Source: Polyangiales bacterium
Lineage (GTDB): Bacteria; Myxococcota_A; Polyangia; Polyangiales; Polyangiaceae
DNA: 64,000 nucleotides
Reading direction: 5' to 3'
Assembly (NCBI GenBank): GCA_038231275.1
Contig: JBBRLQ010000001.1
Span: 1-64,000 of the forward strand
Below the pieces are notes generated by a model that was not told where the DNA came from, made no database searches, and saw only the letters and a list, made by a program, of their open reading frames with translations. A program made the position numbers and the translations under genes. Below are positions 1 through 64,000 of the stretch, piece after piece. The stretch's first letter is position 1. Each line of letters starts with the position of its first letter.

Positions 1-1
1 C

Positions 2-148
2 ACCAGCCCAGGCATTCACGCGCTGCCCAACGGCGGCTACAGCGCCGTCTTCCAGGCCAACACCGGCGTCCTCTACAAGGCGGGCAGCGACGGCATCGCC
101 GACCTCCACCTCGGAATGATGCACGCCACCAGCCCGGCGGGAAGCTGA
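2..148 (+). CDS. 3' end of a CDS truncated by the window edge; repeat-containing, likely extracellular protein
   Basis: Frame 2 reads TSPGIHALPNGGYSAVFQANTGVLYKAGSDGIADLHLGMMHATSPAGS* with GC-rich third positions; TSP...FQANTG...LGM..TSP looks like a repeat unit. Confidence 0.6.
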   Translation, partial: TSPGIHALPNGGYSAVFQANTGVLYKAGSDGIADLHLGMMHATSPAGS

Positions 149-259
149 CCGCCGATACGCTCGCTCTCGCCGGACCCGGTTCCCGCGACACCGCATCGTC
201 GAGGTTGTCGCGGAGCTAGGTCTGCCGGATGATCGGCTCTTGGAGAAGCCGACGCATCG

Positions 260-1138
260 ATGACAAAGAGGACGTGGCTCGGCGCGGTCGTCCTCTTCTT
301 CGCGTGGGGCTTCGTGCTCCATGCCGTGGGGCTCGTGCTTCACGAGGTCGGCGGTCACGGCGCGGCCGCCGTCGCGTTGGGCTGCGGCGTCGCCGGGATC
401 GATCTCACGTACTTCGGGCACGGCGTCCTCCACTACGCGTCGCCGTGCGCGCGGTGGACGTGGACGACGGTCACGCTCGCCGACTGGTCGGGGCTCGCGA
501 TCACGATCGGCGCCGGCGCGGTGGTGTTGGCGCTGGCGCGGCGACCGGCGTTCGCTCCGATGACGCGCTTGCTCCTCGCGCTCCTCGCGACCGCGTTCCT
601 CTTGGGGCAGCTGTCGTACGCGACGTCGGGGGGCTTCCACGATCTGTACGATCCGGCGCGAACGGCGCGCGCGCTCGGAGCCCGTGGTCTCCACGTCGTG
701 GCCTGGCTGCCTCCGCTCGTGCTATTTGCGGCGGCGGCCATCGTAGGGGCGCGCTCCATCGTGGAGGCATTTCGTGCGCACTTCGGATCCCGAACGCGCC
801 TTCATACCCTCGCCCAGGTCGCCGCCACGCTCGGCGTCGCGGGCCTTCTCTACGTCGCGGCGTTCCGAATCGAATGGACGCTTCGCGCCGATCTCTGGAT
901 GCGCGGCGTTGCCTTCGAGGCGCAGCGGGCCGCCGTCGCGCGCCACGAAGAGCCGCCGTTTCCGATCGAGCGCGTGCTCGTCGCACTCGCGCTCGTCGCG
1001 TTCGCCGCTGCCTTTGCGCGGCGTGTCGACGCCAAGGCGAGCGCCGTCACGGAGGCAATTTCGCGCCGGCATGTTCGGGCGGTCGCCGTCGCCACCGCCG
1101 CGTGCTTCGTCGCGATCACACTGCTCGTCCGGGTCTAG
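260..1138 (+). CDS. Polytopic membrane protein, possibly M50-like metallopeptidase
   Basis: Multiple hydrophobic helices; LHEVGGH motif after TM1; later GGFHD. Confidence 0.6.
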   Translation: MTKRTWLGAVVLFFAWGFVLHAVGLVLHEVGGHGAAAVALGCGVAGIDLTYFGHGVLHYASPCARWTWTTVTLADWSGLAITIGAGAVVLALARRPAFAPMTRLLLALLATAFLLGQLSYATSGGFHDLYDPARTARALGARGLHVVAWLPPLVLFAAAAIVGARSIVEAFRAHFGSRTRLHTLAQVAATLGVAGLLYVAAFRIEWTLRADLWMRGVAFEAQRAAVARHEEPPFPIERVLVALALVAFAAAFARRVDAKASAVTEAISRRHVRAVAVATAACFVAITLLVRV

Positions 1139-1164
1139 GTTTCAAGGAGAGCCGCGGCGCGGGC

Positions 1165-2202
1165 TCAACGGGCAGCCTTGACGCGCGCGAGCTCGGCCTC
1201 CAGGCGATCGATCTGCTTCTGTTGCTCCTGGACCGCGAGCACCGCCATGCTGAGGTACCCGTACAGATCGACGCGATCGCGAGACGCGAGCACCGCGGGG
1301 CTGCTCTCCGGCATGTCCTCGATGATGAAGCCGAGGTGCCGCGACGGGTCACCTGCCTTGTAACGGTACGACGCGACGCGCACGTCCATGAGCTCGCGAC
1401 GCAGGCGCGCGGCGTCGGCGGGGCTCACGTAGTCGATGTCCTGTTTCACCCGCCGGCTCGAGGCGGGGCATTGATTGTTCGGGAGCTGCCACGTGCCGTC
1501 CTTGCACGCGAGGATCGCTTGGCCACACTCCGCCGGAGGGCCGATCGCGCACTCGTCGCCGTTCTTGCACGGGTCGCCGAGGTGCGGGCGCGGCGACGGG
1601 CACGCCTTCGGCCCTTCGAAGCAGTACCAAGTGCTTGGCTTCGAGAGGTCGCAGCAGTTCGTCGTGACGCCCGCGTCGGGATTGCACGGCTGCTGGCCGA
1701 CGGGATAGGAGGGGCAGAAGACGCCGCACGAGCAGCTCGCGCCGTCGTACGCGCACGTCGATTTCGTCGAGCACGACGTGGCAAGATTGAGCTGCCCGCG
1801 CGTCGCAGGACAGTCGGCAGCGTTGGGCGCCGGCGTGGGCGGAGGCGAGCCGCACATTCCGGGGCCGCCGCCCGACGAGAGGATCGGAACTCCCCACTCG
1901 CCGTCGAGGCACTGCACGATCGTGTTGCACGCTGGATGGAAGTCCGTGCCGTACTCACAAATCTGCCCCTCCTTCGAGCACGGGTTCTTGGGACCGTTCG
2001 CCAGCGTGCGCGTCCATGGCGGCGTGCTCGGGCACCCGATCGTGAAGGTGCCGTTCGTGCTGGCGTCCGCGCCACCGCCGTCGTCGACGCCGCCCGCCGT
2101 GGTGCTCGTGGCCGTTTTGCCCGAGCACGCCGAAGAGACGCCGGCGACTCCAGCGAGGAGGATGGTGAAAAGGGAGAGCCCGCGGAGATGGAGGGGACGC
2201 AT
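1165..2202 (-). CDS. Cys-rich lipoprotein with C-terminal Peptidase_S74-like (tail-fibre intramolecular chaperone) domain
   Basis: Signal peptide with lipobox VSSAC; Cys-rich repeats; C-terminal SSRRVKQDI...YRYK...HLGFIIED...VDLYG...LAVQEQQKQIDRLEAEL coiled coil. Confidence 0.8.
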   Translation of the reverse strand: MRPLHLRGLSLFTILLAGVAGVSSACSGKTATSTTAGGVDDGGGADASTNGTFTIGCPSTPPWTRTLANGPKNPCSKEGQICEYGTDFHPACNTIVQCLDGEWGVPILSSGGGPGMCGSPPPTPAPNAADCPATRGQLNLATSCSTKSTCAYDGASCSCGVFCPSYPVGQQPCNPDAGVTTNCCDLSKPSTWYCFEGPKACPSPRPHLGDPCKNGDECAIGPPAECGQAILACKDGTWQLPNNQCPASSRRVKQDIDYVSPADAARLRRELMDVRVASYRYKAGDPSRHLGFIIEDMPESSPAVLASRDRVDLYGYLSMAVLAVQEQQKQIDRLEAELARVKAAR

Positions 2203-2215
2203 GGGATCCCCAAAA

Positions 2216-2230
2216 GGCAATCCACGTGCC
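2216..2230 (-). promoter_or_regulatory. Putative sigma54 -24/-12 promoter
   Basis: Minus strand GGCACG-TGGA-TTGCC, GG-N10-GC spacing, just upstream of ATG 2202. Confidence 0.55.
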
Positions 2231-2328
2231 CCCCTCTTGCAAGGGAAATCGCAGGGAATTCGTGTGCCGTCCTGTGCCGCCGCGCCTTTCGCGTCGTCAT
2301 CTGCGCGTGGAGAAATCGGGCCCGAAAC

Positions 2329-3714
2329 TCAGAGCGGCTTGTGCGTGATCGGATCGACGAGGCCCGCGCACGACGAGAGCGCCTGATTTCCCGATTGGTT
2401 CACAGTGCCGTTCACGACGAAAAAGTGGAGGCTGTCCTTGTCGCCGTAGTCGTTGACGTTCTCACATCCGACGTTGTTCGTCAGGTTCGCCGTCGTTCCG
2501 GCGCCGAGGTTTGGGATGAGGGCGATCGCCGTCGTGTAGCCGCCCTTCAGGTCCTTCTTGCGCGCGCTCAGGTTGTCGCCGACGAAGATCGTCACCGAGG
2601 AGAGCTTGCCCGGGACGAGATAGCTCGGGCTGTCCTCGTTCCGGATCTCGCACGTGCCGTAGTACTCGGTGTTCACGTCGACGTTGTGCTCGCAATGGAT
2701 CTCGCCCGGCAGCGCGCCGAGCTCGGCGGCGAACGCGCGAACCAGCCATCCCCACCCGCCGTCGCGGTGAAGGCGGCGAAAGGTGCCGCTCCCGACGATC
2801 AGGAAGACGCCCGTGTCGCGATCGTCCCCGGACCCTTCGACGACGTCGTTGGGTCCGGTGATGGTCCAGTCGTGCACGTTCAAGCCAAACATGCCGCCGC
2901 CGGCGACCACGTTTTGCCCGACGCCCTTCGAGTCCTCGACCGTGACGTTCGACATCTCGACTTCGGCGACGAAGTTCGTGTACGCCGACGGCGCGCCGTA
3001 ATTTCCCTGAAAGAGCTGCCCCGATTGCTTGAGGTGAATGCGATCGAAGAGCGTCTTGTAGAGGACCAGCTCGGTGGTGTTGCCGTTCCACACGAGGCCC
3101 GTGTGTCCGGCGTCGAAGAGGATGCCGCCGCCGACCGCTTCGACGTCGTGGACGATGAGGCCGCGGTTGGGGCCGGTGAGCACGAAGCTCGCCTGCGCGC
3201 CGGTCGCCTGGAAACCGTAGGGCGTGGCGTCGTCACCCGAGCCGCTCAACGTCACGTCGGTCAGGTTGCCGACCTCGACGACGCCGGTGATTTTGACTTG
3301 CCCGCCGTCGTTCTGGAGCGTGCGGCGGGCGACGCCTTTGATCGTTCCCCCGCTGTAGGTCCCTGCCTTGATGCAGATGACGTCGCCGTCGTTGCCGCCC
3401 GTGCTGGGCACGTCGAACGTACCGGTGCCGGTGCCTATGGTGGTCGTGCAGGGGAGGCGCACGTAGGTCTTGCCACCGTCGCTCGCGTCGGCGGCATCGG
3501 AGCGTGTCGCGTCGAGGCTTGCGCCGGTGTCGATCGCGGCCGCGTCGGAGCCAGTGGCGCCGTCATCGCCGCGGGTCGCGTCGAAAGTGCTGCCGCCGTC
3601 ATCGCCGGTCAGCGTGAGAGGGTGGGCGGAGTCGTCGGTGGTCGAGCACGCACCGAGGCCGAGCAGCGCGGCCACTGCGGCCAAACAAGAGAGCCTGGAG
3701 GGGTCGTGTTGCAT
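2329..3714 (-). CDS. Lipoprotein, probable parallel beta-helix (pectin-lyase-like) fold
   Basis: Lipobox LGAC; D/G/A-rich linker; GDVICIKAGTY motif typical of beta-helix N-termini; N/V/T-rich repeats. Confidence 0.6.
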   Translation of the reverse strand: MQHDPSRLSCLAAVAALLGLGACSTTDDSAHPLTLTGDDGGSTFDATRGDDGATGSDAAAIDTGASLDATRSDAADASDGGKTYVRLPCTTTIGTGTGTFDVPSTGGNDGDVICIKAGTYSGGTIKGVARRTLQNDGGQVKITGVVEVGNLTDVTLSGSGDDATPYGFQATGAQASFVLTGPNRGLIVHDVEAVGGGILFDAGHTGLVWNGNTTELVLYKTLFDRIHLKQSGQLFQGNYGAPSAYTNFVAEVEMSNVTVEDSKGVGQNVVAGGGMFGLNVHDWTITGPNDVVEGSGDDRDTGVFLIVGSGTFRRLHRDGGWGWLVRAFAAELGALPGEIHCEHNVDVNTEYYGTCEIRNEDSPSYLVPGKLSSVTIFVGDNLSARKKDLKGGYTTAIALIPNLGAGTTANLTNNVGCENVNDYGDKDSLHFFVVNGTVNQSGNQALSSCAGLVDPITHKPL

Positions 3715-3816
3715 CCAGGACCCACGATGCGCGCGGGCGTGCGCGATCGCAATCCGATACGTTTGGCCGCGCACTTCGCGGGCCCGGTGCCTGATTTGCG
3801 GCGGTAGCATCGTGGC

Positions 3817-4341
3817 GTGAGCCCGACCATCCTCGCCATCACGCGCCCCAACCCGCGGCTGCTCGCGTACTACGTCGTCCGCGCGATGCTCGTCCCGTTT
3901 TGGTTCGTCGTCCTGCCGTACCACTACTTCCGGTACAGCACGATGCGCTATCGCTTCGACGGCGAGGGGATCATGATGAGCTGGGGCGTCCTCTTCCGGC
4001 GCGAGATCACGCTGACCTATTCGCGCATCCAGGACATCCACCTGACGTCGAACTTCGTGCAGCGCTGGTTCGGGCTCGCCAATCTCGAGATCCAGACCGC
4101 GGCCGGTACGACCGCCGCGGAGATGACGCTCGAGGGATGCCTCGAGGTCGAACGGATTCGCGATTTTCTCTACGCGAAGATGCGGGGAGCACACGCTCCC
4201 GCGAAGGAGTCCGGCGCCGCCGCGACCGCGGAGCCCGCCGCGACGATCGCCACCGCGCTCCTCCACGTGGCGGAGGACCTGCGCCTCGCGACTGTGGCGC
4301 TCGAGCGATGCGCCGCGCCGCGGTCCGAGGCGACGAAGTGA
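3817..4341 (+). CDS. Membrane protein with bacterial PH (bPH_2) domain, YdbS-like
   Basis: TM segment then YRF...GVLFRRE..L.YSRIQDI.L...VQRWFGLANLEIQTA. Confidence 0.8.
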   Translation: MSPTILAITRPNPRLLAYYVVRAMLVPFWFVVLPYHYFRYSTMRYRFDGEGIMMSWGVLFRREITLTYSRIQDIHLTSNFVQRWFGLANLEIQTAAGTTAAEMTLEGCLEVERIRDFLYAKMRGAHAPAKESGAAATAEPAATIATALLHVAEDLRLATVALERCAAPRSEATK

Positions 4342-5081
4342 CCGCGAACGGCGCGAAGGACGTGGGGTTCTTCACCGGGATCGTCCTCTCGGTGCTTCGG
4401 TACCCACCGGAGGCGGCCGATCCCGAGGGGAGCACGCAATCGATCCGGGTCGTCTCGATCTCGCCGAGGTACCTCGCCTACCGCATCGTGAAGCTCTGGC
4501 TTCGCCTGCTCGCCGCGTTCGCCGTAGAGGAGACGCTCCTTCACACCACGCTGAAGGGACCGGTGCCGTTCTACGCGAAGGTCGCCATCTTTCTACTCAT
4601 CGTCGGCATTCCTGGCGCGATCGGCTCGTTCGTTACGTTCGTCGAGTACACCGTTCGCTCGTACAAGCTCAGCGATCGCTCGCTGCGAATTCGCGAGGGG
4701 CTCCTCTTCGTCCGTGAGACGACGATGACGTTCGCGAACGTCCAGAACGTGAGCGTGTCGCGCGGTCCACTTCAGGGCCTGTTCGGGATCTCGGACCTGG
4801 TCATGAAGACCGCCGGCGGAGGAGGCGGGGGCGAGCGACACAGGGGCCTGCGGCCCGACCTGCACGTCGCTCACTTCCATGGATTGCGCGACGCCGACGA
4901 GGTTCGCGAGCGCGTGCTGGCGCTCCTCGAGAAGACGAAGGGTACAGGCGTCGAGCCGGCCCACGAGTGGTCGGAGGCGAGCGCCGCGGCGGGGCCGGCG
5001 CTCGTGGACGCGCTCACCGACGTGCAGCGCGCGGCCGCCGCGTTTCGCGTTGCTGCGGAGCGGTTGCCACCGCGCGCGTGA
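4338..5081 (+). CDS. Second bPH_2 domain membrane protein, YdbS/YdbT-like
   Basis: GTGA overlap with previous stop; two TMs; IREGLLFVRETTMTFANVQNVSVSRGPLQGLFGISDLVMKTAG. Confidence 0.8.
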   Translation: MTANGAKDVGFFTGIVLSVLRYPPEAADPEGSTQSIRVVSISPRYLAYRIVKLWLRLLAAFAVEETLLHTTLKGPVPFYAKVAIFLLIVGIPGAIGSFVTFVEYTVRSYKLSDRSLRIREGLLFVRETTMTFANVQNVSVSRGPLQGLFGISDLVMKTAGGGGGGERHRGLRPDLHVAHFHGLRDADEVRERVLALLEKTKGTGVEPAHEWSEASAAAGPALVDALTDVQRAAAAFRVAAERLPPRA

Positions 5082-5099
5082 CCTTGGCGGCCGCCGCCG

Positions 5100-5234
5100 C
5101 GCCGCCGGCACGCCGTGGAGCTCGGCGACCGCGAGCGCGCGATCGAGCGCGCCTACTGGACCCGGCACAGTCGCCAGTAGCGCGTCGTACAGATCGACAA
5201 TGCGCGCCCAGTTCGTCTCCGCGAGCGACGGCGC
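5100..5234 (-). pseudogene. Fragment resembling the C-terminal extension of ECF42-type sigma factors
   Basis: Reads APSLAETNWARIVDLYDALLATVPGPVGALDRALAVAELHGVPAAR; no plausible start and no sigma core nearby. Confidence 0.6.
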
Positions 5235-5334
5235 GAGCGTCTCACCTGTTCCCGTGCATCCTCGTCGCGGACGTCGCGAAGGCCGCCGCGCAGGCCAAGA
5301 GCTCGGCGGTAGCGAAACGGAGCGCGAGACGGGG

Positions 5335-5679
5335 TCAAGGCGCCAGCGCGCAGCCGAGTTTCTTCGCGCCGGCGCGCGCGGCGTCCGCGGTCACCGAGCG
5401 CTACGCCGCCCCCCAGCGCGCGAGCACGGCAGCGTAGGCGGCGCATGCGCCGGGCTTGTCACCTTGGGTTGCGAGCACGTCGCCGAGGTGGAGACTGGCG
5501 TGCACAACGCCGCGACATGACCAGAGCGGGCGGCAAGATCCCGCCATGCGCGAGAGATACGGAGTAGCGGCCGCGATCCTACCGCCGAGGAGGAGGACGT
5601 TCGCCAAGGGCTCCATCATGTCGAAGTCGACAGGCAACGCGACGCGCGGCGGCTTCGGCTCGTCCCCCCCATCCGTCAT
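5335..5679 (-). pseudogene. Stand-alone copy of the kinase C-terminal domain, interrupted by in-frame TAG at 5401-5403
   Basis: ASLHLGDVLATQGDKPGACAAYAAVLARWGAA*RSVTADAARAGAKKLGCALAP matches the C-termini of the kinases at 6179 and 10912. Confidence 0.7.
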
Positions 5680-5786
5680 CGAGGTCAGCTTAGCGTGTCC
5701 CTCGAGTTGCCCTCGCGAATCAACGGGGATCCAGGCACAACGCTACGAGGCGCACGGTGAGCGCGGGCCTCTGAGGGCCCTCTCGA

Positions 5787-6104
5787 TCACGGCGAGCAGC
5801 GATCGACGGGTCGATCCGCGACGTCGGTGCAGGCGTCGTCGTTCGTGCAGTAACAGAAGCCCGCCGGCGATACGCAGCACGCGCCGCCCGTCCTCCGCGG
5901 CGCGCACGCGCGTACGGCGCGCTCGCCCGCGCACACGTCGGCGTTCTCCTTGCAAAGGCAGAAGCTGCCGTCCTTCGACTCGACGCAGATGCGCGGGCCA
6001 AGGTCACGGGCGGCGTTCGCCGTGGAGACCGAGAGGCCGCCGCCCGCCAACGCCACCGCCGCCACGACCACGAGCGCCAGGATTCCGAGGATCGTCCGCT
6101 TCAT
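5787..6104 (-). CDS. Small secreted Cys-rich protein
   Basis: Signal peptide MKRTILGILALVVVAAVALA...; duplicated C-V-(E/S)...G-(S)F-C-x-C motif. Confidence 0.7.
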   Translation of the reverse strand: MKRTILGILALVVVAAVALAGGGLSVSTANAARDLGPRICVESKDGSFCLCKENADVCAGERAVRACAPRRTGGACCVSPAGFCYCTNDDACTDVADRPVDRCSP

Positions 6105-6178
6105 GATCCAACGAGGCAGGCTCGCTAGGTGTGTGACCAAAAAAAGTGACGCCGCGTGTTTTGGCCTAGAATCCGGCG

Positions 6179-8794
6179 GTGGGGACCGACGACGGCTCGA
6201 GCGATTCGCTCCTGCGCGCGCTCGCGCGAGCGCCGAGCATTCCGGTCGATCCCCAAGTCGCGCACTTCCGCCTCCACGAGCGAATCGGCGCAGGGGGCAT
6301 GGGCGTGGTGCACCGCGCCACCGATGGGAAGCTCGGGCGTGACGTTGCCCTGAAGCTGCTACCCCCGAGCGTCGCCGGCGACGAGGACCGGCGGCGACGC
6401 TTCCTCCGCGAGGCGCGCTCGGCGGCGGCCGTGACGCACCCGAACATCGTGACCGTCTACGAGATCGGCGAAGCGGAGGACGGACGCGTCTTCATCGCGA
6501 TGGAGCTCGTGGCGGGCGAGACGCTGCGCGCGCGGGTGGAGCGCGGTCGGGTGCCGGTCGCGGAGGCGCTGCGCATCGCGACCCGCATCGCGCGTGGACT
6601 CGCCAAGGCGCACGCGGCGGGCCTCGTGCATCGTGACCTCAAGCCGGACAACGTGATGGTCACGACGGACGGCGAAGTGAAGATCCTCGACTTCGGCCTC
6701 GCCAAAGCGACCGACACCGCGGCGCCCACGGAGGTCCGCACGGAATCCAAGGTCACGGAGACGGGCGCGATCCTCGGGACGCCGTCGTACATGTCGCCGG
6801 AGCAGGCGACCGGCAAGCCCGTCGATGCGCGCAGCGACGTGTTCTCGTTCGGCGCGCTCGTCTACGAGCTCCTGCGCGGCCAGCGCCCGTTCGTGGGAGA
6901 CAGCGCGGCCGAGCTGATCATCGCGATCGCACGCGACGAGCCGGCGCCTCTGCGCGGTGTTCCCGACGCCCTCGCGCGCGTGGTGGCGCGGTGCATGAAG
7001 AAGCGACCTTCGGAGCGCTACGCAGACGGCGGTGAGGTGCTCGCGGCCCTCGAGCTCGTCGCCGCGGACGGCCCGTTGTGGCGGCATCGCGCGCGGATTG
7101 CGGCGCTCGCGCTCGCTGGGCTGGTCGTCGCAGCCACGGCAGCGACGGTGCTGCGTCGCGCGACGCCGAGCGCGACGGTCTCGCCGCCCGCGCCGTCGGC
7201 GAGCTCCGCGCGACCGTCGGTCATCACGGACGCGCCGCCGCCACGGACCGCAGTCCCTGCCGCCGCCGCCGCGTACGCCGCTGCGCTTCGCGACGTCCGC
7301 GACGGCGCGATCGAGCTGGGCGTCAACGGCTTCACGCGCGCCGCGACGCTCGATCCGACCATGGCCGCGGCGCACTTGCGGGTCGTGCTGTACTCGGTGC
7401 TGAACGCGTCCGACTCCGGCGTCCTCCCTACGCAGGCGCGCGAGGCGATCGCCACTGCGAAGCGTTTTCGTGCCGCCCTCGACGAGCGCGACCTCGCGTT
7501 CCTTCACGCCGTGGAGCCGCAGCTCGCCGAGCCCCCCGACAATCGTTCGTATGCCACGCACCTCCGCGAGGCGAGCGCCCGCTTCCCGCGCGACGCCGAG
7601 ACCTGGCTCCTCCTCGGCACTGCGCTCCCCCTCGCCGACCGCCTCGAGGAGGCGCGCGACGCGTTCAAACGCGCGCGCGAGCTCGATCCGGAGCTCGCGG
7701 CCGTCTACGCAGAGGAAGGGTGGTGGCACTTCGAGATGGGCGAGCACGCGGCCGCGCTCGCAACGTACGACGCGTGCCTGGAGCGATCGCCTTCCGCGAC
7801 GACCTGCCTGCGGCGACGCGCCGCGCTTCACGACGCGCGCGGCGAGTGTGCGGCTTTCGAAGCCGACGCGCGCCGGCTCACGCAGGTCGAGCCAAACGGA
7901 CCGCGCTCGTGGGAGTTCCTGGCCCGCGCGCTCGCCGCGCGAGACTCACCCATCGAGAGCATACGCGCGGCGCTCGACCGCATGGTGGCGCTCGGCCGCG
8001 ACGTCTCACCGCTCTACTCGCATGAAGTGGAGGCGCTCTGGCTGGGCTTGCTCACAGGAGACCTCGTCGCCGCGGAGAAGGCCGCGCGCGACGCCGATCG
8101 GATGCTTGCGGCCGAGGCCAGCGAGATCTGGCACGAGTCGATCGGCCACGTCCTCATCAAGATCGCGCAAGAGCGCGGCGACGAGGCCGCGGCCACGCGG
8201 GTTCTGGACGACCTCGGGAAAGCCGCACCGGCGCGCGTGTCGGACGCACCCTGGGGCGCGCGCATGCTTGCGTCCTACAATCTCCACCGCTCCAAGAAGC
8301 TGAGCGACGACGCGTTCCGCGAGAGGCGCGATCGGTTGTTCGCGGAGAGCATGGGGCGCCTCCCGGCCCCGACCGGATCCTTCGACGCGGATTGGAACTG
8401 GATCACCGTCTACATCGAGCCCGCGGAAACCAAGTCAGAGGTAGACGACGCCGTTGCGCGTCTGATGGCGCGCGGGCCAGTCAGCGACCAGTGGGGACAC
8501 GTCGGTCACGTGCTCCTCGCCGCGGGAGACGTCGAGCGCGCCGCGCCGCTCCTCGCGCACGCGGCGGCGCGCTGCGAGACGATGGCGCAGACGCCGTATG
8601 CGTTCGAGCCGACGACCCACTGGTGGCTCACGAAGCACCGCGACCTCGGCGACGCCCTCGCGCTGAAAGGCGACAAGGAGGGCGCCTGCAACGCGTACGG
8701 CGTCGTGCTGCATCGCTGGAAGAACGCGAAACCCCGCTCAAAGCTGGTCGAGACGTCGCGCGAGCGCGCGCGCAAGCTCGGGTGTGCTCCGTGA
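6179..8794 (+). CDS. Ser/Thr protein kinase with TM segment and TPR-like C-terminal region
   Basis: GAGGMG, VALK, HRDLKPDN, DFG, GTPSYMSPE; TM helix; TPR-like repeats. Confidence 0.95.
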   Translation: MGTDDGSSDSLLRALARAPSIPVDPQVAHFRLHERIGAGGMGVVHRATDGKLGRDVALKLLPPSVAGDEDRRRRFLREARSAAAVTHPNIVTVYEIGEAEDGRVFIAMELVAGETLRARVERGRVPVAEALRIATRIARGLAKAHAAGLVHRDLKPDNVMVTTDGEVKILDFGLAKATDTAAPTEVRTESKVTETGAILGTPSYMSPEQATGKPVDARSDVFSFGALVYELLRGQRPFVGDSAAELIIAIARDEPAPLRGVPDALARVVARCMKKRPSERYADGGEVLAALELVAADGPLWRHRARIAALALAGLVVAATAATVLRRATPSATVSPPAPSASSARPSVITDAPPPRTAVPAAAAAYAAALRDVRDGAIELGVNGFTRAATLDPTMAAAHLRVVLYSVLNASDSGVLPTQAREAIATAKRFRAALDERDLAFLHAVEPQLAEPPDNRSYATHLREASARFPRDAETWLLLGTALPLADRLEEARDAFKRARELDPELAAVYAEEGWWHFEMGEHAAALATYDACLERSPSATTCLRRRAALHDARGECAAFEADARRLTQVEPNGPRSWEFLARALAARDSPIESIRAALDRMVALGRDVSPLYSHEVEALWLGLLTGDLVAAEKAARDADRMLAAEASEIWHESIGHVLIKIAQERGDEAAATRVLDDLGKAAPARVSDAPWGARMLASYNLHRSKKLSDDAFRERRDRLFAESMGRLPAPTGSFDADWNWITVYIEPAETKSEVDDAVARLMARGPVSDQWGHVGHVLLAAGDVERAAPLLAHAAARCETMAQTPYAFEPTTHWWLTKHRDLGDALALKGDKEGACNAYGVVLHRWKNAKPRSKLVETSRERARKLGCAP

Positions 8795-9381
8795 GCGCGG
8801 AGGACGACGTCGAGCAGCAGGTCGGTCGACTGCTCGCGGCGGGGGAGGTCGCTGCCGCCGCGACGGTCGCGATCAAGGCCTACGGTCCGCAAGTTCTCGG
8901 CTACCTGACGGCGATCCTGCGGGATGACGACGACGCCGCCGACGCCTTCTCCGTCTTCTGCGAAGATCTCTGGCGCGGCCTCGGCGGCTTCCGCGGCGAG
9001 GGCTCCGTCCGCGCGTGGGCGTACCGCGTCGCATGGCACGCTGCCATGCGCGCGGTCCGTGCTCCCTACCGCAAGAAGAAGGAGCGGCTTGGCACCGGCG
9101 CCGCGTCGGTCCTCGCCGCGGAGATCCGGTCGAGCACGCTCGCGCACCTGAAGCCAGCGAACCTCGATCGCCTCGCGGCGGTGCGCAGCACGATGACGCC
9201 CGAGGAGCAGACGCTGCTGATCCTCCGCGTCGACCGCAACCTCGCGTGGAAGGACATCGCGCATGTCCTCGCGAGCGACGACGATGCGCTCGACGAAGCG
9301 GCGCTGCGCAAGCGCTTCGAGCGGCTCAAGGAGAAGCTGCGCGACCAGCTTCGCGGCAAGCCCGGCGCGAGCGGAGCCTGA
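8791..9381 (+). CDS. ECF RNA polymerase sigma factor
   Basis: GTGA overlap with kinase; region 2 DAADAF...LWRGLGGFRGEGSVRAWAYRVA; region 4 PEEQTLLILR...LAWKDIA. Confidence 0.85.
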   Translation: MSAEDDVEQQVGRLLAAGEVAAAATVAIKAYGPQVLGYLTAILRDDDDAADAFSVFCEDLWRGLGGFRGEGSVRAWAYRVAWHAAMRAVRAPYRKKKERLGTGAASVLAAEIRSSTLAHLKPANLDRLAAVRSTMTPEEQTLLILRVDRNLAWKDIAHVLASDDDALDEAALRKRFERLKEKLRDQLRGKPGASGA

Positions 9382-9444
9382 CGCGCGACGCGACGTTCGA
9401 GCCGCGCGCGACGTCGGGCGTACGTGAGTTGCGCGCGCTCGGCG

Positions 9445-10221
9445 CTACTTCAGGCGACCCATCGCGATTTCGGTTACGTGCCGATGCGCCTTCTTCCCAT
9501 CGGACCAGCGGTAGGCCACCGGCGCGCCGCTCGCGTCGACCTCGACGAGGACGACGCCGCGTCCGACGCCGGTCGCGTGCGACGCCTTGCGTGAGTCGCC
9601 TTTGCCGTGCGGCGACGCCGTCGAATCGAGGATCGGCACCATCCACATGACCGCGCCCTGCGCAGACGGCGGCGCCGCGACGATCATCACGTGCCCGGTG
9701 TTGCTGTTGGTAAGGTCGGCCGGCTTCTTCCACGCGAGCACGTCGCCGGGCGCGAGCTCGGAGACGCGAGGGACGGGCTGCCATCGCGCGGCGTCCTTCG
9801 CCTTCTGGAAGAACTGGACGAAGTGCTTCGCGAGCGGCCGTTTCACGGTCGCCGCCCGCAGCTCGTCCAGCGCCGGAGCGGCGGTGCGCGAAAGGAGGTA
9901 GTCGGCGAAGCCCGAACAGTCGACCTCGTAGACCGTGCCGTCGATGTGCGTCCTGTGCGAGTACGTCGAGGCGGTCATCGTGGAGAGGACGCGCGACGCT
10001 TCGGCGACCAACGCCGCGCCGCCGCGTGCGCTGCCTGGAGGGGCCGGCGCGAACGCCGACTCGTCCCCCTCGCCTTCGTTGCCGCTGACGCCGTGCTCAT
10101 CCTCGCTCACCTCGGGCTCGGCTTCGCCCAGCGGCGCCGTGGGCGGCTCGGGCGCGCCTGACCTTCCACACGCGACCGGCGCCACACAGGCCAGCGCGAA
10201 GAACCGGAACCAACCCTGCAT
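9445..10221 (-). CDS. Lipoprotein with NlpC/P60-like cysteine amidase domain
   Basis: Lipobox PVAC; VDCSGF, LAPGDVL and TGHV motifs. Confidence 0.7.
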   Translation of the reverse strand: MQGWFRFFALACVAPVACGRSGAPEPPTAPLGEAEPEVSEDEHGVSGNEGEGDESAFAPAPPGSARGGAALVAEASRVLSTMTASTYSHRTHIDGTVYEVDCSGFADYLLSRTAAPALDELRAATVKRPLAKHFVQFFQKAKDAARWQPVPRVSELAPGDVLAWKKPADLTNSNTGHVMIVAAPPSAQGAVMWMVPILDSTASPHGKGDSRKASHATGVGRGVVLVEVDASGAPVAYRWSDGKKAHRHVTEIAMGRLK

Positions 10222-10231
10222 GGACCTCATC

Positions 10232-10810
10232 TTAGCGCGGCGAACGCGGCGACCACGGCAGCCCCGTCTCGCAGTCCACGTGGCGCACCGAGGCGCCCGC
10301 GCGGCCCACGTCGATCACGCCGAGCACGATCGGCAGCGCGAAGCGTCGCGGCCCCACCGAGCCGGGATTGAAGACCGTGACCCCGCGATCGTGCGCCGCG
10401 AACGGCACGTGCGAGTGGCCGCAAACGACCAGCGATACATCCTCCGCCCTGGCCAGCCGGGCGGCGTCGGCACGCAGCTTGGGCCCGTAGACGGCGATGT
10501 GAAGAAGCAGAATCTTGAGGAGGGAGTCACCTTCGTCCTGCACGTCGAGCGTCACGACATCCGGGAGATCCGGCGCCCGCTCGTCGATGTTCCCACGAAC
10601 GACCGTGAGCGGCGCGTGCGCGCGCAATGCGTCGAGCACTGCAAGGTCGCCGACGTCGCCCGCGTGAAGAATGTGGTCCGGCGCGATCTCGGCGATGCGC
10701 TTGGAGAGGTCGGAATGCGGGCGCCCATGGGTGTCCGCCACCGCGAGGATACGCAACGCGCCCCCCTCGAGCGCGACGGTCGTGCGGGCGTGGGCGAGAG
10801 AACGCGACAT
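10232..10810 (-). CDS. YfcE-family metallophosphoesterase
   Basis: ADTHG, HAGD, VRGNID, GHSH, FNPGS motifs. Confidence 0.9.
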   Translation of the reverse strand: MSRSLAHARTTVALEGGALRILAVADTHGRPHSDLSKRIAEIAPDHILHAGDVGDLAVLDALRAHAPLTVVRGNIDERAPDLPDVVTLDVQDEGDSLLKILLLHIAVYGPKLRADAARLARAEDVSLVVCGHSHVPFAAHDRGVTVFNPGSVGPRRFALPIVLGVIDVGRAGASVRHVDCETGLPWSPRSPR

Positions 10811-10911
10811 TCGCCGAAGCGTGGAGCAACCGCTACGAGTTGTCGAGCGTGACGTCACGCACGCGGGTTGCCAGGCCGGCGGGGATTCGCGATGATGAGT
10901 CGGGGGCATTC

Positions 10912-13617
10912 TTGACCGACGACGGGCGCGATCGCAGCTCCGAAGAAGAGCCGGATTCTCTCCTGCGGGCGATCGCCGCCGCGCCGGAACGCGCACAGCA
11001 GGCGATGCCGGCCCGCGTCGCTCACTTTCGCGTGCTGGGGCTGCTCGGTCGCGGCGGAATGGGCGTCGTCTATCGCGCGCACGACGACACGCTGCGTCGC
11101 GAGATCGCACTCAAGCTCTTGACCGAGTCTGGCGTCGACGACGAACGACGACAACGGTTCTTGCGAGAGGCGCGCTCGGCCGCGGCCATCAGCCACCCAA
11201 ACGTCGCGGCCGTGCACCAGGTCGGTGAGGCGGACGGAAGCGCGTACATCGCGATGGAGCTCGTCGACGGCGAGAGCCTCCGCGCGCGGCTCGATCGAGG
11301 CCCGCTCGGCGCGGGCGACGCCATGGACCTCGCGACGCAAGTGGCGCGCGGACTCGGCGCGGCCCACGAACGCCAGCTCGTGCATCGCGACCTGAAGCCG
11401 GAGAACGTGATGATCACGCGCGAGGGCGTCGTGAAGCTTCTCGACTTCGGCCTCGCGAAGCCTGCGCGCGCGGGCGCCAGGGCGGCGGACGGTGAGGTCG
11501 GCGCGAGCGCGACCGAGATGCTCGTCACGGCCGAAGCCGGGCGGGTGATGGGCACGCCGCCGTACATGTCTCCCGAACAGGCGATCGGCGCGCCGCTCGA
11601 CGCCCGATCGGACGTCTTCTCGTTCGGCATCCTCCTCTACGAGATGCTCTCTGGGACTCGCCCGTTCTCGGGGACGAGCTCCGGTGCCTTGCTCGTGGCG
11701 ATCGCGCGCGATCCGGTTCCCTCGCTTCGCGCGCGGGTCCCCGACGTCGACGCGAAGATGGAGGCGATCGTCGAGCGCTGCCTCGCAAAGGCCCCCGAAG
11801 AACGCTTCGCCAGCGCCGTCGAGATCGTTGCCGCCCTCTCTGCAGCGTCGCCGCCCAAAAAGGAAGGCGCGGCCCGCACCCGCGCAGTCGGCGCCTGGAG
11901 CGGACTGCTCGCCGCGGGATCGCTGGGCGCGATCGCGCTGATCGCGGCGACGACCGGCTCGTGGCCGCGCGGTGCGAGCACCGGGCCCGCGGCGAGCCAC
12001 GCCGTCTCCGTTCCACCCGCGCCATCGTCGTCCGTCACGCGCATCGTCGATCTCCCGGCGCCCAAAACGGACGTGCCGGCCGCGGCCACCGAATACGCGG
12101 CGGGCATCCAGGCGATCCACGACAACACGTGGATGATCGCGGTCGCCCATTTCTTCAAGGCCGTGACGCTCGACCCATCCATGCCCGAGGCCCATCTCCG
12201 CTTGTCGATGATGATGCTGCCCGTGAGAGACGCCGCGACGCGTCGGTCGGAGTTCGAGAAGGCGGCGGGCCTGCGCGGGCGACTTGGCGAGAGGGACCAA
12301 GCGCTGCTGGAGGCGATGCAGCCCTTCCTCCAAGCACGGCTGCAGGACGTCGCCGAGGCGGACAAACGCCTGCGCGCGCTCGCCGAGCGATACCCGACCG
12401 ACGCCGAGATCTGGATGTGGCTCGCCGCGATCCACTACTTCACGCCGGAGATGCGAGGCCCCGGGGAGCGGATGCTCGCGCTCGACCCGAACGACCCCGT
12501 TGGGTGGGAGGTCAAGGCAGATCTGGCCGTGCTGGAGGGCAAGATCGACGAGGCGCACGCGGACTTCGAGCGATGCAGCGCTCACTCGATCGACGGCGCG
12601 GAGTGCTTCGCGATCATGAGCTGGGGGGACAGAGCGGCGGGGCGGTGCATGGACTTCGAGCACGCCGCGCGGCGCGCCGCGGACCGGGCCCCTTTTTGGC
12701 TGAACCTGCTGATCCCCGCGCGGGCCCGCAACGGCGCGACGGCGCAAGAGCTGGAGGAGACAGCGACCCAGTTCGTGTCCGCGCTGCCGCCGCCGATGGC
12801 TCCGGAGATCCAGAGGCTGGGCCTCGAGTCGCGCCTCGCATTTCTCGCGGGCGACTTCACGCGCGCGAACGCGATGGCGAAGGAGGAGGCCGCGGCCCTC
12901 GCCGCCGATCCCGCGCACAGAGCGATCTATTGGATACAGCACCAGGCCACGACGCACCTCCTCGACGTCGCCCTCGAAACGGGCGACACGGCCTCCGCCC
13001 AGCGCATTGCGGCGGATTTCGTCGCCCGCAGCGACGCGTGGTCGGGGGAAGCGTTTCTCGGGCACGGCGTCGACCTCTCGCTGTACTTCGCGCGCGTCGC
13101 GCTGCCGCCGGACCGTCCCCCGCCGCCCGCGTTCGAGATCCAGCGACGCGCGTGGATCGAACAGCGTCTGGCGTCCGGCGCCAGCCGCGGCTCGATGATG
13201 TGGACCTACGCCTACGCCTTGCCTGCGCTCACCGCGGCCGAGGCGAAGGCGGCGATCGAAGCGTTGCCGGAGAACGCGCCTCGCGCGGTGCCGTCGTTCG
13301 GGGGTTGGGGCTTCTCGGGGCGTGTGGGCAGCCCCGACGCGTCCGCGGGTCACGTCTACCTCCTCGCGGGGCAGCTCGACGACGCGATCGTGCACCTCCG
13401 CCGCGCGGCGGACGCGTGCGACGTGTACGACTCGACCCTCGACCACGTGCGCGCTTCGCTCGATCTCGGCCGCGCGCTCGAGGAAAAGGGGGACAGGGAC
13501 GGCGCATGCGCGGCATACCGCAGCGTCCTCGCGCGCTGGGGTCAGGCGAAGCCACGCAGCGTCACCGCCGACGCGGCACGGGAGCGCACGGCGCATCTGC
13601 GGTGCGGCGCGCCGTGA
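10912..13617 (+). CDS. Ser/Thr protein kinase with TM and TPR-like region (paralog of 6179..8794)
   Basis: GRGGMG, HRDLKPEN, DFG, GTPPYMSPE; TTG start chosen by similarity to the paralog N-terminus (TDDG...DSLLRA). Confidence 0.93.
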   Translation: MTDDGRDRSSEEEPDSLLRAIAAAPERAQQAMPARVAHFRVLGLLGRGGMGVVYRAHDDTLRREIALKLLTESGVDDERRQRFLREARSAAAISHPNVAAVHQVGEADGSAYIAMELVDGESLRARLDRGPLGAGDAMDLATQVARGLGAAHERQLVHRDLKPENVMITREGVVKLLDFGLAKPARAGARAADGEVGASATEMLVTAEAGRVMGTPPYMSPEQAIGAPLDARSDVFSFGILLYEMLSGTRPFSGTSSGALLVAIARDPVPSLRARVPDVDAKMEAIVERCLAKAPEERFASAVEIVAALSAASPPKKEGAARTRAVGAWSGLLAAGSLGAIALIAATTGSWPRGASTGPAASHAVSVPPAPSSSVTRIVDLPAPKTDVPAAATEYAAGIQAIHDNTWMIAVAHFFKAVTLDPSMPEAHLRLSMMMLPVRDAATRRSEFEKAAGLRGRLGERDQALLEAMQPFLQARLQDVAEADKRLRALAERYPTDAEIWMWLAAIHYFTPEMRGPGERMLALDPNDPVGWEVKADLAVLEGKIDEAHADFERCSAHSIDGAECFAIMSWGDRAAGRCMDFEHAARRAADRAPFWLNLLIPARARNGATAQELEETATQFVSALPPPMAPEIQRLGLESRLAFLAGDFTRANAMAKEEAAALAADPAHRAIYWIQHQATTHLLDVALETGDTASAQRIAADFVARSDAWSGEAFLGHGVDLSLYFARVALPPDRPPPPAFEIQRRAWIEQRLASGASRGSMMWTYAYALPALTAAEAKAAIEALPENAPRAVPSFGGWGFSGRVGSPDASAGHVYLLAGQLDDAIVHLRRAADACDVYDSTLDHVRASLDLGRALEEKGDRDGACAAYRSVLARWGQAKPRSVTADAARERTAHLRCGAP

Positions 13618-13646
13618 CGCACGACTCGCCCAATCGCGAATCGTCT

Positions 13647-13704
13647 TGGCGGAGAGCAAGGGATTCGAACCCTTGGTGAGCTTGCAGCCACACCTGATTT
13701 CGAA
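13647..13704 (-). repeat. Duplicated 3' half of tRNA-Ser (att site) retaining encoded CCA
   Basis: 13650-13704 matches 17000-17054 at 54 of 55 nt; minus strand ends TCTCCG-CCA. Confidence 0.92.
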
Positions 13705-13776
13705 ACGGAGGGCGGCTCCCGAGAATCACGGCGCATCGAGAAAGCACGCGCGACCACGACTCAGGGTCGACCCGCC

Positions 13777-13980
13777 TTGCCACGTCTGGGGCAGTCCGTG
13801 GGGCAATCACTGGGGCGTTCGGTGGACGCGCGGGCGCTCGCCGCCGCGCTTCGCGCGAAGCTCGACGCCGCGATCCTCGCCGAGGCATGGGATGCGGTGA
13901 AGGCGATCAAGGCGCGCGTCGACGAGCTCGAGCGGGAGGGCGTGGTTGATCTCGAGAGCGAGCGGCAGCGACGGCGCTAA
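13777..13980 (+). CDS. Small helical ORF; possibly the displaced C-terminus of the element's integrase or another att-spanning gene
   Basis: LDAAILAEAWDAVKAIKARVDELE..VVDLESERQRRR; frame is open back through the att copy to 13651. Confidence 0.45.
   Translation: MPRLGQSVGQSLGRSVDARALAAALRAKLDAAILAEAWDAVKAIKARVDELEREGVVDLESERQRRR
13787..13818 (+). repeat. Three TGGGGC(A/G) direct repeats with 12-bp period; putative integrase arm sites
   Basis: TGGGGCAG at 13787, TGGGGCAA at 13799, TGGGGCGT at 13811. Confidence 0.6.
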
Positions 13981-14224
13981 GCGTAGCCCGGCGACGCCGC
14001 CCCGCAGCGCGCAGAAATTCTTCGCCGCCGTGTTCACATCGGCCGTGAGGACCCCACTGTCCTCGCGACCGTAGAAACTTTCGAAGACCAGGCGACACAG
14101 AGCCGAACGCCCGTCGTATGGGCTCAGGCGAAGGTGCGCGCTTTCATCTTGCGCGAGATCTACCCACATGTCAGGTTGCGCGTCAGCGCGCGTCGGCCGG
14201 GATCGACGTCGAACAGGGGGCTTC

Positions 14225-16684
14225 ATGGAACAGCGTCACAGCACTGTCGTTTGCGGGTTTGCCACGCTCTGGCTCGCAGTGGCGGCCGTTCTCGGCGGGT
14301 GTGACGCAGCGCCGCCTCCTTCCGATCGCGCTCCCCAAGTTGGCACGACGACCGAGGCCCTCACCACCTCCGTCACCTACCGGCGCGGCGTGCTCGGCAC
14401 GGTCGCTGACACCTTCATCAGCGCGTCAGAGATGGGCAAGAGCTTCGGCGCTCAGGAGAAGCTACGCGTGAGCGCGAAGAACGAGGCACTACTGCGCTTC
14501 GACCTCTCCGCGATCCCGTCGAGCGCGGTGATCAACAGCGCTACGCTCAGCCTCTATCTCAACGGAGGCGACGACGAGCAAGACGACGACGGCGCCGATG
14601 GAAGCCGAGAGGGCTTTCCCGTCGTCCCGATCAAGATCCACCGCGCCACTTCGGCCTGGAGCGAGAGCACCGGCACGTACGCGAGCTTCAATCAGCAGTT
14701 CGATTCGACCGTCGCGGGCACCATCCTGGCGACGAGCGCCAACGTCTTCAAGTCGGTGGACATGAAGATGCTCGTGCAGCAGTGGGTGAACGGCGCGCCG
14801 AACTACGGAATGCTCATCCGCACCACTGGCAAGCGGCACACGATCTTCGTCAGCAGCGAGGGCGGCAAGGTCTCCCTTCGCCCGTCGCTCACGATCAGCT
14901 ACACGACGCCCGACGACCACTGCTCGTCGAACCCGTGCGCGAACGGCGGCAGCTGCCAGAACAGCGCGAACGGCTTCACGTGCACCTGCTCGCCGGGATA
15001 CGTCGGCACGACCTGCGAGACGCTCGTGGACAACTGCGCTGGCAGCCCGTGCCTGAACGGCGGCACCTGCACCAGCGGCATCAACTCGTACTCGTGTAGC
15101 TGCGCCGCCGGCTACACCGGCACCAACTGCCAGACGAACACCAACGAGTGCGCGCCGAATCCGTGCCAGAACGGCGGCGTCTGCACCGACGGCGTCAACA
15201 GCCACACCTGCGCGTGCCCGCCCGGCTACACCGGTGCGAACTGCGAGACGCTCATCAACAACTGCGCTGGAAGCCCCTGCCAGAATGGAGGCACCTGCAC
15301 GAGCGGCGTCAACAGCTACACCTGCGCGTGCCCGGCCGGTTACACGGGTTCGAACTGCCAGTCTCTCGTCGACAACTGCACGCCGAATCCCTGCGGGAAC
15401 GGCGGCACGTGTGCCAACGGCGTCAACAGCTACACGTGCAACTGCGCGCCCGGCTACACCGGTGCGAACTGCGAGACGCTCATCAACAACTGCGCGGGAA
15501 GCCCCTGCCAGAATGGAGGCACCTGCACGAGCGGCGTTAACAGCTACACCTGCGCGTGCCCGGCCGGGTACACCGGGGCCAACTGCGAGATCGACATCAA
15601 CGAGTGCGCACCGACCCCGTGCCAGAACGGCGGCAGCTGCGTCGACGACGTCGGCTCCTTCACGTGCCTGTGCGCGCCCGGGTATACTGGCGCGACCTGC
15701 GACACGCTCGTCGACATTTGCGCGAGCGCGCCGTGCTTGGCGCCGAGCGCACCGGTCATCATAAGCGCCGACCCCGACGTGGCGGGTACCATCTTGGTCA
15801 AGTGGACCGCGCCCGCCCAGTCCAACAACAGCGTGCTGACCAAGTATGTGGTGCAGGCCACCTCGTCCAATGGCGGCGCCAACAACTCCACGACGACCGA
15901 CTCGGCGACGCTCACCACCACCGTCAACGGACTCACCGACTGCAGAAGTTATGCGGTGACGGTCACCGCGTTCAATGGAGTGGGCAGCACCTCGTCGGCG
16001 GCGGTGAGCGTTGCGCCCTACAGCGCGCCCGGTACGCCCGGCTTTCTTTCGACCGCCAGGGCGGTCTCCGCCATCTCGCTGGCCTGGACTGCCTCGAGTA
16101 CGCCCGGCTCCTGCGGGGTTGACCACTATACAGTCGATCGTTGGCTGGCGGGCGTCACCACCACCACGGAAGTCCTCGGCGCTGCCGCCGTCATGGGTGC
16201 GCTTGCCTGCCCTTATCCGAGCGTCGATTGCAATTCACCCAACGGCTACTTCTTCCGCGTCAAAGCCACCATCGTGAACCCGGTCAACGACCTGTTGTCG
16301 CTCGACAGCACATATTCCGCATACTCCGGCTCAATCACTCCCTATGTCTCTTATGCGAACGACAAGATCACCGACATCTGGGCGGCAAAGGGCTGCACCA
16401 GTTGCCACTCTCCGGGCGCCGGGCCGCTTGTCCTCGGCGGCGGCGCAGGCACCATCACCAGCGCACAGACCTATTCGAACATCATCGGCCGCGCGAACGT
16501 GGTGCAACCGGCCGCGGTGGGAAACAGCTATCTGTTGCTCTGCCCCACCAACGTCAACAACGGCAACGATGCGCCTTGCCAAAGCATGAACCTCGCCGTC
16601 TTCAGCTCGAACACCATCGAGTATCGGGCCATCCAACGATGGATCACCGACGGCGCGCACAACGCTAACGTGCCCTTCCCTTGA
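14225..16684 (+). CDS. Lipoprotein: DNRLRE-like domain, 7 EGF-like repeats, FN3 domain(s), C-terminal CxxCH domain
   Basis: RBS AGGGGG; lipobox LGGC; LLRFDLSAIP, VQQWVNG, FVSSE, RPSLTISY; 38-aa C..NPC.NGG.C....N.Y.C.C.PGY.G.NC repeats; W.AP...Y.V..Y.VTVTAFNGVG; CTSCH. Confidence 0.9.
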   Translation: MEQRHSTVVCGFATLWLAVAAVLGGCDAAPPPSDRAPQVGTTTEALTTSVTYRRGVLGTVADTFISASEMGKSFGAQEKLRVSAKNEALLRFDLSAIPSSAVINSATLSLYLNGGDDEQDDDGADGSREGFPVVPIKIHRATSAWSESTGTYASFNQQFDSTVAGTILATSANVFKSVDMKMLVQQWVNGAPNYGMLIRTTGKRHTIFVSSEGGKVSLRPSLTISYTTPDDHCSSNPCANGGSCQNSANGFTCTCSPGYVGTTCETLVDNCAGSPCLNGGTCTSGINSYSCSCAAGYTGTNCQTNTNECAPNPCQNGGVCTDGVNSHTCACPPGYTGANCETLINNCAGSPCQNGGTCTSGVNSYTCACPAGYTGSNCQSLVDNCTPNPCGNGGTCANGVNSYTCNCAPGYTGANCETLINNCAGSPCQNGGTCTSGVNSYTCACPAGYTGANCEIDINECAPTPCQNGGSCVDDVGSFTCLCAPGYTGATCDTLVDICASAPCLAPSAPVIISADPDVAGTILVKWTAPAQSNNSVLTKYVVQATSSNGGANNSTTTDSATLTTTVNGLTDCRSYAVTVTAFNGVGSTSSAAVSVAPYSAPGTPGFLSTARAVSAISLAWTASSTPGSCGVDHYTVDRWLAGVTTTTEVLGAAAVMGALACPYPSVDCNSPNGYFFRVKATIVNPVNDLLSLDSTYSAYSGSITPYVSYANDKITDIWAAKGCTSCHSPGAGPLVLGGGAGTITSAQTYSNIIGRANVVQPAAVGNSYLLLCPTNVNNGNDAPCQSMNLAVFSSNTIEYRAIQRWITDGAHNANVPFP
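14915..15712 (+). repeat. Seven tandem 114-bp EGF-encoding repeats
   Basis: Visible periodicity; units 4 and 6 nearly identical in DNA. Confidence 0.9.
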
Positions 16685-16691
16685 TCCACTC

Positions 16692-16716
16692 GAGGTGGAT
16701 CGAATCGATCCACCTC
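16692..16716 (+). terminator. Perfect 11-bp hairpin just after the EGF gene stop
   Basis: GAGGTGGATCG-AAT-CGATCCACCTC; no clear U-tract. Confidence 0.45.
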
Positions 16717-16935
16717 ACCTCTTCCGGCCCCGCGTCGGAGTACCGAGGTGCGGTCCCGACCCTGGAGGCTTCTACTCGACGAGCGGCGGCATATGAGCCG
16801 GCTGGGCGCTACGTGGCTGTGACGCAATGGCGATGCATGACCGCCTGCACCCATGCCGTCACTCACGGTCGTCTGGGGCGACGATTCACATCCCCGAGCT
16901 CGCGCCAACGCCCGAAATCGACGAACCCGTAGCGC

Positions 16936-16958
16936 CATTGCCCCAGGCATTGCCCCAG
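16936..16958 (-). repeat. Two CTGGGGCAATG repeats with 12-bp period, inverted relative to 13787-13818
   Basis: CATTGCCCCAG at 16936 and 16948. Confidence 0.6.
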
Positions 16959-16999
16959 AACGAGGACCGGCGGGTCGGTGGAAACGGCGCTAAGCCCAG

Positions 17000-17086
17000 C
17001 GGAGAGCAAGGGATTCGAACCCTTGGTGAGCTTGCACCCACACCTGATTTCGAATCAGGCTCCTTCGGCCACTCGGACAGCTCTCC
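17000..17086 (-). tRNA. tRNA-Ser(CGA), CCA not encoded
   Basis: GGAGAGC/GCTCTCC acceptor stem; CCTGA-TTCGAAA-TCAGG anticodon arm; long variable arm; GGTTCGAATCC T-arm. Confidence 0.95.
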
Positions 17087-17140
17087 GCCGCGAAACCTGC
17101 GCGATCCGGCCCCCTCTTGTCAAGCGATGTCGGCGGCGCG

Positions 17141-18028
17141 TCAGTTCAGCGGGCGGGCGCCGGGGGGGCTAATCACGCGCGTCGGAATGGCGATTTTCTT
17201 CGCGTTGTCGCCGTCGGGGATCACGCGGTTCCCGTTGTTGTCGGTGATGTCGATCGCGATCTCGACCGCGATGGTGCCCTTCTCTTCCATGCGAAGGCCG
17301 AGGTCGAAGCCTGTGAGCCCGGCGATGACCTGGGGAATGTAGGGGCCGACGATCGGGTCGGATTGGTTCGACCGGTTCAGCACGTTGAACGCGCGGTTGA
17401 TGATGCCGGCCGGATCGGCGTTCGGATCGGTGGGCGGGTTCTTGAGAATGTTCTGCGCGGTCGCCAGATCCACCGCGAGCTCCGTCATGTCGTCATTGAT
17501 GAGCGTGCCTACGATGCGCGACTTGGGCTGGATGCGCACGCGCCGCTCGATGCCGCTCAAGTTCGGGAGGCTGTTCTCCTGACTCACGACGATGCCGGGC
17601 TTGTAGCGGACGAACTCGTTCCACGGATCGATCATGAGGAGGACCGTGCGCGGTTGATCGTCGAGGTTCGTGAGCGTGTAGCGGACCTCGAGGCGGAGAT
17701 CGCTCTCCTTGAGCCACGGGCCTCGCGGGTACGGATCGGCGGCCGGTAGGTTCTGGAGCTCGAAATCTTCGGGGTGGCGGATGGGGAGACGGACGGGGAC
17801 CTGGACTTGGTAGAGCTGGAGCTCGCCGTCGTCGTAGACCGGCGCGAGCTGCGGCGTCATTCCGAGCACGACCGGGGCCGTGACCTGCGCGGCGTCCTCG
17901 TTCGCACACGCCCCCACGCCGGCGCAGATCGCGAGCGCGGCGAGTGCGCGAACGAGCACGCGGGGGGAGCGCACGCGACCCTTGGGGGCGCACGCCTCCG
18001 CAGGCAGCGCCGTAGCTGCGCGATTCAT
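17141..18028 (-). CDS. Hypothetical lipoprotein
   Basis: Lipobox GVGAC; strong GC3 coding bias; start uncertain. Confidence 0.7.
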   Translation of the reverse strand: MNRAATALPAEACAPKGRVRSPRVLVRALAALAICAGVGACANEDAAQVTAPVVLGMTPQLAPVYDDGELQLYQVQVPVRLPIRHPEDFELQNLPAADPYPRGPWLKESDLRLEVRYTLTNLDDQPRTVLLMIDPWNEFVRYKPGIVVSQENSLPNLSGIERRVRIQPKSRIVGTLINDDMTELAVDLATAQNILKNPPTDPNADPAGIINRAFNVLNRSNQSDPIVGPYIPQVIAGLTGFDLGLRMEEKGTIAVEIAIDITDNNGNRVIPDGDNAKKIAIPTRVISPPGARPLN

Positions 18029-18078
18029 GGGACTTCGAGGCCTCCGCGGCGAACGAGATGCGAGCACCGTGCCCGATT

Positions 18079-20334
<2,256 letters not shown>

Positions 20335-20426
20335 GGTGTGTCCGGAAATAGGACACTGTCTCGGCGCCCCGTCAACCGCCCCCCGAAACCAAGCGACGGC
20401 CCGCGCGTACGCCCTCACGGAGGCCC

Positions 20427-21206
20427 ATGCGACGCTCGCTCCGATTCCTTTTGCCCGCCACGCTCCTCGTTCTCGCCGCGCCCCTCCTCGCGCTCCTCCG
20501 CGGCGAGCGGCCGGCCCAAGCAACGACGGGCCCGCGCACGCCGGTCCTGGTCGAGCTCTTCACCTCCGAGGGATGCTCATCCTGTCCGCCCGCCGATCGC
20601 ACGCTCGCGCGCCTCGCCCACGATCAGCCGGTGGACGGTGCGCTCGTGGTGCCGATCGCGTGGCACGTCGACTACTGGGACTACATCGGCTGGAGCGATC
20701 CGTTCGCGACCAAGACGGCCACCGAACGCCAGAAGTCGTACGCGCAATGGATGGGCCGCAGCTCGCTCTACACGCCGCAAGCCGTCGTGGACGGACGCGT
20801 CGAGATGAACGGCGGCGACATGTCGTCGCTCTCGCGCGCGATCGACACGGCCGCGCGCGCGCCTCGCGTGAAGGTCACTCTGTCCGTTCGGACGGACGGC
20901 GACGGTCGCGTCGTGGAGATCGTCACGGGCCCTCTGCCCGCCGGAGCCGAGCCGTGCGACGTGCTCCTCGTCGTCGCCGAAAACGAAGCGCACGTCGAAG
21001 TTCCTCGTGGCGAAAACGCAGGACGCACCCTTGACCACATCGCGATCGCGCGCCAGCAGGTGGTCGCCGGGGCAGTGAACGCCTCCGGCGAAACACGCCT
21101 TCAGGCTCGAATTGGCTCAGCAAAACGCCCGTCGTCGGTCGTCGCGGTGGTCTCAGAGCGCCTCAGGCGAAAGGTTTGGGGGGTGGGCATCGTTCCTATG
21201 ATGTGA
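20427..21206 (+). CDS. Secreted DUF1223 thioredoxin-like protein
   Basis: VELFTSEGCSSCPPAD, HVDYWDYIGWSDPF, YTPQAVVDG, RGENAGRTL. Confidence 0.9.
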   Translation: MRRSLRFLLPATLLVLAAPLLALLRGERPAQATTGPRTPVLVELFTSEGCSSCPPADRTLARLAHDQPVDGALVVPIAWHVDYWDYIGWSDPFATKTATERQKSYAQWMGRSSLYTPQAVVDGRVEMNGGDMSSLSRAIDTAARAPRVKVTLSVRTDGDGRVVEIVTGPLPAGAEPCDVLLVVAENEAHVEVPRGENAGRTLDHIAIARQQVVAGAVNASGETRLQARIGSAKRPSSVVAVVSERLRRKVWGVGIVPMM

Positions 21207-22876
21207 GCGATTGGTCGAGCCAGAGGACTGCATGGTACGCTGGGGACTTCCAGAGGGCTTTCACCGTGGCCGACGGGTTCGACCCACGCCGGCGCTCCCA
21301 GGGGCGTATCGGCGCGGTCGTCAAGGACAAATGGCGTATCGACGCCCGCCTGGGGACGGGGGGGATGGCCACCGTGTACGCGGCGACGCACCGGAACGGC
21401 AACCGCGTCGCCATCAAGATGCTCAACATCGACTTCTCGCGCGAGCCGACGGTGCGCTCACGCTTCCTCCGCGAGGGGTACGTCGCCAACGCCGTCGGCC
21501 ACCCTGGCGCGGTGCGCGTGCTCGACGACGACATCGCCGAGGACGGCTGCGCGTTCCTGGTGATGGAGCTGCTCGAAGGCGAGTCGCTCGAGGCGCGGCG
21601 CGAGCGGGTCGGCGGACGACTGCCGATGCAGGAGGTGTTCACCGTCGGCGATCAACTCCTCGATCTCCTCGCCGCGGCGCACCCCAAGGGGATCATCCAC
21701 CGCGACATCAAGCCCGAGAACGTCTTCATTACGCACGACGGCAGCGTGAAGCTCCTCGACTTCGGGATCGCGCGCATGCGCGAATCGAGCGGCGTCGAGC
21801 GGACCGGCACCGGGCTCATGCTGGGCACGCCGGACTTCATGTCGCCCGAGCAAGCGAGCGGGCGCTCCGAGACGATCGACGCGCGGAGCGACATCTGGGC
21901 GGTCGGCGCGACGATGTTCACCCTCCTCTCGGGCCAGTCGGTGCACGTCTCCCAAACGCTTCGCGATCACCTCTACGCGACGGCGACGCGGCAAGCTCGG
22001 TCTCTAGGAATGGCGGCCCCCGACGTGGCGCGGCCGCTCGTCGGCGTCGTGGACCGTGCGCTGTCGCTCGACAAAGAGCGCCGCTGGCCGGACGCGCGCG
22101 CGATGCAAGACGCGCTGCGCTGGGCCTACAAGTCCGTCGTGCACGGCGACACGGACGCCGCGAGCGTCACCATGCACATGGCGCCGGTCGCCGAGATCGC
22201 GGACGAGGCCACGCGCGTCGAGCCCATGAGCATGGAACCGACGAGCGATCCGACGGTGATGCATCCTGTGCCGGCAGAGGCGCGCGGATACCCGGTTGAG
22301 AAGCCGCGCGTCGCGACGCCGGCGCCACCCACCGCGCCGCCGGGAACCGATCCGATCCCGCGCGGCTTCGTGCAGCAGCGCGCGCCGGCGCCGCCGGTGC
22401 ACGGGGCGCCGCAGCCCAATCTTCAGCCTCCGCCGGCGCAGGCGATGCAGGGTGGGTATCCGATGAACCCTGCCTGGCAGATGGGGCAGATGGGGCAGAT
22501 GGGGCAGATGGGGCAGAACGCGCAAGGGCCGTCGGACAGCGGCTCGATGCCCATCATGAACCCGTACTACCAACACGCGCAGGCTCCGTACGCGCAGCCT
22601 CCGTCGACGCTCGGCGCACAGTTCACCGATCCCCGACGTACCACCGGCGCGAGCGCACCGATGAACAGTCGCGGGAGGGCGCTGATCGTGGCGCTCGTCT
22701 TGCTCGTCATCGTCCTCGGCGCTCTGGCGACGCTGCTGCTCGTGGCAGGCCTGCGCGACGCCGCGTTTCCCCGGGCGCGATCCAGCCCGACGGTCGCTCC
22801 CTCGGCGCTGGGCGCTCCCTCGCCGACGTTCGCCGCCGCCGACGCCGCGCCTCCCGTGCTCGTGCCGGCTCCATAA
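21203..22876 (+). CDS. Ser/Thr protein kinase with Pro/Gln-rich linker and C-terminal TM
   Basis: GTGGMA, HRDIKPEN, DFG, GTPDFMSPE; GTGA overlap with upstream stop. Confidence 0.93.
   Translation: MSDWSSQRTAWYAGDFQRAFTVADGFDPRRRSQGRIGAVVKDKWRIDARLGTGGMATVYAATHRNGNRVAIKMLNIDFSREPTVRSRFLREGYVANAVGHPGAVRVLDDDIAEDGCAFLVMELLEGESLEARRERVGGRLPMQEVFTVGDQLLDLLAAAHPKGIIHRDIKPENVFITHDGSVKLLDFGIARMRESSGVERTGTGLMLGTPDFMSPEQASGRSETIDARSDIWAVGATMFTLLSGQSVHVSQTLRDHLYATATRQARSLGMAAPDVARPLVGVVDRALSLDKERRWPDARAMQDALRWAYKSVVHGDTDAASVTMHMAPVAEIADEATRVEPMSMEPTSDPTVMHPVPAEARGYPVEKPRVATPAPPTAPPGTDPIPRGFVQQRAPAPPVHGAPQPNLQPPPAQAMQGGYPMNPAWQMGQMGQMGQMGQNAQGPSDSGSMPIMNPYYQHAQAPYAQPPSTLGAQFTDPRRTTGASAPMNSRGRALIVALVLLVIVLGALATLLLVAGLRDAAFPRARSSPTVAPSALGAPSPTFAAADAAPPVLVPAP
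22478..22516 (+). repeat. In-frame 9-bp tandem repeat (CAGATGGGG)x4 encoding QMG
   Basis: Directly visible. Confidence 0.85.
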
Positions 22877-22927
22877 GACCCGCGGTCCGCGTCCAGTCAC
22901 GTCACGCTACGTGCTAACCTTGGCCGC

Positions 22928-23797
22928 GTGACCGAGGCGCTGCTCCAGGCGAACGACGCGCGCATCGACGTCGGCGGGGCACCGCAAATCGACGGGCTGA
23001 CGCTGCGCACGAGCGGCGCGCACGCGTTGATCCTCGGCGGCGCGGCGGCGCTGTTCGACGCGGTGAGCGGGACGCGCCGACCGTCTCGCGGCGCGGTCCT
23101 CGTGCGCGGAGAGCCCGCGGACGACGCGCTTCGTTCGGGGCGAGTCGCAGGTGCGCCGCTCGATCCGTCGATGCCGCCCAAGTGGACGCCACGGCAGTAC
23201 GCGCGATGGAGCGCACGCATCGCAGGCCACGATGCGGCCCTGGCGGCGACGCTCGCCGACGACGCGATCGAGCGGCTCGAGTTGCGCGCGATCGCCGACG
23301 CGACGCTGGCCAAAGCCGCGCCGCACGCGCGACGTGCGACGGTGCTGGCGGGCGCGCTGGCGACGGGCGCGCCTCTGATCGCGCTCGTCGATCCGACGGC
23401 GGGCCTCGCGGATGCGGTCGCGCGGAGCTTCGGCCGAATCGTCGTTGCAGCGCTCGAGGGCCGCGACTGGATCGTCTTCGCGGCGACGATGGCGCTTGGC
23501 TCCCCGATCGCGCTCGAGGCCGACGAAGCCATCGTGCTGTCCGGCTCGCAGGTCGCCGCGCAAGGCGCACCCGGAGAGCTCGCCGCGCGGGAGCGCACGT
23601 TCTCACTCAAGGTCGCCGGCGAGGTGAGCGCGCTGGCTGACGCGGTGGAGGCGCGCGGCGCGAGCGTCCACAGGAGCGCGTCGGTCTTGGTGATCGATCT
23701 CGGCGAGTCGCTCACGACCCGCGATCTCTTCAGCATGGCGCTCGAGTCGCGCGCGGTCATCGTGGAGCTGAGCCCGCTGACGCGCGCGCTCGGCTGA
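22928..23797 (+). CDS. ABC-ATPase-like protein with degenerate Walker motifs
   Basis: GLTL..., GAVLVRG, LAGALATGAPLIALVDPTAGL resemble an ABC fold, but GxxGxGK is absent. Confidence 0.6.
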   Translation: MTEALLQANDARIDVGGAPQIDGLTLRTSGAHALILGGAAALFDAVSGTRRPSRGAVLVRGEPADDALRSGRVAGAPLDPSMPPKWTPRQYARWSARIAGHDAALAATLADDAIERLELRAIADATLAKAAPHARRATVLAGALATGAPLIALVDPTAGLADAVARSFGRIVVAALEGRDWIVFAATMALGSPIALEADEAIVLSGSQVAAQGAPGELAARERTFSLKVAGEVSALADAVEARGASVHRSASVLVIDLGESLTTRDLFSMALESRAVIVELSPLTRALG

Positions 23798-23809
23798 GAA
23801 GGACGACGA

Positions 23810-24469
23810 ATGAACCCCAAGAACGAAGACGACATGACACGCAGCGCGCGTGCGCCCCTCGCGCGCCACGACCTCGGCCCCGGTCGCCTCGGGACGTACA
23901 GCGCGCTCGGCGCGGCGGCTGGCGCGGTGCCGCTCCCGTGGATCCCCGACGTCGTCGCGCGCCGAATTCGCGGCGCGCTCGCGCACGACATCGCGGGGCG
24001 GCACGGGTTGTCGCTCACGCGGGACGCGCGCAAGGTCCTCGCCGAGCCGAGCGGTGTGGAGGGGCCTCGTGGCTTCGCCGGACAAGCCTTGCAGTTCGTC
24101 GCCGGCAAGGTCTTGAGTCGCGTCGGGCCGTTCGGTCTCTTTGCGCCGCTCCGCAACGCCGCGCAGACGTTCGTGCTCGGTCACCTGTTTCACCGCTACC
24201 TCCAAGGCGCGCGCGAAGAGCGCAGCGTACGCATCGACGTCGCTGAGGCACGACGCGTGCGCCGCGCGATGGACCAAGCCCTCATCACTGCGCTCACGAC
24301 CGATGTTCGCGCCGAGTCCGACGGCGCCGCACACCCCACCGAGGATCTGAGAGATCAAGCGACGGTCCTCACCGACGGGCTCATCATCGGCGCGGCGAGC
24401 CTCCCCGGCTGGGCGGTGCGCCGCCTCGACGCCGCCTTCGACGAGGTCCTGCCGCGCACGAGCGGGTGA
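23810..24469 (+). CDS. Hypothetical protein (DUF697-like N-terminus)
   Basis: AAAGAVPLPWIPD motif; RBS present; operon context. Confidence 0.65.
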   Translation: MNPKNEDDMTRSARAPLARHDLGPGRLGTYSALGAAAGAVPLPWIPDVVARRIRGALAHDIAGRHGLSLTRDARKVLAEPSGVEGPRGFAGQALQFVAGKVLSRVGPFGLFAPLRNAAQTFVLGHLFHRYLQGAREERSVRIDVAEARRVRRAMDQALITALTTDVRAESDGAAHPTEDLRDQATVLTDGLIIGAASLPGWAVRRLDAAFDEVLPRTSG

Positions 24470-25536
24470 CCATGCCGAACGCGGAGAGAGCCAAGGTCCA
24501 ACGCGCCAAGCGGATCGTCGTCAAGATCGGCTCGCGCACGCTCGCCGGCGACATGGACGTCTACGCCCGCCTCGCCCGCGCGATCGCCGGCGCGCGCGCG
24601 GCGAAGCGCAGCGTCGTCGTCGTGTCGAGCGGCGCGATCGCACTCGGCACGAAGAAGCTCGGCTACCGCGCGCGACCCCGCGAGATGGCGCGCCTCCAGG
24701 CCGCGGCCGCCGCCGGGCAGAGCGTGCTCATGCGCGCGTACGAGGAGGCCCTCGGCGCCGTCGGCATCCCCGTCGCGCAGGTGCTCCTCACGCACGCCGA
24801 TCTCGCCGATCGCGTGCGCGCCAACAACGCGCGCGCCGCCCTCGCAGAGTTGCTCCTCGCCGGCGCGGTCCCGATCCTGAACGAGAACGATTCGGTCGCC
24901 GTCGAGGAGATCAAATTCGGCGACAACGACCAGCTCTCCGCGATGGTGGCGCCGCTCGTCGACGCCGATCTCCTGGTGCTCTTGAGCGACGTCGAAGGCC
25001 TCCTCGACGCAGGCGGCGCGCGCGTTCCGATCGTGCGCGACGTGGCGAAAGAGGCGCTGCCCCTCGTGCGCGCGACGAAGAGCGCCCTGGGCACCGGCGG
25101 CATGGCGAGCAAGGTCGAGGCGGCGCGGCGCGCGACGATGGCCGGCGCGCACGTGGTCATCGCCGACGCGCGCGCCGAGCACATCCTCGCCGAGGTCCTC
25201 GCTGGCGACGACGTGGGCACGCTCTTCTGTCCGACCGGCGAGCGCCTCTCCGCGCGCCGCTACTGGATCGCCTTCACGATTCGCCCTCACGGAGATCTCG
25301 TCCTCGATCGGGGAGCCGTGGCCGCGGTCACCGCCAAGGGCAAGAGCGTTCTTGCCGTCGGCGTCCTCGGCGTGCGCGGCGATTTTCGCGAGGGGGATTC
25401 GGTGCGCCTCGTGGACCCCGACGGCGTCGAGATCGGCCGAGGCCTCTCGCGCTGCTCGGCGGCGGTCGCGGCGGCGCGCGCGGGCCGCGAGGCCGAGGTC
25501 CTCGTGCACCGCGACGATCTCGTCCTCACACGTTGA
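24466..25536 (+). CDS. proB: Glutamate 5-kinase with PUA domain
   Basis: VVKIGS, VSSGA, AAAGQ, PILNENDSV, FGDND, GTGGMASK; C-terminal PUA. Confidence 0.96.
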   Translation: MTMPNAERAKVQRAKRIVVKIGSRTLAGDMDVYARLARAIAGARAAKRSVVVVSSGAIALGTKKLGYRARPREMARLQAAAAAGQSVLMRAYEEALGAVGIPVAQVLLTHADLADRVRANNARAALAELLLAGAVPILNENDSVAVEEIKFGDNDQLSAMVAPLVDADLLVLLSDVEGLLDAGGARVPIVRDVAKEALPLVRATKSALGTGGMASKVEAARRATMAGAHVVIADARAEHILAEVLAGDDVGTLFCPTGERLSARRYWIAFTIRPHGDLVLDRGAVAAVTAKGKSVLAVGVLGVRGDFREGDSVRLVDPDGVEIGRGLSRCSAAVAAARAGREAEVLVHRDDLVLTR

Positions 25537-25567
25537 CGGCGACCTGCTCGAGTCTCGCTAGTCTCGT

Positions 25568-26620
25568 CTAGCGCGCGTACGTGAGGAGCCAGTCGTAAAA
25601 CGAGACGTCGTACGGCGTCGTCCCCGGCGGCGACGCGACGAGCGGAAATTTCTGGGCATCCATCCCGGTGAGCTCGTACGCCGGGTCCCACGCGCTGTGA
25701 CCGACGTCCTTGAACAGCGTGTAGCGCGGCGCGATCGGAGCCGCTGGCGAGCACGCGACGAGCGTGTCGTACGATTTCGTCGCATGGTCGACGGCGGTGA
25801 CGACGTTGTCGACCGCGCCGTGGAAGTACCAGATCGGGATCTGCTTCCACGTGCACTCTTTGCCCTGCGTCGAGTACCAGCCCGACATGGGTGCCGCCGC
25901 CGCGATCTCTCCGCCCGCGTAGTCGCCGAGGTAGTTGTAGACGGGCGCGCCGCCGCCGGAGAGGCCGGTGAGGTAGATGCGCTTCACGTCGACTTGGTAA
26001 TTCTTCTTCGCGAAGTCGACGAAGTCGTGGACGCTCGCGCCGCCACGCTCGGTCATGCCGTTGCGGTCGTCCATCTGCGGCGAGAGGACGACGAAGCGCT
26101 TCTGCGGATCCCACGTTCCGTTCTTGATGTCCTTGGGCAGGCCGTCGCTTGCGACGTTCGGCAGATCCGTGGTGCCGTTGCCGCGCTGACCGTCGCCGTG
26201 AAAGAAGATGATGACAGGCCAGTCGTCGCGCGACGCGTACCCCGCAGGCACGTACTCGAGGTAGCCGAGCTTCGCGCAGGTACTCCCTTTGGTGTGCGCG
26301 GATTGGGTGCCCGGTGTCGGGACGACCGGAGGCGTGCACGCGCCTGGGCGCGGGAAGATGGCGCCGTCAGAGGTGTCGGCGCGCGCATCGGACGGACCGC
26401 CTGCCTCGCCATCACCCGGCGACGCTCCGTCACCGCCGCCCGACGACCCGGATGACCCGGACGAGCCGGACGAGCCGGACGAGCCCGCACCGTCGACGCC
26501 ACTCGAGCCCGCGTCGTCGAGGCCTGGCGTCGAGGACGACGACGCGTCCCCGCATCCGACGAACACGACGACCGCGACGAACGGCCCAAACGCAAGCAAC
26601 GACGCGCGCTTCATCGTCAT
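25568..26620 (-). CDS. Lipoprotein alpha/beta-hydrolase (predicted esterase/peptidase)
   Basis: Lipobox FVGC; PVIIFFHG, RIYLTGLSGGG (GxSxG), FHGAVD, GHSAW. Confidence 0.85.
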   Translation of the reverse strand: MTMKRASLLAFGPFVAVVVFVGCGDASSSSTPGLDDAGSSGVDGAGSSGSSGSSGSSGSSGGGDGASPGDGEAGGPSDARADTSDGAIFPRPGACTPPVVPTPGTQSAHTKGSTCAKLGYLEYVPAGYASRDDWPVIIFFHGDGQRGNGTTDLPNVASDGLPKDIKNGTWDPQKRFVVLSPQMDDRNGMTERGGASVHDFVDFAKKNYQVDVKRIYLTGLSGGGAPVYNYLGDYAGGEIAAAAPMSGWYSTQGKECTWKQIPIWYFHGAVDNVVTAVDHATKSYDTLVACSPAAPIAPRYTLFKDVGHSAWDPAYELTGMDAQKFPLVASPPGTTPYDVSFYDWLLTYAR

Positions 26621-26694
26621 TGGGTGTACGCGACGCGGCGCGCCCGAGCCGGCGATACTTTTCGCCTGCGCCACGCGCCTACACCATGCGCGCC

Positions 26695-29600
26695 TCACGG
26701 CGTCGCCGGCGGTCCTTGCACCGGACCGCGCTTGTTCGGAGGCAGATTCAAATCGAACGCCTGCGCGCCGCGCGACAACGTGTCCGACGCTTGCGTCAGC
26801 ATGTCGGGGCGAATCGCGACGTCGACGGGGCGCCCGCTGACCGAGCCGTGGCAGTTGCCGCAGAGCGCGTCGAAGAACTCGCGTCGGAACGACTGGTGCG
26901 CCTGCTCCCCCGGATAGAATACGAACGTCTCCTTCTGGAAGCGCGGGATGTTCTTCTTCTTCGAGTCGTCGGTGTCGGGCAGGTGGAAGAGGAAGGGCAG
27001 ACCGCCGGGCATCGTGAAGTGCGTCGACGAGTCCGCCGCGACAGGCACGTTGCCGAGCAAGCGACGCCGCACGTACACCTTGCCGAACGCGTCGGAGACC
27101 ACGTTCGCGCCACCGCTGTCGAAGCTCGTCACGCCGTTGTCGGGCGGGAGATCCTCGTACACGTCGAACGCGTTGAACTTCTCGACCGTGCGCCCCGTCG
27201 GCGTGTTCTGGAAGAGGAGCGATGCGAGCGCCGCGCTGTCGAGGACGTACACGTCGGCCGCGCTCTGGCCCTCGTTCACCTGCGTGTGGCCGTTCGGCTC
27301 CTCGAGGCTCGAGCGGAAGAGTCCCTTCGCGGGTCGGGCATACACGGCGACCGCCTCGATCTCCGCGCTCCCCGCCTCGCCGAGCAACTTCGTCTTGGCG
27401 CCCGTGACCGGATCCATCACGTAGAGATCGTAGTCGCCGCCGAACGCGCCAAGGTCGCTCGCGGCGCCGAAGCTCACGAGCATTTTCGCGCCGGGGAGCG
27501 GCGACGGGGACGTGTACGCGCCGCTCGTCGCCTGCTTCACGTGCCCCGACGCGGTCGCGTCCGGCAGCTTGAGCGAGTGCAGGAAGAACTGCGGCTCGAG
27601 CGACATCGGCGACGTCGGATCGACGACCCCCGGATCCACGAGAAAATCAGCCGGATCGTTGCTCGTGAAGTCGACGCCGAGCGAACGATTGAAGACGCCG
27701 ATGGTGCCGCCCGCGTGGGGCGCGTCCTTGTCGCGGAAGATCGCGGCGAAGTTCTTGTCGGCGAGCTCCACGACGTACATCGCCTCGTGGTAGCCGATCG
27801 ATCCGCGCTGCGCGTAGAGCGGGTGGTAGTCACCGCCGTCGACGTTCACGCGGCGGAGCGCGAGCTGGTAGAAGCCCGGCGACCGCTTCTCGGCGCTCAG
27901 GATGACGCGCCCGTCGCTCATGAAGCTCGGGAGCCGCTCGGTGTTGAGGAGGAACGTCAGCTGCCGAATGCGCGTGGCCCCCGCTTGCCCGGGCGACGGC
28001 TCGAAGACGTACAGGTTCGCGTTGGGCTTCGTCGGATCGGACGGCGTGCGCTGAGGTCCCGAGTAGTCGTACGTGTCGCCGGCCGCGCGGGGTCCCTGCG
28101 CGGCGGTGTCCCAGTTGCCGCGCGTCGACGCGAAGACCAAGTGCGAGGCGCCGGCATCATCGGGAGGGCTGTAGGCAGGATCGAAGTTGTGGATGAAGAG
28201 GCCGTTCTGCTGCGCGTCCGATCCCGCGTTGATCGCGACGTGCGCCTTGCAGCCCGTGCCGTCGGCGTTCATCTCGTAGATCTTCAGCGGCGCCGACGCG
28301 CTCGAACGCGCCGCGAAAGCGACCAGTTTCCCGTCCCACGACACGGCCGGCCGCTTGATGTCGGCGGTCGCGACGTCGAGCCCGCACCCGGAGGTGACCG
28401 AAGCGTCGGCGGCCACGGTCACGTCGCCCGTGGCCGTCATCGTCGCCGCGACTCGCCGCAGATCGGCGCCAGGCGCATACGTGTCGAAGTCCTGCGCGCG
28501 ATCGGGCAACGCGCCGAGGGGCCGCTTCACGTAGACGATCGCCGTCATCGGATCGAGCTTGCGGACCGCCCTCTCGCGCACGAGCCACTCACGCACGACG
28601 CAATAGGCCGGGATCTTGTCGAGCCCCTTGTCGAAGTCGAACGGCGCCGCGATCGCCAGCGCGTCGCATGCGGCAGGTGACGCCGGATCTTTCCCGAAGT
28701 CCTCGAGGAGCGGCCCGCCGCGGTGTGCGATCCCCTGCCCGTTCGTCTGGAGCTCGGGCCGATACAAGTTCTTGCGCACGAGGCGGCTCGCGGTCGGATC
28801 GTCGCTCTCGAGCGCGAGCTGCGCGATCGACAGCGCGTAGTTGCGCCGCGTCGCGCTGAGCGAGAAGCTCCCGCCCGATCCACCGCGCAGTCGGTAATCG
28901 TGGAACATCGCGGCCGAGTGGCACTGCAGCATCATGCAGCCCTTCTTGACGAGGATCGGCTGCACCTTGTGCGCAAAGAAATCGAAGCCCGCGTCGGTCG
29001 CGTCGACCTTGGGCGGTCCGTGCTCCTTCGCCCACGCGCTGAGGGCCTGGTAGCCGTCATCGCCCTGCGCGGGGAAAATGACGCCCCCTTCGTGGAAGGA
29101 TCCTCCTTGCGAGGGCGACAGCGGGCGCCGCAAGAGCTCGCTCTGCTCGGGGCTCTGCGCGAGGTAGTCCTGCGCGACGAAGAAGTTCCAGCGCTTCTGC
29201 TCCGGCGTATCGCCACACGTCAGATACAGCTCGTTCGCCGCGGTGCCGTGGCAGTTGCCGGCGGCGCACGTCTTCTTGATGACGTCCGACACTTTGCCCT
29301 GGAACGTCCCGAAATCCGGGTTCGGCGGGTCCTTCGTCGGATCGAACCCCACGGCGGCCGGCACGTTGCCCGAGCACGGCGTCCGCACCGCCGACGGCGG
29401 GGACGCGCCGGAATTGTTCTCGGTTGCTCCGTTCTCGATCCAGCGGCGCAGCGTCTGGTACGCCGTCGCCGTCGGATCCAAAATTGGACCGCCGGTGTGC
29501 TTGATGTCGGTCGTGATGCCGACCTTCTGCCCGTCGTAGGTCTGCACCTCGACCGCGAAGGGCGGGACGTTCTTCACGAGGAATGCCGGCTGCCCGTACG

Positions 29601-29871
29601 GGCCGTAGTCGAGGAGCAAATCACGCCGTCGCGCGACGCCTGCGTACGTCGATGCGTCGAGGTTGCCGAACGCGTTCCCCTTGTCGCTCGCGACGTGGCA
29701 GCCGACGCCTGTGTTCGTCCGCACGCACGACGTCACCAGGACCGGCGAGATCGTCCGATTGAAGAACGACGTGTCCTGCGGCTCCTTCTTGGTGCACGCC
29801 GCCGAGACGACGAGCGCCGTCGCGGCCGAAAGGACGCTCGCGATGAAGGTGGATGATCTCGCCAAAGCCAA
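26695..29871 (-). CDS. Multiheme lipoprotein: three cytochrome-like domains, TolB-like propeller, hydrazine-synthase-alpha-like region
   Basis: Lipobox SAAC; CX8CH, CX4CH, CX4CH each followed by HxGG; PAVSWDGKLVAFA; FYPGE...CGNCH. Confidence 0.8.
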   Translation of the reverse strand: MALARSSTFIASVLSAATALVVSAACTKKEPQDTSFFNRTISPVLVTSCVRTNTGVGCHVASDKGNAFGNLDASTYAGVARRRDLLLDYGPYGQPAFLVKNVPPFAVEVQTYDGQKVGITTDIKHTGGPILDPTATAYQTLRRWIENGATENNSGASPPSAVRTPCSGNVPAAVGFDPTKDPPNPDFGTFQGKVSDVIKKTCAAGNCHGTAANELYLTCGDTPEQKRWNFFVAQDYLAQSPEQSELLRRPLSPSQGGSFHEGGVIFPAQGDDGYQALSAWAKEHGPPKVDATDAGFDFFAHKVQPILVKKGCMMLQCHSAAMFHDYRLRGGSGGSFSLSATRRNYALSIAQLALESDDPTASRLVRKNLYRPELQTNGQGIAHRGGPLLEDFGKDPASPAACDALAIAAPFDFDKGLDKIPAYCVVREWLVRERAVRKLDPMTAIVYVKRPLGALPDRAQDFDTYAPGADLRRVAATMTATGDVTVAADASVTSGCGLDVATADIKRPAVSWDGKLVAFAARSSASAPLKIYEMNADGTGCKAHVAINAGSDAQQNGLFIHNFDPAYSPPDDAGASHLVFASTRGNWDTAAQGPRAAGDTYDYSGPQRTPSDPTKPNANLYVFEPSPGQAGATRIRQLTFLLNTERLPSFMSDGRVILSAEKRSPGFYQLALRRVNVDGGDYHPLYAQRGSIGYHEAMYVVELADKNFAAIFRDKDAPHAGGTIGVFNRSLGVDFTSNDPADFLVDPGVVDPTSPMSLEPQFFLHSLKLPDATASGHVKQATSGAYTSPSPLPGAKMLVSFGAASDLGAFGGDYDLYVMDPVTGAKTKLLGEAGSAEIEAVAVYARPAKGLFRSSLEEPNGHTQVNEGQSAADVYVLDSAALASLLFQNTPTGRTVEKFNAFDVYEDLPPDNGVTSFDSGGANVVSDAFGKVYVRRRLLGNVPVAADSSTHFTMPGGLPFLFHLPDTDDSKKKNIPRFQKETFVFYPGEQAHQSFRREFFDALCGNCHGSVSGRPVDVAIRPDMLTQASDTLSRGAQAFDLNLPPNKRGPVQGPPATP

Positions 29872-29887
29872 GCCTCCGCTGAGGCTT
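29870..29887 (-). promoter_or_regulatory. Hairpin covering the RBS and TTG start of the 1058-aa gene
   Basis: Minus strand AAGCCTC-AGCG-GAGGCTT-G; GGAGG and TT lie in or at the stem. Confidence 0.45.
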
Positions 29888-29892
29888 CTATC

Positions 29893-30816
29893 TTACAGCC
29901 GTCGGAGCGCGATCGTCGCCTGATCGCGGACGAGCCCGTTCGCGTCGCCCTGCGCGAGGCCCTGCAGCATGCCGCGCGAGGACGCATCTCCGAACGCGCC
30001 GAGGGCGTGGCACGCGGCGGCGCGGACGTCGGCGTCGGGATCGCTCTTGGCGAGCGTCGTCACGGTCGCGATCGCGTCGCGCGCGTGCATGGCGTCGAGG
30101 AGCTCGAGCGCGCGGCGGCGAACGTGGGCGTCGGCGTCGCCGAGACCGCGCGTGACACTGGGCGCGTCGGCGAACTGGTTGATGCGCGAGGCGGCGCTCA
30201 TCGCCGCGATTTTCACGCGCGGATCGGCGTCGGCCATCGCCTTGCCGAGCGCGCCGGCGCCGTCGTCGTTGAGGCGCCCGAGCGCAGAAGCTGCCGCCAC
30301 GCGAACGGTCGCGTCGCCGTCGGCGGTCACCGCAGTGGCGCACGCTTCGATGCCCGGCGACATCAAGAACTCGCCGAGCGCGTACGCCGCGAACGCGCGC
30401 TTCCGCGGATCGCCGTCGCCCTTGAGCGTAGTGAGCGTGCGCTCGTACGCCTCGCCCGGACCGAAGACGCCGAAGATGCGGCGACGAAGCCACCACGCCG
30501 CGATCTCGCGCGTCTTGGCGTTGGCGTCGTAGAGGAGCGGCTCGACGACCTGGATGCAATCGAGGCACTCGACCTTTTCTCCGTGCTCGAGCGTCTCCCA
30601 GATGGCCGTCGGCGCCCCGCTGGAAGCGACGCTCTTGATGCGATCGGGGGTCGACAAAAACTCGATCTGATCCGGCGCGATGTTCCCGTACACCGCCGCT
30701 GTGCCGGCGCCGTCCTTCACGGGGTTCTCGCTCTTGGCGGTCGTTCCGCTGACGAGCGCCGCGCACGCGATCGCGGCGCCGAGGATGGTGGAGAGTGTGG
30801 AGGTTCGCATGGCCAT
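29893..30816 (-). CDS. Secreted HEAT-repeat protein
   Basis: Signal peptide; ECLDC; repeated D.D..VR.AA..ALG. Confidence 0.85.
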   Translation of the reverse strand: MAMRTSTLSTILGAAIACAALVSGTTAKSENPVKDGAGTAAVYGNIAPDQIEFLSTPDRIKSVASSGAPTAIWETLEHGEKVECLDCIQVVEPLLYDANAKTREIAAWWLRRRIFGVFGPGEAYERTLTTLKGDGDPRKRAFAAYALGEFLMSPGIEACATAVTADGDATVRVAAASALGRLNDDGAGALGKAMADADPRVKIAAMSAASRINQFADAPSVTRGLGDADAHVRRRALELLDAMHARDAIATVTTLAKSDPDADVRAAACHALGAFGDASSRGMLQGLAQGDANGLVRDQATIALRRL

Positions 30817-30821
30817 GTCCC

Positions 30822-33149
30822 TCAGTACTTCACGCCGCTGACGGGGTCGTTGTTGAAGGCCGCGAAGTTGGTGTTCTGGCGCGCCCAATACTGGCCGCCG
30901 AGATCCATCACGCGGATGAGCATCTGACGCTCGGCGTCGGTGAGCGTGTTGGATGCGCCGGTGTCCTCGGGGTGCATCGCGCCCTGAAACGCCGTCGCGC
31001 CGTCCGCCGCCTTCACGTTGATCTTGGCGATCAGCGCCGAGCCACGCGCGTTCGCCGGTACGCCCCACTTCGGCGGGATCGTCCCCGTCACGGTCGTCTG
31101 CATCCCCATCTCGAGCGCCGCGGGGAAGAAGATCGACACGTACGACGCCGGGTACGTCGCGACCCTGCGGTCGTAGTAGACGGTGACCGGCGTGTCGGAC
31201 ATGTCGAAGCGCGGGATGTGGTACGTCGTCGCGAGCCCCGTGACCGGATCGGTCCGCGCCATGTCGTAGAACGTCTGCGGCCCGCTGCCGTTCGTCTTCG
31301 AGTTGTGGCAGCCCGCGCACTTCGCGGTGAGCACCGGCTGGACCTTCGTGTTCCATCCGTACTCGCCGTTCGCGACGCGATCGGCGATCGGGATCATGAA
31401 GTTCTCGGCTTGCGCTTGCTCGGCGCGCGTCGGGTTCTGGCCGAAGACCGGCACGCCCTGGCCGGTGCGGCTCTCGTGGCAGCCGACGCAGCGGCGATCC
31501 TCGCCAGGCATGCCCTGGATCCAAAGACCCTGCGAGCGAATGGCGAGACCGAACTTGTCGATCGGCTGGAGGTGCACCGGCAAGTACGGCGGGATGTTCG
31601 CGAGCCAGCTGCCGTCGGCGTAGACCTTCGCCTCGCCGAGGACGGCGGCGCCCTCGTGCATCGTGAGGCCGAACATCGTCACGCCCTTCGCGGCCTCGCT
31701 GGAGAAGCCCTCGATGATGCGCACCGCGACGGCGTCCTTGAGCGCGACGTCGAGGCCGACGTTCGAGAACTGCGCGCCGTCCACGCTCTCCTTCAAGCTC
31801 GTCTGCGCAACGTTCACGCTGCCGACACGCACCGGGCTCGTCGAGTCGGTGGCGTGCTGGAGATCACCGATGACGGGCGGGAGCTTGCGCGCCGCGACCG
31901 GGAGCGCGTTCAGCTCCCACGTCTGGCGATCGTTGTAGAGGAGCTGGTTTTTCTGCGAGACCGGGTCGTAGATGTAGACGCCGAAGTCCGGCGGCGTCAG
32001 CGACTGCTCGGCGAGATCGTTCACCGGCCCGTCCGCCCACGACACGAGGAAGCGCCCGTCGGGGAGCGTGCTCGGCTCGCGGTAGCGACCGGCCGGCGAC
32101 GGACCGTTCGACGTCGGGACATCGGGCGTCAGGATCTTGTATTTGACGTTCTCCTCGTCGAGGCACGCATGTCCAACGGCGGCGGCGCTCGTCGGATCGA
32201 CGCACACCGGATCGTTCGCATTTCGCGCGTCGATCTCGATGAGCGCGCCGGCGTGGATGGTGCGGCTGCGCGTGGTGCCGACGCCGATCATGACGTTGGG
32301 CTTGCCCCACTGCTCGCGCACGCTGAAGAGCGCGTTGGCGGGCTTGCCGTGCTGTCCGCCGACCGCGATCATCTGCGTGCCGTCGGGGTTCGCGGCGAAG
32401 AGCTTCACGTCGTTGACCGGGCCGAGGTGCTCCCAGCGCGAGTAGCCGATCTTCCCGTCGGCGCGGAGGAACGGCGCGACCGTGTGCGAGAGGTTCTGCG
32501 CGGCGAGCCGGCGATCGGCGTCACCACCGTCGACGGTGATCGTGGCGAGCTGCGTGACTTCGCGCGAGTGCTCGTACTCGTCGGCGCGCGTTCCCATCGC
32601 CGTGTACATCTGGTTCGTCACGAACGCGATGCGGCCGTTGCCCTCGCCGGGCAAGTAGATCGGGTTGATGTCGTCGGCGTCGGTGAGCGTCTTCTGGTGG
32701 ATCTCGAACTTGCCGTCGGCCCCGGGCGCGAGCTGCGCGGTGTAGATGTGGTAGTGGTCGTTCGGATCCTTCTTCATCGAGAAGACGACCTGGGTCGCGT
32801 CGAACGAGACGTCCGCGCCGTTGAAGTCGGCCTGCGCGAACGCGGCGGTGATGTTGGTGACGACGCCGTCGGCGCGCGCGGGCGCCATGATGTTGAGGCT
32901 GCCGCCCGGCACGTAGCGCTGGTAGTCGAGCACCTGCCCATTGCCGCCCGCGACGTCGACCGTGACCTGACCGTTGTCGCCGACGACCGTGTGCTGCCGC
33001 TTGATGAAGACGATGGCCGACACGCCGGCGCTGGTGCTCTCGTCTGTCGACTTGCTGCAGCCGGCCACGACGCCACCGAGCAAGCTCGGCGCGACGACGA
33101 CGCCGACGAGGAGCGCGAGGCTGGGAATCCGAAGGAGCGGCAGCTTCAT
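30822..33149 (-). CDS. Hydrazine-synthase-alpha-like diheme lipoprotein
   Basis: Lipobox VAGC; propeller motifs DINPIYLP, DGKIGYSRWEH, NPDGT; LGEAKVYADGS...P...PVHLQPIDKFG; WIQGMPGEDRRCVGCHE; VQPVLTAKCAGCH. Confidence 0.85.
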   Translation of the reverse strand: MKLPLLRIPSLALLVGVVVAPSLLGGVVAGCSKSTDESTSAGVSAIVFIKRQHTVVGDNGQVTVDVAGGNGQVLDYQRYVPGGSLNIMAPARADGVVTNITAAFAQADFNGADVSFDATQVVFSMKKDPNDHYHIYTAQLAPGADGKFEIHQKTLTDADDINPIYLPGEGNGRIAFVTNQMYTAMGTRADEYEHSREVTQLATITVDGGDADRRLAAQNLSHTVAPFLRADGKIGYSRWEHLGPVNDVKLFAANPDGTQMIAVGGQHGKPANALFSVREQWGKPNVMIGVGTTRSRTIHAGALIEIDARNANDPVCVDPTSAAAVGHACLDEENVKYKILTPDVPTSNGPSPAGRYREPSTLPDGRFLVSWADGPVNDLAEQSLTPPDFGVYIYDPVSQKNQLLYNDRQTWELNALPVAARKLPPVIGDLQHATDSTSPVRVGSVNVAQTSLKESVDGAQFSNVGLDVALKDAVAVRIIEGFSSEAAKGVTMFGLTMHEGAAVLGEAKVYADGSWLANIPPYLPVHLQPIDKFGLAIRSQGLWIQGMPGEDRRCVGCHESRTGQGVPVFGQNPTRAEQAQAENFMIPIADRVANGEYGWNTKVQPVLTAKCAGCHNSKTNGSGPQTFYDMARTDPVTGLATTYHIPRFDMSDTPVTVYYDRRVATYPASYVSIFFPAALEMGMQTTVTGTIPPKWGVPANARGSALIAKINVKAADGATAFQGAMHPEDTGASNTLTDAERQMLIRVMDLGGQYWARQNTNFAAFNNDPVSGVKY

Positions 33150-33164
33150 GGCAATAGAAAGGAA

Positions 33165-33180
33165 AGCATGGGCCGCGCCA
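33165..33180 (-). promoter_or_regulatory. Putative sigma54 promoter of the HZS-like operon
   Basis: Minus strand TGGCGCG-GCCC-ATGCT (GG-N10-GC). Confidence 0.5.
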
Positions 33181-33329
33181 AGTCGGAACCCAACTCTTTC
33201 CGCGCCCCTCGCTGCGCGCGCGCACTGGATCAAGAGGGGCTCACCCCTGACCGTGGGGGGCAGTCACCCCGCGGCGTGAAGGCCGAATCGCTGGATGTGG
33301 TCGCACGTGGTTCGGGGCGGCGCGCGAAG

Positions 33330-33740
33330 TCAGTCGCGCTTCAAACGGAAGGCGTCGGGCAGGAGCTTCTTCAGGTTCGTGTCGCGGCGCGTGACGCCGC
33401 GCGGGCCTTCGCCGACGAGCGCGATCGGCAGGTCGCGCGCAAACTCCCACAGCACTTGACGGCAGATCCCGCACGGCGAGCCCGCGCGCGGCCCCGCGGT
33501 GACGACGGCGCACGCAACGGGGTGACGCTCACCCGCCGCGACCATTTGGACGATCGCGTTTCGCTCCGCGCAAATCGTGGCGCCGAAGGTCGCGTTTTCG
33601 ACGTTGCATCCTGCGAAGATGCGGCCGCTCTTCGTCGCGATCGCCGCGCCGACGGAGTACTTCGAATACGGCGCGTAGGCGCGACGACGAACCTCGCGCG
33701 CGGCGGCGATGAGCTGCGCCATGGTCACCGCGCCCTTCAC
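33330..33740 (-). CDS. cdd: Cytidine deaminase
   Basis: AYAPYS.Y.VGAA, GCNVEN, CAE, SPCGICRQ. Confidence 0.95.
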   Translation of the reverse strand: MKGAVTMAQLIAAAREVRRRAYAPYSKYSVGAAIATKSGRIFAGCNVENATFGATICAERNAIVQMVAAGERHPVACAVVTAGPRAGSPCGICRQVLWEFARDLPIALVGEGPRGVTRRDTNLKKLLPDAFRLKRD

Positions 33741-34594
33741 GGCGTCACCTTCGCCGCGCGGACGACCCAGCCTCCCAGCAGCGTGAGGAGCGAGTCGCGA
33801 CGGGCGCGCGCCGTCTCTTCGACCTCTTTGTGATCGAGCTCGCCCTTGCCGATCCCCGCCGCGAGGTTCGTGATGCACGACATCGCGCCGACCTTCACGC
33901 GCATGTGACGGAGCGCGATCACCTCGGGCACCGTGCTCATGCCGACCGCCTGCGCGCCCAGGCCGCGGAGCATTCGGACCTCGGCCGGCGTCTCGTACGA
34001 GGGACCGAGGAGGCCCGCGTAAATCCCCTCGCGGAGATCGATCTTGGCGTCGCGGCCCACGGCGAGGAGCGCCTCGCGCAGCACGGGATCGTACGCGTGG
34101 CTCATGTCCGGAAAGCGCGGGCCGAGCGCATCGTCGTTGGGGCCGAGCAGCGGCGTGGTCCCCATGAGGTTCAGGTGATCGGTGACGACCATCAGGTCGC
34201 CGGCGCTCCACGTCGGATCGAGCCCGCCCGCCGCGTTCGTGAGCAGCACGCAGCCGACGCCCAGGCGCGCCATCGTCCGCACGCCGTGGACGACGCTCGC
34301 CATCGGGTGTCCTTCGTAGAGGTGCACGCGCCCCTGCATGCAGACGACGTCGACGCCGCCCGTCTTGCCGAAGCACATGTTGCCGGAGTGCCCGACGACG
34401 TTCGACGCCGGCAAATGCGGGAGCTCCGCGAACGGCACCTTCACGAGCGTGTCCAGGGAATCCGCGAACGCCCCGAGGCCGCTCCCGAGGACCAGCCCCA
34501 CCTTCGGCGTCGCGGCCGCTCCCGTCACGCGTGCACGGATCGCGCGAACGGTCTCCTCGACCCTCACGCTCGGGGCGGTTTCGGCAGCAGTCAT
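33737..34594 (-). CDS. punA: Purine nucleoside phosphorylase (trimeric family)
   Basis: LGSGLG, QGRVHLYEG, TNAAGG, GPSYETPAE, VGMST, ITN. Confidence 0.93.
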   Translation of the reverse strand: MTAAETAPSVRVEETVRAIRARVTGAAATPKVGLVLGSGLGAFADSLDTLVKVPFAELPHLPASNVVGHSGNMCFGKTGGVDVVCMQGRVHLYEGHPMASVVHGVRTMARLGVGCVLLTNAAGGLDPTWSAGDLMVVTDHLNLMGTTPLLGPNDDALGPRFPDMSHAYDPVLREALLAVGRDAKIDLREGIYAGLLGPSYETPAEVRMLRGLGAQAVGMSTVPEVIALRHMRVKVGAMSCITNLAAGIGKGELDHKEVEETARARRDSLLTLLGGWVVRAAKVTP

Positions 34595-34614
34595 GCGCGC
34601 ATCCTAGCGCGAGG

Positions 34615-35115
34615 CTATTTCTTCGGGAATTTTTGCGTGAGCGCCTTGCACACGATCTCGGGCGCGTAGCGGCTCACGTCGCCGCCGTGGCTGGCGATCT
34701 CGCGGACGAGCGACGCCGAGACGAAGCCGTGCTTCGTGCGCGTCGGGAGGAAGATCGTGTCGATCTCCGGGCACAAGTCGGCGTTCGCGTGCGCGATCTG
34801 GAGCTCGTACTCGAAGTCGGTGGCGGCGCGGAGGCCGCGGACGATGCAGCGGGCGGCGCGCGCGCGGCAGTAATCGATGAGGAGGCCGTCGAACGAATCG
34901 ACCTCGACGTTGGGCAGGTGCTTCACGACGCTCGTGATGAGGTGGGTGCGCTCGTCTGCCGAGAAGAGCGGATGACGCGTGGGGTGCACGCCGATGGCGA
35001 CGATGACCTCGCTGAAGAGCGCCGAAGAACGCTCGATCAAATCGAGATGGCCGGCCGTGACCGGATCGAAGCTCCCGGCGTAGACGGCGAGTCGCGCGAC
35101 GGCTTGCCCGGTCAT
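34615..35115 (-). CDS. coaD: Pantetheine-phosphate adenylyltransferase
   Basis: YAGSFDPVTAGHLD, VRGLRA.TDFEYE, VSASLVREIA. Confidence 0.96.
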   Translation of the reverse strand: MTGQAVARLAVYAGSFDPVTAGHLDLIERSSALFSEVIVAIGVHPTRHPLFSADERTHLITSVVKHLPNVEVDSFDGLLIDYCRARAARCIVRGLRAATDFEYELQIAHANADLCPEIDTIFLPTRTKHGFVSASLVREIASHGGDVSRYAPEIVCKALTQKFPKK

Positions 35116-36488
35116 TTCTTGCCTGCGGGAGCCGGAGCGGACGCGGGCTTCGGAGTCGGAGTCCGAGTCGCCGTCGGAGTCGCCGTCGGAGTCGGAGTCG
35201 GAGTCCGAGTCGGAGTCGGCGTCGGAGTCGCGTCGGCGGGGACGGATGGCGCCGGGGGTCGGCCCATCGCCATCGCCGGATCGGGCTCGAGCCAGACGAA
35301 GCGGCCCTCGTCGCCGAACGTCACGCGGAAGAGCGCGAGGAGGCCCGCGCCCATTACGCCGCCGAGATCGACGTCGACGTTGCCCTGCACGTCGCCGAGC
35401 GGCGCGCCTTGAAGTGCGGGGATCGCCTGCAAATCGAAGCCTCCGAGCTTCATCGACGGGACCATCCCCGCCTTCATGTTCTGCGCGGCCGGCTCCGGCT
35501 TGAGCGTCGTCGGATCGATGCCTGCGCGCCGCCACGTCGCGTCCTCGAGCGCGAGAGGAAACGGCGCCGACGAGTCGACGAGCAGGAGCGCGAGCGAGTC
35601 CGCCTTCGGCGTCATGTTCGCGCGCAGGAGCATCCCGCCGCCGCGCACGTACCAGAGGGGGACGCGGCTCGCGTCGGGCGGCGGCGTCGCCTCGTCGCGG
35701 CGAACGACGAACTGGCCGCCGCGGCGATCGAACGTGACGTGCATGTGCCGCAGCAGATTCACCCCGAGCAGGGCCTTCACCGGCGCGCCGAGCTGACGCG
35801 AGAGGCCGGACAGATCCTGCGTGAGCGCGGGAACGTCCTTCACTTCGATCCGGTCGCCGAAGCGCAAGTTGACCCACGCCGGCTCCTTGCGCGAGTTCGA
35901 GTCCACGACGAGCTCGCCGATCGACGTCGCGACGAGGGCGAGGATGCGCTCGCCTTCGAGCTCGCACGGGACGACGAGCGCAGCGCCGGCCGGCGGCATC
36001 TCCACCGCCGCGACGAGCCCGCCTTCGATCGCGAACGGATGGCGCCCCTGGCCACGACGCGCGAGCTTCGCGACCTCGCGCGCCCAAGGATCCTTGACGT
36101 TCGGATCCTGGAGCATCGCCTCGAGATCCTCGGCGGCCTGCTCGATGTCACCGCCGTACCAGTGCGCGCGCCCGCGCAGGCCGTGCACCTCCGCGGTCTG
36201 GAGCCCCTCGGTGAGCTTGAGGGTCGCGGCGTAGTCCAGACCCGAGAGCGCGATGCGCGCGTTCATGATGCGCACGTCCCGATCGCTCGGCGCCGCCTTG
36301 AGCGCGCTATCGCCCGACGTCCTCGCGTCCTCGAAGTCGCCGGCGCGGAAGCTCAGCTTCGCGCGCGTGAGCCACTTCTCGGCGAGCGGCGAACGGTTCG
36401 GGACGTTCGCGTCGGTCGCGGGGCCGCACGCCGCGGCGAACGCCGCCACGAACGCGAGGAGAGCCAGAAACGTGGGCGAGAGGCGCAT
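35112..36488 (-). CDS. TPR lipoprotein with aspartyl-protease-like lobes and PT-repeat tail
   Basis: Lipobox AAAC; TPR helices; ALLGVNLL..VTFD and GGVMGAGLL..VTF; TPTPTP tail. Confidence 0.7.
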   Translation of the reverse strand: MRLSPTFLALLAFVAAFAAACGPATDANVPNRSPLAEKWLTRAKLSFRAGDFEDARTSGDSALKAAPSDRDVRIMNARIALSGLDYAATLKLTEGLQTAEVHGLRGRAHWYGGDIEQAAEDLEAMLQDPNVKDPWAREVAKLARRGQGRHPFAIEGGLVAAVEMPPAGAALVVPCELEGERILALVATSIGELVVDSNSRKEPAWVNLRFGDRIEVKDVPALTQDLSGLSRQLGAPVKALLGVNLLRHMHVTFDRRGGQFVVRRDEATPPPDASRVPLWYVRGGGMLLRANMTPKADSLALLLVDSSAPFPLALEDATWRRAGIDPTTLKPEPAAQNMKAGMVPSMKLGGFDLQAIPALQGAPLGDVQGNVDVDLGGVMGAGLLALFRVTFGDEGRFVWLEPDPAMAMGRPPAPSVPADATPTPTPTRTPTPTPTATPTATRTPTPKPASAPAPAGKK

Positions 36489-36524
36489 TCCGTGTGTGCT
36501 GATAGCCCATCGCCGGGGGCGGGT

Positions 36525-37361
36525 CTACGGGGCGGTTACCGGCGCGGGATCGACGCGCAAGATCCGGTCGGCCCGCAGCTCCCGGCGCCCGCGTCCGGGG
36601 ACCTCGTAGCCAATGATGTGGGGCGGATCGGCGTCGGTGCGGACCTCGGTGACGATGAGCGTCAACGTTTGTGGACCGCGCCGGCTCGCGCGATAGGTGA
36701 GCAGCACCGGCGCGGCGTGCTCGGCGGCCGCGACGCACGCCTCGACGATGTGCGCGCGCGCTGTCCGCTGCGCGACCTTCACCTCCCAGAGATCGCGCAC
36801 CGAGGTCGGCGCGAGCGCGGTGACGCAGCGATCGAACACCGCCCGCAGGGCCGCCACGTCGTCCGACGCCCGATGCGCCCGCTCCCGCACGATCCCCAGG
36901 CTCTCGCAGAGCGCGACGAGCGCGTGGCTCGGAAACGCGAACGCGCGACGCGACAAATTCAGCGTGTCGAGCCAATATGCAATCTGCACGGATTTGCCGG
37001 CGCGCAGGAATTCTGCGAGCAGGAATTTCACGTCCCACTCGGCCGCGTGGGCCACGACGACCGCGCCGTCGAGCGCCCGAATCACGTCGTCGGCCACCGC
37101 CGCGAACGTCGGGGCCCCTTCGAGCGCGGCGGCGTCGAGTCCGTGGATCTGCGACGCGCCCCCCACGCGCTCGCCCGGGTTGACCAGGGTCTCCACGCGC
37201 GCGACGACCTGGCCCGCGACGACGCGCTCGACGCACACCTCGACGACGCGATCCTTCTCCGCATCGAGCCCAGTCATCTCGAGGTCCACGAACGCGAACG
37301 GCGCCTCGCCGACGGGCATGTCCCACGGGGGCCCGGGAGGCGGCGGCGGGACGCGCGGCAT
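36525..37361 (-). CDS. DEDDh 3'-5' exonuclease (DnaQ-like) with C-terminal WYL-like domain
   Basis: VDLEMTG, VAHAAEWD, LDTL, AHRASDD; C-terminal LTY...GY...RELRADRI. Confidence 0.88.
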   Translation of the reverse strand: MPRVPPPPPGPPWDMPVGEAPFAFVDLEMTGLDAEKDRVVEVCVERVVAGQVVARVETLVNPGERVGGASQIHGLDAAALEGAPTFAAVADDVIRALDGAVVVAHAAEWDVKFLLAEFLRAGKSVQIAYWLDTLNLSRRAFAFPSHALVALCESLGIVRERAHRASDDVAALRAVFDRCVTALAPTSVRDLWEVKVAQRTARAHIVEACVAAAEHAAPVLLTYRASRRGPQTLTLIVTEVRTDADPPHIIGYEVPGRGRRELRADRILRVDPAPVTAP

Positions 37362-37418
37362 GAGGCGAACCTACCTCAACTGGTGACGCGCGACGCAGGC
37401 GCTTATCCTCGGGCCAGG

Positions 37419-38582
37419 GTGGTGTTCTACGTCCTCACGATCCCGGCCGCGCTCTACGCCCTCTTCGGCGCGTACGCGGCCTTGCGGACATTCACCGGGG
37501 TGCGGCCGTTGCCGGACCGGCCGGAGGCGCCAGCGTCGTGGCCGCGCGTGTCGATCATCGTCCCTGCGTGCAACGAGGAGGGCACGCTGCGCGACGCAAC
37601 GGCCTCGAAGCTGGCGAGCGACTACCCGGACCTCGAGGTGGTGATCGTCGACGATCGCTCGACCGACGGCACACCGGGGATCGCCGACGCGCTGGCCGCC
37701 GGAGATCCGCGCGTTCGCGTCGTCCACGTGAAGGAGCTCCCCGCCGGCTGGCTCGGCAAGCTGCACGCGCTCGATCGCGGCGTGCACGCGTCGAGCGGGG
37801 ACTACTTGCTCTTCAGCGACGCCGACGTGCACATGGACGCCGACGTGATGCGGCGCGTGATCGCCGTCGCCGAGAAGGAGGAGCTGGGCTTCGTCGCGCT
37901 CTTTCCGCGCGTGTGGGAGAGCGGCTTCGTCGTCGACCTCGCGATGACGGCGATGCTGCGGCAGCTCGTCGTCGCGGGCCGCTCGTGGAAGGTCTCTGAC
38001 CCGCGTTCGTCCGTGTGCGTGGGCAGCGGCGTCTTTAACCTCGTCCGCCGCACGGCGTTCGCCGCGACGCCAGGCTTCCCGTGGCTCAAGCTCGAGATCG
38101 TCGATGACATCGCCCTCGGCCAGATGATGAAGCGCGCCGGCGCCCGCTGCGCGCTCTTCAACGCGAGCACGTCGCTCGGCCTCCATTTCTATCGTTCGGC
38201 GGGCGAGATGATGCGCGGCACGGAAAAAAACGGCTTCAGCGTCCTCGGCCGGCTCCGCCTCTACCTCGCGCTCCTCGCCGCCGCCGCGCTCATCCTCGTC
38301 GAGGTCGGCCCTCTCGTGGCGCTCGTCTACCCCGGCGCGCCGATGTGGGCACGCGCGCTGGGAGGCGCGGCGCTCGTCGTGACGTCGCTCCTTCAGGCCA
38401 CCGTGGCGTGGTGGGGCAAGCGGAGCGCGCTCGTCGCACTGGTGCCGGTGCTGGGCCCGCTCACGTGCCTCTTTTTTCTGATGCGCGGCGTCGTGCTGGC
38501 GATCCTGCGCGGCGGGGTGGTCTGGCGAGGCACGAAGTATTCGCTACGAGAGCTGCGCGCGGGAATTCGCATCGCGCTCTGA
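37419..38582 (+). CDS. GT2 membrane glycosyltransferase (hopanoid/carotenoid glycosyltransferase-like)
   Basis: VSIIVPACNEE, VDDRSTDGT, PAGWLGK, FSDAD, IVDDIALG; C-terminal TMs, WRG. Confidence 0.88.
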   Translation: MVFYVLTIPAALYALFGAYAALRTFTGVRPLPDRPEAPASWPRVSIIVPACNEEGTLRDATASKLASDYPDLEVVIVDDRSTDGTPGIADALAAGDPRVRVVHVKELPAGWLGKLHALDRGVHASSGDYLLFSDADVHMDADVMRRVIAVAEKEELGFVALFPRVWESGFVVDLAMTAMLRQLVVAGRSWKVSDPRSSVCVGSGVFNLVRRTAFAATPGFPWLKLEIVDDIALGQMMKRAGARCALFNASTSLGLHFYRSAGEMMRGTEKNGFSVLGRLRLYLALLAAAALILVEVGPLVALVYPGAPMWARALGGAALVVTSLLQATVAWWGKRSALVALVPVLGPLTCLFFLMRGVVLAILRGGVVWRGTKYSLRELRAGIRIAL

Positions 38583-38596
38583 AGACGTCGCGACGC

Positions 38597-39442
38597 TCAG
38601 CCCGAGCCCAAGAGCGCAGCGCCGGCGACGACGAGCGCGGCGCCCATGAGCACGGGGCGCGGCGGCACGACGCCGGACATCCACGCGAAGGCGTGGGCGA
38701 ACACCACCGACGTGTTCCGCAGCGTCAGGACCCGTCCCGCTCCGCTCTCGTGAAGCGCGCCGAGGAAGAGGAGGAACGACGCCGTGCACACGACGCCCGC
38801 GCCCACGAGCGTGCCCGGCGACTCCCGCAGCGCCGCCCACAGTCGACGCGGCGCGCCGGTGCCCAACGCAACGACGTTGAGCGGCGCCGCCACGAGGAGA
38901 GAGACCGCGAAGAGCGCGGTGGGTGACGCGCCGAGGCCGAGCGCGCGCTTGTAGAAGAGGTACACCGACGCGATGAACACCGCGCACGCGATCGCCCACG
39001 CGATCCCCGACGCGCGACGCGGATCCGGCGCGCCGCGCGACGGCATCCCCGTGAGAACGAGTCCGCCAAGCACGAGCACGACGCCGGCGATCGCCCCCAG
39101 CCCCGCGCGCTCATGAAAGAGGAGGATGCTGAGCGGCCACACGACGACGATCGAGCCCCCGCGCGTGATCGTGTACGCGATCCCGAGCGGCGCCGCGTCG
39201 AGCGCGCGCGCGAGGGTGACGAAGTACGCCGCCTCCCCGAGCCCCGCCGCGAGCGTCCAACCGAGCGCGGCGCGCGACGGAAACGCGACCGCGTCCGACA
39301 CCAGCGCCGGCACCGACGCCGTGAGCGCCGCGATCGTGAGAATGAGCGCGCCCGCGAGCCGCGGCGACGCATGACGTTTGAGGAGCGCGTTCCACGCCGC
39401 GTGCAGGACCGCCGACGCGAGGACGAGGAGGGTGGCGTTCAA
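38597..39442 (-). CDS. EamA/DMT family transporter
   Basis: SAVLHAAWNALLK, AYTITRG, LRNTSVVF; ~10 TMs; TTGA overlap. Confidence 0.88.
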   Translation of the reverse strand: MNATLLVLASAVLHAAWNALLKRHASPRLAGALILTIAALTASVPALVSDAVAFPSRAALGWTLAAGLGEAAYFVTLARALDAAPLGIAYTITRGGSIVVVWPLSILLFHERAGLGAIAGVVLVLGGLVLTGMPSRGAPDPRRASGIAWAIACAVFIASVYLFYKRALGLGASPTALFAVSLLVAAPLNVVALGTGAPRRLWAALRESPGTLVGAGVVCTASFLLFLGALHESGAGRVLTLRNTSVVFAHAFAWMSGVVPPRPVLMGAALVVAGAALLGSG

Positions 39443-40644
39443 CGCTCGACGAGCATCGCGATTCCCTGGCCGACGCCGATGCAGAGGGCCGCCATGCCGC
39501 GCTTCTTCCCTTGCGCCTTCATCGCGTGGACGAGCGCGCCGAGGATGCGCGCGCCGCTCGAACCGATCGGGTGCCCGAGCGCGATGGCGCCGCCGTTCAC
39601 GTTGACCATCGCCGGATCGAGCTCGAGCCCGCGGATGCACGCGAGCGACTGCGCGGCGAACGCTTCGTTGAGCTCGACGAGCTCGAGGTCCTGCACCGTC
39701 CACCCCGCGCGCGCGAGCGCCTTCTTCCCCGCGGGGATCGGCCCCTCCCCCATCAGGTTCGGCTCCACCCCCGCGGTCGCGAACGACACGACACGCGCCA
39801 GCGGCTCGAGCCCGTGCGCGCGCACCACCTCTTCGCTCGCGACGAGCACCGCGCTCGCGCCGTCGTTGATCGGCGAGCTATTGCCTGCCGTGACGCTCCC
39901 TCCTTTTCGGAACGCCGGCGAGAGCTTCGCGAGCGCCTCGATCGTGGTGTCGGGCCGCGGCGACTCGTCCTTCGTGAAGAGCACCGGATCCCCTTTTTTC
40001 TGGGGGATCGGCACAGCAACGATCTCGCGGTCGAAGGCCCCGCTCGCGATCGCCGCGCCCGCCTTCTTCTGCGACGCGAGCGCGAACTGATCCTGCTCCT
40101 CGCGCCCGATCTTCCATTTCTCGGCGACGTTCTCCGCGGTGTCCCCCATCGACTGGAGCGGAAAGCGCGCCGCCATCTTCGCGTTCTCGAAGCGCCAGCC
40201 GAGCGACGTGTCGTAGACCTTGGGCGGCGTGCGCGAGAACGCCTCGTCGGCCTTGGGCATCGCGTACGGCGAGCGCGTCATGCTCTCCACGCCGCCCGCC
40301 ACGACGACGTCCGCGTCGCCGGTCCATACACGCATCACCGCGTCGGTCACCGCCTCGAGGCCCGAGCCGCACAGCCGGTTCACCGTCACCGCGGGGATCT
40401 CGTAGGGGAGATTCGCCAAGAGCACCGCCATGCGCGCAACGTTCCGGTTGTCCTCTCCCGCCTGGTTCGTCGCGCCGAAAATGACCTGATCGATCCGCGC
40501 GTACGCGGCCGGGACGCGCGCGCCGAACGCCGCGAGCACGTGCGCCGCGAGATCGTCGGGCCGGGCCGTCGCGAGCCCGCCCTTCCATTTTGCGATCGGG
40601 GTCCGGACGGCGTCGACGATGTACGCGGGGCGAAGGGCGTTCAT
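39439..40644 (-). CDS. Thiolase (acetyl-CoA C-acyltransferase, PaaJ/PcaF-like)
   Basis: NRLCGSG, NEAFA, GGAIALGHPIG, LCIGVGQG. Confidence 0.95.
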   Translation of the reverse strand: MNALRPAYIVDAVRTPIAKWKGGLATARPDDLAAHVLAAFGARVPAAYARIDQVIFGATNQAGEDNRNVARMAVLLANLPYEIPAVTVNRLCGSGLEAVTDAVMRVWTGDADVVVAGGVESMTRSPYAMPKADEAFSRTPPKVYDTSLGWRFENAKMAARFPLQSMGDTAENVAEKWKIGREEQDQFALASQKKAGAAIASGAFDREIVAVPIPQKKGDPVLFTKDESPRPDTTIEALAKLSPAFRKGGSVTAGNSSPINDGASAVLVASEEVVRAHGLEPLARVVSFATAGVEPNLMGEGPIPAGKKALARAGWTVQDLELVELNEAFAAQSLACIRGLELDPAMVNVNGGAIALGHPIGSSGARILGALVHAMKAQGKKRGMAALCIGVGQGIAMLVER

Positions 40645-40677
40645 GGCGCCCGGAGCTTAGCCAAAATCCCGCCGAAA

Positions 40678-41559
40678 TCAGCCTTTCGGCTGCGGCACGC
40701 CGTCTTTCCAGACGTAGAACCCCTCGCCGGTCTTTTTGCCGAGCTTGCCGGCGCGCACCATCTGGCGGAGCAGCGGCGGCGGACGAAACTGGTCGCCGAT
40801 CTCGCGCTGCAGGTGCTCGAGGATCGCGAGGCGCACGTCGAGACCGACCAAATCGGTCAGCTTGAGCGGCCCCATCGGGTGCCGGTAGCCGAGCTCCATT
40901 CCCTTGTCGATGTCGGCGGCGCTGGCGACGCCCATCTCGAGCATGCGGATCGCCTCCGCACCCAAGATGACGCCAAGGCGGCTCGTCGCGAAGCCGGGCA
41001 CGTCGTTCACCACGATCGCCGTCTTGCCGAGCGCCTTCGCCAGCGCCTGCGCGCGCGTCACCGTCTCGTCCGTCGTCCCGAGGCCGCGCACGATCTCGAG
41101 CAGCTCCATCACCGGCGGCGGGTTGAAGAAGTGGAGGCCGACCGTCCTGTCGGGCGCGCCGATCCGGCGCCCGAGCTCGGTGAGCGAGAGGGACGACGTG
41201 TTGGAGCCGAGGAGCGCCGTCTTGGGCGCCGCGCGAACGACCTCGTCGAAGAGCGCCACCTTCAGCGCCATATCCTCGGGGACGGCTTCGATGACGGCGT
41301 CGCAGCCCTCGCACGCCACCGCCGCCGCCTGCGCGGGCGAGAGCTTCGCGAGCGCGGCTGAGCGCGCTTCGGCGGTCATTTTGCCCTTCGCGACGAGCTT
41401 TTCGAGCTGCGCGCCGATCGCCTCGATCGCCTTCGTCGCGCGGTCGGGCGCGACGTCGAAGATGCGCGTGACATGTCCGGTGACCGCGGCAATCTGAGCG
41501 ATTCCCTGACCCATCGTCCCGGTCCCCAAGACCGCAATCGTACCGTTCGCGTCGCTCAC
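40678..41559 (-). CDS. 3-hydroxyacyl-CoA dehydrogenase
   Basis: GTGTMGQG, EAVPE, SNTSSL, LHFFNP, HPMGPL; RBS GAGGAG. Confidence 0.95.
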   Translation of the reverse strand: MSDANGTIAVLGTGTMGQGIAQIAAVTGHVTRIFDVAPDRATKAIEAIGAQLEKLVAKGKMTAEARSAALAKLSPAQAAAVACEGCDAVIEAVPEDMALKVALFDEVVRAAPKTALLGSNTSSLSLTELGRRIGAPDRTVGLHFFNPPPVMELLEIVRGLGTTDETVTRAQALAKALGKTAIVVNDVPGFATSRLGVILGAEAIRMLEMGVASAADIDKGMELGYRHPMGPLKLTDLVGLDVRLAILEHLQREIGDQFRPPPLLRQMVRAGKLGKKTGEGFYVWKDGVPQPKG

Positions 41560-41609
41560 GTGTGCTCCTCGCGTGTATGCTGACGCTACCAGGAAAAGCG
41601 CCAAACCAC

Positions 41610-43037
41610 GTGGGACGCATCATCCTCATCGACGACAGCCCGAGCGCTCGCACGCTCATCGGCACACGCCTCCGCGAGGCCGGGTGGGAGGTGCTCGACG
41701 CGCCCGACGCGACGACGGGCGCCGAGCTGGCGATGGCGCAGCCGCCCGACGCGGTCGTCACCGATCTCTGGATGCCTGGAATTTCTGGTCTCCAGCTCTG
41801 TCGCCTCCTCCGCGCCGATCCCGTAACGGCGAACGTGCCGGTGGTCCTCTTGACCGCATCGGACGATCGGCGGACGCGCTTCTGGGCGCGCTGCGCGGGC
41901 GCCGCCGCGTATGTCACCAAGACGGAGATCGATCGCCTCGTCACGCTGGTCGCCGAGCTGGAGCACGCGCAGCCTCCGACGATGTCCATGCCCAATCCGA
42001 CCGCGTCGGCGACGGCCCGAACGACCGGCAGCGTGCCCGAGCGGTTGTCGCAGCTCCTCGACGCCGCGCTCTTCGAGTCGACGATGGCCGGCGAGGTGCG
42101 TTCGCTCGCCCACTTCGCGGACATCGAGTCGCTCTTCACCGAGCTGACGCGCCTCGCGTCCGACGTCGTCAGCTACCGCTGGATGGCGCTCCTCCCCACG
42201 GGCTCGAGCCGCTTGATGCTCCACGCGACCAAGAGCGCGCGCGCGCTGAGCGAGCGGGAGGCGCGCGAGGCGCTGGACCTCACGAAGGAAGTCCCCGAGG
42301 AGCGGCGCAAGACCGGAGGCGCGGGGATGTTCCTCGTCGAGGACGCGCGACCGCTGGGAGGCGACGGAGGCGCGCACGCCATCGTCGCGCCGATTCGCTT
42401 CGGCAACGAGACGCTCGGCACGCTCGCGATCGCCCCCACCAGGCGAGGCGCCTCGCTCGAAGACCGCCGCCTCCTCGACATCGTCTCCTCGGAGCTCGGC
42501 GGCGCGATGCGCATGGTCGGCCTCGTCGCCGAGGCGCGTCGCATCGCGGCCACCGATCCGCTCACCGGCCTCATGAACCGCCGCGCCTTCCTCGAGGTGA
42601 TCGCGCGCGACCGCTCGCGCAAGGACAAGAACCAGCACCCATGGTCGGTGCTGCTCCTCGACGTCGATCACTTCAAGCGCGTCAACGACACCTACGGCCA
42701 CGACGGAGGCGACGCGGTCCTCCAGGGCATCGCCACCGTGATCGCGAAGATCGCGCGAAAGTCCGACCACGTTGCCCGATGGGGCGGCGAAGAGTTCGTC
42801 GTCGCGCTCGTCCAGACCGTCGACGCCGGCGCCCGCATCGCCGCCGAGCGCGTGCGTCGCGCCATCGCCGAGACGCGCTTCGCCCTCCCGAGCGGCGACA
42901 TCATCACCGCGACCGCCTCGGTCGGCCTCGCGAGCGCTCAGTCCCTCGACTGGAACATCGACGATCTGGTCCAGCGCGCCGACAAGGCCATGTACAACGC
43001 GAAGCACCGCGGCCGAAACCGCGTGGAGACCTCGTAG
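41610..43037 (+). CDS. Response-regulator diguanylate cyclase (REC, GAF-like, GGDEF)
   Basis: LIDDS, TDLWMP; DPLTGLMNRR, DVDHFKRVNDTYGH, RKSD I-site, GGEEF. Confidence 0.93.
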   Translation: MGRIILIDDSPSARTLIGTRLREAGWEVLDAPDATTGAELAMAQPPDAVVTDLWMPGISGLQLCRLLRADPVTANVPVVLLTASDDRRTRFWARCAGAAAYVTKTEIDRLVTLVAELEHAQPPTMSMPNPTASATARTTGSVPERLSQLLDAALFESTMAGEVRSLAHFADIESLFTELTRLASDVVSYRWMALLPTGSSRLMLHATKSARALSEREAREALDLTKEVPEERRKTGGAGMFLVEDARPLGGDGGAHAIVAPIRFGNETLGTLAIAPTRRGASLEDRRLLDIVSSELGGAMRMVGLVAEARRIAATDPLTGLMNRRAFLEVIARDRSRKDKNQHPWSVLLLDVDHFKRVNDTYGHDGGDAVLQGIATVIAKIARKSDHVARWGGEEFVVALVQTVDAGARIAAERVRRAIAETRFALPSGDIITATASVGLASAQSLDWNIDDLVQRADKAMYNAKHRGRNRVETS

Positions 43038-43039
43038 CG

Positions 43040-43771
43040 TCAGCCCGCTTCGGCCGCGACCGGCTCTTTGTGGTTGTGGAACTGGGCGAGCGAGCCGCCG
43101 CACGCGCACGTCTCCGGCACGTGATCCTTATGGTACACGCGCTCGCACCGCGGGCAGACACGCCCGTCCGGCTCCCACGCGATCGCCTTGTCGCTCGACG
43201 CGCAGCGCCGCCCGACGATCTGGAGCTTCTCGAGCTTCAGGATCTGCCCCGCGTCGCGCGACGCCTTGCCGATCGACTCGCGCGCCTCGTCGCTCACCTC
43301 GAGGACCTTCGGAATGCGGGCGCGCCCTTCCTTGACGATCCACGCGACCGCCTGGGGCTGGCTCTTCTGCGTAATCTTGAGAGACAGGCTCGCGCCCGCC
43401 TCGTCCTTGCCGCTCACGGCGAGCAGGCTCTCGCCCGCCTCCCACACGATCGCGTCGATCCCCCACCACGGCAGGCGCCGAACAGTGCCCTTCTCGATTC
43501 CTATACCCGCGTCGCCGACGCGCAGCGCGGCATCGCCGCTCGTGCCGATCCAGATCGCCGCGCCGAGCAGCAGCGCGCCGACGGCGAGCACCCAGATCGA
43601 ATACGGCACCGCGTCGGGCCGCAGGTACTGCCCGGTGAGACCGGCACCGAGCCCAGCCGCCCCGAGCGCGCCCGTCACCTGCACGAGCAGCGGCGGGGTC
43701 GAGCTCTGCGGCAAGAACCTCCGCTCGCTGCGTTCGCGCTTCTTTTCCTTGGTCTTCTTCGCCGTGGCCAT
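43040..43771 (-). CDS. Membrane protein with C-terminal Cys/His zinc-finger-like motif
   Basis: Two TMs; CASS...CPRC..YHKDH..CACG. Confidence 0.7.
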   Translation of the reverse strand: MATAKKTKEKKRERSERRFLPQSSTPPLLVQVTGALGAAGLGAGLTGQYLRPDAVPYSIWVLAVGALLLGAAIWIGTSGDAALRVGDAGIGIEKGTVRRLPWWGIDAIVWEAGESLLAVSGKDEAGASLSLKITQKSQPQAVAWIVKEGRARIPKVLEVSDEARESIGKASRDAGQILKLEKLQIVGRRCASSDKAIAWEPDGRVCPRCERVYHKDHVPETCACGGSLAQFHNHKEPVAAEAG

Positions 43772-43821
43772 GGGCGACGGACGTTAGAGCAGGCGCCGCG
43801 TTTACGCCAGGAGGTCGGCTC

Positions 43822-44433
43822 TCACAGGCAGTCGCCGTACGGATCGTTCTGGTAGTAGTAGAGGTCGGAGCTGCAGAGATCCTCGTTGCCGCTCTTCCAG
43901 TCGGGCGTGCCGATGATTCCCGCGGTGCACTGCGGGTCGTCCTTCGCGATCCACTGGTTCGAGTTGCAGCACGCCGAGAGCTGCGCGCAGTTCGGGCCGA
44001 CGGTGTCGGTTTTTCCGGCGTTCGAGCAGTCGAACGTCGCGAAGCCGCCGGCGCAGAGGTACTCGTTCTTCTTGCCGGTGAGCAGGTAGCAGGCCGCGCC
44101 GTTCGTGCTGTTCGTGAGCTTGCCGCAGCACTCGGAGAGCGCGCTGCACGCCGGGCCGGGCGTCTCGGGCGGCGGCGGAGGCGCGGCGTCGGGCGGAGGA
44201 GGCGGACGCGCGGCGTCGGCAGGAGCGGCATCGACCGGCGGCGCCGCGGCGTCGAACGGCGGGGTGGTCGGCGGCTTGGGGGCCGGCGCGCCTGCTTCCT
44301 TGACGGCGACGACGTTCTGGTCCGGCGCCGTCTTCGGCGGATCGTCCCCACCCGCCGCAGCCGGAGATCCGGCGCAGTGCAGGAGCGCGATCGAGGAGCC
44401 GAGCAACACGATCGTGGCGAGAACCTTACGCAT
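43822..44433 (-). CDS. Cys-rich lipoprotein with Pro-rich linker
   Basis: LLHC lipobox-like site; duplicated GP.C..LS.CC motif. Confidence 0.75.
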   Translation of the reverse strand: MRKVLATIVLLGSSIALLHCAGSPAAAGGDDPPKTAPDQNVVAVKEAGAPAPKPPTTPPFDAAAPPVDAAPADAARPPPPPDAAPPPPPETPGPACSALSECCGKLTNSTNGAACYLLTGKKNEYLCAGGFATFDCSNAGKTDTVGPNCAQLSACCNSNQWIAKDDPQCTAGIIGTPDWKSGNEDLCSSDLYYYQNDPYGDCL

Positions 44434-44660
44434 GACGACGTCCCCTTCGGGTTGGGCAGGAAGCCGCGGCGACGTGCCGCGTACCCTACGTCGTATGCAA
44501 AGATGCGACCATGTAGGCAATGGTGGTTAGCCTTGGCGAAATGGCGATGAAATCACATTGAATTTTTCCAATGCCTCCATCCCTCGATCCACCACGCCAC
44601 CGGATCATGAGACGGGTCGGTGATCCACCCACATGGACCACTCGCCCCGTCGCGCCCCCT

Positions 44661-46031
44661 CTACTTGAGGTTGGCGAGCTCGTCGTAGAGGTGCGCGGCG
44701 CTCTTGATGCCGAGGTGGTAGTTCTCGAGATCGATCCACTCGTTCGGCGCGTGCGCGTTCTCGTCCGGCTGTCCGAAGCCCATGAGGAGGCAGGGCTTGC
44801 CAGTGACGTCGGCGATGGTCCGCACGAACGGGATCGAGCCCCCTTCGCGGATGAAGACGGTCGGCTTTCCGAACGCCTTCGAGAAGGCGCGCTTGGCGAT
44901 CTCGAAGACGGGGTGGTCGGTCGGCGCGAGGTACGGGCGACCGCCGTGGAGGCGGACGATCTTCACCTTGATGCCCGGCGGCGCGATCTTCTCGAGGTAG
45001 CGCGTCACGAGATCTGCGATCTCTTCGGGCTCTTGGTGCGGGACGAGGCGGCAGCTGATTTTCGCCATCGCGCGCGCCGGAATGATCGTCTTGCTCCCCT
45101 CGCCGGTGAACCCGCCGGAGATGCCGTTGCAGTCCAACGTCGGCCGTGTCCACACGCGCTCGAGCGTCGAGTAGCCCTTCTCGCCGAACACCGCGGAGGC
45201 GCCGGTCGATTTGCGCCACTCCTCTTCGTTGAACGGCAGGCTCTTGATCTCCGCGCGCTCGGCGGCGGTGAGGGCGACGACCTTGTCGTAGAAGCCGGGG
45301 ACGAGGATCTTCCCTTCGTCGTCCTGGAGGCGCGCGATCATCCTCGCGAGCGCGTTCACCGGGTTCATGATCCCGCCGCCGAACGAGCCGGAGTGCAGAT
45401 CGGTCGACGGCCCCTCGACGTGGACCTCGATGTACATGAGGCCGCGGAGCCCGACGCAGAGCGAGGGGATGCCGCGCCCGAACATCGCCGTGTCGCTGAC
45501 GCAGACGAAATCCGCCGCGAGCTCTTTCTGCTTCTGGCGCATCAGCTCATCGAGGTTCGCGCTGCCGATCTCCTCTTCGCCCTCGACGATGAGCTTCACG
45601 TTGATCGGCAGCTTCTTCCGCGCCTTGATGAACGACTCGATCGCCTTCACGTGGATGAGGACCTGGCCCTTGTCGTCCACGACGCCGCGTCCCCACATGC
45701 GGCCGTCGCGGATCGCGGGCTCGAACGGCGGAGAGATCCACTCGTTCAGCGGATCGACGGGCTGCACGTCGTGGTGGCCGTAGATGAGGAGGGTGGGCTT
45801 GCCAGGCGCGTCCATCCACTCGGCGAAGACGGCGGGGTGGCCCGCGGTCGGCCAGAGCTCGGTCTTCGTCGCGCCGAGCTTGCTCACCTGCGCGATGAGG
45901 TGCTCGGCGTTCTTCACCATGTCGGCCGCGTGGGCGGGATCGCTCGAGATCGCGGGGATCCTCGTCCACTCGGCGAGCTCGTCGACGAAGCGTTGGCGGT
46001 TCGCGTCGATGTAGTCGAGGACGTCTTTCAT
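44661..46031 (-). CDS. M20 family dipeptidase
   Basis: YGHHDVQP, GRGVVDDKGQ, EGEEEIGS, DLHSG, GGSIP, HAPNE. Confidence 0.95.
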   Translation of the reverse strand: MKDVLDYIDANRQRFVDELAEWTRIPAISSDPAHAADMVKNAEHLIAQVSKLGATKTELWPTAGHPAVFAEWMDAPGKPTLLIYGHHDVQPVDPLNEWISPPFEPAIRDGRMWGRGVVDDKGQVLIHVKAIESFIKARKKLPINVKLIVEGEEEIGSANLDELMRQKQKELAADFVCVSDTAMFGRGIPSLCVGLRGLMYIEVHVEGPSTDLHSGSFGGGIMNPVNALARMIARLQDDEGKILVPGFYDKVVALTAAERAEIKSLPFNEEEWRKSTGASAVFGEKGYSTLERVWTRPTLDCNGISGGFTGEGSKTIIPARAMAKISCRLVPHQEPEEIADLVTRYLEKIAPPGIKVKIVRLHGGRPYLAPTDHPVFEIAKRAFSKAFGKPTVFIREGGSIPFVRTIADVTGKPCLLMGFGQPDENAHAPNEWIDLENYHLGIKSAAHLYDELANLK

Positions 46032-46050
46032 GGTCCGATCGTCCTTACCG

Positions 46051-46647
46051 TCATCTCGCGAGGACGACCAGCGCTTCGCGCACCAGCTCGGGGAGCGGCG
46101 TCTTTCCTACGCGGTCGCCGAGCGCTTGAACCGCGCGCTCGGCCTCGGACTGCTTGTAGCCCATGTTCACGAGGGCGCCGATGAGGAGCTCGTTTCCCTT
46201 GGGCGGCGCGGCAGCAATGGACGAGGTCCCGAGCGCACCCTCGAGACTCAGCTTGTCGCGCAGCTCGAGCACGAGGCGCTCCGCGGTCTTCTTGCCGACG
46301 CCCGAGATGCTCGTGAGCTTGAGGACGTCCTTGCTCGCGATCGCGCGCGCGAGCTCCGGGCCAGGCAACGCCGAGAGTACGGCAATCGCGGTCTTCGGAC
46401 CGACGTTGGATACGCTGATGAGCGCGCGAAACGCCGCGCGATCGGCGTCGGTCGCGAAGCCGAAGAGGACGAGCGCGTCCTCTCGCACGTGCGTGTGGAC
46501 GAAGAAGGTCACCGGCTGCCCATCGCCGCCCACGCGACCGACGGCGCCGATCGGCGTGACGAGCTCGTAGCCCACCCCGCCGACGTCGACGACGACGATC
46601 CCGTCCCCCTCCTGCGCGGCAACGCGGCCGGTGATGCGCCCGATCAG
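46051..46647 (-). CDS. ruvA: Holliday junction branch migration protein RuvA, apparent CTG start
   Basis: (L)IGRITG...VDVGGVGYE, HVRED..LFGF, VSNVGPK.A, GVGKKTAERLVLELRDK, ALVNMGY. Confidence 0.93.
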   Translation of the reverse strand: MIGRITGRVAAQEGDGIVVVDVGGVGYELVTPIGAVGRVGGDGQPVTFFVHTHVREDALVLFGFATDADRAAFRALISVSNVGPKTAIAVLSALPGPELARAIASKDVLKLTSISGVGKKTAERLVLELRDKLSLEGALGTSSIAAAPPKGNELLIGALVNMGYKQSEAERAVQALGDRVGKTPLPELVREALVVLAR

Positions 46648-47198
46648 TTGTCGAGCGCTCCCTGCGCGATCCAGCGGCGAACGACGTCACGGCTCGGCGA
46701 CGGGAGGATGTCGCTGCCTTGCGGCATCGAGAGTTGGCAGTCGGCGCCCGTGCACTGCGCGTTGAAGACGCACTGATCGCCGTCCATCTTGTGCATGAGG
46801 AAGCTCTTGGACGGATCGCTCGCCGTCACGAACGGCATCGTCGCCAGGTCCTTCGAGAGCACGCCGACGACGAGCCCGTGCACCTTGCTGGAGTCGGCGC
46901 CGAGCTGGTCCTTCGCGCCGAGGAAGAGGCCGCCTTGGCTCGCGGTGGGCGAGCCGTGGCACGATGTGGAGAGGCCGCAGCTCTTGTTGAAGACGCTGGC
47001 GACGACGTCGGTCTTGAAGCTGACCTTTGGGGTCGTCAGATCGAGCTTGCCGGGATCGTACGCGACGCAGCCGCTCGCTCCGCTGCTGCCGCCGCTGCTG
47101 CCGCTGCTGCCGCTCGACGAGGTCGAGCTGGACGAGCTGCACGCGGCGAGGGACGCGAGGGCGAGGACGATCGCCGCGAAGAATGTCTGCCGAAGCAT
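46644..47198 (-). CDS. Lipoprotein with cytochrome-c-like domain (CX5CH)
   Basis: Lipobox LAAC; FKTDV..VF..SCGLSTSCH; SFLMHK; MP; RRWIAQGA. Confidence 0.75.
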   Translation of the reverse strand: MLRQTFFAAIVLALASLAACSSSSSTSSSGSSGSSGGSSGASGCVAYDPGKLDLTTPKVSFKTDVVASVFNKSCGLSTSCHGSPTASQGGLFLGAKDQLGADSSKVHGLVVGVLSKDLATMPFVTASDPSKSFLMHKMDGDQCVFNAQCTGADCQLSMPQGSDILPSPSRDVVRRWIAQGALDN

Positions 47199-47238
47199 TG
47201 GGGAGGCTCTCCTTTTTAAGGGTCGCCGCCACCGTAGC

Positions 47239-48636
47239 TCAGGACTTCTTCACGCGCGAGCGGACGACCACGAAGCCGAGGAAGCCGGCCAGCGCCAAGA
47301 GCGCGAGGGGGCCTTCCGAGGAGCCGGGCGTCGTCGTCGCGCAGCTGAACGACGACTTGCCGTTGCCGGTGACCGCGGCCTGCGCTTGATCGCGCGGACC
47401 TTGCCCGACGACGTCGCAGCCGTTGTAGATGGGGCACACCGGCTGGCCCAACTCCTTCGTCGGGAGCCTCAGGCCCGCGAGCATGCCTTGATCGGCGGAG
47501 GGCTGCAGATCGAGATCGGTCGCGAGGTTGGCGTGCGCGAGATCGGCGCGGATGCGGGTGACGCGGGCGCGCGACGTCGCGATGCCGGCGAAGAGCGTCG
47601 CGATGTCCTCGTCGCGCGCCTGATCGGGCGTCTCGTTGACGCCGCCCTCGGGGGTGGTGACCGGCAGGTAGTCCGAGCCCGCGTCGACGGGCGGGCCGCC
47701 GCCGCCGAAGCCACCCTGGAACGGGTAGCGGATTCGGTTCGCGACGGTGTCCGAAGAGATCGCCTCGGCGCTCTCGATCTCCCAGGTCTTGCCGTCGCTC
47801 TTCTGCGCGCGCAGCGCCTTGAAGTTGCTGGAGCTGGAGGCCCAGTCCCACACGAGATCGTCGCTCGTGATCGCGAACGATCCGAAGTTCTGCGGCTCGT
47901 AGCGCCCCTCGGCGAGCACCCAGAGCGTGATGCCGACGGTGGCGCCGGTGCCCGCCGTGACCATGCGCAGCGGCAGGCTCGGCGAGCCGCCGGCCGTCGT
48001 GACACGTACGGGACGCATCGACGCGACGCCCGCGCCCGGAACGAGCTTGAGCGCGAGGAAATCGTATTTCTCCGCCTGGTACGCCGCGATGATCGGCTTC
48101 ACGTCGGCGGGGATCGAGTAGCTGTGCGACGTGAGCCAGTCCTCGAGCGCGTTCGGCGACGTCGCGCTGAGCTGCACGGTCTCGTAGGGGCCGACGACCT
48201 CCTCTTTGATGATCGTGACACCCGGCGGCGCGGACCCCGCGTCCGAGCTCCCCGCGCCAAACGCGGTGCCCCCCCCGGAGGACGAGCCTCCGCAGTTGTT
48301 CGGCGCCGCCGGGCAGCGCGTCGGAGGCTGCTGCACCTGCGTCTGCGTGAGCGAGTCGAGCGCGCTGAAGACCACGTCGGCGCTGAGCGCGACCTTCGCC
48401 TGGCCGTTGATCGGCAGCACCCACGCGAAGCTCGACGGGCTCCCCGTGTAGTGGATCTGATCGTAGAGCGTCGTCTGCTGCGGAGAGATCGTCAGGATCA
48501 TCCGGTGATCGGTGACGACCGAGTCGCTCTCGGTGGGCGGCGAGAAGCAGCCGCCGCACGCGCGCGCGTCGCTCTCGAGGACGGTGACCAGCGTGGCGGC
48601 GAGCGCGAGGCCCGACGCGAGGGCGAAAATTCTCAT
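47239..48636 (-). CDS. DUF2330-like protein with MYXO-CTERM-like tail
   Basis: ARACGGCF, FAWVLP, VGPYE, WL..Y, FLALKL, LPLRM; SFSC plus TM plus basic tail. Confidence 0.85.
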   Translation of the reverse strand: MRIFALASGLALAATLVTVLESDARACGGCFSPPTESDSVVTDHRMILTISPQQTTLYDQIHYTGSPSSFAWVLPINGQAKVALSADVVFSALDSLTQTQVQQPPTRCPAAPNNCGGSSSGGGTAFGAGSSDAGSAPPGVTIIKEEVVGPYETVQLSATSPNALEDWLTSHSYSIPADVKPIIAAYQAEKYDFLALKLVPGAGVASMRPVRVTTAGGSPSLPLRMVTAGTGATVGITLWVLAEGRYEPQNFGSFAITSDDLVWDWASSSSNFKALRAQKSDGKTWEIESAEAISSDTVANRIRYPFQGGFGGGGPPVDAGSDYLPVTTPEGGVNETPDQARDEDIATLFAGIATSRARVTRIRADLAHANLATDLDLQPSADQGMLAGLRLPTKELGQPVCPIYNGCDVVGQGPRDQAQAAVTGNGKSSFSCATTTPGSSEGPLALLALAGFLGFVVVRSRVKKS

Positions 48637-48689
48637 GGAAAGCTCCTTCTAAGTGAATCGAGAAACGTGTCGGTCCTTCGCGACGGCGC

Positions 48690-50069
48690 TCAGCGGCGAC
48701 GGCGCGTGCGCGCGAACGCGTAAGCGAGGAAGGCGGCGAGCGCGCCGAGGGTGAGGGGGGCCCCGCCGGCGGGCGCATGGTCGGGCACGCTGCAGGCGAA
48801 CGAGCTGCCGCTCGATTTCGCGCGCGCGATCGCCTCGTCGCGCGGCGCAGTGCCGGCGGGATCGCACCCGTTGAAGATCGGGCACTGCGGTTGACCGGCC
48901 TCCTTCGAGGCTTGGCGCTGTCCCGCGAGCTCCGCGGGATCGGCGGCGGGCTGTAAGAGAAGATCGGCGGCGAGCGACGCGTGCGCGAGGTCGGCGCGGA
49001 GACGCGTGATGCGCGGTGCGGCCATCTCGTCGACGAGGGTGACGAGATCGGCCTCCCGCACCTGGTCGGCGGTCTTCGTGACGGCGCCGTTCGTATCGGT
49101 CACCGGCGCGTAGTCGTTGCCGTTCGGAGCCGCGACGCCGCCGCCCCCGCCGGAGGGCCCAAAGTAGTACCCGTTGCGGATCGCGTCGGCGATCGTGCGC
49201 GCTTGGAAGGTCGTCGAGGTCTCGGTCTCCCAGCTCTTTCCGTCCGTCGACTTCTGCGCGCGCAGGGCGCCGAAGTTGGACGTGTTCGTCGCCCAATCCC
49301 AGACGAGGTCCTCGCTCTTGATGGCGAAGTTCGGGAAATTCTGCGCCTCGTACCGTCCCTCGGCGACGATCCACAGCGTGATGCCGACCTTGGGGCCGGT
49401 GCCCGCCGCGACCATGCGCAGCGGCAGTGACGGAGAGCCCCCCGCCGTCGTCACGCGAACGGGGCGCATCGACTGCACGTTGGCACCCGGGCGAAGCTTG
49501 ATCGCGAGAAAATCGAAATGCTCTCGCACGTACGCGGCGACGATCGGCGCGACGTCGGCGGGAACCGAATAGCCGTTCTGCGTGAGCCAGTCGGTCAATG
49601 CCGTCGGGTTCGACGACGCGAGCTGCACCGTCTGGTACGGCCCGACCGTCTCTTGGCGAATCACCGTGACGCCACCGTGGTCTTCGGCCCCGGCCGCGCT
49701 CGGCGCCGAGAGTGCCTGCCGGCAGCTCGACGGATTGCCGGGGCAGCGCGGATCGGGCGCGACCACGGTCGACGCAGTCATGGCGTCGAGCGTCGCGAAC
49801 ATCGAGTCCGCGCTGAGGCCGACCGACGCCGCCCCGTTGATCGGGAGCACCCAGGCGAAGTCCTTCGGATTGCCCTGGTAGCGGATCTGGTCGTAGAGCG
49901 TGGTCTGGCGCGACGTGACCGTCAGGACCATGCGGTGATCCGTGATCACCGACTCGGTCTCCGTCGGCGGATGAAAGCACCCGCCGCACGCGCGCGCTTC
50001 TCCTTCGCTCACCAAGAGCGAGGCGCTGGCGAGCGCGGCGACGACGACGAGGCTCGCGATGGTTCGCAT
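48690..50069 (-). CDS. DUF2330-like protein with MYXO-CTERM-like tail (paralog 2)
   Basis: Same motifs; SFAC plus TM plus RRRR. Confidence 0.85.
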   Translation of the reverse strand: MRTIASLVVVAALASASLLVSEGEARACGGCFHPPTETESVITDHRMVLTVTSRQTTLYDQIRYQGNPKDFAWVLPINGAASVGLSADSMFATLDAMTASTVVAPDPRCPGNPSSCRQALSAPSAAGAEDHGGVTVIRQETVGPYQTVQLASSNPTALTDWLTQNGYSVPADVAPIVAAYVREHFDFLAIKLRPGANVQSMRPVRVTTAGGSPSLPLRMVAAGTGPKVGITLWIVAEGRYEAQNFPNFAIKSEDLVWDWATNTSNFGALRAQKSTDGKSWETETSTTFQARTIADAIRNGYYFGPSGGGGGVAAPNGNDYAPVTDTNGAVTKTADQVREADLVTLVDEMAAPRITRLRADLAHASLAADLLLQPAADPAELAGQRQASKEAGQPQCPIFNGCDPAGTAPRDEAIARAKSSGSSFACSVPDHAPAGGAPLTLGALAAFLAYAFARTRRRR

Positions 50070-50094
50070 GGGGGTTCCTCCAGGTTTCCGACGG

Positions 50095-51537
50095 TCAGCG
50101 CTTGGTCGAACGACGGCGGCTGCGGATGAACGAGATCGCCGCGAGGCCGAGCAGCCCCGAGTAGACCACGGTGCTGGTCGTCGGCGCGGTGCGCGCGGTG
50201 CTGCAGGAGAAGGACTCCTTGCTTCCACCCCCGCTCGCCGCGGCGGCCTGCGCCTGGCTCCGCGGTCCTTGGCCGACGAGGTCGCAGCCCTGGTAAATCG
50301 GGCACAGCGGCTCGTTCGCCTCTTTGGTGACCTGACGGAAGAGGGGCAACGTCGCCTGATCGGCGGAGGCCTGGAGCACCAGATCGCTGGCGAGCGCCGC
50401 GTGCGCGAGATCCGAGCGAAGGCGCGTGACGCGCACCGTGCCGGCGCTGGTCAGGCCGGTGAAGAGCGTGTCGATGTCCTCCTGGCGTACTTGATTCGGC
50501 GTCTCGCCGGAGCCCGCGTCGCCCGCGTCGATGCCGAGGTAGTCGGGGTTGCCGCTGCCGGTCCCGGGCGAAGAGCCGCGGAGGATCACGCTCGAGATCT
50601 GCGCCGGCGAGATGTCGGTCGAGTTCTCGGTCTCCCAGCCACGTCCGGCGGAGGCGGTGGTCTTGTCGGCGCGGAGCTGCGCGAAGTTGCTCGAGCTCGT
50701 CTTCCAATCCCAGAGGAGCTCGTCGGCGCCGATCTGGAAGCCAGGGAAATTTTGCGGCTCGTAGCGACCTTCGCCGATCACCCAAAGCGTGATCCCGACC
50801 GTAGCGCCGGTGCCGGCAGCGACCATGCGCAGCGGTAGGACCGGAGATCCGCCGGCGGTCGAAACGCGCACCGGGCGCATCGCGGAGACGCCCGCGCCGG
50901 GCACGAGCTTCAGCGCGAGGAAATCGTAGTGCTCGGTGACGTACGCCGAGATGATGGGCGTGACGTCGGCCGGGATCACGTAGCCGTGATCGGCGAGCCA
51001 CGTGTTGAGCGCGCTCGGATCGGTCGCGTGGAGCTGCACCGTCTCGTACGGACCGACCTGCTCTTCGTGCGTAACGACGACGCCTCCGTCCGACGCGACC
51101 CCGCCGCTTCCCGAGCTGCCGGAGCTGCTGCCACCCGACGCGGAGGGCGCGCCGGCGTTGTCGCTCGCGTACCCCTCGGAGCAGCTGCTCGGCGGGTTCG
51201 GGCAGTTCATCGGCGGCGCGCCGATGCTCGTCTCGGTCATCGAGCCGAGGGTCGTGAAGACGACGTCCGCGCTGAGGCCGACCTTCGCCGATCCGTTGAT
51301 CGGGAGGACCCACGCGAAGTCCTTCGGGTTCCCCGTGTACTTGATCTGATCGTAGAGCGTCGTTTGCGCCGACGAGACCGAGAGGATCATCCGGTGCGCC
51401 GTCACCATCGACGGGTCCTCCGTCGGGCCGGGCGGAGGATGGAAGCAGCCACCGCACGCGCGGGCGTCGCCCTCGAGCGCAACCATTCCGGCCGCCACCG
51501 CGACCGACGCCACCAAGCCAATCAAGACCTTTCGCAT
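50095..51537 (-). CDS. DUF2330-like protein with MYXO-CTERM-like tail (paralog 3)
   Basis: Same motifs; SFSC plus TM plus RSRRR; RBS GGAGG. Confidence 0.85.
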   Translation of the reverse strand: MRKVLIGLVASVAVAAGMVALEGDARACGGCFHPPPGPTEDPSMVTAHRMILSVSSAQTTLYDQIKYTGNPKDFAWVLPINGSAKVGLSADVVFTTLGSMTETSIGAPPMNCPNPPSSCSEGYASDNAGAPSASGGSSSGSSGSGGVASDGGVVVTHEEQVGPYETVQLHATDPSALNTWLADHGYVIPADVTPIISAYVTEHYDFLALKLVPGAGVSAMRPVRVSTAGGSPVLPLRMVAAGTGATVGITLWVIGEGRYEPQNFPGFQIGADELLWDWKTSSSNFAQLRADKTTASAGRGWETENSTDISPAQISSVILRGSSPGTGSGNPDYLGIDAGDAGSGETPNQVRQEDIDTLFTGLTSAGTVRVTRLRSDLAHAALASDLVLQASADQATLPLFRQVTKEANEPLCPIYQGCDLVGQGPRSQAQAAAASGGGSKESFSCSTARTAPTTSTVVYSGLLGLAAISFIRSRRRSTKR

Positions 51538-51594
51538 CACCGCCTCCGTTGCCCACCAACGCCGCACGCGCGGCGCCCAAGCGAGGGGGACCTA

Positions 51595-51610
51595 AGCAGT
51601 GGCCGTGCCA
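51595..51610 (-). promoter_or_regulatory. Putative sigma54 promoter of the DUF2330 cluster
   Basis: Minus strand TGGCACG-GCCA-CTGCT, near consensus. Confidence 0.65.
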
Positions 51611-51760
51611 GCCGCCAATGTGGCCGTATTCACTCGATTTTACAGAACTTGCGTGCCGGCCTGTCCGGACGGTGGCGTCAGACGCTGGCCCAGGTCGGCA
51701 CATGGCCCGCTTCGCAATTTTCTTTGCCTTCCAGGAAAAGTGGGAATAGACACGCGGCCC

Positions 51761-52072
51761 ATGCGAACCATCAAACTGCTTCTTGTCCTCGCTCCCTTTG
51801 CCCTCGCCGCGGCGTGCGGCGGCAAGAAGCCCGACATGGCGGACCCGAACATGCCGAGCACCCCGGACCTCGACGCCGGCGGTCTCCCGAGCCTTGACTC
51901 GTCCGCCCCGTCGATGGACACCCCGACGACGCCGACGACCCCGTCGACCGACATGGCGATGGACTCGGGCGCGGCGATGCCGACGACCCCGGCTGCTCCG
52001 ATGGACGCGGGCGGACCGCCGGATGCCGGCAAAAAGGGCGGCGGCAAGGGCGGCGGCAAGAAGAAGAAGTAA
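51761..52072 (+). CDS. Small low-complexity lipoprotein
   Basis: Lipobox AAAC; Pro/Asp/Met-rich body; Gly/Lys tail. Confidence 0.7.
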   Translation: MRTIKLLLVLAPFALAAACGGKKPDMADPNMPSTPDLDAGGLPSLDSSAPSMDTPTTPTTPSTDMAMDSGAAMPTTPAAPMDAGGPPDAGKKGGGKGGGKKKK

Positions 52073-52147
52073 CCAGACTTCGTAGCTTTTCTTCGAAGTT
52101 CGCTTCGCGGCGTGCCCGGACCTCCGGTGCGCGCCGCGTGCGTTTTG

Positions 52148-53680
52148 TCAGTCGGCGAACGGGTCGGGTTCCGCGACAGGGACATCGGGCGCGGGCTCTT
52201 CCTCGAGGTCGCCCGCGTCCGAGAGCTGGAGCGTGGGCTTCTCCTCTGCCGGACGGCGGAACGCGCTCGCCGCGAAGAGCGCGAGCACCGGCGCGACGAC
52301 CACGTGGTAGCGATCCTCGCCGAAGAAGACGGCGTGCGTGAGGACGGTCGTGCCCAGGAGCGCCAGCGGGAGCTTTAGCGCCGGCGCCATCGGCGGGCGA
52401 CCTGGAATCGGAAGCCACGGGACGATCGAGAGGAAGACGACAAGTGGCCAGAACGTCGGGACGCCGCCGATGTTCGGGAGAATGGCGAGCGCCGCGACGG
52501 CCGCGAGGGCGAGCGCTTGCGCCATGACGCCCTTTCCGCGAAGGCGCAGCGCGACGCACCCGAGCGCGGCGAGCACGACGAGGCCGCGGTGAAACCACGA
52601 GAGGACGTCCCGCACCTGGACGCGCCGCGCCTCGGGCCACGCCGACGGATTCGCTTCGCGGAGGTACTCCACGGCGAACGACTCGTGATCGAACGTGTAC
52701 GCGAGCTTCTTCGGGACGAGCCCGAGCCAGCGCATCGGCGCCGCCTTGATCTCGGCGACGCCGTACCCGAACCAGCAGCGATCTTGCTGCACCTGGCCGG
52801 TCACCTCGCGGCAGCCGTCGGTCGCGCGCAGCGTCTCGAAGCGGCCCGTCGCGCGGGGAAATGCGCCGATCGCGAGGTTCCACCCGGCGTTCGTGCTGAC
52901 GAGCGCGCAGCCGTCCATCACGCGGCAGTTGCGCGCGGTCCACGGCAAGACCGGCGCGATCGTGAGGATGCACACGACGACGATCTGCGCGGTGCGGCGG
53001 ATGAAGACGCGGCCGGGCGGGAGCGGCGTGTCCTCGGGGGTGCGCGGTTGGAGCATCGCCAGGAACGGCGCGCAGAGCAGCGCTTGCGGGCGAACCAGCG
53101 CGGCGACCCCCAGCATGAGCGCACCCGCGATGACCCCGCGCGGCTGGGCCTCGCGCACGGCGAGCCAGAACGCGGCCAGCGTGAGCAGCGCGGCGAGCGG
53201 CTCGCTCATGACCAGCCCCGAATAGAGAATGAGCCCGGGGTGGAGCGCGACGATGAGCCCGGCGACGCGCGCCCGCCAGGTGACGAGCGCATAGCGCGCG
53301 AGGAGCCAGGTCATGACCGCGAGGAGCGCGCCAGTGACGGCGTTGACGAGCGGCGCGACGAGCGTGCCGGTGCCGAAGACCTTGTAGAAGAACGCGAGGT
53401 ACCCGCTGTAGCCGACCGGGTAGTGGCACCACGGATGCCAGACCGTGAAGCCGTCGACGCTCGTGTCGTCGGAGTAGCCGAGCCCGGCCGCGATGCGTCG
53501 CGCGCCGAAGTCGTAGTAGTGCCCGTCCCACACGGGCTCCCGCACCATCTGGAGGGCGACGTAGATGCGCGGCGCGACCGCCACGAAGAAGAGGAGAAGC
53601 CCGAAGAGGCGATCGTCGTCCAGCAAAGAGCCAGACGAGCCAGACGAGCGGGCAGAGCGGAACGAGCGGCCTGCCTTCAC
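52148..53680 (-). CDS. GT-C (ArnT/PMT-like) membrane glycosyltransferase
   Basis: WDGHYY, YPVGYS, MSEPL, LVRP, PWTARN, EDRYH; many TMs; GTGA overlap. Confidence 0.82.
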   Translation of the reverse strand: MKAGRSFRSARSSGSSGSLLDDDRLFGLLLFFVAVAPRIYVALQMVREPVWDGHYYDFGARRIAAGLGYSDDTSVDGFTVWHPWCHYPVGYSGYLAFFYKVFGTGTLVAPLVNAVTGALLAVMTWLLARYALVTWRARVAGLIVALHPGLILYSGLVMSEPLAALLTLAAFWLAVREAQPRGVIAGALMLGVAALVRPQALLCAPFLAMLQPRTPEDTPLPPGRVFIRRTAQIVVVCILTIAPVLPWTARNCRVMDGCALVSTNAGWNLAIGAFPRATGRFETLRATDGCREVTGQVQQDRCWFGYGVAEIKAAPMRWLGLVPKKLAYTFDHESFAVEYLREANPSAWPEARRVQVRDVLSWFHRGLVVLAALGCVALRLRGKGVMAQALALAAVAALAILPNIGGVPTFWPLVVFLSIVPWLPIPGRPPMAPALKLPLALLGTTVLTHAVFFGEDRYHVVVAPVLALFAASAFRRPAEEKPTLQLSDAGDLEEEPAPDVPVAEPDPFAD

Positions 53681-55284
53681 GAAGCGCTCCGCCCGTCGTT
53701 CGCCTCCCGCATTCGACGCATGTACGTCTTTTGCACCTGGGAAGGGTCGAGCCTCAAGAATTTGGCGACTTCCGCGACGAAGCCCTTCACGTAGACGGCG
53801 GCAGGGAGGCTCGCCCACTCCTCTTCTTCGATCGCCGCGAGGTGCGTGCGCGCGATCTTGGTCCTGGCGCTGATCTCGAGCAGCTCGATGCCTTGCGACT
53901 CGCGGACCTTGCGGAGCAGGGTGCCGGTGAACTCGGTGTCTGGTCCGATCTCGCGCGCGAGCTCGGCCTTCAGCATCAGCTGCTCGGCGGCGAGGGCCGG
54001 CGGCGGGACCGAGCGCTTCTCCGCGAGCGTCGGCTCGGCGGCGTCGGGGAACGTCGACAGATCGTATGCGCGGCGCCGCACGAGATCGAGGAGGGTGTCG
54101 TACGCCTCGTCGAGGCGCGTCTGCTCGGCTTTCAGCTGCGGCTCGGTGAGGAGCGCCGAGGTCGCGAGGCCGCCCGTCGCGTACACCTCGCGCTGGCGCT
54201 TGTAGGCGCGACGCACCTCCTCGTCGTTCGACGAGCGCGTGATTCCGAGGACCGCGTAGTGGCTCGGGTTCTCGGTGGGGATGAGCGGCGGCACGGTCCC
54301 TTGCGTGCGCGACGCGGTGATCGCGAGCACGCGACGCGCGATGCGCTCGAGGTTGCGCGCGGCCTTGCTCGTCGGGCTGTCGACGAGGAGCGGCTTGTTG
54401 CGCCGCACCGTGAGCCACACCGTGTCGTCGTGCTCGATGTGACCGAGCTCGTCGAGGACGACGCCGAGGTGCCGAAGGGCGAGCGCGCTCATCCACGTGC
54501 CGACCTCCAGATCGGTGCGCACCCGCGTCTGGTTCACGACGAGGTTCATCTTCATGCGATGCGCCTCGGACCACGCGAGCTCGGCGAGCTTTCCGTCCAT
54601 CTTCTGGAAGGCGCGGATCAGGTCCAGCGGCGACGGCAACGTTCCGATGTCGGTGATGGCGCGCTCCATCATGCCGAGGCGGAACCGATCGCGGAGGAGC
54701 GCGCGTCGCAGGCGGCGGCGGAACGCCGCGCGGAGGAAGCGGTAGGTGGTCTCGATCGCGGGCGGCTCCGGGACGGTGACGCAAATGGCGACGTCGGCGT
54801 CGAGCATCAGATCGAGCGCGAAATGGCCGTGACCGGGGCCGACATCGACGACGAGGTACTCCGCCGGCAGCGCACGGACGCGCGCGAGCCAGCGCGCCTT
54901 GCGTCCCGCGCGGAGGGCGAGCGGCGGCAGGATCGAGTCGTGCGGCGCCGGCAAGAGCGAGAGGCCGGGCACGTTCGTGGCCACCAGACCGCGCTCGAAC
55001 TGCGCCTGCGCCGACGCCTCGAGCGGAGGGTCCTGGCTCGACGCCGGGATGCCGAAGCTCGCGTGGAGGTTCGCGCCCGTCGAGTCGGCATCGACGAGGA
55101 CGACGGGCTTGCCGAGCTGCGCGAAGTAGACCGCGAGGTTCTGCGCGACGAGCGACTTGCCGACCCCTCCGCGACCTCCACCCACCACGACCAGGCGACG
55201 CGCGGCGCGGGGCGACTCCGGCGCATCCGAGTCGGGCGCGTCGCTGGACGGAGGCGGAAAGGATGAAGGGTGCGACGAGGACAC
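53677..55284 (-). CDS. MinD/FlhG-like ATPase fused to a J-like domain and RodZ-type HTH
   Basis: GGRGGVGKS, LVDAD..GANL, VDVGPG, VTVPEP; HYAVLGI...VRRAY; LRKVRESQGIEL..IS..TKI...L.AIE. Confidence 0.85.
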   Translation of the reverse strand: MSSSHPSSFPPPSSDAPDSDAPESPRAARRLVVVGGGRGGVGKSLVAQNLAVYFAQLGKPVVLVDADSTGANLHASFGIPASSQDPPLEASAQAQFERGLVATNVPGLSLLPAPHDSILPPLALRAGRKARWLARVRALPAEYLVVDVGPGHGHFALDLMLDADVAICVTVPEPPAIETTYRFLRAAFRRRLRRALLRDRFRLGMMERAITDIGTLPSPLDLIRAFQKMDGKLAELAWSEAHRMKMNLVVNQTRVRTDLEVGTWMSALALRHLGVVLDELGHIEHDDTVWLTVRRNKPLLVDSPTSKAARNLERIARRVLAITASRTQGTVPPLIPTENPSHYAVLGITRSSNDEEVRRAYKRQREVYATGGLATSALLTEPQLKAEQTRLDEAYDTLLDLVRRRAYDLSTFPDAAEPTLAEKRSVPPPALAAEQLMLKAELAREIGPDTEFTGTLLRKVRESQGIELLEISARTKIARTHLAAIEEEEWASLPAAVYVKGFVAEVAKFLRLDPSQVQKTYMRRMREANDGRSAS

Positions 55285-55345
55285 GAGAAGCGCGGACGGT
55301 AGGCCGCGCCGTGCGGATTGTCCACGCGCTTGCTACGCTGCATCC

Positions 55346-56059
55346 GTGGCAAGCGCGCGCACTCTGGGGCTCGCCGGTTTCGCGTCCGTTGCGCTCCTCG
55401 CAGCGGCGGCAGGCGCGTGCAGCGGCCGCGGCGCGAGCGTCGACGGCGCCGGCCCCGACGGCTCCACCGACGACGCGGCCGCGAGCGATGGCGCGGCGAT
55501 CGACGGCGGCGGCGGCGGCGACGGGGGCTCGCCGTTCGTCTACGGACAGTGCGCGACGAAGCCCCTCACCGCGGGCTCGCGCACCGGTCCGAAATCGAGC
55601 GTGACATTGCATTGGCCGACGCCGTGGGTCGGGCTCAGCCCGCAGCCTTCGACGAACACGTTCACGGTCAATGCACCCTACACCTACGTGCCGACCGGAA
55701 AGACGGTCGCGACGCCGTCGGCGGCGGCCGTCACGCTCTGGGACGACGAGACACGGCCGAGCGACGCCGATCTCCAGAAGCGCATCGACGACGCGGTGAA
55801 GGGGCTTCCTCCTGCGAACGTGCGGCGCTTCACGCTCGACGGTCAGCAGGCCGTCCTTTTCTGGGCGCAGACGCCGCCACCGCAGTCCGGATGCCAGGGC
55901 TGCCCCGTGGACCCGGGGCCGGACTACGTCGCGATCACGCTCTTCGCGTCGCGAGGGCTCCAGCTCGTGCAGCTGACGGGGCAGGCGCGCGTGAACGCGA
56001 CGGGGGACGTCCTCTGCGACATCCAGTCGATCGCCCTCGGCCTCACCTGGAACCGCTGA
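55346..56059 (+). CDS. Hypothetical lipoprotein
   Basis: Lipobox AGAC; DG-rich linker; coding-like GC3. Confidence 0.7.
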   Translation: MASARTLGLAGFASVALLAAAAGACSGRGASVDGAGPDGSTDDAAASDGAAIDGGGGGDGGSPFVYGQCATKPLTAGSRTGPKSSVTLHWPTPWVGLSPQPSTNTFTVNAPYTYVPTGKTVATPSAAAVTLWDDETRPSDADLQKRIDDAVKGLPPANVRRFTLDGQQAVLFWAQTPPPQSGCQGCPVDPGPDYVAITLFASRGLQLVQLTGQARVNATGDVLCDIQSIALGLTWNR

Positions 56060-56157
56060 TTTACGGCCGAAAACGAGGGAGGGCGGCGCCCATTTTCGCG
56101 TATCACCCGGCGCGCCATGGCCTCGTCGCGACGGGGAGTTACACTGGCCGACCCTCG

Positions 56158-57153
56158 ATGAACGTTCGCCCGCACCGCCTCCTCTCCCCCGCGCACGCGC
56201 TCGCGGCTGCCGTCCTCGTCGCGACGGCGATCGCACCCTCGCGCGCGTACGCCCAGGACCGGACGGCGGAGGTGCTCTACCAGGAGGGCAAGGCCGCCGC
56301 GAAGAACAAGGACTGGGCGGTCGCATGCGCGAAGTTCCAGGAGAGCCACAGCCGCGAGCCCGCGCCGGGCACGCTGCTGAACCTCGCCGACTGCGAGGAG
56401 AACCGCGGTCAGCTCACGCTCGCCATCTCCCATTTCGAAGCGGCCGCGCGCATGGTCAAGCCCGGTGACGAACGCGCGGAGTACGCGCGGCAGCGATCGT
56501 TCGCGATCGACCGGCGGGCGCCGAAGCTCACGTTGCGCCTCCACCCGTCGACTCCCGAGGGGACGACGGTCGAGCGCGACGGATCGCCGGTCGCGGCGAC
56601 GCAGATCGGCGCGCCGATCGCGGTCGACCCGGGCGCACACACGTTGGTCGTCCGCGCGCCGGGACGCACCGAGATCCGCGGCAGCGTGAACGTGCGCGAC
56701 GGCGAGACGCGCGAAATCGAGCTCACCGCCGGCATGCCGATTCCGATGGGAACGACGACGCCATCGAAGCCGACGACGAAGGACGCGCCTGCAACGAGCA
56801 TCGAACCATCGGACGGCTCGCTCCGCACGCTCGCGTTCGTGAGCCTCGGCGTCGGCGCGGTGGGGCTCGGCGTCGGCATCGTCGGGGGCCTCGTCACGAT
56901 GGGCGCGAAGAGCAGCGCCGATCAGCACTGCCCGACCAACGGCTGCGACCCCGACGGCCTGGCCGCCGAGAGCCGCGGCAAGACGTGGAGCGCGATCAGC
57001 ACGGTCGGCTTCATCGCAGGCGGCGTCGGCCTCGCCGCGGGAGCCGGCCTCCTCCTCTTCGCGCCCAAGACACAGAAGGGCACCGCGGCCGGGGGGCTCT
57101 CCGTGCAGCCGACCGTCGCCGGCGCGCAACTGCGTTGGGTCGGGAGCTTCTGA
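56158..57153 (+). CDS. TPR/PEGA-like protein with C-terminal hydrophobic segments
   Basis: ACAKFQES..PAPGTLLNLADC; VDPGAHTLVVRAPG; myxobacterial-type architecture. Confidence 0.85.
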   Translation: MNVRPHRLLSPAHALAAAVLVATAIAPSRAYAQDRTAEVLYQEGKAAAKNKDWAVACAKFQESHSREPAPGTLLNLADCEENRGQLTLAISHFEAAARMVKPGDERAEYARQRSFAIDRRAPKLTLRLHPSTPEGTTVERDGSPVAATQIGAPIAVDPGAHTLVVRAPGRTEIRGSVNVRDGETREIELTAGMPIPMGTTTPSKPTTKDAPATSIEPSDGSLRTLAFVSLGVGAVGLGVGIVGGLVTMGAKSSADQHCPTNGCDPDGLAAESRGKTWSAISTVGFIAGGVGLAAGAGLLLFAPKTQKGTAAGGLSVQPTVAGAQLRWVGSF

Positions 57154-57160
57154 GGCTCCG

Positions 57161-58663
57161 ATGCCTGCGCTGGGCCGTCGCCTCCTCGCGTGGGCCCTCT
57201 CCGGCGCGCTCCTTGCGGTCGTCGCGCTCGCGGCGCTCGTCGCGAACGGATGCGCGTCGCTCCTCGGTGCCGACTTCGATCGCGGCGGGGCGGGCACCGA
57301 CATCGACGGCGGCGTGACCGGCGGTGATGGCGGCGTGATCACGTCCCCCGACGGCGCGACGACCGCCGACGGCGCGACCGGCGGCCCCTGCGTGCGCGAC
57401 GACGCCGCCGACTGCGCCGCAAAATGCGGCGAGCTGAAGGGACGCTGCGGCCAAGTCATCACGTGCGGCGGCTGCCCGACCGGCCAGAGCTGCGGCGGCG
57501 GCGGCACCAACACCTGCGGAAGCGGCGCGTGCACGCCGAGCTGCACCGGCAAGGCGTGCGGCGACAACGACGGATGCAGCAGCGTGTGCGTGACCGGCGC
57601 GTGCGGGAGCGGCCTCCGGTGCGTCTCCGGCACCTGCGCGTGCGACACGACCTCGTGCCCGGGTTGCTGCGACGGCAACGCGTGCAAACCCGGCGGCGAC
57701 GACACCGCGTGCGGCAAGGGCGGCACCGCGTGCACAGTGTGCAAGGCGGGGACGTCGTGCGGCACGGGCGACTGTGGGACGTGCGGCGGCAGCGGCCAGC
57801 CGTGCTGCGCGGGCAACCAGTGCGCGAGCCCCGGCACGTGCGGCGGCGGTGGACAGGTCGGCATCTGCGGCTGCACGCCGAGCTGCGCGGGCAAGACGTG
57901 CGGTGCGAGCGACGGCTGCGGCGGCACATGCAACGCAGGCTCGTGCGCGTTCGGCCTCCACTGCTCCGGCGGCACGTGCGCATGCGACGGCACGAGCTGC
58001 AGCGGCTGCTGCCAAGCCGGCCAGTGCATCGGCGGCACGCAGACGAGCGGGTGCGGCAAGGGGGGCGTCGGTTGCGCGGTCTGCCCGGCGCCGACGAGCG
58101 GCGGCACGGCGACCTGCGACGGCACCAGCTGCGGCGTCTCGTGCAACTCCGGCTACTCCGCGTGCGGCGTCGGCCAATGCTGCCCGAACAAGACCATCTT
58201 CGTCGCCGCCGGATCGTTCAACGGCAACCTCGGCGGCTTGAGCGGCGCCGACACGACGTGCCAGACCCAGGGTGCGCCCTTCGGCGGCACCTTCAAGGCG
58301 TGGCTCAGCGACAGCCAGCAGACCGCCGCCGGTCGCCTCACGCACTCGACGGGCCCGTACTTCCTCTACGACGGCGTCACCAGGGTCGCGAACGACTGGA
58401 ACGGCCTCGTGAGCGGCACGCTCCTCCACGAGATCGATCGGACGGCGACGGGCACCGCGACGCTCGACGAGGTCATCCGCACCGGCACGACTCCTTCGGG
58501 CGCGTACAGCGGCATGAGCTGCCGCGATTGGGGGAGCGGCGCCAACGCCGACGGCAGCGGCTACGGCCAATCGAACCAGAACGGCGCGAAGTGGACCCAG
58601 AACGGCACGCTCAACGTCGCGTGCGACTACTCGACGACGTCGTTCTACTGCGTCCAGCAATGA
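57161..58663 (+). CDS. Cys/Gly-rich lipoprotein with C-terminal DUF1554/endostatin-like domain
   Basis: Lipobox ANGC; repeated CTPSC.GK.CG..DGC; GNLGGLSGADTTCQ...FKAWLS...FYCVQQ. Confidence 0.82.
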   Translation: MPALGRRLLAWALSGALLAVVALAALVANGCASLLGADFDRGGAGTDIDGGVTGGDGGVITSPDGATTADGATGGPCVRDDAADCAAKCGELKGRCGQVITCGGCPTGQSCGGGGTNTCGSGACTPSCTGKACGDNDGCSSVCVTGACGSGLRCVSGTCACDTTSCPGCCDGNACKPGGDDTACGKGGTACTVCKAGTSCGTGDCGTCGGSGQPCCAGNQCASPGTCGGGGQVGICGCTPSCAGKTCGASDGCGGTCNAGSCAFGLHCSGGTCACDGTSCSGCCQAGQCIGGTQTSGCGKGGVGCAVCPAPTSGGTATCDGTSCGVSCNSGYSACGVGQCCPNKTIFVAAGSFNGNLGGLSGADTTCQTQGAPFGGTFKAWLSDSQQTAAGRLTHSTGPYFLYDGVTRVANDWNGLVSGTLLHEIDRTATGTATLDEVIRTGTTPSGAYSGMSCRDWGSGANADGSGYGQSNQNGAKWTQNGTLNVACDYSTTSFYCVQQ

Positions 58664-58835
58664 GCCGAAGTCGTTTGGCCGTCGCGGGCAACCAGCGGGC
58701 GCGACCGACGAGAAAGTGTTTCTTTGAGGTTCTATAAGCGACCCGCCCCCTCATCCATCGAGAATTGCGCCCCTTTACCGTGACCGCGCAGCGGCGCTTG
58801 CGGCGGCGCGGCCTCAAATGTACGAGGTTGGCTCG

Positions 58836-60608
58836 ATGCGCCCGTCGATCGTGGTCGTCCTCTCTGCGCTCGCCTTCGCGGCGGCGTGCAAGAAGGGCGA
58901 CGTCCATCACGACAACACGAGCACGACGGGCGCCGACGTCGACGGCGGCGGCGCGGATCCCGACGACGGCGGTCTCGCGAGCGAGCCCTCGGCCGACGCG
59001 TCGGTGACGGGCGACGGCGGCGACTGGACCGGACCGAAGATCGCCGCGCTCGAGTCGCCGACGCCGATCTTCAGCAAGATGGAGTGGCCGGCGAAGGATC
59101 CGTCGAAGGCGAGCGAGGATCGCAGGGGCACCATTCGGCTCGGGTACCTCCGCAAGGGCGCGATCCTGCCGGTGAAGGGCGAGCCGACGAAGTCGACGAG
59201 CTGCGCCGAGGGTTGGTACGAGCTCCTCGCCGGCGGCTACGTGTGCGGGAAATTCGTTACGACCGATCTCGCGCACAAAGAGCTCACGAAGGCGCCGCAC
59301 GTCCCGTTCACCGACGGACCGCTGCCCTACGAGTACGGCCTCAACCTCACGAACGGCACGCCGATGTACCGCCGCGCGCCGCTCCGCAAAGAGCGCGCGG
59401 AGTACGAGCGCGGCCTCGCGATCGGCCGCACCAAGAAGAAGAAGGACGGCGACGGCGACAACGGCGGTGCCGGAAGCAGCAGCAGCGGTGGCGGTGGCGG
59501 TGACACGGGCGGCGGCGGCGACGACAAGCCCTGGTTCCTGAAGGACCACGGAGGCCAGCGTCCCCAAGTCACGATGGACGACCTGAAGGGCGAGTCGCAG
59601 CTCATCGAGCAGCGCATGGTCCGCGGCTTCTACCTCGGCCTCGACAAAGAGATCCCCGCCTTCAGCGGCCGCATGTGGCGCACGACGCGCGGCATGTACG
59701 TCCCGCGCGATCACGTGCTCGTCCACAAGCCGAAGACCGAGTTCGAGGGCGTGTGGATGAACGGCGCGAGCGAGACGCGCAAGCTGCCGCTCGCGTGGAT
59801 CGTCGGCGTCAAGGGGTGGAAGCACGACTACGACGTCGACAACAAGCGCATGAAGCGCACCGACAAGCTCGATCGCTTCACGCTCATGCAGCTCACCGGC
59901 AAGCGCGAGCAGCTCGAGGGATACGGCTACCACGAGACGAGCGAGGGCTTCTGGATCCGCGACGCCGACGCCGCGATCACCCGCCCCGGCCCGCCGCCGA
60001 AGGATCTCGCGCAGGGCGAGAAGTGGATCGACGTCAACTTGTCGACGCAGACCGTCGTGGCCTTCGAGGGCGATCGCCCAGTCTTCGCGACGATCATCTC
60101 GAGCGGTCGCCACAACGACGAGGACACGGCCAAGGATCACCGCACCGTCCAAGGCTCGTTCCGGGTCACCGAGAAGCACATCGCGGCGACGATGGAGGCC
60201 GACACCGCGAGCGACGGCCCCTACAAGATCGAGGATGTTCCTTGGATCATGTACTTCGAGGGGAGCTACGCGCTTCATGGCGCGTTCTGGCACTCTAGCT
60301 TCGGCAAAGAGCGCAGCCACGGGTGCGTGAACATGCAGCCGATCGACGCGAAGGCGGTCTTCGCGTGGACGGGCCCGGCGCTCCCGAGCGGGTGGCACGG
60401 CGTGAAGGGCACCGACAAGAACCCCGGAACGCGCGTCGTCGTGCACGAGGATCCGAAGCCGAAGGACGAGCCGGGCGCGCCCGCAGCGTCGGGGTCCTCG
60501 CCGGCGAAATCGGCGGCGAAGAAGCCGGACAAGGCGGACAAGGCGGACAAGCCTGACAAGCCGGCGAAGCCGGACTCGAAGAAGAGCGACGACGACGACG
60601 ACGGCTGA
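58836..60608 (+). CDS. L,D-transpeptidase (YkuD) lipoprotein
   Basis: WIDVNLSTQT, ISSGR, ALHGAFWH..FG..SHGCVN. Confidence 0.92.
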   Translation: MRPSIVVVLSALAFAAACKKGDVHHDNTSTTGADVDGGGADPDDGGLASEPSADASVTGDGGDWTGPKIAALESPTPIFSKMEWPAKDPSKASEDRRGTIRLGYLRKGAILPVKGEPTKSTSCAEGWYELLAGGYVCGKFVTTDLAHKELTKAPHVPFTDGPLPYEYGLNLTNGTPMYRRAPLRKERAEYERGLAIGRTKKKKDGDGDNGGAGSSSSGGGGGDTGGGGDDKPWFLKDHGGQRPQVTMDDLKGESQLIEQRMVRGFYLGLDKEIPAFSGRMWRTTRGMYVPRDHVLVHKPKTEFEGVWMNGASETRKLPLAWIVGVKGWKHDYDVDNKRMKRTDKLDRFTLMQLTGKREQLEGYGYHETSEGFWIRDADAAITRPGPPPKDLAQGEKWIDVNLSTQTVVAFEGDRPVFATIISSGRHNDEDTAKDHRTVQGSFRVTEKHIAATMEADTASDGPYKIEDVPWIMYFEGSYALHGAFWHSSFGKERSHGCVNMQPIDAKAVFAWTGPALPSGWHGVKGTDKNPGTRVVVHEDPKPKDEPGAPAASGSSPAKSAAKKPDKADKADKPDKPAKPDSKKSDDDDDG

Positions 60609-60639
60609 ACGCGCTCTCTCCGGGCGCACGCGTCGTCGG

Positions 60640-63600
60640 CTACTTCGCGCGTGACTCCAGCGCGGCTTCCTCCGCGATGACGGCCTTGGACGCCGCCGTC
60701 ACCTGTGGGGTCGGCGCCAGGTCGGCCTGCTGCACCATCCCGAGGAGCTCACGAAGCCGCCGCGCCGTCTTGCGGAGCGCGCTCGCCGCAGGCGTATCCT
60801 TGCCGAGCGCGTGCGACGCCTCCGTGTTGCGCGTGAGCGCCTCGCACAGCGCGCGCGAGAGAGCGTGCTGCGCGCGCAGGCCTTCGAGCGGCGTCTTCAC
60901 GCGCGGGTCCATCGCGACGACGAGCGCGCGCGTCACGCTCTCGGCGTGGGCGCCTTCGCCGGAAGCGAGCTCCACGGTGTAGCGCCCCGGTAGCACCCAC
61001 GGGCCACGCGGCTCGGACGGAGTGTCACGCGGCACGGCCGACATCGGGAACGTGCGCTCCGCGACGCGCGGGCTCTCCTCATGGAGGTCCCACACGAATC
61101 GGTGGAGGCCTGCGGTGACGCCCAACGTCTGCGCCCGACGCTGCCAGTAGCTCGGGATCTGCCCGACGTCGGCGGCCGCCGGATGGACGTCGTCGTTGCG
61201 GAAGCGCCGGACCACCCGGCCGCTGTCGTCGCGGATCGAGAGCGTGAGGACGCCCGTGACGGCGTCGTGGAGCGCATAGTCGACGATGGCGCCGTCGGGC
61301 GGGTTCTCGCCGACAGGCTCGTCGGGCGGAATGGGAGTGTCGGTGTTCGTGCTGAACCTCACACGCAGCGCGATCTCCGGTAAAAATAGGCCGATTGGCG
61401 AAGACAGCGACGCACGTGAGAGCTGCCGCAACGGCGCGACGTCGTCCAGGATCCAGAAGCCGCGGCCGTGCGTGGCGAGCACGAGATCGTCGCCCTTCAC
61501 GATGAGATCGCGCACCGACGTGTTCGGCAGGTTCAGGCGCAGCGAAGCCCACGAGTCGCCCGCGTCCATCGAGACGAACACGGCGCGCTCGGTGCCGAGG
61601 TAGAGGAGGCCAGGCCGTGCAGGATCTTCGCGGATCGCATTCACATTCGCGCCGGCGGGCAGCCCATCGACGACGCGTTGCCACGTGGCGCCGCCGTCCC
61701 TCGTGCGCAGGACGTGCGGCCGAGGATCGTCGAGGCGTAGCGTGTTGATGGCGGCCCACGCGCAGTTGCGATCGACGTGCGACGCCTCGAGTCCCGCGAC
61801 CTTGGCCCACGGCGTGAGCACGGGCGGCGTCACGTCGCGCCAATGCTGACCGCCGTCCGTCGTCACGTGAAGGAGCCCGTCGTCGGTGCCGGCCCACAGG
61901 AGATCCTTGTCGAGCGGCGACGGCGCGAGCGCGTAGATGACGCCGCGACGCGACGGCGTTGCGGCTGCGGTGCCGGCGTAGACGCCAACGTTGGCGGGCA
62001 AGGACCACTCGGCGCGAGAGAGATCGGGGCTGATCGCCGTCCAGTGCTGCCCGCCGTCGCGCGTCTTCCACAGCCGATTGGCCGCATGGAAGAGCGTGCC
62101 CGCCTCGACGGGCGAGAACATCACCGGCACGGTGCGCACGACGCGATAGTCGGCATCGCTGCTCGCCGGCGTCCCCGGCCCGACGTCCTGCGCTTGCCCG
62201 GTGCGCCGGTCCCAACGCGAGACGCGCCCGCCGAACACCACGTCGGGATCGCGGGGATCGGGCGCGCCGAAGCCGTACTCGTCGAACGCCGCGGGGTGCC
62301 AGTCGCGCGCGGTGATCGCGCCGTCGTTGCCGCGGCTGGACACGCACGCCGACCCGCTCTCTTGCTGCCCGCCGCACACGCGGTACGGAAACGCGTCGTC
62401 CGCGGTGACGTGGAACATCTGCGCCGTGGGCTGGTTGTACCAAGAGCTGAACGTGCGCCCGCCGTTGACGGTGACGACGGCGCCCTGATCGGACCCGAGC
62501 AAGATCGTCTCGGGCCGCGCGGGATCGATCCAGATCTTCTGGTAGTCGTCGCCGCCCGGCGCGCCGCGGAACGCATGGAACGTCTTGCCGCCGTCCGTCG
62601 ACTTCCACGTGACGATGCTCGCCGTGAAGATCGTGTCGGGATCGCGCGGGTGCACCTTCACCTCGGCGAAGTCGTCGCCGCGATCGGTGACGCGCGCGTC
62701 GTCGGTGGTCCTCGTCCAGCTCTCGCCGCCGTCGTCGGAGCGGTAGAGGCCGCCCTTCGCGCGCGCGTCGACGGTCGCGTACATCCGCGACGGCAACGAC
62801 GGCGCGTACGTGAGGCCGATGCGCCCGAGCCCCTCGGCCTCGCCCGGCAAGCCGCGCGTGATCTTCCGCCACGTCGATCCGCCGTCCTTCGATTTGTAGA
62901 GACCGCTGCCAGGCCCGCGAAAGGTCCCGTTCTCCCAAGGCGCCTCGCGCGACTCCCAAAGCGCCGCGAGCAGCGTCTGCGGATCGCTCGGATCGATCAC
63001 GACGTCGGCGGCGCCCACGTCGGGACCGGCGCCCAAGACTTTCTGGACCGTCTCGCCGCCGTCCTTCGAGCGGTACAAGCCGCGCTCCTCGTTGGGGCCG
63101 TAGGGGTGACCGAGCACCGCGATGTAGAGACGCTCGGGGTTCTTCGGATCGACCACGATTTGCGGGATTTGCTGGCCGTCGCGCAGGCCGAGGTGCTTCC
63201 ACGTCGTGCCGCCGTCCTTCGACCGGTAGAGGCCGTCTCCCGTGGAGAGGTCGGGCCGCTGCATGCCCTCGCCGCTGCCCACGTAGACGACGTCGGGGCT
63301 CGACGGCGCCACCGCGATCGCGCCGATCGATGCCGAGTCCTGCGCGTCGAAGATGGGGGACCAGGTGCGCCCGTAGTCGTCGCTCCTGAAGACGCCGCCA
63401 TTGACCGCGCCGATGTAGAAGAGGCCGGGCCTCCCCGCGACGCCGGTGGCGGCCTTTACGCGACCTCCGCGAAACGGACCGATGTGCCTGTAGCGGAGCG
63501 CGGAGAGCCCCGCGGGCCCGAGGCCGACGAGGAGATCGGCCGACGAGATCGGGCCGGCGACGACGGATGGCCCATGCGTGTCGCTCGGTGCATGGCGGGC

Positions 63601-63678
63601 GACGACGGGAGCGGCGCGAGGCGGCGCGGCGCATGCGAGCGGGGCGGCGACGAGCAGCGAGACGAGCGCGAGGCGCAT
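60640..63678 (-). CDS. BNR/Asp-box repeat (VPS10/GH74-like) beta-propeller protein
   Basis: Repeated S.DGG.TW; IGPFRGGR; ATHGRGFWILDD. Confidence 0.88.
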   Translation of the reverse strand: MRLALVSLLVAAPLACAAPPRAAPVVARHAPSDTHGPSVVAGPISSADLLVGLGPAGLSALRYRHIGPFRGGRVKAATGVAGRPGLFYIGAVNGGVFRSDDYGRTWSPIFDAQDSASIGAIAVAPSSPDVVYVGSGEGMQRPDLSTGDGLYRSKDGGTTWKHLGLRDGQQIPQIVVDPKNPERLYIAVLGHPYGPNEERGLYRSKDGGETVQKVLGAGPDVGAADVVIDPSDPQTLLAALWESREAPWENGTFRGPGSGLYKSKDGGSTWRKITRGLPGEAEGLGRIGLTYAPSLPSRMYATVDARAKGGLYRSDDGGESWTRTTDDARVTDRGDDFAEVKVHPRDPDTIFTASIVTWKSTDGGKTFHAFRGAPGGDDYQKIWIDPARPETILLGSDQGAVVTVNGGRTFSSWYNQPTAQMFHVTADDAFPYRVCGGQQESGSACVSSRGNDGAITARDWHPAAFDEYGFGAPDPRDPDVVFGGRVSRWDRRTGQAQDVGPGTPASSDADYRVVRTVPVMFSPVEAGTLFHAANRLWKTRDGGQHWTAISPDLSRAEWSLPANVGVYAGTAAATPSRRGVIYALAPSPLDKDLLWAGTDDGLLHVTTDGGQHWRDVTPPVLTPWAKVAGLEASHVDRNCAWAAINTLRLDDPRPHVLRTRDGGATWQRVVDGLPAGANVNAIREDPARPGLLYLGTERAVFVSMDAGDSWASLRLNLPNTSVRDLIVKGDDLVLATHGRGFWILDDVAPLRQLSRASLSSPIGLFLPEIALRVRFSTNTDTPIPPDEPVGENPPDGAIVDYALHDAVTGVLTLSIRDDSGRVVRRFRNDDVHPAAADVGQIPSYWQRRAQTLGVTAGLHRFVWDLHEESPRVAERTFPMSAVPRDTPSEPRGPWVLPGRYTVELASGEGAHAESVTRALVVAMDPRVKTPLEGLRAQHALSRALCEALTRNTEASHALGKDTPAASALRKTARRLRELLGMVQQADLAPTPQVTAASKAVIAEEAALESRAK

Positions 63679-63686
63679 GGCGCGAG

Positions 63687-64000
63687 CTAAATCCCCGCGG
63701 TCATGCGCGCGCGGCGGAGGAGCGCGAAGATCCGGGCGCCGAGCTCGGGCGCACGGAATGGCTTCACGACGAAATCGTCGGCGCCGCTCGCGAACGCGGC
63801 GACGATGTCCGTCGACGAGCTGTGGCCGCTGAGGAACAGCACCGGCAAGCCCGCGATCGGCGCCTCGTGGCGGATCCGCTTGCAGAGGTCGAGGCCGCTC
63901 ATCCCCGGCAAATTCCAGTCGAGAACGACGAGATCGAACGTGCCGTCTTGAACGAGCTCGAGCGCCTGCTCCGCGCTCGTCGCGCGTCCCGTGGTGAGGC
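63687..64000 (-). CDS. Response regulator receiver domain (5' truncated by window)
   Basis: LVVLDWNLPGMSGLDLC, PVLFLS, GADDFVVKPF. Confidence 0.88.
   Translation of the reverse strand, partial: LTTGRATSAEQALELVQDGTFDLVVLDWNLPGMSGLDLCKRIRHEAPIAGLPVLFLSGHSSSTDIVAAFASGADDFVVKPFRAPELGARIFALLRRARMTAGI

Follow-up and report, generated by a model that had tools for sequence, protein, structure and literature searches.

A conserved three-gene module of two hydrazine synthase alpha-like proteins and a HEAT-repeat protein in Polyangia

The finding of two genes for hydrazine synthase alpha-like (HZS-alpha-like) proteins on either side of a HEAT-repeat protein gene raises the question of what such a set encodes in a bacterium that does not perform anammox. 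For a long time hydrazine synthase was regarded as an enzyme without relatives. The genes lie in a 64,000-nucleotide stretch of DNA, referred to here as the window, in which an earlier note had described three tightly packed, co-oriented genes for exported proteins behind a sigma-54-like promoter in a myxobacterial host. The locus is organized as follows:

33166-33180, minus strand: sigma-54-type -24/-12 motif TGGCGCGGCCCATGC (TGGCGC-N5-ATGC), ending 17 nt upstream of the ATG of gene A
30822-33149, minus strand: gene A, ATG start, TGA stop, 775 aa
29893-30816, minus strand: gene B, ATG start, TAA stop, 307 aa
26695-29871, minus strand: gene C, TTG start, TGA stop, 1058 aa
25568-26620, minus strand: gene for an alpha/beta-hydrolase lipoprotein (Abhydrolase_2, 24.8 bits), co-oriented and approximately 74 nt downstream of C

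This description was borne out in every point. The three genes share the minus strand, with 5 nt between A and B and 21 nt between B and C, all three products carry signal peptides, and the third-position GC of the frames is 0.90-0.92. Long plus-strand ORFs across the same DNA were rejected as Arg-rich antisense artefacts on the basis of GC3. The trio is flanked by housekeeping genes (proB, a gene of the purine nucleoside phosphorylase family, and genes for MutS and RibF), and it has neither a carbohydrate-binding module nor a carbohydrate-active enzyme alongside. The downstream esterase (alpha/beta-hydrolase) gene was rejected as a module member, being seen in only 1 of 25 related loci (L002). 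The nearest related loci come from metagenome genomes of Polyangia (Myxococcota) and from Labilithrix luteola, and the host is a soil or sediment myxobacterium. Its genome, 94 % complete, holds three genes of the Cytochrom_C_asm family, so a cytochrome c maturation system is present. No nirK, nirS or clade II nosZ above the respective cut-offs was found in this genome, and the search for the HAO-type multihaem family PF13447 gave no match, the control likewise being without a match anywhere.

The promoter was assessed by the GG-N10-GC (-24/-12) element, which we take to be the sigma-54 consensus. Taken alone, the motif upstream of A is at chance level, with 54 two-mismatch matches in the window versus 47.8 expected. 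A like motif was nevertheless found in the 250 nt preceding A at 18 of the 23 orthologous loci as compared with 129 of 3430 background windows (3.8 %), a count that overstates the independent support because the compared loci are kin. No sigma-70-like site was detected across 25300-33800, and a terminator scan gave nothing exceeding chance. The trio is most likely transcribed from the sigma-54 promoter; since the motif ends so close to the ATG in the window, almost no leader would remain.

The product of gene A is a full-length HZS-alpha homologue, composed of a six-bladed PD40/TolB-like propeller, an HZS_alpha middle domain and a C-terminal cytochrome c domain. It matched the Pfam family HZS_alpha (PF18582) with 60.3 bits, the gathering threshold being 26.6 bits, and a 30-sequence profile of A matched PDB 5c2v_A across nearly the whole length (E 1.1e-60). 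The best fold match of its AF2 model (pLDDT 84) was 5c2v_D (E 1.2e-30, TM 0.64); TolB came second at 5e-10, with the propeller alone covered. The signal peptide ends in VAGC, and Cys31 is present in all 121 sequences of an alignment comprising 120 relatives and the A protein of the window, with a strict lipobox in 54 and a relaxed one in 84 of them. Two candidate haem motifs were located, the first as the end of the segment PGEDRRCVGCH:

31476-31490, minus strand: CVGCH of A, residues 554-558, equivalent to HZS haem alpha-I
31305-31319, minus strand: CAGCH of A, residues 611-615, equivalent to HZS haem alpha-II

Both motifs are invariant in the 121 aligned sequences, and CVGCH also in 30/30 broad sequences. 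His726 of A, which aligns with the distal ligand His772 of HZS, is present in 121/121 close and 26/30 broad sequences, and the polar propeller residues D117, D190, E191, Y192, W239, H241 and D256 are conserved in 27-30 of 30 superfamily sequences.

Gene C encodes a diverged paralogue of A. Its propeller and middle domain occupy residues ~438-1050, whereas the C-terminal haem domain of A is absent and a 440-aa helical N-terminal region is present instead. Since the profiles of A and C align with probability 100 over 496 columns (hhalign, E 1.1e-38) and the model of C (pLDDT 64.8) has its best fold match in 5c2v_A (E 1.4e-20), C was assigned to the HZS_alpha superfamily; the Pfam HZS_alpha model gave 15.8 bits for C and 19.9-26.5 bits for its relatives, under the 26.6 threshold in every case. 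C has a signal peptide and is exported and probably lipidated, Cys26 being present in 118/120 sequences, and the lipidation is less sure since a strict lipobox is found in only 13/120. Four Cys/His motifs were recognized:

29695-29727, minus strand: Cx8CH of C, residues 49-59 (Cx6CH in distant orthologues)
29248-29268, minus strand: Cx4CH of C, residues 202-208
28918-28938, minus strand: Cx4CH of C, residues 312-318
26848-26862, minus strand: canonical CGNCH of C, residues 1004-1008, equivalent to haem alpha-I

Between 118 and 120 of the 120 relatives share each of the four, as do two orthologues with ~35 % identity, and CGNCH follows PGE after 14 residues. The propellers, the PGE...CxxCH segment in both large proteins, the total of six candidate haem sites and the likeness of both proteins to HZS-alpha, all pointed out in the earlier note, were in this way recovered; two of the sites are in A and four in C, and only three of the six are canonical CxxCH. 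With CxxCH motifs, signal peptides and the three Cytochrom_C_asm genes the features of c-type cytochromes are present, and the six remain candidate sites at which haem may be bound. The N-terminal region of C is poorly modelled (pLDDT 30-80) and gave weak cytochrome leads in Atlas at 0.89-0.90. Its interpretation as repeats of the haem domain of A was rejected, the likeness being at the motif level only (hhalign probability 14-54 %, 20-31 columns).

B is a HEAT-repeat protein (HEAT_2, 85.9 bits) with a plain signal peptide. Its invariant residues are E77, E80, C84, C87, W108, W109 and R113, two of them belonging to the following motif:

30556-30567, minus strand: CLDC (CxxC) of B, residues 84-87, both cysteines in 22/22 sequences

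Among the models compared only the generic HEAT_2 was passed, the scores against the lyase-type HEAT models being 35.6 for NblB (300 required) and 18.6 for CpcE (330 required). Prediction of a complex of A and B gave a score of 0.81 versus 0.00 for the best of 3 controls, a mark that is reached by 116 of 157 solved complexes and by 2 of 215 mismatched pairs. The prediction runs share at least 62 % of contacts, the partner pLDDT is at least 82, and B is predicted to dock on one face of the propeller of A, at residues 150-157, 186-195, 208-212, 240-247 and 267-272. We know of no solved HZS-alpha/HEAT complex, and a score derived from a memorised solved structure therefore looks unlikely. The predicted interface is not more conserved than the rest of the protein, either on the B side (mean 0.668 vs 0.652, p 0.31) or on the A side (0.427 vs 0.45, p 0.68). 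None of 18 long relatives contained a HEAT fusion, and the 'longer' search for such a fusion returned 1 protein, with a LamG-like domain, a near-empty result that is weak evidence. A 1243-aa 'HEAT repeat domain-containing protein' of Verrucomicrobia is given as matched by HZS-alpha in one line of a supplementary table of PMC12758564. The complex model supports binding of B to A, and of the 'heterodimer plus scaffold' arrangement suggested in the earlier note this is the part that gained ground; A may associate with C as well.

The trio is conserved as a unit. The order A-B-C was found in 24 of 25 related Polyangia loci, the exception stopping at a contig edge, and in 2 of 3 distant loci at ~33 % identity; in one distant genome C is placed 41 kb from A-B. 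Flanking genes vary among the loci carrying the trio. In a sample of 201 genomes of the phylum all 13 genomes with A had a strong match to C. Six weaker C-like genes of other Myxococcota belong to other subfamilies, and a B-like match was found next to none of the six when their flanks were fetched and searched (tblastn, E 1e-3). A tandem second trio upstream in the distant loci was also considered and rejected, the genes in question encoding MutS, a SPOR protein and a kinase. The same module is present in a cultured organism, Labilithrix luteola DSM 27648 (locus L015).

The residues of A were compared with those of HZS in the paper numbering (chain index + 27). According to PMC12758564, Tyr591 of HZS-alpha is the proximal ligand of haem alpha-I, and Cys303 and His587 bind zinc. 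In the hmmsearch alignment the position of Tyr591 is Thr562 in A and that of Cys303 is His267, so haem 1 should have ordinary His ligation. Against the NCBIfam HZS-alpha equivalog NF052339 A scored 43.6 bits and C 19.5 bits, the cut-off being 800 bits. The module contains no genes for HZS beta or gamma partners, and CCP_MauG was matched six times in the genome, on contigs C25, C5, C2 (two), C9 and C23, and not on the contig of the window. The low equivalog score, the replaced key residues and the absence of the partners led to the rejection of hydrazine synthase proper: the trio is not hydrazine synthase and cannot make hydrazine. The earlier note, too, had set the system apart from anammox.

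The reading that we prefer, with a probability of about 0.6, is that the trio encodes a sigma-54-controlled, envelope-anchored haem oxidoreductase complex acting on a small substrate. A, B and C would then constitute a self-contained three-gene module whose products assemble into a haem-protein complex held at the cell envelope. In A, the propeller and middle domain would carry a c-type haem at the catalytic haem alpha-I position with ordinary His ligation, its C-terminal domain would hold a bis-His relay haem, and the HEAT solenoid of B would be a subunit covering one whole face of the propeller. C, as an old paralogue of A, would retain a separate alpha-I-type haem site lined by other pocket residues, and its N-terminal region would replace the relay domain with up to three further haems on the expanded Cx4-8CH motifs. 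Such a complex might oxidise or reduce a small substrate in the periplasm, with the relay haems exchanging electrons with the respiratory chain. The catalysis is proposed from homology alone, none of the non-anammox family members having an assigned function.

Several other explanations were weighed against this oxidoreductase reading. The complex could convert nitrogen oxides or hydroxylamine (in NO/NH2OH detoxification or an N-N bond-forming step) via its alpha-I-type haems, as hydrazine synthase does. The full-length homology of A, the presence of two alpha-I-type sites within one module and the retention in A of the bis-His ligand corresponding to His772, missing from published clade I homologues according to PMC12758564, all speak for it; we nevertheless consider it quite unlikely in view of the Tyr591 and Cys303 replacements, the low equivalog score, the lack of a CCP/MauG-type gamma homologue in the window, and nirK, nirS and clade II nosZ not rising above their cut-offs in the genome. 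Very unlikely, too, is the idea that B is not a subunit but a dedicated maturation factor (chaperone, thiol-redox helper or lyase) for the Cx4CH and Cx6-8CH sites of C. It would draw on an analogy with the HEAT-repeat bilin lyases CpcE/F, and the invariant CxxC with Glu77 and Glu80, the weak HEAT-level matches to the NblB and CpcE models and the constant position of B next to a protein with conserved non-canonical motifs agree with it. Against this, B docks in the model on the folded propeller of A, a protein whose sites are all canonical CxxCH, HEAT repeats are generic, and the CpcE score is far below the one required.

It is just as improbable that the trio proteins have no enzymatic function and instead shuttle electrons, sense redox state or act as TolB-like scaffolds of the envelope, with haem serving structure or signalling. 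Counted in favour of this explanation were the resemblance of the propellers to TolB and the sigma-54 control, since myxobacteria typically place regulated functions of the envelope under sigma-54. From Myxococcus there is also a report of a cytochrome c that acts on a propeller protein in a non-redox role (PMC8833165). However, the whole three-domain build of the enzyme subunit is conserved, including the catalytic haem position, and so are the polar propeller residues. The least likely of the alternatives is a substrate of organic or glycan-derived nature, suggested by sugar-binding fusions of other members, as seen in two relatives with an added F5/8 type C and LamG-like domain, respectively; the trio, in contrast, has no carbohydrate-binding module or adjacent carbohydrate-active enzyme and lies between housekeeping genes.

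A bolder form of the oxidoreductase reading, unlikely when all its parts are taken jointly, is that the trio is a two-active-site haem enzyme following the logic of hydrazine synthase with different parts. The alpha-I-type catalytic haems of A and C would be wired by relay haems on the Cx4-8CH sites, and the HEAT subunit would replace the beta subunit, shaping or gating the substrate path. In the periplasm of aerobic soil myxobacteria such an enzyme would convert a small inorganic species of nitrogen, oxygen or sulfur in two steps.

Recent work has shown alpha-like haem proteins to be a wide family of still unassigned chemistry, and the trio is a compact, conserved three-gene form of it. It brings a model-supported HEAT partner and, having two diverged alpha-type sites, allows these to be compared within one module; with L. 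luteola as a cultured carrier it is a practical entry point to the roles of non-anammox HZS-alpha-like proteins. Whether haem binds to expanded Cx4-8CH motifs in these bacteria can also be tested with it. By itself, the trio opens no long-standing question. The earlier note had regarded it as a candidate for an undescribed system, and this holds in part: no description of the alpha/HEAT/alpha-prime gene arrangement was found in the literature, and the arrangement appears undescribed, whereas the HZS-alpha-like family is already catalogued, being named in Pfam and treated in two papers.

PF18582 is a very large family (2783 clusters at 50 % identity, E up to 0.001), and other members are extended by, for example, F5/8 type C or LamG-like domains or by further cytochromes and propellers. 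The six-bladed TolB/PD40 propellers share the fold and the PD40 repeats of A but are without haem domains, and only the propeller of A was matched (TM 0.29 normalised to A). HZS-alpha of Kuenenia stuttgartiensis (PDB 5C2V/5C2W chain A) has, as A does, a propeller, a middle CxxCH haem domain and a C-terminal CxxCH domain; this build is complete in A, which also retains the aligned equivalent of the distal haem alpha-II ligand His772, while C has the propeller and middle domain only. The ~60-residue insert that follows the haem alpha-I motif in HZS-alpha is absent from A, and A, unlike HZS-alpha, is lipid-anchored and comes from a Polyangia host in which no anammox genes were found. The non-anammox HZS-like clusters assigned to clades I-IV by Hagglund et al. 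2025 (PMC12758564) combine an alpha homologue with a beta-gamma fusion homologue, and an FG-GAP/CRTAC1 gene frequently accompanies them; Myxococcota are unmentioned in the main text of that paper and present only in its supplementary hit tables. As described there, these clusters resemble the trio in having an alpha homologue with a canonical haem alpha-I pocket, in lacking the HZS key residues and in the co-location of a presumed partner, and they differ in the His772 equivalent, kept in A and reported absent in clade I. Neither a beta-gamma homologue nor an FG-GAP gene is present in the module or among the flank domains, and where the clade I-IV clusters have beta-gamma (CCP-like)/FG-GAP partners, the alpha homologue described here is accompanied by a HEAT protein and a second alpha-type paralogue.

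Genes A, B and C lie on the minus strand with spacings of 5 nt (A-B) and 21 nt (B-C), the tight co-oriented trio described in the earlier note. Their frames were taken as the coding ones because the third-position GC in them is 0.90-0.92. The features of the region are:

30822-33149, minus, gene A, HZS-alpha-like protein of 775 aa
29893-30816, minus, gene B, HEAT protein of 307 aa
26695-29871, minus, gene C, alpha-prime paralogue of 1058 aa
25568-26620, minus, alpha/beta-hydrolase lipoprotein gene, co-oriented, about 74 nt after C
33166-33180, minus, sigma-54-like motif with two mismatches to the consensus

Protein A starts with a signal peptide followed by a lipobox Cys, kept in 121/121 aligned sequences. 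B has a plain signal peptide, and C has a signal peptide and Cys26, conserved in 118/120 relatives, in a mostly atypical lipobox (strict form in 13/120). The alpha/beta-hydrolase lipoprotein was excluded from the module since a single one of the 25 related loci has it. Housekeeping genes border the region: proB flanks it on one side, and the opposite side has genes for a purine nucleoside phosphorylase family protein, a TPR protein and an RNase T-type exonuclease. The space separating A from the phosphorylase-family gene contains a short gene (33330-33721, minus) that stops roughly 180 nt short of the start of A; with its CAERNA and PCGICRQ motifs it presumably encodes a cytidine deaminase-like protein.

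Residues 487-559 of A matched the Pfam model HZS_alpha, named for the alpha subunit of anammox hydrazine synthase, with 60.3 bits (cut-off 26.6). A family profile built from 30 sequences, A plus 29 relatives sharing 25-81 % identity with it, matched 5c2v_A, the solved HZS-alpha chain, with E 1.1e-60; profile positions 26-148 and 182-697 aligned with residues 22-136 and 216-767, nearly the whole protein. The best fold match of the AlphaFold model of A (pLDDT 84, pTM 0.84) was 5c2v_D (E 1.2e-30, TM 0.64), followed by TolB with the propeller only (E 5e-10). The profile and fold matches together demonstrate that A shares the three-domain build of HZS-alpha, in which PMC12758564 distinguishes a propeller, a middle domain carrying haem alpha-I and a C-terminal domain that houses the bis-His haem alpha-II. 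Key residues were taken from the HMMER alignment, the numbering of that paper being the chain index + 27. The distal ligand His772 corresponds to His726 in A, invariant in 121/121 close relatives and present in 26/30 of the broad set, whereas Tyr591 and Cys303 are replaced by Thr562 and His267, respectively. The NCBIfam equivalog of real hydrazine synthase gave 43.6 bits, with 800 needed. A is a true HZS-alpha homologue but no hydrazine synthase, which agrees with the earlier description of an HZS-alpha-like protein that is not part of anammox.

C scored 15.8 bits on HZS_alpha, below the threshold, as did three relatives (19.9-26.5 bits). Profile-profile comparison aligned residues 39-596 of A with 438-1050 of C across 496 columns (probability 100, E 1.1e-38), and the top fold match of the mediocre C model (pLDDT 64.8) was again 5c2v_A (E 1.4e-20), so the second HZS-alpha-like protein postulated earlier was confirmed. 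The PGE...CxxCH segment noted earlier in both large proteins is indeed present in A and C, with a PGE-to-first-Cys spacer of 3 residues in A versus 14 in C. C is devoid of the C-terminal haem domain of A. At the positions of His222, Trp239, His241 and His267 of A and the wider family C carries invariant Glu645, Glu661, Arg663 and Arg689; therefore the two alpha-type sites differ.

Residues 1-440 of C are mostly helical and contain the motifs Cx8CH, Cx4CH and Cx4CH, whose Cys and His residues are all kept in 118-120/120 relatives; in two orthologues of approximately 35 % identity the motifs are Cx6CH, Cx4CH and Cx4CH. A V-x-P-[IV]-L-like stretch stands before each of them, as it does before the second haem motif of A, and the likeness of these N-terminal pieces to the A haem domain is at the motif level only (hhalign probability 14-54 %). 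The Cx4CH and Cx8CH sites of C are putative haem sites. Certain cytochromes c3 have haem sites of the Cx4CH type; in Wolinella, spacers of great length require dedicated lyases.

B matches the HEAT_2 repeat model with 85.9 bits; its membership in NblB or CpcE was rejected, the matches to those models being far under the cut-offs. Glu77, Glu80, Cys84, Cys87, Trp108, Trp109 and Arg113 are invariant across 22 orthologues. A (residues 40-765) and B (45-307) were folded as a complex with a separate alignment for each. The score was 0.81 (runs 0.77, 0.86 and 0.81), compared with 0.00 for the best of 3 controls; contact agreement between the runs was at least 62 % and partner pLDDT at least 82. The 0.81 mark was reached by 116/157 solved complexes and 2/215 mismatched pairs, counts only roughly valid here as our own alignments were used. 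The predicted footprint of B on A covers loops of all six blades (67-72, 150-157, 186-195, 208-212, 240-247, 267-272, 294-298 and 378-382) and residues 485-492 of the middle domain, and the invariant Glu77, Glu80 and Trp108 of B fall within it. Against binding, the predicted interface residues taken as a set are no more conserved than the remaining ones. The modelling supports a putative A-B interaction.

The HZS_alpha superfamily is very large: 1197 of 8000 candidates scored were relatives of A at E <=0.001, and exhaustive search gave 2783 clusters at 50 % identity, with 1134 at E <=1e-10. Among the matches listed PF18582 was present in 120/120 A relatives, named 'hypothetical protein' or after the domain. 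A protein above the HZS_alpha cut-off was found in Bacteroides thetaiotaomicron, one of the control genomes of the profile search; this model gut bacterium could provide a genetically tractable superfamily member. The genome under study has one PF18582 match. In the phylum sample A was detected at E <=1e-20 in 13/201 genomes, this one included, all of the same class, and C in 20/201, among them all 13 with A.

The order A-B-C was kept in 24 of 25 related loci, all fetched from Polyangia metagenome genomes plus Labilithrix luteola; the exception stops at a contig edge right after A. It was also kept in 2/3 loci of more distant families (approximately 33 % identity), the third having A and B adjacent and C 41 kb off. 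The flanks there are other housekeeping genes (MutS, SPOR protein, RibF), therefore the trio moves as a unit. Some Polyangia genomes (G125, G190 and G090) have two or three C-type paralogues, and weaker C-like genes occur in another seven Myxococcota genomes that lack A, at 25-27 % identity in the six loci fetched (L030-L035), where no B-like neighbour was found; the C-type lineage is thus wider than the trio. In two loci from long-contig metagenome genomes (L020 8296-10315, L026 8001-10196) the A matches are broken into two or three parts that overlap or are shifted, and in L026 those of B and C are broken up too, which suggests frameshifts or assembly indels instead of intact genes. A C orthologue from the same order (G059:C370:5075-8149) has one in-frame TGA, for which a sequencing error, a pseudogene and a recoded codon are possible explanations.

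The sigma-54-like promoter proposed earlier held up only on comparison. The single motif at 33166-33180 is no better than chance by itself, but in the 250 nt upstream of A a motif with GG and GC cores and varying spacers was found in 18/23 loci (the window and 22 others; L019, L020 and L021 were omitted as the A start was cut off or split) against 129/3430 background windows of the same loci. The figure 18/23 overstates independent support because the loci are kin; a sigma-54-type signal upstream of A is clear. No sigma-70-like site was detected in the trio region. With the motif ending 17 nt from the A ATG, only a very short leader would remain. A sigma-54 enhancer-binding protein with TPR repeats, Sigma54_activat and HTH_8 (18079-20559, minus) is encoded next to a Ser/Thr protein kinase (21035-22876, plus), approximately 6 kb beyond the C 3' end and 12.6 kb from the motif; it possibly regulates the trio promoter.

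Cytochrome c maturation genes are present in the genome. One of three cytochrome c assembly (CcsA/CcmF-type) matches (G000:C1:454499-455107) falls within an open frame of 1317 aa, approximately 400 kb away on the same contig, which may encode a fused CcsBA-type synthase. No nirK, nirS or clade II nosZ was found above the cut-offs in the genome (94 % completeness), and no CCP/MauG-type gene within the window. Most likely the trio encodes a haem oxidoreductase complex of the HZS-alpha superfamily, regulated and anchored in the envelope, that acts on a small substrate. The HZS-alpha homology and the trio as a module are well supported; its catalysis, haem count and substrate we infer.

The trio is real and conserved, and the interpretation in the earlier note is correct. 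A literature search (hydrazine synthase/HZS_alpha, Myxococcota, HEAT/cytochrome/propeller), mostly at listing level, gave nothing pointing to it. PMC12758564 describes non-anammox HZS-alpha homologues whose partners are fused beta-gamma homologues and FG-GAP genes; their hosts are Planctomycetota, Desulfobacterota and a few further groups, and the key HZS residues are not conserved. Myxococcota and HEAT are absent from its main text, but Myxococcota proteins do appear in its supplementary hit tables. HZS-like enzymes have been proposed, in PMC10732223, as a broad family with other substrates. The claim of an undescribed system accordingly does not extend to the family, which is known, and appears to hold for the alpha/HEAT/alpha-prime arrangement, a new variant with predicted expanded haem motifs and sigma-54 control.
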